Shown here: piece by piece, positions 1 to 9,829 of the stretch
How the letters are laid out: every line of letters begins with the position of its first letter
How positions within the stretch are numbered: the first letter of the stretch is position 1
Source of the DNA: a virus
Lineage: Duplodnaviria > Heunggongvirae > Uroviricota > Caudoviricetes
DNA: 9,829 bases
Virus record (IMG/VR): IMGVR_UViG_2681813261_000006
Strand: one strand, 5' to 3'
Made by a program: the position numbers and the translations under genes
The notes under the pieces: generated by a model
What the model saw: only the letters and a program-made list of their open reading frames with translations
Database searches by the model: none
What the model was told of the DNA's origin: nothing

Positions 1-145
1 ATCGGTTGCACCCTGTATATAAGCCTCATGTTCACTTTTGATTTGATGCAATTTTTCTACTGTATAAGTGAATGGATCTCTATCAACAAGAATATGATCA
101 TTTGCACAAAGCAGGATAAGATTTTCATAAGAATTGTCATTTGCT
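1..145 (-). CDS. Partial CDS: C-terminal part of an HNH-motif endonuclease, cut by the window start and by the N-run at 146
   Basis: Minus-strand frame is open across 1-145 with no start or stop inside, so it is absent from the ORF track. My translation: ANDNSYENLILLCANDHILVDRDPFTYTVEKLHQIKSEHEAYIQGATD. The ENLxLLCxxxH stretch resembles the C-terminal core of HNH nucleases (compare NLQLLCxxCH). The same frame is also stop-free in the 437-524 island, but linkage across the N-run cannot be established. Confidence 0.4.
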
Positions 146-436
146 NNNNNNNNNNNNNNNNNNNNNNNNNNNNNNNNNNNNNNNNNNNNNNNNNNNNNNN
201 NNNNNNNNNNNNNNNNNNNNNNNNNNNNNNNNNNNNNNNNNNNNNNNNNNNNNNNNNNNNNNNNNNNNNNNNNNNNNNNNNNNNNNNNNNNNNNNNNNNN
301 NNNNNNNNNNNNNNNNNNNNNNNNNNNNNNNNNNNNNNNNNNNNNNNNNNNNNNNNNNNNNNNNNNNNNNNNNNNNNNNNNNNNNNNNNNNNNNNNNNNN
401 NNNNNNNNNNNNNNNNNNNNNNNNNNNNNNNNNNNN
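146..436. other. Run of 291 N (assembly gap or masked sequence)
   Basis: Directly visible; no sequence information. Confidence 0.99.
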
Positions 437-524
437 TGCAAAAGTTGTCCTAATGGAACTTGGATCACAATAATTCCAAAAGCATCAAGTACTGGTACTA
501 TGATCCAGTTATAGAGAATGATAA

Positions 525-806
525 NNNNNNNNNNNNNNNNNNNNNNNNNNNNNNNNNNNNNNNNNNNNNNNNNNNNNNNNNNNNNNNNNNNNNNNNNNNN
601 NNNNNNNNNNNNNNNNNNNNNNNNNNNNNNNNNNNNNNNNNNNNNNNNNNNNNNNNNNNNNNNNNNNNNNNNNNNNNNNNNNNNNNNNNNNNNNNNNNNN
701 NNNNNNNNNNNNNNNNNNNNNNNNNNNNNNNNNNNNNNNNNNNNNNNNNNNNNNNNNNNNNNNNNNNNNNNNNNNNNNNNNNNNNNNNNNNNNNNNNNNN
801 NNNNNN
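525..806. other. Run of 282 N (assembly gap or masked sequence)
   Basis: Directly visible; no sequence information. Confidence 0.99.
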
Positions 807-826
807 AAACTCAATCAATATACTAA

Positions 827-1138
827 TCATTCAATAATCCCCACGGCATATACCCAAAAATGTTTACCCTTCACAAAGAGCTTTTTACTCTCAATTAGAA
901 ATACAGGCATCTTTTCACCCTGTAATTCCCATTCAAGTACTTCACCAACTTTGAAATCTTTCTTCTTCTCATAAATAACGTTCATATAGCTATCAATCTG
1001 ATAATTACTTTTCTTAACGACCTTTTGAAATTTCTTATCAAGAAAACATTTGTTAATTGGCATACTATTACCATCTGGTGTCATGCCATTTAGCTTAATC
1101 TTGCTTATTAAATCACCATAATGTTGCTCAAAATTCAT
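827..1138 (-). CDS. Hypothetical protein, 103 aa
   Basis: ORF with ATG at 1138-1136 overlapping the upstream gene's TGA stop by 4 nt (ATGA), which implies translational coupling. Stop TGA at 829-827, 20 nt from the N-run. No motif recognised. Confidence 0.5.
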   Translation of the reverse strand: MNFEQHYGDLISKIKLNGMTPDGNSMPINKCFLDKKFQKVVKKSNYQIDSYMNVIYEKKKDFKVGEVLEWELQGEKMPVFLIESKKLFVKGKHFWVYAVGIIE

Positions 1139-1713
1139 TGTCTACTTATCCTGAATGTTCCCTGAATACCGCTCATAATTACCCTTACACCATCATTGGC
1201 TTCCTTATAGAAGTCATAGATAAGGCGACGTTGTTTCTTCTCACGTAAGCCAATTACACGTTTGGTTTTCTTCTTGGTATCTTTCTTTGCGGTATCAATT
1301 AATCGTTCTTTACCATTCTTACCCTTCACTACCTTATATCGTTCACTTAAAAGATTCTTTTTCAGTCCTGAAATGTTGCCCTGCTTAGTTAATCTTGTAG
1401 ATGAAGTAGGTATAAACTTATCAATTGCCTTTGGCTGTACCAGTACTTGATAAAGGTACTTAGCCTGAATATCTTTAACCATGATGGTCGATGTAACTGA
1501 ATTTCTCCCAACCTTTCTATAGAAGAAAAGGATGGAACGTTGAGTAAAGCCCACTGCCCCACGGTCAACGCTATTATTCAAATCACCCTGCATTCTTTGG
1601 GATAGTAGCTTGGAACGTTTAATTATTTCATTCTGGAATTGATTATTTAATCTAACTCCCTGCGTTTGTATATAGTTCCTTATACTACCAATCCCATTTA
1701 TTCCACTTGCCAT
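1135..1713 (-). CDS. Hypothetical basic protein, 192 aa, Lys/Arg-rich C-terminal half
   Basis: ATG at 1713-1711 with GAGGT Shine-Dalgarno 6 nt upstream; the upstream gene's TGA stop sits inside that SD (TGAGGT). C-terminal half is very basic (KKDTKKKTKRVIGLREKKQRR), suggesting nucleic-acid binding. No family recognised. Confidence 0.6.
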   Translation of the reverse strand: MASGINGIGSIRNYIQTQGVRLNNQFQNEIIKRSKLLSQRMQGDLNNSVDRGAVGFTQRSILFFYRKVGRNSVTSTIMVKDIQAKYLYQVLVQPKAIDKFIPTSSTRLTKQGNISGLKKNLLSERYKVVKGKNGKERLIDTAKKDTKKKTKRVIGLREKKQRRLIYDFYKEANDGVRVIMSGIQGTFRISRQ

Positions 1714-1722
1714 ATATTTACC

Positions 1723-2157
1723 TCAATTCAAGTACTCCAATAGTTCCTGTACTATTCCGAGTAGTCTTTTTTTATCCTTTGCATTTGGTGATCTAATCTT
1801 ACTCATCATTGCCAGATTCAAACATTCCGGTTTAAGCATCTGATGAAGGATCAGTATTGCCTCTACAATCATTACCTCTCGCATAGTTGCGAAGCACCAT
1901 AGAATCGTTTTTGAGTACTGTTCACCATTTTCAATTTTGTTTTTAACGACATTGGAACTACTGAGGTACTCACGCCAGCCATTTTCCTTTGAAGTGGGCT
2001 TTAGCTTTCTCGCATCCTTAACCCGCTGATAGATTTGCTTAGCACCGACATAATTAGAACCATCCTCAAACTGAAAGATATAAACGAAACCAGCATATTC
2101 ACCGGATAACATTTCCTCCTCGCTCCAATCATCCGAGTATTTCCATTCACTCATCAT
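1723..2157 (-). CDS. GIY-YIG-type nuclease domain protein, 144 aa, catalytic domain only
   Basis: Tandem ATG ATG at 2157-2152 with AGGAA about 5 nt upstream. Protein has GFVYIF then 10 residues then YVGAK, an Arg about 9 residues later, and a C-terminal helix REVMIVEAILILHQMLKPECLN resembling the catalytic-Glu helix and conserved Asn of GIY-YIG nucleases (compare UvrC N-terminus, I-TevI). No DNA-binding domain is recognisable. Confidence 0.55.
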   Translation of the reverse strand: MMSEWKYSDDWSEEEMLSGEYAGFVYIFQFEDGSNYVGAKQIYQRVKDARKLKPTSKENGWREYLSSSNVVKNKIENGEQYSKTILWCFATMREVMIVEAILILHQMLKPECLNLAMMSKIRSPNAKDKKRLLGIVQELLEYLN

Positions 2158-2193
2158 AAATATTCCTATAAATTCATTATAGGTATTTAGTAA

Positions 2194-2643
2194 ATGAGCG
2201 ATTTAAAAACACGATTAAAAGAATATGAAGGTACTAAAGAGTATCAGGCAAATTTGAAGTACTTCAGAAATGGGAAATTCTATCCATATGCTGATAGTTT
2301 AGGATGTAGTACTATTGGATATGGTCACTTAATTCAGGCGGGAGAAGATTTTAGTACTGGCATTACTGAAAGCGAAGCAGACAAGTTACTATCTCGCGAT
2401 TTAGCCAAAACAATTATGCAGGTACAGACATTAGGGTTAAATCTTCCCGATGACTGGAATGATTTTATTATTATCATGACCTTCCAGTTAGGTATTGGCG
2501 GGGTGAAGAAATTCCGTAAGATGTTAGCAGCCCTGAAAGCACATGATTACCTTGAAGCAATTAAACAGGCTAAGTGTTCTCTATGGTACAGGCAGACACC
2601 AAACCGTGTGAATTCCATGATTGCAGTACTTAAAAACAAATAA
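2194..2643 (+). CDS. Endolysin, T4-type lysozyme (glycoside hydrolase family 24)
   Basis: 149-aa ORF with ATG at 2194 and AGGT 9 nt upstream. Collinear with T4 lysozyme: EYEG, then YADSLGCSTIGYGH (Asp and Thr of the catalytic region, TIGxGH motif), ITESEADKLLSRDL, MTFQLGIGGVKKF, and C-terminal SLWYRQTPNRV (compare WYNQTPNR). Stop TAA 2641-2643 is followed by a terminator hairpin. Confidence 0.9.
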   Translation: MSDLKTRLKEYEGTKEYQANLKYFRNGKFYPYADSLGCSTIGYGHLIQAGEDFSTGITESEADKLLSRDLAKTIMQVQTLGLNLPDDWNDFIIIMTFQLGIGGVKKFRKMLAALKAHDYLEAIKQAKCSLWYRQTPNRVNSMIAVLKNK

Positions 2644-2645
2644 AG

Positions 2646-2683
2646 AAAAGGCATAGTACGAATGACATACTATGCCTTTTTTT
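2646..2683. terminator. Bidirectional rho-independent terminator between convergent genes
   Basis: Perfect 9-bp stem GGCATAGTA (2650-2658) pairing with TACTATGCC (2668-2676), 9-nt loop, T7 tract 2677-2683 on the plus strand and A-rich run 2644-2649 (T-rich on the minus strand). Sits between the lysozyme stop and the minus-strand 90-aa gene stop (2682-2684). Confidence 0.6.
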
Positions 2684-2954
2684 ATGGTCGTTGTTTCTGC
2701 TGAAGAATTGCAATAATCCTTTCAATCTTAACATCAAGTTCATGGATTTGTGTTTCCAGTTTACTTAGTGTATCTCTCATCTTATCCTGATCATCCTCAA
2801 TACGGGAAATACTACTTTCCAGTACAGCAATGGTAGTTTCAAGAGTAGCAACGCGAGTTAATAGATCATTCGTATCCTTTGTATTATCTCTAAAGATAGT
2901 ATAAAGGAATACGCATCCAGAAATAACAAGAGCTAAAATAGCACCGATATCCAT
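2682..2954 (-). CDS. Small membrane-anchored coiled-coil protein, 90 aa; candidate i-spanin-like or superinfection-exclusion-like protein, function unknown
   Basis: ATG at 2954-2952 with AAGGGA about 7 nt upstream. N-terminal hydrophobic segment IGAILALVISGCVFLYTIF (residues 3-21), then a charged heptad-patterned helix (LLTRVATLETTIAVLESSISRIEDDQDKMRDTLSKLETQIHELDVKIERIIAIL). This predicts a type II membrane topology. Confidence 0.6.
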   Translation of the reverse strand: MDIGAILALVISGCVFLYTIFRDNTKDTNDLLTRVATLETTIAVLESSISRIEDDQDKMRDTLSKLETQIHELDVKIERIIAILQQKQRP

Positions 2955-2965
2955 ACTGAAATCCC

Positions 2966-3013
2966 TTTGTTGTTATTGTTATTGTTATTGTTATTGTTAT
3001 TGTTATTGTATTA
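2966..3013. repeat. Hexanucleotide tandem repeat: six perfect GTTATT units (2972-3007) plus degenerate flanking units; (AATAAC)n on the minus strand
   Basis: Directly visible: tttgttg then six GTTATT units then gtatta. It fills most of the 56-bp intergenic space between the 218-aa gene stop (3011-3013) and the 90-aa gene RBS/ATG (2954). Confidence 0.9.
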
Positions 3014-3667
3014 ATACCCTGTAAATGTCGCCAATGCTATCTGGATACCATTATTCCCCATTGCCTGGCGGTAGGTTTTCTGGTTCTTTGAAACGTACTG
3101 TAGACTGAATGAAGTACTGGAATTACGCCTGATAACCAGACCAGAGTACCCAATTACTGTACCATCATCTGATATGTTCCCCGGACATTGTGACCAGCAG
3201 AACCAGGGATCAGCTACTGGAGACGTTACCGTAATGGCAGTACTGAGATCGGTAGCCGCAGGTGCTGTCAAAAATCCCCTGATACGTGGCATTGTTGCCG
3301 CTGATGCAGCAGACCAGATTAAAGTACCTTCTTCACTGAACACATCAAGAAAACCAGATGTGGGGGTAGCCGTGTGACTACTTGTCATGAACCTGCCCAT
3401 GCCAGGCTGGAACATATAGGCACCAGGGAAACACCATGCCCCGTCTTTCTGTATCTGGAACCAGTACTGTGTTGTGTTCCTGTTAGCTACTACTGATGGC
3501 ATAACGAAACCGAGCGATCCACCATTACCGAAGGCACAGGTAAAGCCTGTGTAGTATCCCGTATCAGTTAGATTTCCCATGGCCTTTACTGCACCCGTCA
3601 TTATCGACTTGTTAGTACTATCTATAGTCAGTGCACCCGCTGAATTATATACCTCGAAACCTGCCAT
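3011..3667 (-). CDS. Putative tail-associated protein, 218 aa; distal paralog of the 98-aa gene
   Basis: ATG at 3667-3665, 1 nt after the TAA of the preceding gene (TAAgATG). Rich in Gly/Ser/Thr/aromatics with 6 Cys. N-terminus MAGFEVYNSAGALTIDSTNKSIMTG parallels the neighbour's MAQGLQCWNAAGVLVVDLTDYNIRFMG. Position is directly downstream of the J-like gene. Confidence 0.6.
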   Translation of the reverse strand: MAGFEVYNSAGALTIDSTNKSIMTGAVKAMGNLTDTGYYTGFTCAFGNGGSLGFVMPSVVANRNTTQYWFQIQKDGAWCFPGAYMFQPGMGRFMTSSHTATPTSGFLDVFSEEGTLIWSAASAATMPRIRGFLTAPAATDLSTAITVTSPVADPWFCWSQCPGNISDDGTVIGYSGLVIRRNSSTSFSLQYVSKNQKTYRQAMGNNGIQIALATFTGY

Positions 3668-3668
3668 C

Positions 3669-3965
3669 TTACGCCGTCCACTTATATACGTTAAAAGTGT
3701 AGTTACCAGCTAACGGTGCATATGTTGGCAAATAAACCGCAGTAAATGACCCATTATTACAAAAGGCTGACCACTCATTAAAGGTATCACTGGCGGGGGC
3801 ATAGTGTACAAACCAGCCTGTAGTTTTCATATTTGGTACTGATACAGTATAGGTCTGTGCAGAAGTAGCCTTGACAGTATAAGTACCCATAAAACGTATG
3901 TTATAATCAGTCAGATCTACTACTAATACACCCGCTGCATTCCAACATTGTAATCCCTGTGCCAT
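3669..3965 (-). CDS. Putative tail-associated protein, 98 aa; proximal paralog
   Basis: ATG at 3965-3963 with AGGAG 8 nt upstream. Beta-rich composition. Shares the N-terminal MAxGxxxxNxAGxLxxDxT pattern with the following 218-aa gene. Confidence 0.55.
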   Translation of the reverse strand: MAQGLQCWNAAGVLVVDLTDYNIRFMGTYTVKATSAQTYTVSVPNMKTTGWFVHYAPASDTFNEWSAFCNNGSFTAVYLPTYAPLAGNYTFNVYKWTA

Positions 3966-4122
3966 AGCTCTTACTCCTGTAAATCCTTTTCTTCATTCCA
4001 ATTGTTTCTTTTCCGCTAATACTGAATGGGTTAGTACTGGTACTATTGAAAGTACGTTCATTAGATTTCATTTATGTATCCTTTTGAAATGAGGTTACAG
4101 TTAATAATCCCTGAATTATTTA

Positions 4123-7821
<3,699 letters not shown>

Positions 7822-7822
<1 letters not shown>

Positions 7823-8445
7823 TACTTGTATTTCCAGTTCTGATTTTGATTAACTTGACCTAACAGACTAAAGTACTCATCATTTCTATAGTAAGATTGA
7901 TATACTGAGTTGGCGGCAATTAATGCAGGTTGTCTGTCTAATTTCTTATAGACAGAATTCACATATATAGTCATTTCGTTTTGCTTCTGATTTGGATCAG
8001 TTACTGCCTGTACATAGTCAATAAACCCCGTAAACATGAGCATTGAATCAATTACAGTACTATCATATGGATTGAGAATTACTAACTTGATATTCATCTG
8101 TGCATCTTTCAAGAAACCACCAAGGGCAAGAGCACGAACCGAGGCGTTTACATTGCTAATTTTAAAATTGATAGCATCATTAGACATGCCCTTTTGTTCA
8201 GAATATGAAGGTAATGAACCACTGATAATGTCGGGGAAACTTATGTACTTATAACCATCCAGATCTATATCAATTAGTGAATCCGTCCAGTGAAAACCAT
8301 TAGTACCTTTTGGTAGTACATCAAAACAAGTAACATTAACGCCTAAGCTCATAATTTCCATTAGTGTTAATCTTGTCTTGGTTGTACCTCTGACTAACTT
8401 CCAGTACTTAAGAAGATTAGCATTAGTATATATACCTGAGTCCAT
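7822..8445 (-). CDS. Minor tail protein, L-like, 207 aa
   Basis: ATG at 8445-8443 overlaps the M-like stop (TAATG). Segment order loosely parallels lambda gpL (LMEIMSLGVNVTCFDV against LWEIDLTEVGGERYFFCN), but the C-terminal Cys cluster of lambda L is absent. Assignment rests mainly on position between M-like and K-like genes. Confidence 0.5.
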
Positions 8446-9002
8446 TAGATGATATTCTCCGTTGCTTTCAATGTAATATTCATGATGTTCCCAATAGGCA
8501 ATGAATAATCATTGTCTGGATCTAATACAGCCTCGATCATGAGATTGTTATATTTGAGTGCTTCACTTGCCTGTACTGTATTTTGTAGAGCAGGGAAAAT
8601 AGTAATTGAAGTACTGGTACGTTCTACGATTCGATATAGCTTATTGTGATTGGAAAACTGTACCCACTCACCCACAGCTAATGTGTTAGTACTGATAGGT
8701 ACAACCATATTACCCGGTTTAGTGAGAGCAGTAGCGGTTACTGCACCAGTCTGTTTACCGTAATATGTACCTGCAAGCCCCAATGACATAGTGAAAGGTT
8801 TGCCCTGTGCATATTGAGCTAAAAAGCTATTCACTTCATTTAGTGATGCAGGATTAAAATTAAGGGTGAACTGAATTTGATAGTATTGAATTCCAGTACT
8901 TCTCATGATACGTTGACCTGTCCATGTTTGATTAGAATAGATCGGTTCAGTACTTTTAATTTGAAAGTTCGTTACTTTTATTTGATTTGAAAAGGATGCC
9001 AT
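8445..9002 (-). CDS. Minor tail protein, M-like, 185 aa
   Basis: ATG at 9002-9000 with GAGGT (plus 9009-9013) 6 nt upstream. Segment YQIQFTLNFNPASLNEVNSFLAQYAQGKPFTM parallels lambda gpM YSVTLSVPREEATVLESFLEEHGGWKSFLW. First gene of the tail-tip operon in this window. Confidence 0.55.
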   Translation of the reverse strand: MASFSNQIKVTNFQIKSTEPIYSNQTWTGQRIMRSTGIQYYQIQFTLNFNPASLNEVNSFLAQYAQGKPFTMSLGLAGTYYGKQTGAVTATALTKPGNMVVPISTNTLAVGEWVQFSNHNKLYRIVERTSTSITIFPALQNTVQASEALKYNNLMIEAVLDPDNDYSLPIGNIMNITLKATENII

Positions 9003-9102
9003 TTTGTTACCTCGAATATCTTCTTTCTTTATTTATTTAAAAACCTCGATTCGTATTTTTTTTAACAGGCTTGATTGGCAGGCTGCATCCGTCATCGTTG
9101 CT

Positions 9103-9739
9103 ATGTTGTTATTTGCAGGCCAAATAGGCTATAACGCATATGATAAATGGAAAGAAAGTTCAGATGATGTTTTTAAGATGCGTGTAATCTTATTGAGCGA
9201 AATCAANNNNNNNNNNNNNNNNNNNNNNNNNNNNNNNNNNNNNNNNNNNNNNNNNNNNNNNNNNNNNNNNNNNNNNNNNNNNNNNAATAGGCTATAACGC
9301 ATATGATAAATGGAAAGAAAGTTCAGATGATGTTTTTAAGATGCGTGTAATCTTATTGAGCGAAATCAACAATAACCTTTTAGCTCTTGCTACTGGTGGC
9401 GATGAGTCTCAGGTGTTAGGCACATATGAAATATGTATTCCTCTTCCAACTGAAGATACAGAAGCTATTAAAAGAGTAGCAACTGCCGTTTCTTATTTGC
9501 ATGATGATGTATATTATTCCCAATTAGAAAAATTAGCATCACTCCCAAAAAAAGAAGTAGATGCCATCGTAAAGAGTTATTATTCATTATCGAGATTACG
9601 TACTCTTTCAACACAGCTTGCATACAATATTAAATACTCACCACCTAAAGTTAAATTATTGCGGGAAGAGTATTACAATCTCTATACCCTTTCATCTTCT
9701 CTTTCACAATATTTGTCTTATCACACGGAAAATCCCTAA
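9103..9739 (+). CDS. Hypothetical protein, oriented opposite to the tail operon; reading frame interrupted by the N-run at 9207-9285
   Basis: The ORF-track start at 9004 is a TTG one nucleotide from the divergent ATG of the M-like gene, so it is unlikely; the first in-frame ATG is 9103. The two track ORFs (9004..9297 and 9341..9739) join into one frame only if the 84-bp duplicates flanking the N-run are collapsed, giving ...DDVFKMRVILLSEINNNLLALATGG... Stop TAA 9737-9739. No family recognised; no clear Shine-Dalgarno for any candidate start. Confidence 0.4.
9123..9369. repeat. Exact 84-bp direct repeat (9123-9206 and 9286-9369) flanking the N-run; probable unmerged contig overlap
   Basis: Both copies read aataggctataacgcatatgataaatggaaagaaagttcagatgatgtttttaagatgcgtgtaatcttattgagcgaaatcaa; identity stops exactly at the N boundaries. 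Confidence 0.9.
9207..9285. other. Run of 79 N (scaffold gap, probably artefactual)
   Basis: Directly visible; flanked by identical 84-bp sequences. Confidence 0.99.
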
Positions 9740-9829
9740 CTGGGCTTTCTTATGTATTACGTTTTTGACTACTTCTCACAGCTTGAGAAACACTATTGGC
9801 GTGTTTCTTAAGCATCTCATTAAATTTCT

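Follow-up and report, generated by a model that had tools for sequence, protein, structure and literature searches.

A membrane-anchored leucine-zipper protein encoded beside the lysozyme gene of an enterobacterial prophage lineage: a candidate lysis accessory protein

Lysis by phages of Gram-negative bacteria is usually described as the combined work of a holin, an endolysin and a spanin. At the end of the tail operon of an enterobacterial prophage lies an open reading frame of 90 codons (hereafter the ORF) that is predicted to encode a membrane-anchored coiled coil and that converges with a lysozyme gene. The question raised by this locus is whether the 90-aa protein takes part in lysis, as a spanin or in some other capacity, or whether it serves the prophage in a different way. 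A first-pass annotation of the DNA had credited the protein with the topology of an i-spanin and had offered two possible roles, an unusual lysis component or a small inner-membrane protein that blocks superinfection. The window that we analyzed is the whole 9,829-nucleotide stretch of viral DNA, and the features on which the argument depends are collected in Table 1.

Table 1. Positions in the window of the ORF, its parts and the neighboring features.
Feature	Position	Strand	Basis
Candidate holin gene, GTA_holin_3TM type (97 aa in relatives)	498..830 (3' coordinate unreliable)	-	Start MISILIEF; full-length relatives
Soluble T4-type lysozyme, 149 aa	2194..2643	+	PF00959, E 1e-11; phrog_7 endolysin; phrog_13211
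Bidirectional intrinsic terminator common to the ORF and the lysozyme gene	2646..2680		15-bp stem; fold energy; hairpins in relatives
90-aa ORF, predicted bitopic membrane protein with leucine zipper	2682..2954	-	ATG start; homologues; dN/dS; AlphaFold2 helix
Eight uninterrupted heptads, residues 31-84	2703..2864	-	Sequence reading; AlphaFold2 helix; generic PDB coiled-coil matches
Conserved juxtamembrane motif R22-D-N-T-K-D27	2874..2891	-	Invariant columns of alignment A1; consensus kept in alignment A2
Predicted transmembrane helix, residues I3-F21	2892..2948	-	Kyte-Doolittle; conserved family-wide; charge statistics
Shine-Dalgarno sequence AAGGGA	2962..2967	-	7 nt upstream of the ORF ATG
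Hexamer repeat x 6.7, TTGTTA on the plus strand, TAACAA on the coding strand	2970..3009		
p218 (DUF8377/phrog_4524), optional accessory gene after J	3011..3667	-	Immediately upstream of the ORF

A conserved gene of an uncultured prophage lineage

The ORF, whose full translation is MDIGAILALVISGCVFLYTIFRDNTKDTNDLLTRVATLETTIAVLESSISRIEDDQDKMRDTLSKLETQIHELDVKIERIIAILQQKQRP (with the ends MDIGAILALVISGCVFLYTIFRDNTKDTNDLL...ILQQKQRP), is a real, conserved gene under purifying selection. Its dN/dS was 0.09-0.25 in comparisons with relatives at dS values of 0.4-1.8, and the relatives carried a G-rich ribosome-binding site in the same place as the Shine-Dalgarno sequence of the window.

The setting of the gene was as the first-pass annotation had described it, namely at the end of the tail operon, just downstream of a hexamer repeat, and convergent with the endolysin gene across a shared terminator. 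The J-like tail-tip gene occupies positions 4123-7425 and the ORF is the last gene of the operon, after J, p98 and p218; in Enterobacter versions that lack p218 the ORF follows J directly. The strong terminator hairpin is separated from the end of the ORF by 1 nt, has an RNA fold energy of -22.5 kcal/mol (z = -7.2 relative to shuffled sequences) and is flanked by A- and T-runs. Relatives carry a hairpin at the same position with different stem sequences. The hexamer repeat fills the 56-nt spacer from the p218 stop to the ORF start, and in relatives, including one that is 95% identical (L028), it was either absent or represented by about two copies. The repeat was considered as a conserved upstream element and rejected as such, being lineage-specific and outside the conserved unit. 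In related loci the spacer before the ORF is short, 28-68 nt, and the search for a promoter upstream of the ORF gave no signal above chance (5 promoter-like sites for 4.4 expected), so the ORF is probably silent in the lysogen. No RNA family was found in the window with Rfam.

Homologues of the 90-aa protein formed 113 clusters at 56-82% identity, with chromosomes of Enterobacter, E. coli, Klebsiella, Cronobacter and Lelliottia as hosts, and an 89-aa variant (P0043) alone was present on 883 contigs, mostly of Enterobacter. The family also occurs in Shigella. An exhaustive HMM search of 1.84 billion representatives returned 55 clusters only, nearly all of them 79-103 aa in length, and the family is small and compact.

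Three contigs matched the window at 99.95-100% identity outside its N masks: L004, from Shigella sonnei, and the IMG/VR prophage contigs L026 and L027. An intact relative in E. coli (L021) is an element of ~33 kb inserted in yegD, in which genes for a serine recombinase, terminase, portal, capsid, tail tube, tape measure and J-type tail tip are followed by the block that holds the ORF. The element that hosts the ORF has small and large terminase subunits, a J-type tail tip and a serine recombinase, and has no transposase. Among the cultured phages in INPHARED none had the ORF or a close version of its block: megablast of the region, tblastn of the ORF and tblastn of 22 concatenated diverse members were all empty, a search with p192 gave one weak match, and the capsid found a match over about a quarter of its length only (residues ~20-190). 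In complete genomes of E. coli, megablast found nothing and distant blastn found degraded or divergent copies only. The ORF is a core gene of this uncultured ~33-kb serine-recombinase prophage lineage of the Enterobacteriaceae.

Membrane anchor, zipper and the spanin question

The N-terminal anchor and coiled coil noted in the first-pass annotation were both borne out by prediction. Residues 3-21 had a Kyte-Doolittle 19-residue mean of 2.42, the heptads run unbroken from residue 31 to residue 84, and AlphaFold2, supplied with a 38-sequence alignment, modeled residues 2-87 as one continuous helix with a mean pLDDT of 94.8. The N-tail of the protein consists of M1-D2 only and has no basic residue. 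At the juxtamembrane site the family consensus is [FY]-R-D-x-x-x-D, which was also kept in alignment A2; the invariant columns in alignment A1, which is numbered one residue lower than the ORF, were F20, R21, D22 and D26.

Within the heptads, position a is occupied by V35, I42, I49, Q56, L63, I70, I77 and L84, and position d by L31, L38, L45, I52, M59, L66, L73 and I80. The a positions are thus mostly I/V with the single polar residue Q56, and the d positions are mostly L. By the accepted rules for coiled coils, beta-branched residues at a and leucine at d, together with one buried polar residue, specify a parallel dimeric leucine zipper. From this heptad pattern we infer that the zipper of the 90-aa protein forms a parallel dimer.

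Residues 11-14 (ISGC) resemble a lipobox, and a lipoprotein was considered as an identity for the 90-aa protein. This candidate was rejected: many homologues have L or S in place of Cys14, the family has no conserved Cys, the n-region has no basic residue, and hydrophobic residues continue after Cys14.

The distribution of charge around the transmembrane segment was strongly biased. None of 38 diverse family members had K/R in the N-tail and at least 26 of them had D/E there, while K/R was present at the start of the C-flank, just after the transmembrane helix, in 37 of the 38, usually within the [FY]-R-D-x-x-x-D motif. Averaged over the 38 members, the net charge of the soluble domain is -1.9, which makes it slightly anionic. 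The group of proteins around Mu gp25 has the same charge signature (MD...TM...RR), and in the i-spanins of Mu, D3112 and BcepMu the N-tail contains K/R. [quoted passage not shown] The rule is fallible: charge rules would mispredict lambda Rz.

The i-spanin topology proposed in the first-pass annotation was therefore not supported, as the family has the opposite charge signature, no conserved Cys and no o- or u-spanin alongside it, and the family HMM gave <3 bits on three i-spanins. Two further remarks in that annotation were upheld, that no o-spanin partner is apparent and that the protein is shorter than i-spanins. A lipobox search in all frames of positions 2560-3080 returned only the protein's own ISGC, and no frame contained an o-spanin or u-spanin ORF, whether embedded or adjacent. 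No ORF with a lipoprotein signal was found in the window, in the whole L021 prophage, or in three other relatives (L005, L007 and L012), and the only other membrane proteins of the intact L021 were a signal-peptide protein and an unannotated 61-aa ORF in the early region. The prophage lineage is without a recognizable spanin.

The protein does share with Rz, P2 LysB and Mu gp23 a coiled coil that comes after an N-terminal transmembrane helix, a gene near that of the endolysin, and weak PHROG and TIGRFAM matches (phrog_739 in 14 of the 38 members, best 3.8e-6; phrog_89; phrog_7686; TIGR03495 LysB). The values for the Rz-like PHROG families lay between 1e-3 and 4e-6 only. It differs from them in having about half their length, one helix rather than two, the opposite charge bias, and neither an o-spanin partner nor a conserved Cys. 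Its single helix of ~65 residues (~10 nm) extends barely past the zipper and leaves no C-terminal region for binding a partner. Neither Mu gp23 nor lambda Rz resembles the family at the profile level (hhalign probability 0.2-0.5%), and the family's scores of 15-16.5 bits for the TIGR03495 LysB model compare with a cutoff of 92.75. These observations bear directly on the possibility of an unusual i-spanin, N-in/C-out with a periplasmic coil, whose partner goes unrecognized or which acts alone on the outer membrane. Such a protein would fill the outer-membrane step of lysis, which is unaccounted for given that there is no spanin anywhere in the intact 33-kb relative, and the juxtamembrane FRDN does resemble the YRDN of lambda Rz. 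However, none of the 38 members has a basic N-tail residue, and neither the window nor four relatives contain an ORF for an o-spanin or u-spanin; we regard an i-spanin as very improbable, and by every criterion that we applied to the sequences the family is predicted not to be a spanin.

Gene order and the candidate lysis partners

The lysozyme on the far side of the terminator has no N-terminal hydrophobic or SAR segment and therefore needs a holin. A candidate holin gene lies in the same block. In the window only its first 8 codons are visible (MISILIEF, 807-830), and its 3' coordinate is unreliable because the rest of the gene is under an N mask (525-806). The full 97-aa candidate is encoded by L026 and L004, both identical to the window outside the masks. 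The orthologue of the 97-aa protein in L005 scored 25.3 bits for PF11351 (GTA_holin_3TM), for which the cutoff is 24.8, and matched the holin family phrog_3427.

Across 55 related loci the order of genes was J, p98 and p218 (both optional), the ORF, the terminator, the lysozyme gene (inverted), a GIY-YIG/SegE-like gene, p192, p103 and the gene of the 97-aa protein, beyond which there was variable cargo (AbiGi, DUF2806, a methyltransferase and others) and then the prophage end. The lysozyme gene was directly downstream of the ORF in 55/55 loci first examined. Of two rearranged variants found later, one has the lysozyme gene beside the ORF and the other lacks it. In the former (L072/L073), p192-p103 lie upstream of the ORF, and the ORF, lysozyme, GIY and holin genes are contiguous. 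In the latter (L070/L071), there is no lysozyme or GIY gene at this position and the ORF is kept after J; a 55-aa protein with two transmembrane segments starts 4 nt past the ORF and is followed by p192-p103. The lysozyme and GIY-YIG genes may be an inserted cassette. In the divergent locus L024, the ORF and the lysozyme gene are co-directional and consecutive. Adjacency in these loci is weak evidence of functional linkage, because a single lineage, whose gene order is fixed, supplies all of the synteny.

Correlations of pairwise distances among 48 distinct loci showed that the ORF tracks the lysozyme best (rho 0.61); the ORF matrix correlated with those of J and p192 at rho 0.50 each, and p192 tracked J at rho 0.87. 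The holin gene was the most independent in this comparison and exists as two allelic types. Prophages L026 and L028 have an identical ORF with different holin alleles, and co-variation of the ORF and holin was rejected since holin alleles are exchanged without regard to the ORF. The different alleles beside an identical ORF speak against a sequence-specific pairing of ORF and holin. This swapping of holin alleles, and the presence of the ORF without an adjacent lysozyme gene in L070/L071, were both counted against a role in lysis.

The position of the ORF is also one in which a gene for superinfection exclusion might be sought. Exclusion genes typically follow receptor-binding or tail-tip genes, as cor of T1 and phi80 and llp of T5 do. 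An inner-membrane protein at the end of the tail operon that blocks DNA entry by related phages, as the first-pass annotation had suggested in its second reading, would fit a small membrane protein of a temperate element whose gene comes directly after the receptor-binding/tail-tip genes, and which L070/L071 retain after J in the absence of the lysozyme gene. Known morons vary, however, as the moron slots of these loci do (AbiGi, DUF2806, DUF726 and DUF6216), whereas the ORF was a core gene in every related locus, across very different J proteins (1067-2324 aa). Morons are recognized by a promoter and terminator of their own, expression in the lysogen and variable presence among related prophages; of these features, the terminator is seen at the ORF. 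The protein also does not resemble an exclusion lipoprotein of the Cor/Llp type, given the replacement of Cys14 and the n-region without a basic residue, and PADLOC returned no matches beyond coiled-coil noise. The status of the ORF as a core late-operon gene with no recognizable promoter of its own is a mild argument in the same direction. On balance, we consider an exclusion or entry-blocking function distinctly unlikely.

As the structural operon invariably ends with the ORF, and as the ORF distance matrix also correlates with those of J and p192, we considered a role as an accessory in tail structure or morphogenesis, or one in the membrane that has nothing to do with lysis or exclusion, such as that of a tail-tip tether or an FtsB/FtsL-style division modulator. 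There were weak FtsL and FtsB-like matches, but this similarity is at noise level (hhalign probability 2.6% for FtsB). The association of the ORF with the lysozyme and holin genes survives the rearrangement in L072/L073, which argues against these functions, and a membrane-anchored zipper in siphovirus tail assembly would, to our knowledge, be without precedent. We consider this group of functions unlikely.

Similarity to releasins and comparison with known lysis proteins

The suggestion in the first-pass annotation of an unusual lysis component fared better than its i-spanin topology, and is the reading best supported by the sequences, through the association with lysozyme and holin and a remote similarity to DUF2730. 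Mu gp25, the releasin of phage Mu, belongs to phrog_736 (5e-33). Three PHROG families gave matches to our family that span the transmembrane helix: phrog_1009, of unknown function (17 of the 38 members), phrog_739, labeled as an Rz-like spanin (14 of 38), and phrog_736 (12 of 38, best 1.8e-7), the last of which covered residues 6-84 of the window protein at 3.1e-4. PF10805 (DUF2730) was matched by 6 of the 38 members at E<0.01 (best 4.8e-5), over the full length in the case of the L021 orthologue, with scores of 16.0 bits for P0108 and 17.9 bits for the L021 orthologue relative to a gathering threshold of 24.9; for the window protein itself, PF10805 was not among the best 25 of 43 matches listed.

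Comparison of profiles gave a similar picture. Alignment A2 of the family and an alignment of 13 sequences of the Mu gp25 group (A3) were matched by hhalign with a probability of 82.5% (E 1e-5) over 38 columns, which comprise the end of the transmembrane helix, the juxtamembrane junction and the first heptads. Against single sequences the probabilities were 15% for Mu gp25, 1% for BcepMu gp25, 0.5% for lambda Rz and 0.2% for Mu gp23. When the family HMM was run on all ORFs of the lysis regions of Mu, D3112 and BcepMu, Mu gp25 ranked first with 18.4 bits and the spanins scored <3. BcepMu gp25 was considered as a bridge to DUF2730 and rejected, as it is not a Pfam DUF2730 match.

Coiled coils in the PDB that are unrelated to the family were also matched by its profile, with E values from 1e-6 to 1e-3. 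Since these score alike, and phrog_739 was matched about as often as phrog_736, the coil-driven matches are unspecific. The PDB profile search returned generic coiled coils only, and a Foldseek search of BFVD with the single-helix model gave no matches. No curated model was matched by the family: in NCBIfam, PADLOC and Pfam there was only sub-threshold coiled-coil noise (PspA, SMC, LmuB and JetC, among others). The analysis corrects the misleading names that the family bears in databases (PspA/IM30, EnvC and CwlO-like). The similarity to releasins is recurrent and lies below every curated threshold, and based on it the family may be a remote homologue of the releasin family, with which it shares its architecture and predicted topology.

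By the criteria used to recognize releasins (PMC9239132), the 90-aa protein has a comparable length (~100 aa), an N-terminal transmembrane domain, a predicted N-out/C-in orientation and a gene within 5 genes of the endolysin. It has no twin arginine or Arg-Lys at the junction of transmembrane domain and cytoplasm, where the family has R-D-(N/K/R)-x-x-D, that is, one basic residue and then Asp. The one releasin mechanism that has been demonstrated, that of Mu gp25, needs a SAR endolysin, and DUF2730 proteins, which lie within 5 genes of an endolysin, are also paired with non-SAR endolysins of unknown dependence (PMC9239132). Release of a SAR endolysin as described cannot apply at the present locus because the partner lysozyme has no N-terminal hydrophobic segment.

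By analogy with these systems, our best reading of the 90-aa protein is a releasin-like or holin-partner lysis accessory protein, a reading that we hold tentatively and whose chance of being right falls somewhat short of even. In such a scheme, transcription of the gene, the last in the tail operon, would be late. The acidic N-tail of two residues would probably be translocated to the periplasm, residues 3-21 would span the membrane, and ~65 residues of dimeric leucine zipper would project into the cytoplasm. Tethered to the membrane in this way, the zipper could assist the membrane step of lysis together with the 3TM holin and the soluble lysozyme. This accessory action is modeled on the Mu gp25 releasin and DUF2730 (PMC9239132) and on mycobacteriophage LysF1b (PMC13056207), and would not involve bridging of the periplasm as by a spanin.

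It is conceivable, although we think it rather unlikely, that the 90-aa protein founds a new family of single-TMD, N-out/C-in lysis proteins with a cytoplasmic zipper in Gram-negative, non-Mu temperate phages. The family would then represent a remote branch of the releasin/DUF2730 idea, one whose members work, in a role such as co-holin or trigger, with a GTA-type 3TM holin and a soluble endolysin. If this were true, releasin-like factors would be a general, overlooked fourth component of lysis and not a peculiarity of Mu.

Other small membrane proteins of lysis systems offer partial parallels. XhlA of Bacillus PBSX (PF10779) is likewise a small membrane-anchored coiled-coil lysis accessory encoded beside a holin and a lysin, and the coil part of PF10779 was matched by 9 of the 38 members, below the cutoff and over the coil only. 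XhlA, however, has its coil at the N-terminus and its transmembrane helix at the C-terminus, the opposite of the 90-aa protein. Mycobacteriophage LysF1b is a single-TMD, N-out/C-in holin-like protein; LysF1b/DUF2746 proteins have the same predicted topology and general size as the 90-aa protein and occur beside a multi-TMD holin-like protein and soluble lysins (PMC13056207). The present protein differs from LysF1b in its Gram-negative host and in its C-terminal domain, a predicted leucine zipper where LysF1b has a highly charged tail. Among the families listed for the 38 members, the 25 most frequent did not include PF10874.

The closest likeness is to Mu gp25. The two proteins are similar in size (99 aa for gp25 and 90 aa here), and in each a short N-tail with an acidic residue (MD...) precedes a single N-terminal transmembrane helix, the predicted cytoplasmic boundary carries a basic residue, the C-terminal domain is helical and slightly anionic, and the gene adjoins that of the endolysin. 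To these are added the recurrent sub-threshold similarities, which include the transmembrane and juxtamembrane region. The differences are that gp25 has an RR junction whereas the 90-aa family has R-D-N/K, that the zipper of the 90-aa protein has eight perfect heptads whereas gp25 has a Pro/Gly break (IPGTED), and that the 90-aa family scores below the Pfam gathering threshold. In addition, the element here is a serine-recombinase, siphovirus-like prophage rather than a transposable Mu-like phage, and its endolysin has no SAR domain and is accompanied by a holin. What is new here is a family resembling the releasins in a different phage background, together with a holin and a non-SAR lysozyme and without a recognizable spanin. 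It bears on how a spanin-less enterobacterial phage breaches the envelope, and on the question, raised in PMC9239132, of releasin-like proteins outside Mu-like phages and without SAR endolysins. Mu gp25 (2022, PMC9239132) and LysF1b (2026, PMC13056207) show that lysis can depend on additional small proteins of the single-pass N-out/C-in kind, and the 90-aa family is a widespread, uncharacterized candidate for another group of such proteins.

Features in and around the window
Feature	Window position	Strand	Position elsewhere	Description
Hexamer repeat	2970-3009			TAACAA/TTGTTA, 6.7 copies, upstream of the 90-aa ORF
p192	1135-1713	(-)	L021:42903-43484	192 aa, downstream of the lysozyme gene
Lysozyme and SegE-like GIY-YIG genes	1723-2643	(+) and (-), respectively		Divergent pair; GIY-YIG product 144 aa
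N runs	146-436, 525-806, 9207-9285
Candidate holin	~498-830		L026:8122-8406 vs L028:8122-8403	Two divergent allelic types
Opposite-strand ORFs	9004-9739	(+)		Between tail genes
P0155			L069:5630-6864 region	103 aa, RR junction; high-GC phage contig
Intact relative			L021:10956-44095	~33 kb; E. coli NZ_CM151386.1 1811455-1844594

The 90-aa ORF: upstream repeat, public names and a borderline relative

The hexamer repeat is an expansion specific to one lineage. It was also present in the identical prophages L026 and L027, approximately two copies were found in L028 (95% identical), and more distant relatives had only an AT-rich spacer. The repeat is possibly a hypermutable simple repeat within the spacer 5' of the 90-aa ORF.

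Five homologues of the ORF product (P0001, P0011, P0054, P0059 and P0108) carry public names including PspA/IM30 family protein, septal ring factor EnvC, phage shock protein A and CwlO-like peptidoglycan hydrolase. All of these names stem from coiled-coil cross-matches, and no model above threshold backs any of them. Homology of P0155 to the family is uncertain (E 1.7e-4). In L069, an unrelated phage, this protein has lysis-cassette-like surroundings, with three small multi-transmembrane, holin-like ORFs around it and HNH and TerS genes just downstream.

Neighboring genes: p192 and the lysozyme cassette

The protein p192 probably has a tail or structural role rather than one in lysis. Across 1128 locus pairs, strong co-variation was observed between p192 and the first 500 residues of the J tail-tip protein (Spearman 0.87), and in the related locus L073 its gene is upstream of the 90-aa ORF, adjoining a tail-fibre-like gene. 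The C-terminus of p192 is very basic.

The lysozyme and GIY-YIG genes were either both present or both absent (both are missing in L070 and L071), and the lysozyme gene is oriented opposite to all of its neighbors, except in L024. Together, the joint occurrence and the inverted lysozyme gene suggest that the two genes were relocated or inverted as one unit, a cassette perhaps mobilized by the homing-endonuclease-like gene.

Masked genes, candidate holin alleles and a variable site

The N runs conceal real genes, and the run at 525-806 hides most of the candidate three-transmembrane holin gene. As two runs are 282 and 291 nt long versus 151 and 255 nt for the matching stretches of L026, which is otherwise 100% identical, window coordinates across the masks are not colinear with those of the relatives. 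One allelic type of the candidate holin has 36-43% identity to the L005 copy and the other 76-100%; the types are swapped among prophages with 95-100% identity elsewhere, some of them with identical copies of the 90-aa ORF.

The opposite-strand ORFs among the tail genes encode a 97-aa product with a hydrophobic segment, partly masked, and a 132-aa product for which a family match was not found. The equivalent slot carries DUF726 in L005 and DUF6216 in L011, and this differing cargo identifies the site as a variable moron site.

The intact E. coli relative

The intact relative, L021, lies within yegD and was integrated there by a serine recombinase. The element has no recognizable spanin and is without any ORF with a lipoprotein signal, and no cultured relative of it was present in the phage collection. 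The closest models for its lysozyme and holin are gene-transfer-agent types (BaGTA BgtA and GTA_holin_3TM, respectively).

Follow-up and report, generated by a model that had tools for sequence, protein, structure and literature searches.

Within the window (the whole 9,829-nt stretch of Caudoviricetes DNA analysed here), a minus-strand module encodes, in order, a 1100-aa J-like tail-tip protein, a 98-aa protein, a 218-aa protein and, beyond a short tandem repeat tract, a 90-aa protein. The J-like protein matches Phage_Tail_Tip, Phage-tail_3, fn3 and phrog_31. The 218-aa protein matches phrog_4524 (E=1.6e-54), and PF28254 (DUF8377) is found among its precomputed matches. Phage HK639 and many siphoviruses of Escherichia and Klebsiella encode a homologous pair of 98-aa and 218-aa proteins (33-45% identity) 3' of their tail protein. 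A T4-type lysozyme gene is convergent with the 90-aa gene. The features in and around the tract are as follows.

3011-3667, minus strand: upstream 218-aa gene with its stop codon TAA at 3011-3013; conserved phage protein, 3' of the J-like tail-tip gene.

3005-3034, minus strand: sole promoter-like match near the tract, TTGGCG-18-TACAAT (9/12); judged unsupported.

2970-3009, minus strand: perfect hexanucleotide array, (ACAATA)6 at 3009-2974 and part of a degenerate ACAACA unit (2973-2968); the variable part of the locus.

2966-3007, minus strand: run of 14 A-R-N triplets, (AAU AAC)6 AAC AAA, directly 5' of the GGG of the Shine-Dalgarno (SD) sequence and in frame with the upstream ORF.

2962-2967, minus strand: SD-like AAGGGA, read from the sequence, 7 nt before the ATG at 2952-2954.

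2682-2954, minus strand: downstream 90-aa gene, which closes the minus-strand late/tail operon; its product has a transmembrane helix at the N-terminus and an acidic coiled coil.

2646-2680, minus strand: intrinsic terminator (15-bp stem and T run) from the terminator scan, directly after the 90-aa gene and before the convergent lysozyme gene.

The 90-aa protein consists of a 3-residue N-terminus, one transmembrane domain (TMD) and an acidic coiled coil of ~69 aa. It yields only sub-threshold, generic coiled-coil matches in Pfam and weak phrog_1009 and phrog_739 (Rz-like) matches. Precomputed data assign it a 'DUF2730 (weak)' match, but in our own hmmscan DUF2730 (PF10805) was absent at E<=0.01 and from the best 25 of the 43 families at E<=10. 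The DUF2730 protein gp25 of phage Mu, a 'releasin', has an N-terminal TMD and a cytoplasmic acidic domain and is encoded near the endolysin gene (PMC9239132). The 90-aa protein recalls gp25 in its TMD/acidic architecture and its adjoining lysozyme gene. The lysozyme in the window lacks a SAR-like N-terminus. A SegE-type GIY-YIG homing-endonuclease gene (1723-2157, minus strand; E=2e-16) adjoins the lysozyme gene, and the length of its product varies across S. sonnei assemblies (144, 143, 129 or 119 aa). The window also contains three runs of N (146-436, 291 nt; 525-806, 282 nt; 9207-9285, 79 nt). By synteny with the related locus L019 rather than by base-by-base mapping, the first two appear to fall within genes for a 264-aa protein and a 97-aa protein. 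The 264-aa protein of L019 has an HNH-like CxxC...H motif, and the 97-aa protein has hydrophobic C-terminal segments that give it a holin-like look.

In the terminator scan, the junction of the 218-aa gene with the 90-aa gene was free of terminators, and a strong one appeared after the 90-aa gene, so the tract is most simply read as an intercistronic part of a late mRNA, with the two flanking genes presumably co-transcribed. The terminator hairpin is also present in the relative L010. In the window it belongs to a long hairpin between the lysozyme and 90-aa genes (2609-2682 on the plus strand, 2646-2680 on the minus strand), which is a minus-strand terminator and probably serves both strands. 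The same hairpin (2609-2682) gives a sub-threshold Rfam match to the Salmonella sRNA STnc40 (27 bits; gathering score 45).

Tandem Repeats Finder detects a single tandem array in the window (2970-3009, period 6, 6.7 copies, 100% matches, score 80). On the plus strand, the array reads as six perfect GTTATT units at 2972-3007 with a degenerate unit on either side, and the 3' degenerate unit (gtatta) contains the complement of the stop codon at 3011-3013. At period 6, the longest self-match is 40 nt, compared with 8-15 nt for every other period. When the window was simulated 2000 times with a first-order Markov model, the period-6 match averaged 12.6, peaked at 18 and never reached 40. By both the repeat finder and the simulations, the tract is therefore a perfect head-to-tail array of short units beyond chance expectation, as in a variable-number tandem repeat (VNTR).

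In the gene sense, the region reads GGG TAT TAA-T-(ACAATA)6-ACAACA-AAGGGA(SD)-TTTCAGT-ATG. The mRNA reads (AAUAAC)n, since both flanking genes lie on the minus strand, and the tract occupies the 56-nt gap from the TAA stop of the 218-aa gene to the SD of the 90-aa gene. The initial annotation had described six perfect hexamers with degenerate flanks, placed between the 218-aa stop and the 90-aa RBS and encoding poly-Asn in the upstream frame. The repeat finder and direct reading bear out the hexamers and their flanks, the placement holds with both genes on the minus strand, and the upstream frame indeed reads Tyr-(Asn)n.

NCBI and UniRef label proteins identical to the 218-aa and 90-aa sequences as Shigella sonnei; they occur on 474 and 347 contigs, respectively. 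HE616528.1, the chromosome of S. sonnei 53G (PMC5447701), is among the carriers, with the locus at ~1.476 Mb. The 1.1-kb region around the tract gave no blastn DNA match in the phage genome collection and no megablast match in 5,426 complete E. coli genomes, so the comparison of copy number was taken from exact-protein look-ups. Scans of genome contigs and metagenome contigs added two and four distant relatives, respectively, usable as outgroups alone, and a 3'-flank pattern scan of viral contigs returned nothing beyond two IMG/VR contigs already found. Carriers of the locus or of its relatives belong to S. sonnei, Kosakonia, Enterobacter, Scandinavium and Pluralibacter.

Among ~25 independent assemblies, a small sample de-duplicated by look-up in which allele frequencies are biased, the tract occurs as 13 alleles, and the stop-to-ATG gap extends from 38 to 86 nt with each intermediate 6-nt step represented (38, 44, 50, 56, 62, 68, 74, 80 and 86 nt, with two haplotypes each at 62 and 68 nt). 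Alleles differ throughout by whole ACAATA or ACAAAA units, and gene coordinates from the look-ups give matching 6-nt steps. The related loci contain 1, 2 or 5-10 perfect units, within an overall range of 1 to ~11 units, distributed as follows.

One perfect ACAATA unit: L010, L024 (Kosakonia cowanii), L025 and L020/L027.

Two units: L015.

Five units: 53G and two others.

Six units: the window and four others.

Seven and eight units: further alleles.

Second haplotype: 6, 8, 9 or 10 perfect units preceded by one or two retained degenerate ACAAAA units.

At least nine alleles are found among 20 S. sonnei-type assemblies, and complete chromosomes also differ from each other (HE616528.1, 5 units; CP026802.1, 1 degenerate and 6 perfect units; CP179990.1, 1 degenerate and 10 perfect units). 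The surrounding sequence is almost invariant. Over ~3.3 kb, 11 S. sonnei-type loci exhibit two variable sites outside the tract, as against six length alleles, and the flanks of the alleles with 5-10 units (900 and 260 nt) contain no mismatches. Whole-unit copy differences are thus found between near-identical genomes, the behaviour that defines a VNTR. The tract had been predicted to be prone to slippage, and the comparison across related prophages is positive in this respect, with 13 alleles in virtually identical flanks. Slippage would be the mechanism of the length changes.

More distant relatives suggest how the array arose. In fourteen loci with 74-97% protein identity, those of Scandinavium lactucae and Pluralibacter gergoviae among them, the gap is A-rich, measures 34-46 nt and contains no hexamer array. 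The 1-unit alleles, including that of Kosakonia cowanii L024, contain the imperfect triple ACAAAA-ACAATA-ACAACA, from which, to judge by the aligned gaps, the array evidently grew. A 6-nt TATAAA segment just after the stop codon (~3010 in the window), present in L010, L015 and L024 and conserved elsewhere, has been lost from all S. sonnei-type alleles. The series from a 3-unit imperfect proto-repeat (Kosakonia and others) through 2 units in an intermediate locus to 5-10 perfect units in S. sonnei provides a clean example of microsatellite birth.

The element that carries the tract is degenerating. IS3-family transposase genes interrupt the J gene in L012 and L014 (S. sonnei 53G and CP179990.1, respectively) and the 90-aa gene in L017/L054 (JANXIY010000004.1), and J products of 831-1006 aa, compared with 1100 aa, are called in many assemblies. 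These insertions and truncations indicate that the prophage is decaying in many S. sonnei strains, which fits relaxed constraint. The G+C content of the window is 38%; that of the Shigella chromosome is ~51%, and those of the carrier genera are roughly 50-55%. In composition the element is foreign, and it would probably be subject to H-NS-type silencing.

The tract is probably a hypermutable hexanucleotide VNTR, close to neutral, in an untranslated gap of a decaying prophage, and thus a marker of the type used in multilocus VNTR analysis (MLVA) rather than a switch. Its birthplace would have been an A-rich, untranslated gap, the one that separates the final two genes in the late/tail operon of a siphovirus-type prophage. 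There, replication slippage in the imperfect proto-repeat ACAAAA-ACAATA-ACAACA may have generated a microsatellite. Expansion would have followed in the S. sonnei prophage lineage, with 6-bp gains and losses occurring much faster than nearby substitutions. The tract would be transcribed as unstructured intercistronic mRNA, and a gain of units would place the 218-aa stop farther from the 90-aa RBS while leaving promoter, reading frame and RBS untouched. Since length would change without effect on any of these three, the variation is most likely near-neutral. A prophage in decay across many strains of a young clonal pathogen could tolerate such variation, with tract length drifting.

An MLVA26 panel for S. 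sonnei reportedly goes back to Liang et al. (2007). The tract resembles enterobacterial MLVA markers in having many unit-step alleles among otherwise near-identical genomes. A close parallel is STTR6, a VNTR on prophage Gifsy-1 of Salmonella Typhimurium (PMC3901673) that is intergenic (PMC5183578); both are perfect short-unit arrays in non-coding prophage DNA with no demonstrated function. The S. sonnei loci with 6-bp units include SS9, SS10, SS11 and SS13. Among the loci of this unit size, SS10 ranges from 2 to 10 units and SS11 from 2 to 9, whereas SS15 and SS17 have low diversity with 2-4 units (PMC3310650). The range of the tract, ~2-11 units in this comparison, resembles those of SS9, SS10 and SS11 and is unlike the narrow one of SS15 and SS17. 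The published forward primers of SS1, SS3, SS6, SS9, SS10, SS11 and SS13 (PMC3420240) have no match in the window on either strand with up to three mismatches, so identity of the tract with any of these loci was rejected. The supplement of an S. flexneri MLVA study lists no such repeat unit.

The main value of the tract is practical: a widespread prophage of S. sonnei carries in it a highly polymorphic VNTR with 6-bp units, distinct from the seven commonly used MLVA loci and a possible marker for typing or microevolution. It is also a break point for some short-read assemblies. At least ~20 S. sonnei contigs start or stop exactly at the tract edges (proteins P0003, P0005-P0008, P0017, P0020 and P0023). 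Partial 218-aa proteins stop at ..ATFTG, ..IALAT or ..NGIQ, and 'partial' 90-aa proteins begin with QRDFSM, RDFSM or SM. These breaks could reflect k-mer limits or length heterogeneity within a culture.

The main alternative to near-neutral drift is graded control of translation, in which the transcribed (AAUAAC)n would be a site for the Hfq distal face or a standby site for S1/30S, and changes in unit number would tune translation of the 90-aa protein and possibly lysis. We regard this as unlikely, although several features of the tract point towards it. Its 14 consecutive A-R-N triplets extend to the SD and form the longest such run in the window; the next longest on that strand has four. 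The Hfq distal face binds A-R-N repeats; amiE6ARN, AAAAAUAACAACAAGAGG, is an experimentally defined site of this kind (PMC5815094), and the ancestral allele, AAUAACAACAAAGAGG, nearly matches it. Folding predictions on constructs with 0-16 units place the tract at ~90% unpaired once at least five units are present. The tract therefore has, by its sequence and predicted fold, the single-stranded run of at least 4-6 A-R-N triplets near an RBS that characterizes Hfq distal-face sites. It would be an ideal motif of this kind beside the RBS, and its copy number could matter quantitatively.

The comparison with amiE of P. aeruginosa has limits. The two share a near-identical sequence, in the ancestral allele, and a single-stranded A-R-N run that abuts the SD. 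The tract differs in having 14 triplets instead of six, in a number that varies, and its Hfq site is a candidate one in an enterobacterial host; the amiE system requires Crc, which enterobacteria lack. The Rfam scan returned just sub-threshold, low-complexity matches (CrcZ and STnc40). The best match of the tract was to CrcZ (RF01675; 2928-3009, minus strand), an A-rich Hfq-binding sRNA, and this might be taken in favour of an Hfq site. At 25.2 bits compared with a gathering score of 95, however, the match is driven by low complexity and reflects compositional resemblance only, and membership of the CrcZ family was rejected.

The relatives also speak on both sides. Runs of 5-8 A-R-N triplets occur at the equivalent place in 7 of the 11 relatives examined, and this retention of an A-rich (AAN)-type stretch 5' of the SD is a hint of some function in the gap. 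The other four have no run of at least five triplets there, and any AT-rich gap leading from a TAA to an A-rich SD is rich in AAN. A second A-R-N run (5-7 triplets, ~3951-3977) was observed near the expected end of the 90-aa homologue in the more distant relatives L003, L004, L005, L006, L008, L009, L029 and L030, and it is the longest run in most of these loci.

Haemophilus influenzae offers a precedent for expression scaled by a repeat within the transcript: the copy number of (ATCTTTC)n at hmw1A/hmw2A is inversely related to expression without frameshift switching (PMC12721329). As at hmw1A, the tandem repeat in the window lies 5' of a start codon and consists of units whose length is no multiple of a promoter spacer; given its place in the presumed late mRNA, it would also be transcribed. 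The hmw repeats, located in a primary 5'-UTR, base-pair with a G-rich arm, and RNase III cleaves the resulting long hairpin. The tract, in contrast, lies between two cistrons of an operon, contains no G, has no predicted partner sequence or hairpin and is ~90% unpaired in the predicted folds. The unpaired probability of the SD is predicted to be 0.71-0.80 with 1-16 units and 0.87 without units, and that of the AUG is 0.35-0.36 at any copy number. The repeat thus forms no regulatory RNA structure in these predictions, and a structural switch was rejected because the folds of the 0-16-unit alleles revealed no change at the SD or AUG. Control by graded translation is further disfavoured by the IS disruption of the prophage in several strains and by the unpredictable direction of any effect.

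A bolder form of the same idea, in which slippage in (AAUAAC)n, equivalent to (A-R-N)2n, makes a heritable, stepwise platform for Hfq binding or ribosome standby right at the RBS of a membrane protein that the prophage encodes, is more doubtful still. If true, S. sonnei clones would differ in the translational set-point of a membrane protein that, given its gp25-like architecture, may be related to lysis, and a microsatellite would act via an RNA chaperone site instead of a promoter or reading frame. Tuning of 90-aa translation through the A-R-N/Hfq or standby route is the only case in which the copy number of the VNTR would be of mechanistic interest.

Far less probable is the proposal of the initial annotation that the tract mediates promoter-spacer or promoter-distance phase variation, with unit changes respacing promoter elements and switching the 90-aa gene on or off. 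Known promoter-spacer repeats include the TA repeats between the -35 and -10 elements of H. influenzae hifA/hifB and the homopolymer tracts at Neisseria opc/porA. The tract shares with these systems a slippage-prone, simple non-coding repeat that precedes the gene of a membrane-associated protein, and its copy number is highly variable. In those systems, units of 1-2 bp lie between the hexamers, whereas here the unit is 6 bp, the array spans 6-66 bp and no hexamers bracket it.

The promoter scan of the window found no -35/-10 pair that brackets the tract. The single weak σ70-like match, TTGGCG-18-TACAAT, overlaps the 5' edge of the tract, but both of its hexamers are located upstream of, or at, this edge. 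Since they do not flank the array, the repeat would be a leader rather than a spacer even if the match were real. The -10 element TACAAT becomes TACAAA in the second common haplotype, so the match is lost there. In promoter scans of three relatives, L010 and L006 lacked a counterpart, and L004 had just a different weak site. The 2500-4200 region is not enriched in promoter-like matches (four found, compared with 5.9 expected from shuffles), and between the tract and the ATG nothing is -10-like apart from the RBS. Moreover, 6-bp steps over a 48-bp range are incompatible with tuning around an optimal spacing of 16-18 bp. Copy changes had been expected to alter spacing without touching the reading frame; the frame is indeed intact and the stop-to-RBS distance moves, but no promoter is affected. 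Readings of the tract as iterons, a protein-binding array or PhoP-box-like TGTTAT sites were dropped, as the periodicity is 6 bp and not 11 bp and no evidence supported them.

That the length differences are short-read assembly or sequencing errors is scarcely credible: some S. sonnei short-read assemblies do end exactly at the tract, but alleles recur across independent assemblies, complete chromosomes included, strain 53G has five units in both of its independent assemblies (L012 and L053), and typical reads exceed the tracts (30-70 nt) in length. Equally improbable is stop read-through adding a variable poly-Asn tail to the 218-aa protein, which the initial annotation had listed as its less likely option. 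The tract is in frame as (Asn)n and unit changes preserve this frame, but the TAA stop precedes a T, the context in which E. coli terminates most efficiently, and the extension would cross the RBS and start codon of the 90-aa gene. A second in-frame TAA two codons on in 9 of the 14 more distant relatives means that no C-terminal extension is conserved. The relatives keep an ATAAATA motif after the stop, and it is this motif that forms the second TAA (TAA-NNN-TAA) in those nine.

What the first reader, a model, noticed from the sequence alone, without database searches (positions are those of the whole stretch)
3011..3965. Tandem paralogous genes after J with a shared N-terminus and divergent C-termini
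The 98-aa and 218-aa ORFs are separated by 1 nt (TAAgATG). Both begin with a similar roughly 25-residue segment (MAQGLQCWNAAGVLVVDLTDYNIRFMG against MAGFEVYNSAGALTIDSTNKSIMTG) and then diverge completely. Both are beta-rich (Gly/Ser/Thr/Tyr/Trp). A conserved N-terminal docking module with variable C-terminal domains, placed right after the J-like gene, is the pattern of receptor-binding or fibre accessory proteins. Two specificities on one tail tip would be worth testing. I could not match either protein to a known family by eye.
Basis: partly seen in the sequence, partly recalled or inferred. Interest (0 to 1): 0.6.

Follow-up and report, generated by a model that had tools for sequence, protein, structure and literature searches.

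The report
Two-protein receptor-binding module after J
The two small genes after the tail-tip gene J are a widespread, always-paired "small + large" cassette that most likely forms the phage's receptor-binding tip, and the N-terminal stretch they share is a short hairpin motif that also ends J itself, which suggests how the tip is attached.

Summary
The ORFs, the 1-nt spacing (TAAgATG) and the shared N-terminus are real. Pairwise BLASTP does not support the similarity (E=5.4). Family profiles do (hhalign P=8e-6 to 6e-5), but over only about 16-19 residues.

The window is a Shigella sonnei prophage. The pair is a conserved, tightly coupled cassette found after J in HK639, Drexlerviridae, and Cronobacter, Xanthomonas, Stenotrophomonas and Acinetobacter phages.

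orfA (98 aa, phrog_7961) is a lectin-like beta-sandwich. It is also homologous to the small protein of FhuA-type loci.

New here: the shared motif (G-h-Q-x-W-D/N-x-x-G-x-L-x-V-D) occurs three times per cassette (orfA N-terminus, orfB N-terminus, orfB ~107-119). It also matches the extreme C-terminus of J (P=1.9e-6; 0/200 shuffles).

Best reading: one heteromeric receptor-binding module docked on the J trimer through hairpins, not two separate specificities. This is a known kind of locus, with a testable attachment model. No virion or binding evidence was available.

The parts
4123..7425 (-). J-like central tail fibre / tail tip protein, 1100 aa
   Evidence: phrog_31 'central tail fiber J' 1.6e-61; Pfam Phage_Tail_Tip (res 927-1019), Phage-tail_3, fn3. 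The last ~280 aa are 31-34% identical to the J of HK639, IsaakIselin and SG01, which carry the same cassette.
4126..4185 (-). Extreme C-terminus of J ([20 protein letters not shown]), a hairpin-type motif matching the cassette motif
   Evidence: Conserved as [16 protein letters not shown] at the C-terminus of J in window, HK639, Bas10, SG01, Yut1, phiXacJX1 gp18 and the Acinetobacter myophage P1. It also ends the 307-aa protein upstream of single-chain P0230. hhalign against the small-protein N-terminal motif: P=1.9e-6, 16 columns; 0 of 200 column shuffles reach the score.
3966..4122 (-). 157-nt J-orfA spacer with Shine-Dalgarno AGGAG 8 nt before the orfA start
   Evidence: Sequence. No convincing promoter or terminator lies in the spacer. 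A 54-aa ORF (3907-4071) overlaps it and is probably spurious.
3669..3965 (-). orfA, 98 aa: small subunit/adaptor of the receptor-binding cassette (phrog_7961)
3885..3956 (-). Hairpin motif copy 1 (orfA residues 4-27, GLQCWNAAGVLVVDLTDYNIRFMG)
   Evidence: G4 and G12 are 99% conserved, D17 94%, D20 90%, W8 87%, R24 80% across 86 representatives. AF2 strands 6-8 and 14-17, with lower pLDDT (67-73) than the core.
3011..3667 (-). orfB, 218 aa: large subunit, probable receptor-binding protein (Pfam DUF8377 / phrog_4524)
3620..3661 (-). Hairpin motif copy 2 (orfB residues 3-16, GFEVYNSAGALTID)
   Evidence: hhalign orfA family vs orfB family P=8e-6. Motif-HMM score 5.8 here and up to 15.3 in relatives. 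It is a conservation peak of the family, 3.4 bits per column.
3275..3358 (-). Hairpin motif copy 3, internal (orfB residues 104-131, SGFLDVFSEEGTLIWSAASAATMPRIRG)
   Evidence: Invariant S104 G105 V109 G114 W118 A120 P127 R128. The best hhalign hit of both the orfB N-half and orfA lands here in register (P=0.006 and 0.025). The motif HMM hits the homologous site in relatives: AbaP1 14.6, HK140 gp23 12.5, TacPo2 9.3, Bas10 7.7. 44 of 74 family members score >=2, against 0.8% of shuffles. The window's own copy is degenerate and was not reported by the HMM. The AF2 strand pattern 108-110/116-119/128-135 mirrors 5-7/13-16/23-29.
2970..3009 (.). Hexanucleotide tandem repeat (TTGTTA x6.7; ACAATA on the coding strand) between the orfB stop and the RBS of the next gene
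   Evidence: TRF, 100% matches. Copy number is 2-10 in six S. sonnei loci. It is adjacent to the cassette and is not shown to be part of it.
2682..2954 (-). 90-aa N-terminal TM + coiled-coil protein, last gene of the operon (function open: spanin-like or exclusion protein)
   Evidence: KD19 hydropathy 2.42 at residues 3-21. Weak phrog_739 'Rz-like spanin' 2.7e-5. Weak DUF2730. No similarity to the signal-peptide protein bas10_0024.
2646..2680 (-). Terminator-like hairpin closing the J-orfA-orfB-orf90 transcription unit
   Evidence: 15-bp stem followed by a T-run, directly after the orf90 stop and facing the convergent lysozyme gene.

Best explanation
orfA and orfB are the two subunits of one distal receptor-binding module carried at the tip of the trimeric J central fibre of a Shigella sonnei prophage.

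Shown:
(1) They are a conserved small+large gene pair, tightly coupled, found immediately after J-type genes in many phage lineages.
(2) orfB belongs to DUF8377/phrog_4524. This is the same family as the large protein of the locus that tracks with use of the TonB-dependent transporter YncD in Drexlerviridae.
(3) The predicted fold of orfB resembles the experimentally solved LptD-binding RBP encoded at the same genomic position in phage Oekolampad.
(4) orfA is a lectin-like beta-sandwich. It is homologous to the small proteins of both YncD-type and FhuA-type loci.
(5) The segment the two proteins share is a ~14-24-residue beta-hairpin motif. It is present three times per cassette and, in a related form, at the very C-terminus of J.

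Inferred:
- orfB contacts an outer-membrane protein receptor, most likely YncD or a similar TonB-dependent transporter, through its less conserved regions.
- orfA is a virion-borne adaptor or second subunit.
- The three hairpins of one orfA:orfB heterodimer pair with, or continue, the three C-terminal hairpins of the J trimer. This would fix an asymmetric binder onto a threefold fibre and transmit the binding signal to J.
For: Synteny and coupling:
- HK639_24/25 lie directly after J and overlap each other by 4 nt.
- IsaakIselin bas10_0026/0025; NBD2 gp62/63; Cronobacter SG01, phiXacJX1 gp20/21 and Yut1.
- Acinetobacter myophage P1 genes 45/46 follow a 2740-aa tail protein; Pantoea TacPo2 39/40.

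Homology:
- orfB is 36-44% identical at 100% coverage to 58 phage records; orfA is 26-42% identical in the full-length matches among 42 phage records, most of them the same records, with the two hits adjacent in those listed in both tables.

Literature:
- IsaakIselin and IME347 use YncD, and receptor specificity maps to the locus downstream of gpJ (PMC8594841).
- Four locus-encoded families track FhuA, BtuB, LptD and YncD, each with 1-2 accessory proteins. For RobRod40 the large protein (CDS_0026) is named as the FhuA RBP (bioRxiv 10.64898/2026.04.02.716166).

Structure:
- AF2 models have pLDDT 86.5 and 85.2.

Motif:
- hhalign P=8e-6 for orfA vs the orfB N-terminus.
- Internal copies score up to 14.6, where no shuffle of 4000 reaches 12.
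- The J C-terminal profile vs the motif profile gives P=1.9e-6, and 0 of 200 shuffles reach it.
- P0230 is a natural single-chain 313-aa protein with significant motif copies at 4-27 and 205-215 and a by-eye candidate near 108. It is encoded right after a 307-aa protein that ends in the J-type hairpin.

Other:
- No TM segment or signal peptide in orfA or orfB.
- Both motif copies in orfB and the one in orfA have lower pLDDT than the cores, as expected for partner-dependent elements.
- In the LptD RBP the conserved residues and the N-terminus sit in a 'base' of loops and beta-hairpins facing the tail (PMC13035648). That end is poorly ordered when isolated (PMC12685063).
Against: - There is no direct evidence that either protein is in virions or binds J or a receptor, here or for any family member. 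The literature assignment for the YncD type rests on genomic correlation and AlphaFold3 modelling.
- I could not tell from the text which gene of the YncD locus the preprint calls the RBP (Bas10 'CDS_0024').
- Sequence links to the LptD family (DUF6453) are not significant (P 0.002-0.03; internal thirds P~0.18).
- The window's own internal motif copy is degenerate and was not reported by the motif HMM.
- No co-fold could be run, so the heterodimer and the hairpin docking are inference.
- One recent paper guesses a superinfection-exclusion role for the FhuA-type pair (PMC13164509).
- In several S. sonnei strains J is broken by IS elements, so the module may be non-functional in its present host.
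Confidence: 0.62

Rival explanations
1. orfB is the only virion protein (RBP). orfA is a non-structural chaperone or assembly factor that helps orfB fold or attach and is then released, in the manner of tail-fibre assembly proteins.
For: orfA is small and always encoded just upstream of orfB with tight coupling. [quoted passage not shown] Nothing shows orfA in virions.
Against: orfA carries the same hairpin as orfB and as the J C-terminus, and that hairpin is its most conserved part. Its fold is a lectin/tailspike-type beta-sandwich that also matches the Oekolampad RBP. A natural single chain of 313 aa joins an orfA-like N-terminal module to later motif copies, which argues that the small module is part of the final structure.
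Confidence: 0.17
2. Two independent receptor-binding proteins share a docking N-terminus and give the tail tip two specificities.
For: Both have the docking-type N-terminal motif followed by unrelated sequence. Both have folds seen in receptor-binding domains.
Against: The pair never occurs as alternatives. It is always one small plus one large gene in fixed order. The small proteins are homologous across FhuA-type and YncD-type loci, while only the large proteins differ. Phages with such loci show single terminal-receptor dependence; for example, Bas10 depends on YncD only.
Confidence: 0.06
3. The pair are membrane or superinfection-exclusion proteins expressed in the lysogen. [quoted passage not shown]
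For: Annotation of RobRod40 and HK140 homologues. Speculation in PMC13164509. FhuA-type loci are linked to cor.
Against: No signal peptide, lipobox or TM segment: maximum 19-residue hydropathy is 0.92 and 1.16. The predicted folds are soluble all-beta and match tail-spike/RBP domains. The pair is co-oriented with J in one terminator-closed unit. It is present in strictly lytic phages. The motif is shared with the C-terminus of J.
Confidence: 0.05
4. The N-terminal resemblance is a chance or compositional match between two unrelated beta-rich proteins.
For: Pairwise BLASTP E=5.4. The segment is short.
Against: Profile-profile P=8e-6. An HMM trained only on small proteins finds the large-protein sites at fixed positions, far above 4000 composition-matched shuffles. 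The motif recurs in Xanthomonas, Stenotrophomonas and Acinetobacter cassettes.
Confidence: 0.03

Closest known systems
YncD-type 'bona fide RBP locus' downstream of gpJ in Drexlerviridae (IsaakIselin Bas10 bas10_0026/0025/0024; JohannLBurckhardt; IME347; NBD2 gp62/63/64)
   Same: Same two protein families in the same order. orfB is 35.6-37% identical at 100% coverage, and orfA 31-33%. The J C-terminal ending is the same...VYDxNGVLRVRMGLF. These phages need YncD (PMC8594841).
   Different: In Drexlerviridae the locus is convergent with J and has a third, signal-peptide gene. Here the pair is co-directional with J and is followed by an unrelated TM/coiled-coil gene. The host element is a 38% G+C Shigella prophage. 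Its J N-terminal two-thirds resemble J of 100-140 kb phages. The receptor is untested.
HK639_24/HK639_25 and related lambdoid coliphage pairs (LMessi, CharmingMan, Flotzy, Eeyore, LLS)
   Same: Closest phage homologues, 38-42% identity for both proteins in most of them (orfA 35% in LLS). In HK639 and LLS the pair is annotated directly after J on the same strand; in HK639 the genes overlap.
   Different: These are annotated only as hypothetical proteins, and no receptor is known from the sources I read.
FhuA-type locus of T1, HK022, HK140, N15, phi80, RobRod40 (small 'outer membrane protein' + large 'membrane associated protein' + cor)
   Same: Same architecture: a ~100-aa gene plus a ~225-aa gene, overlapping by 1 nt, after J. 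The small protein is homologous to orfA (iE 3.6e-6; phrog_2427). The large protein carries the internal hairpin at the same place (HK140 gp23 109-121, score 12.5).
   Different: The large proteins are not otherwise alignable with orfB. A cor lipoprotein gene is present. The J terminus is a variant...ISVxDxNxxLRVQxGRLTGV[YF]. The receptor is FhuA.
LptD-binding RBPs of Rtp (Rtp44), AugustePiccard, Oekolampad (Pfam DUF6453; PDB 9RPT)
   Different: It is a single chain. Sequence relationship is not significant. orfA and orfB do not hit PF20051. The receptor is LptD, and there is a lipoprotein exclusion partner, Rtp45.
T5 pb5 on the pb4 central fibre
   Same: A dedicated, non-covalently attached RBP sits at the end of a trimeric straight fibre. 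In both cases the fibre-RBP interface is unresolved (PMC10038345; PMC8594841).
   Different: No sequence or fold match to pb5 was seen in any search. pb5 is a single 640-aa chain encoded elsewhere in the genome.
Lambda J C-terminal domain binding LamB directly
   Same: The same tail-tip protein family carries the receptor-binding function at its distal end.
   Different: In lambda the binding domain is part of J. Here J ends in a short conserved hairpin and the binding function is, by inference, delegated to separate gene products.

Membership tests
RBP locus downstream of gpJ, YncD type (Maffei 2021; bioRxiv 2026.04.02.716166) | Encoded directly downstream of the J homologue | tested here: met
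   orfA starts 157 nt after the J stop, on the same strand, with no intervening gene.
RBP locus downstream of gpJ, YncD type (Maffei 2021; bioRxiv 2026.04.02.716166) | >30% amino-acid identity and ~full coverage to the locus protein of phages with experimentally shown YncD dependence | tested here: met
   orfB vs IsaakIselin 35.6%, IME347 37.0%, JohannLBurckhardt 36.5%, all at 100% coverage. The criterion is quoted.
RBP locus downstream of gpJ, YncD type (Maffei 2021; bioRxiv 2026.04.02.716166) | Infection depends on YncD | not testable with these tools
   Needs plating of an induced or rebuilt phage, or of HK639, on a yncD knockout.
RBP locus downstream of gpJ, YncD type (Maffei 2021; bioRxiv 2026.04.02.716166) | Product is a virion component attached to the J tip | not testable with these tools
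   No proteomic or structural data were found for any member. The T1 cryo-EM study did not resolve the distal J or any RBP.
RBP locus downstream of gpJ, YncD type (Maffei 2021; bioRxiv 2026.04.02.716166) | Cognate superinfection-exclusion gene in the locus (frequent, not universal) | tested here: inconclusive
   The next gene (2682-2954) is a TM + coiled-coil protein with no similarity to bas10_0024. It has weak spanin-like hits.
Pfam DUF8377 (PF28254) | Match to the family model over the whole protein | tested here: met
   A precomputed PF28254 hit is on record for this exact 218-aa protein and for all 77 relatives. The model is absent from the local Pfam copy, so I could not rescore it.
PHROG phrog_4524 (orfB) and phrog_7961 (orfA) | Full-length profile match | tested here: met
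   phrog_4524 1.6e-54, residues 1-217 on profile 1-230. phrog_7961 9.1e-16, residues 1-89 on profile 1-95. Both are annotated 'unknown function'.
Pfam DUF6453 (PF20051), LptD-binding RBPs (Rtp44, RBP-Oeko) | Sequence match to the family | tested here: not met
   No Pfam hit at E<=0.01. hhalign of orfB vs the DUF6453 alignment gives P 0.011-0.033. The best sub-comparison gives P 0.0018.
Pfam DUF6453 (PF20051), LptD-binding RBPs (Rtp44, RBP-Oeko) | Same fold as the solved RBP (9RPT chain C) | tested here: inconclusive
Cor/Llp-type or other membrane exclusion proteins | Signal peptide, lipobox or transmembrane segment | tested here: not met
   Maximum 19-residue Kyte-Doolittle hydropathy is 0.92 (orfA) and 1.16 (orfB), and there is no N-terminal signal-like segment.
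T5 pb5-type RBP | Sequence or fold similarity to pb5 | tested here: not met

The most novel reading that the evidence does not exclude
RBP loci after J that the 2026 preprint treats as unrelated families may share one attachment principle. This covers the FhuA and YncD types and, more tentatively, the LptD type; the BtuB type was not examined.

The binder would be built from three modules. Each module opens with the same beta-hairpin that ends each chain of the J trimer. The three modules are supplied either by one chain (about 310 aa: P0230, perhaps Rtp44/RBP-Oeko) or split 1+2 (about 100 + about 220 aa: orfA+orfB, the T1/HK022 pair).

The three hairpins would form a pseudo-threefold layer that continues the three J C-terminal hairpins. 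This would resolve the 3:1 symmetry mismatch between a trimeric fibre and an asymmetric receptor binder. It would also define a portable plug for swapping receptor specificity.
Probability: 0.3. Interest if true: 0.72.

Novelty: new member of a known kind. Interest (0 to 1): 0.48.

Why it matters
How a single asymmetric receptor-binding protein is fixed to the threefold central fibre of T1-, T5- and lambda-like siphophages is unresolved. The distal fibre and the RBP were invisible in the T1 and T5 tail-tip maps.

This analysis found a short, strongly conserved hairpin in four places: at the C-terminus of J, at the start of the small protein, and twice in the large protein. That gives a concrete model that can be tested by mutation.

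If the model holds, it names the residues that must be kept when receptor modules are transplanted between phages to retarget them. It would also link loci that are currently annotated as unrelated hypothetical, 'membrane' or 'tail fiber' proteins.

For the window itself, the practical result is an annotation: a receptor-binding cassette of a Shigella sonnei prophage, with a predicted TonB-dependent-transporter (YncD-like) receptor.

Tried and rejected
- Megablast of 2600-4200 against INPHARED phages and against complete E. coli genomes: no match. The element is a Shigella sonnei prophage, found only by exact-protein look-up.
- Pfam-A local copy and NCBIfam: nothing for orfA or orfB. DUF1513 at 0.0066 is below the cutoff and was ignored.
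- PDB sequence search:
  - Nothing for the orfB profile or for the FhuA-type pair.
  - The orfA profile gave about 86 weak antibody VH hits (best E 0.0016). I treat these as a beta-sandwich or database-abundance artefact, not homology.
- Long proteins hit by the orfA profile (P0170, P0172 and others, 8-11 stretches on positions 27-97) look like Ig-repeat adhesins and were not pursued.
- P0190 (242 aa) is a J C-terminus joined to a small-protein N-terminus, apparently a miscalled or read-through product of the HK639-type overlap. It is not a true fusion.
- Three-repeat structure inside DUF6453: the alignments are in register, but P is about 0.18, so this is not claimed.
- The Cronobacter 'tail fiber' paper concerns the lateral fibre and is not relevant.
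- A search for virion proteomics of NBD2 found nothing usable.
- T5 papers do not describe a pseudo-threefold pb4-pb5 interface, because that interface is unresolved.
- A co-fold of J with orfA/orfB could not be run.
Full report
**1. What is in the window**

All tail genes lie on the minus strand.
- A gpM-like gene (8445-9002), a gpL-like gene (7822-8445) and a DUF6950 gene (7418-7822).
- A 1100-aa J-like central fibre gene (4123-7425; phrog_31, Phage_Tail_Tip, fn3).
- orfA (3669-3965, 98 aa) and orfB (3011-3667, 218 aa).
- A 90-aa TM + coiled-coil gene (2682-2954), then a strong terminator-like hairpin (2680-2646).
- The hairpin faces a convergent T4-type lysozyme gene.

orfA is preceded by AGGAG. 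Its stop and the orfB start read TAA-g-ATG.

**2. Origin**

The DNA has no megablast match in INPHARED phages or in complete E. coli genomes. The exact orfB protein is carried by many Shigella sonnei assemblies, for example HE616528.1 and CP026802.1. There it sits in a prophage next to mipA and gapA. In several strains J is split by IS elements while orfA and orfB stay intact. Excluding the masked N runs, the window is 38% G+C.

**3. The shared N-terminus**

Pairwise BLASTP is not significant (E=5.4). I built family alignments: A1 for orfA (13 sequences) and A2 for orfB (23 sequences).
- hhalign aligns MaQGLQCWnaaG-lvVD with MS-GFqvyNsaGaltID at P=5.7e-5. Against the N-terminal half of orfB it gives P=8.2e-6.
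- Across 86 representatives of the small-protein family (clusters at 50% identity), residues 1-27 carry 2.69 bits per column against 1.32 for the rest. G4 and G12 are 99% conserved, D17 94% and D20 90%.

The similarity is real and covers about 16-19 residues. It is the most constrained part of the small protein.

**4. The pair is a conserved cassette**

tblastn finds orfB relatives in 58 phage records and orfA relatives in 42. These are mostly the same records, and in those listed in both tables the two hits are adjacent. Examples:
- HK639_24/25, directly after J, overlapping each other by 4 nt.
- IsaakIselin bas10_0026/0025 and NBD2 gp62/63, convergent with J.
- Cronobacter SG01, Xanthomonas phiXacJX1 gp20/21 and Stenotrophomonas Yut1.
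- Acinetobacter myophage P1 genes 45/46, after a 2740-aa tail protein.
- Pantoea TacPo2 39/40.

The order is always small then large. Spacing runs from a 4-nt overlap to a few bases, plus one gap of about 47 nt in SG01.

**5. What the literature says about this locus**

- Maffei et al. matched allelic variants of the locus downstream of gpJ to the terminal receptor of small siphoviruses. IsaakIselin and IME347 use YncD (PMC8594841).
- A 2026 preprint confirms that four locus-encoded families track FhuA, BtuB, LptD and YncD. It defines families by >30% identity and notes one or two accessory proteins.
- The preprint's table names the large protein of RobRod40 (CDS_0026) as the FhuA RBP.
- By the preprint's criterion, orfB (36-37% identity, full coverage to IsaakIselin, IME347 and JohannLBurckhardt) falls in the YncD family.
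- For the FhuA-type pair, a 2026 paper found no Foldseek or HHpred hits and guessed an exclusion role (PMC13164509).
- The T1 and T5 tail-tip structures did not resolve the distal fibre-RBP junction.

**6. Families and folds**

- orfB is phrog_4524 (1.6e-54) and Pfam DUF8377, from a precomputed PF28254 hit.
- orfA is phrog_7961, and it also hits phrog_2427.
- BFVD Foldseek links orfB only to uncharacterised 218-290-aa phage proteins.
- Neither protein has a signal peptide or TM segment.
- The orfA profile detects the FhuA-type small protein HK140 gp22 (iE 3.6e-6). The orfB profile sees the FhuA-type large protein only at one short site.

So the small subunit is conserved across receptor types. 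The large subunit is the one that differs between them.

**7. The motif occurs three times per cassette**

The most conserved stretch of DUF8377 is S104 G105 V109 G114 W118 A120 P127 R128. It reads GF-LDVFSEEGTLIWS, which resembles the N-terminal GFEVYNSAGALTIDS.
- The best hhalign hit of the orfB N-half and of orfA against the orfB C-half both land there, in register (P=0.006 and 0.025).
- I built an HMM from the N-termini of small proteins only. It hits large proteins at their N-terminus and at an internal site near residues 105-123.
- Internal-site scores: AbaP1 14.6, HK140 gp23 12.5, TacPo2 9.3, Bas10 7.7.
- In 4000 composition-matched shuffles, a score >=6 occurs in 0.075% and a score >=12 never.
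- Of 74 DUF8377 members, 44 score >=2 at that fixed site, against 0.8% of shuffles scoring that anywhere.
- The window's own internal copy is degenerate and was not reported by the HMM. It occupies the homologous alignment columns.
- The AF2 strand pattern repeats: 5-7/13-16/23-29 and 108-110/116-119/128-135. All motif copies have lower pLDDT than the domain cores.
- Both copies are conservation peaks of orfB.

**8. A single-chain version**

The representative search returned P0230, a 313-aa protein. It has significant motif copies at 4-27 (score 26.3) and 205-215 (score 14.7), and a by-eye candidate near residue 108 that the HMM did not report. Its length is close to orfA+orfB (316 aa) and to Rtp44 and RBP-Oeko (311 and 309 aa). 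DUF6453 proteins show conserved motif-like segments at residues 1, ~114 and ~208. Their sequence relation to orfA or orfB and their internal repeats are not significant, so I treat the LptD link as structural resemblance only.

**9. The same hairpin ends J**

- J of every cassette-bearing phage examined ends in [16 protein letters not shown]. This holds from enterobacterial siphophages to Xanthomonas and Stenotrophomonas phages and an Acinetobacter myophage.
- The 307-aa protein encoded just before P0230 ends ...VIKVYDSGGTLRVKIGDLSA.
- A profile of eight such C-termini aligns with the small-protein N-terminal motif: [16 protein letters not shown] with LQCWNAAGVLVVDLTD, at P=1.9e-6.
- The observed score is 22.1, against 7.9 +/- 2.3 for 200 column permutations. 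None reaches it.
- FhuA-type and LptD-type J proteins end in variants of this segment. This fits the preprint's remark that the J C-terminal tip co-varies with the RBP type.

**10. Mechanism**

Shown: points 4 to 9 above.

Inferred:
- orfA and orfB form one heteromeric receptor-binding module.
- orfB's less conserved regions (about 20-100 and 132-153) bind an outer-membrane protein, probably YncD or a similar TonB-dependent transporter.
- The three hairpins dock on, or extend, the three C-terminal hairpins of the J trimer. This would attach an asymmetric binder to a threefold fibre.

This agrees with the 'base' of hairpins that holds the N-terminus and the conserved residues in LptD RBPs. It also agrees with that end being disordered when the RBP is isolated.

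Nothing here shows virion incorporation, complex formation or receptor binding. A co-fold could not be run.

**11. Verdict**

The locus is a new, divergent member of a known kind, namely receptor-binding loci after gpJ, YncD-type family, DUF8377. The added value is the repeated hairpin shared with the J C-terminus. I found no description of it in the papers read. It turns the open question of RBP attachment into specific, testable predictions.

Noticed in passing
window 2970-3009: Perfect hexanucleotide tandem repeat (TTGTTA x6.7; ACAATA on the coding strand) between the orfB stop and the RBS of the 90-aa gene. Copy number is 2, 5, 5, 6, 7 and 10 in six S. sonnei loci, so it is a strain-variable VNTR. 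It may alter spacing or expression of the downstream gene.
   Followed up: partly
window 2682-2954 (-) and 2646-2680: A 90-aa protein with an N-terminal TM helix (possible ISGC lipobox but no basic n-region) and a coiled coil. It has weak Rz-like spanin and DUF2730 hits and is followed by a 15-bp-stem terminator. It could be a spanin or lysis component beside the lysozyme, or the locus's exclusion protein. It is unrelated to bas10_0024.
   Followed up: partly
L008, L009, L011, L012 (S. sonnei loci homologous to window 4123-7425 and neighbours): In several S. sonnei strains the J gene, the tape-measure gene or the orfB-orf90 spacer is interrupted by IS elements (rve/HTH_Tnp_1 transposases), while orfA and orfB remain 100% identical. 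The prophage is decaying in its host.
   Followed up: no
window 4123-7425: J is mosaic. Residues ~60-1060 are closest (30% identity) to a protein of the 141-kb coliphage DCP80 and to 100-kb Vibrio phages. The last ~280 residues resemble J of lambdoid and T1-like phages that carry the same cassette.
   Followed up: partly
window 1723-2157 (-): A SegE-like GIY-YIG homing endonuclease gene (Pfam 2e-16) sits inside the prophage, next to a T4-type lysozyme (2194-2643 +). This is unusual company for a lambda-like tail module.
   Followed up: no
window ~140-450, ~520-810, ~9200-9290: Runs of N (652 bases in all) mask parts of the window. ORFs listed across them are artefacts.
   Followed up: no
window 3907-4071 (-): A 54-aa ORF overlaps the orfA start and fills the J-orfA spacer. 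It is called as a gene in some S. sonnei annotations. It has no family hit and is probably spurious.
   Followed up: no
L013 (Acinetobacter phage vB_AbaM_P1) 4001-5004; L014 (Pantoea phage TacPo2) 3995-4944: The same small+large cassette occurs in a contractile-tailed Saclayvirus, after a 2740-aa tail protein that ends in the J-type hairpin. It also occurs in TacPo2 directly after an 11-tRNA array rather than after J.
   Followed up: partly
orfA family profile (A1, A4): The small-protein profile gives many weak hits to antibody VH domains (QGLEW...YAQRFKGRVTIT, best E 0.0016). It also hits multi-repeat Ig-like proteins of 1100-3900 aa at positions 27-97. This is probably a generic beta-sandwich resemblance.
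   Followed up: no
L018 4194-6061 (metagenome contig Ga0531548_0001878): A 307-aa fibre-like protein ending in the J-type hairpin is followed by a single-chain 313-aa protein (P0230) with significant motif copies at 4-27 and 205-215. This is a compact version of the J tip + RBP arrangement in a different phage type.
   Followed up: partly

Follow-up and report, generated by a model that had tools for sequence, protein, structure and literature searches.

The window analysed here, an entire draft scaffold of 9,829 bp, carries the right half of an AT-rich Shigella sonnei prophage, with its genes mostly on the minus strand. The tail-tip block of this prophage begins with a gene for a protein of 185 aa (8445..9002, minus) that matches phrog_1302 with E=8e-17 and, weakly, the pb9 B-domain family PF21430. 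The distal tail protein (Dit) of phage lambda is M, and the gene that an earlier note on this DNA had called M-like is Dit by its phrog_1302 match, the functional equivalent of lambda M. Dit is followed in the block, all on the minus strand, by a 207-aa tail protein (7822-8445), a DUF6950 protein (7418-7822) and a J-like central fibre (4123-7425). At the other side, the window closes with the last 25 codons and stop of the tape measure protein (TMP) gene (9750..9829, minus), which ends in ...SVSQAVRSSQKRNT*. The complete TMP has 737 aa and is a full-length match to phrog_13674, ‘tail length tape measure protein’ (E=5e-86). In every full-length copy of the prophage that we examined on S. sonnei chromosomes and contigs, the upstream order reads portal, protease-capsid fusion, two small genes, S74-chaperone fibre, major tail protein, two chaperone-sized genes, the 737-aa TMP, a gene on the opposite strand that we name X190, and Dit. 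The lambda-like H-M-L-K-I-J order is thus broken at the step from TMP to Dit by a single 573-nt gene of opposite orientation, with spacers of 10 nt to TMP and 1 nt to Dit. The earlier note had expected a tape-measure gene at this place and described an ORF of unknown function there instead; the tape-measure gene is present, with its stop codon (9750-9752) directly beyond the 3′ end of X190.

As it appears in the window, X190 fills 9004..9739 on the plus strand, opposite to the tail genes, which agrees with the plus-strand ORF described earlier upstream of the M-like gene. This span includes an unstranded assembly artefact at 9207..9369, consisting of 79 N (9207-9285) and a copied segment of 84 nt (9286-9369). 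The N-run is bordered by an exact 84-nt duplicate, 9123-9206 being identical to 9286-9369, and deletion of the 163 nt from 9207 to 9369 brings the two ORFs at 9004..9297 and 9341..9739 into one frame. The collapsed sequence from position 8400 to the end of the window (1267 nt) has an exact match in 8 of 10 independent loci, with finished 5-Mb S. sonnei chromosomes among them, and the 84-mer is present as a single copy in all ten. Because the flanking duplicate is exact, the reading frame is restored and finished genomes match the collapsed sequence, the N-run is a scaffolding artefact in which two overlapping contig ends were joined by N. A real tandem duplication of 163 nt was considered and rejected, since it would break the frame and the finished genomes each carry one 84-mer. 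The earlier note had proposed to resolve the N-run, and comparison with the finished chromosomes does so, leaving a false gap and one gene of 190 codons: 9004-9206 joined to 9370-9739 on the plus strand, with a TTG start and a TAA stop at 9737-9739. In public annotation this trivial artefact has split X190 into two ‘partial hypothetical proteins’, which NCBI gives for the contig of the window as 67 aa and 150 aa. The full protein of 190 aa occurs in exactly this form on 347 S. sonnei contigs. Searches with 7400-9206 (blastn) and X190 (tblastn) gave no match in 50,697 phage records, and a megablast search with TMP-X-Dit gave none in 5,426 complete E. coli genomes.

The TTG at 9004, 1 nt from the ATG of Dit (9000-9002, minus strand), is the sole canonical start upstream of Met34. 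Its position is identical in four lineages, and several alleles start with an ATG in its place, such as MQSPSYYFNIYIK... and MPLRSYYRIYIK..., while the residues N-terminal to Met34 are conserved across all homologues and complete a hydrophobic helix. A start at ATG 9103, which some annotations use and which would give a protein of 157 aa, was rejected, because the residues upstream of it belong to this conserved helix and the ATG-start alleles align to the TTG. A Shine-Dalgarno-like AAGGA (8992..8996, plus) is located 7 nt upstream of the TTG and conserved in four lineages; it falls within the first codons of Dit on the opposite strand. Given the TTG start, the conserved residues before Met34 and the ATG alleles that align to the TTG, positions 9003-9102 are coding. 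The previous description of these positions as an AT-rich intergenic region of about 100 bp therefore holds for composition (GC 0.34) and fails for function, as the stretch encodes the X190 N-terminus. A T8 homopolymer reported at 9056-9063 is indeed found at that position on the plus strand, though the tract lies inside the coding sequence and supplies most of codons 18-20 (I-F-F), of which most tail-slot alleles preserve the FF pair.

Signals for the expression of Dit are embedded in the same codons. Its Shine-Dalgarno sequence GAGGT (9009..9013, minus) lies inside X190 codons 2-4, and a promoter-like AATAAATAA box (9029..9037, minus), which the junction comparison described below identifies as a variant of a TATAAATAC box, has a reverse complement that specifies the IY[IL]K conserved at the N-terminus of X190. 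A TATAAATAC-type box about 25-35 nt upstream of Dit is conserved in all relatives. The S. sonnei prophage has five copies of the box variant, each of them on the late strand with a gene start 27-59 nt downstream, and zero copies on the non-late strand; the genes behind the copies are those for the major tail protein, a chaperone, Dit and a post-J gene. From this distribution we infer that the box is a late-promoter-like element, and it resembles the T4 late promoter consensus, TATAAATA. The geometry and opposite strand of X190 require a separate promoter, and since only 1 nt separates its start codon from the ATG of Dit, this promoter must sit in the 5′ coding region of Dit. A promoter scan found no sigma-70-like plus-strand promoter upstream of X190, and the conservation of the upstream region in decayed prophages (see below) fits promoter constraint and Dit coding constraint equally. 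At the 3′ end, an unstranded imperfect hairpin (9727..9750) is located between the convergent stops of X190 and TMP, with the X190 stop in its loop. It folds with -7 to -9 kcal/mol, compared with -11 to -19 kcal/mol in relatives, and is the remnant of the post-TMP terminator-like hairpin seen in all of them.

Neither Pfam, NCBIfam nor PADLOC contains a family that matches X190, and a PDB sequence search with the protein found nothing. Searches of PADLOC-DB v2 returned nothing at E<=1 for X190 or most of the scanned relatives, nothing at E<=0.01 for P0007, P0011 and P0015, and noise-level matches only for P0008. An exhaustive profile search over 1.84 billion representatives recovered only 11 proteins. 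The protein begins with a basic tail of about 24 residues, continues with a single hydrophobic helix and ends in a four-helix bundle that takes up some 145 residues. The helix, WQAASVIVAMLLFAGQIGYNA (9076..9138, plus; codons 25-45), is a predicted membrane anchor according to alignments, hydropathy and AF2. It is the most conserved segment of the family (W-[QE]-A-x-S-V-I-x-A-M-x-L-F) and is followed by an S/Y-E-I-x-x-N motif; the form W-x-A-x-S-V-I-x-A-M is common to all family members. The AF2 model used here was built from 12 sequences (pLDDT 85, pTM 0.71, as against an unusable pLDDT of 50 with 5 sequences); in it, a long helix comprising the hydrophobic segment and a stalk leads into a helical bundle. 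The fold is that of a generic helical bundle, with no informative structural neighbours for the AF2 model. We predict that X190 is membrane-anchored by its N-terminal hydrophobic helix, which is single, of moderate hydropathy (KD 1.5-2.3) and flanked by a basic N-terminus. Net charges of +38 versus -5, summed over 20 sequences, favour an N-in/C-out orientation, whereas K+R counts of 56 versus 61 lend no support to N-in, so that the topology is ambiguous.

A profile search with Dit identified 47 related loci, with Dit identities from 100% down to 34%, and the TMP|Dit junction proved to be a variable slot. Some of these loci are near-duplicates, and the following counts do not represent independent events: the slot is empty in 19 of the 47 (with 42-129 nt between the genes, or about 240 nt in two cases), holds an X-family gene in 16 (HMM E 1e-41 to 1e-84), a DUF6216 multi-pass membrane protein of 203-269 aa in eight, a DUF726 alpha/beta-hydrolase-like protein of about 261 aa with a GHSLG motif in three, and IS1 in one. 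Protein-coding cargo lies on the strand opposite Dit in every case. The canonical order from TMP to Dit is present in the 19 empty-slot relatives, where the junction consists of the TMP stop, a GC-rich hairpin (-14 to -17 kcal/mol) with a T-run, the TATAAATAC box, about 20 nt, GAGG and the ATG. Occupied junctions retain both hairpin and box, and the cargo is placed exactly between them. The terminator-like hairpin followed by the TATAAATAC box before Dit in empty-slot relatives makes it plausible that Dit is the first gene of its operon, as the earlier note had proposed. Synteny across the 47 relatives, with the slot empty, filled by X or otherwise filled, identifies X190 as an insertion; the other outcome considered at the time, X as a conserved core gene, does not fit its presence in just 16 of them.

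Pairs of closely related loci allow the insertion to be viewed at higher resolution. An empty and an occupied locus (L064 and L065) have flanks that are 93% identical on both sides, with 31 versus 712 nt at the junction. In another pair (L014 and L016), the backbones are nearly identical (TMP 99%, Dit 96%, p207 99%, J 97%; dS 0.07-0.19), and the X genes are 43% identical with saturated dS; homology is lost near X codon 36 and returns at the TMP stop. As judged from these alignments, the X cassette has been swapped between near-identical backbones independently of backbone descent. The slot polymorphism, the clean indel and the allele swap bear out the earlier suggestion of an inserted accessory gene, and X190 as an optional accessory (moron) cargo gene on the strand opposite the tail genes is well supported by these comparisons. 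The relatives with an empty slot imply that virions can be produced without it.

The gene is also maintained where the surrounding phage genes are not. Prophage remnants in Citrobacter cronae and an Enterobacter sp. carry an intact, full-length X with 87% and 84% identity, respectively, and in the same two remnants only the last 75-120 residues of TMP are left and the frame of Dit is broken. The dN/dS of X between the remnants and S. sonnei is 0.09-0.13, within an overall range of 0.09-0.31, and these ratios show X190 to be a real gene under purifying selection. Since X is kept functional amid decaying virion genes, it would serve the host or lysogen rather than virion production. We therefore regard as very unlikely the explanation that X190 serves the phage cycle, either as a regulator of the tail-tip operon through antisense overlap or as a membrane factor in assembly or lysis timing: the overlap of its 5′ end with the Dit Shine-Dalgarno sequence and promoter-like box and the tight packing by spacers of 1 nt and 10 nt would suit such a function, but X is missing in 19 of the 47 relatives, replaced by unrelated genes in 11, retained where tail genes are dead, and represented by homologues outside phages. 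A role as a holin or lysis protein was rejected as well, as the lysozyme (2194-2643) and Rz-like/DUF2730 (2682-2954) genes are 6 kb from X190 and X is missing in many relatives. The idea that the ORF is open by chance and no gene at all, lying antisense to regulatory DNA within an AT-rich spacer, which the lack of a Pfam family and of an identified promoter might suggest, is effectively refuted by the 190 codons that stay open in every lineage at 25-87% identity, the dN/dS values above, the confident AF2 fold obtained from only 12 sequences, and a profile-profile homology that reaches proteins in other contexts.

This homology leads to phrog_3829, which is the best or only PHROG match for every member tested, with E-values of 1e-5 for X190 (residues 21-143), 3e-23 for the distant member P0011 and 7e-137 for the Peduovirus protein. 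A profile search with the full protein, as the earlier note had recommended, thus does find a family and assigns no function, the PHROG being unannotated. The core of phrog_3829 is a 197-aa protein of P2-like phages. Profiles built independently from tail-slot (A6) and Peduovirus (A7) sequences align in hhalign with a probability of 98.8% (E=9e-17), and X190 has about 25% identity to the phrog_3829 core over 129 hhalign columns. These profile matches place X190 at a distance within the phrog_3829 family, which is uncharacterised. The Peduovirus homologues occupy the interval between gpG and gpFI in 13 sequenced P2-like phages; in Peduovirus D8, the gene has the orientation of the tail genes. 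A Peduovirus homologue with 95% identity is carried by the P2_AC1 lysogen, whose protection against lambda and LF82_P8 is wholly reproduced by a separate TIR+TM system (PMC9122126). No protection by P2_AC1 was reported against T4, P1, 186, CLB_P2, AL505_P2 or T7, in a panel without T5-like phages (PMC9122126).

More distant members occur in other neighbourhoods, outside phages. The gene for P0011 follows a ThsB-like TIR gene in the same orientation after a gap of 38 nt, with an integrase adjoining; the TIR protein matches the PADLOC candidate PDC-S66 (E=2e-112), which is defined as a single-gene candidate, so that the adjacency may be plain co-location. Another distant member adjoins LmuA and LmuB, which form a complete Lamassu pair, on a contig that also bears ParA, one non-phage member is followed by a Sel1-repeat protein gene, and one is a singleton between housekeeping genes. 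The TIR neighbour is found for P0011 only, and no TIR gene is present by X190 in the window or prophage; a Thoeris-like pair of TIR protein and membrane effector was rejected for X190 on this ground. Among the other cargo of the slot, DUF6216 is known to adjoin retron Eco1 in the P2-like prophage of BL21, where it is H-NS bound.

Judged by gene context, X190 probably has a role in host interaction or defence. One form of such a role is abortive infection, in which X190 would be a membrane effector or sensor with a cytoplasmic bundle that perceives an infection cue, alone or with a partner, collapses the membrane and kills the infected cell. The distant homologue next to the ThsB-like TIR gene invites this explanation, as does the statement by Rousset et al. 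that transmembrane proteins of known defence systems are presumed to act as suicide effectors, and the K+R counts are compatible with a cytoplasmic C-terminal domain. We nevertheless consider it unlikely, because the gene stands alone both in the prophage slot and at the Z-region of Peduovirus, with no sensor or signal partner, has just one hydrophobic helix of moderate hydropathy, and shows a net charge bias in favour of a periplasmic bundle. The co-location of family members with TIR/PDC-S66, with Lamassu and in the P2 exclusion slot, together with an allelic diversity and cassette swapping that are typical of arms-race genes, also speaks against a second explanation, namely that X190 is a lysogenic-conversion membrane protein acting in envelope physiology, stress tolerance or virulence rather than defence. 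Bor and Lom of lambda are examples of lysogenic-conversion membrane proteins, and a function of this kind would account for the purifying selection that keeps X in decayed prophages, for its wide distribution in the pathogen S. sonnei and for the zero matches to known defence models; on balance we find it improbable.

Anti-phage exclusion is a plausible candidate role for X190, read from gene context alone, and the best-supported hypothesis. Our overall reading, to which we assign a probability of roughly 0.6, is that X190 is a horizontally exchanged moron of the TMP|Dit junction that would protect the lysogen from superinfecting phages. The zero matches in PADLOC, Pfam and NCBIfam, the generic fold, the negative promoter scan, the ambiguous topology and the lack of added protection in the P2_AC1 lysogen speak against it. 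According to this model, X190 would be transcribed in the lysogen from a promoter within the first ~100 nt of Dit, and the protein would insert in the inner membrane, probably N-in with a periplasmic bundle, and shield the cell most likely at the envelope or genome-entry step. The X190 transcript would run head-on over the promoter-like box and Shine-Dalgarno sequence of Dit, with mutual interference as a possible result. In lytic growth, the late promoter of Dit, firing head-on across the 5′ end of X190, would turn X190 down; X190 would thus be on in lysogeny and Dit in lytic growth. A broader proposal takes phrog_3829/X190 as a new single-protein, membrane-anchored exclusion system that spreads as a cassette among operon boundaries in the tail modules of unrelated phages and is toggled between lysogeny and lytic growth by the 5′ overlap. 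It covers both TMP|Dit in the siphovirus lineage and G|FI, the Z-region, in P2-like phages, with the toggle placed in the siphovirus slot, and we put it forward only tentatively, as a proposal that may well prove wrong.

Cargo slots of prophages are a productive source of new anti-phage genes. The analysis defines such a slot at TMP|Dit in an uncultured enterobacterial siphovirus lineage, with three unrelated, uncharacterised cargo families, and ties X190/phrog_3829 to the P2 Z/fun locus by homology and to TIR and Lamassu by position. If exclusion is the true function, the DUF6216 and DUF726 proteins of the slot become further candidate defence genes. The potential gain is a new exclusion or defence family, together with an explanation for a gene present in hundreds of S. 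sonnei isolates.

Several known prophage genes can be compared with X190. HK97 gp15, a superinfection-exclusion protein that acts through the tape measure, is small and associated with the inner membrane, as is predicted for X190, and likewise the product of an add-on gene in the tail region beside TMP. Its gene is co-oriented with the late genes, unlike X190, and far smaller; no sequence relationship between the two was found, and the prophage expression of X190 is a proposal. Kunado (YmfE) of prophage e14 is reported to act as a Sie protein against T5-like infection and to be silenced by H-NS, with membrane-spanning regions predicted in its AlphaFold model (bioRxiv 10.64898/2026.09.05.749240). 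It has in common with X190 that it is a prophage-encoded, AT-rich membrane protein, the anchor of X190 being predicted, yet it belongs to another protein family and to another prophage and locus. In phi80, taiEcA is a divergent prophage defence gene that interrupts the late operon, is expressed in lysogeny and is opposed by late transcription (PMC11364771). This ‘noncontiguous operon’ (PMC11364771) is like the arrangement at X190 in that a gene of opposite orientation breaks a run of late genes. The Tai proteins act in the cytoplasm, where they block tail assembly, and are encoded with a counter-defence gene upstream of the packaging module (PMC11364771), whereas X190 is located at the tail-tip junction, has a predicted membrane anchor and is accompanied by no evident partner gene.

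The closest parallel is provided by the Z-region of P2, one of three loci in which this phage gathers horizontally acquired genes (PMC3091744). Like the slot of X190, it is located at an operon boundary of the tail module and consists of a terminator, the cargo and the late promoter of the next operon (PMC3091744). In the P2 record, the interval between G and FI reads V-operon terminator, fun(Z) on the opposite strand and late promoter pF, and fun(Z) is described with the words ‘cloned gene blocks growth of T5; nonessential; lysogenic conversion’. As with X190, the fun(Z) cargo is on the strand opposite the tail genes. The two proteins are unrelated in sequence, Fun(Z) having 528 aa and an hhalign probability of 0.2% against X190, and the host phage of X190 is a siphovirus unrelated to P2, with its slot at TMP|Dit. 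The same P2 slot is nevertheless filled by X190 homologues of phrog_3829 in the 13 P2-like phages. X190 thus represents a known kind of element, cargo that prophages carry at an operon boundary of the tail module and of which P2 Z/fun is an example, with an uncharacterised protein family as its content.

The slot between the tape-measure (TMP) gene and the distal tail protein (Dit) gene, which holds X190 in the window, carries other candidate cargo functions in further relatives, namely multi-pass membrane proteins (DUF6216) or GHSLG hydrolase-like proteins (DUF726) (L027, L033, L043, L058, L061-L063 and L072, about 4150-5000; L035-L037). These genes lie on the opposite strand in every case, and neither DUF6216 nor DUF726 is present in the PADLOC database of defense models. 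Members of the X190 family also occur in another setting: an integrase, a TIR protein and an X190-like membrane protein follow one another in L020 (7514-10657), with related arrangements in L073 and L074, the latter having the X190-like gene directly after the integrase. The L020 TIR protein is ThsB-like (PDC-S66 match) and its gene is separated by 38 nt from that of the membrane protein, and the two possibly form a two-gene system.

The right arm of the prophage is likely to hold further cargo (window 1-145, part of a 264-aa gene; 15859-16653 and 17169-17890 in the Shigella sonnei copy L006). The N-terminus of the 264-aa protein is HNH/Cap4-like nuclease sequence, with matches to PADLOC PDC-M68A (E = 2e-21) and to SAVED_HNH effector models. 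The Dryocola counterpart of this protein matches Pfam AbiGi, and the adjacent gene matches mad2/methyltransferase models. The start of the 264-aa gene, together with a 97-aa gene, is spanned by N-runs at 146-436 (291 N) and 525-806 (282 N). In contrast to the third N-run, the false gap within X190, these two are genuine gaps with overestimated lengths, as the corresponding stretches of finished genomes measure 255 and 151 nt, respectively. We speculate that the false gap represents un-merged de Bruijn contig ends, as its 84-nt overlap (9123-9206 and 9286-9369) equals k-1 for k = 85. Elsewhere in the module, a phage lysozyme gene (2194-2643, plus strand) is oriented opposite to all of its neighbors, making it a second opposite-strand gene of the module, and this orientation is kept in relatives. 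Between it and the next late gene is a GIY-YIG SegE-like homing-endonuclease gene (1723-2157, minus strand; PF19835, E = 2e-16).

The prophage as a whole (L001, 7203-10558) has a GC content of 34-44% and was found in hundreds of S. sonnei contigs. A megablast search of 5,426 complete Escherichia coli genomes did not find it; one member of the 190-aa protein cluster bears an E. coli name. No close cultured phage was identified, with TMP coverage of at most 64% and identity of at most 56%. In many S. sonnei genomes, IS elements (HTH_Tnp_1/rve) break the J-like central fiber gene (L001-L004, L007, L008 and L010) and sometimes TMP, and the prophage is therefore defective; X190 stays identical in these interrupted copies. 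A Citrobacter remnant (L011/L012, 5102-11204) sits inside a HAD-family (Hydrolase_3) gene near modABC/gal. Because the end of the intact relative in L016 (1-611) adjoins the same kind of gene, the sequences suggest a shared attachment site.

A TATAAATAC/AATAAATAA box precedes Dit in the window (9029-9037, minus strand) and is kept at this place in 47 of 47 relatives. The copies in L006 (3259, 3263, 3801, 7298 and 12211) are found exclusively on the late-gene strand, where the box stands ahead of the genes for the major tail protein, the chaperone and Dit and of the post-J gene, at distances of 27-59 nt. The box resembles a late-promoter element specific to the phage; the late promoter consensus of phage T4 is TATAAATA.
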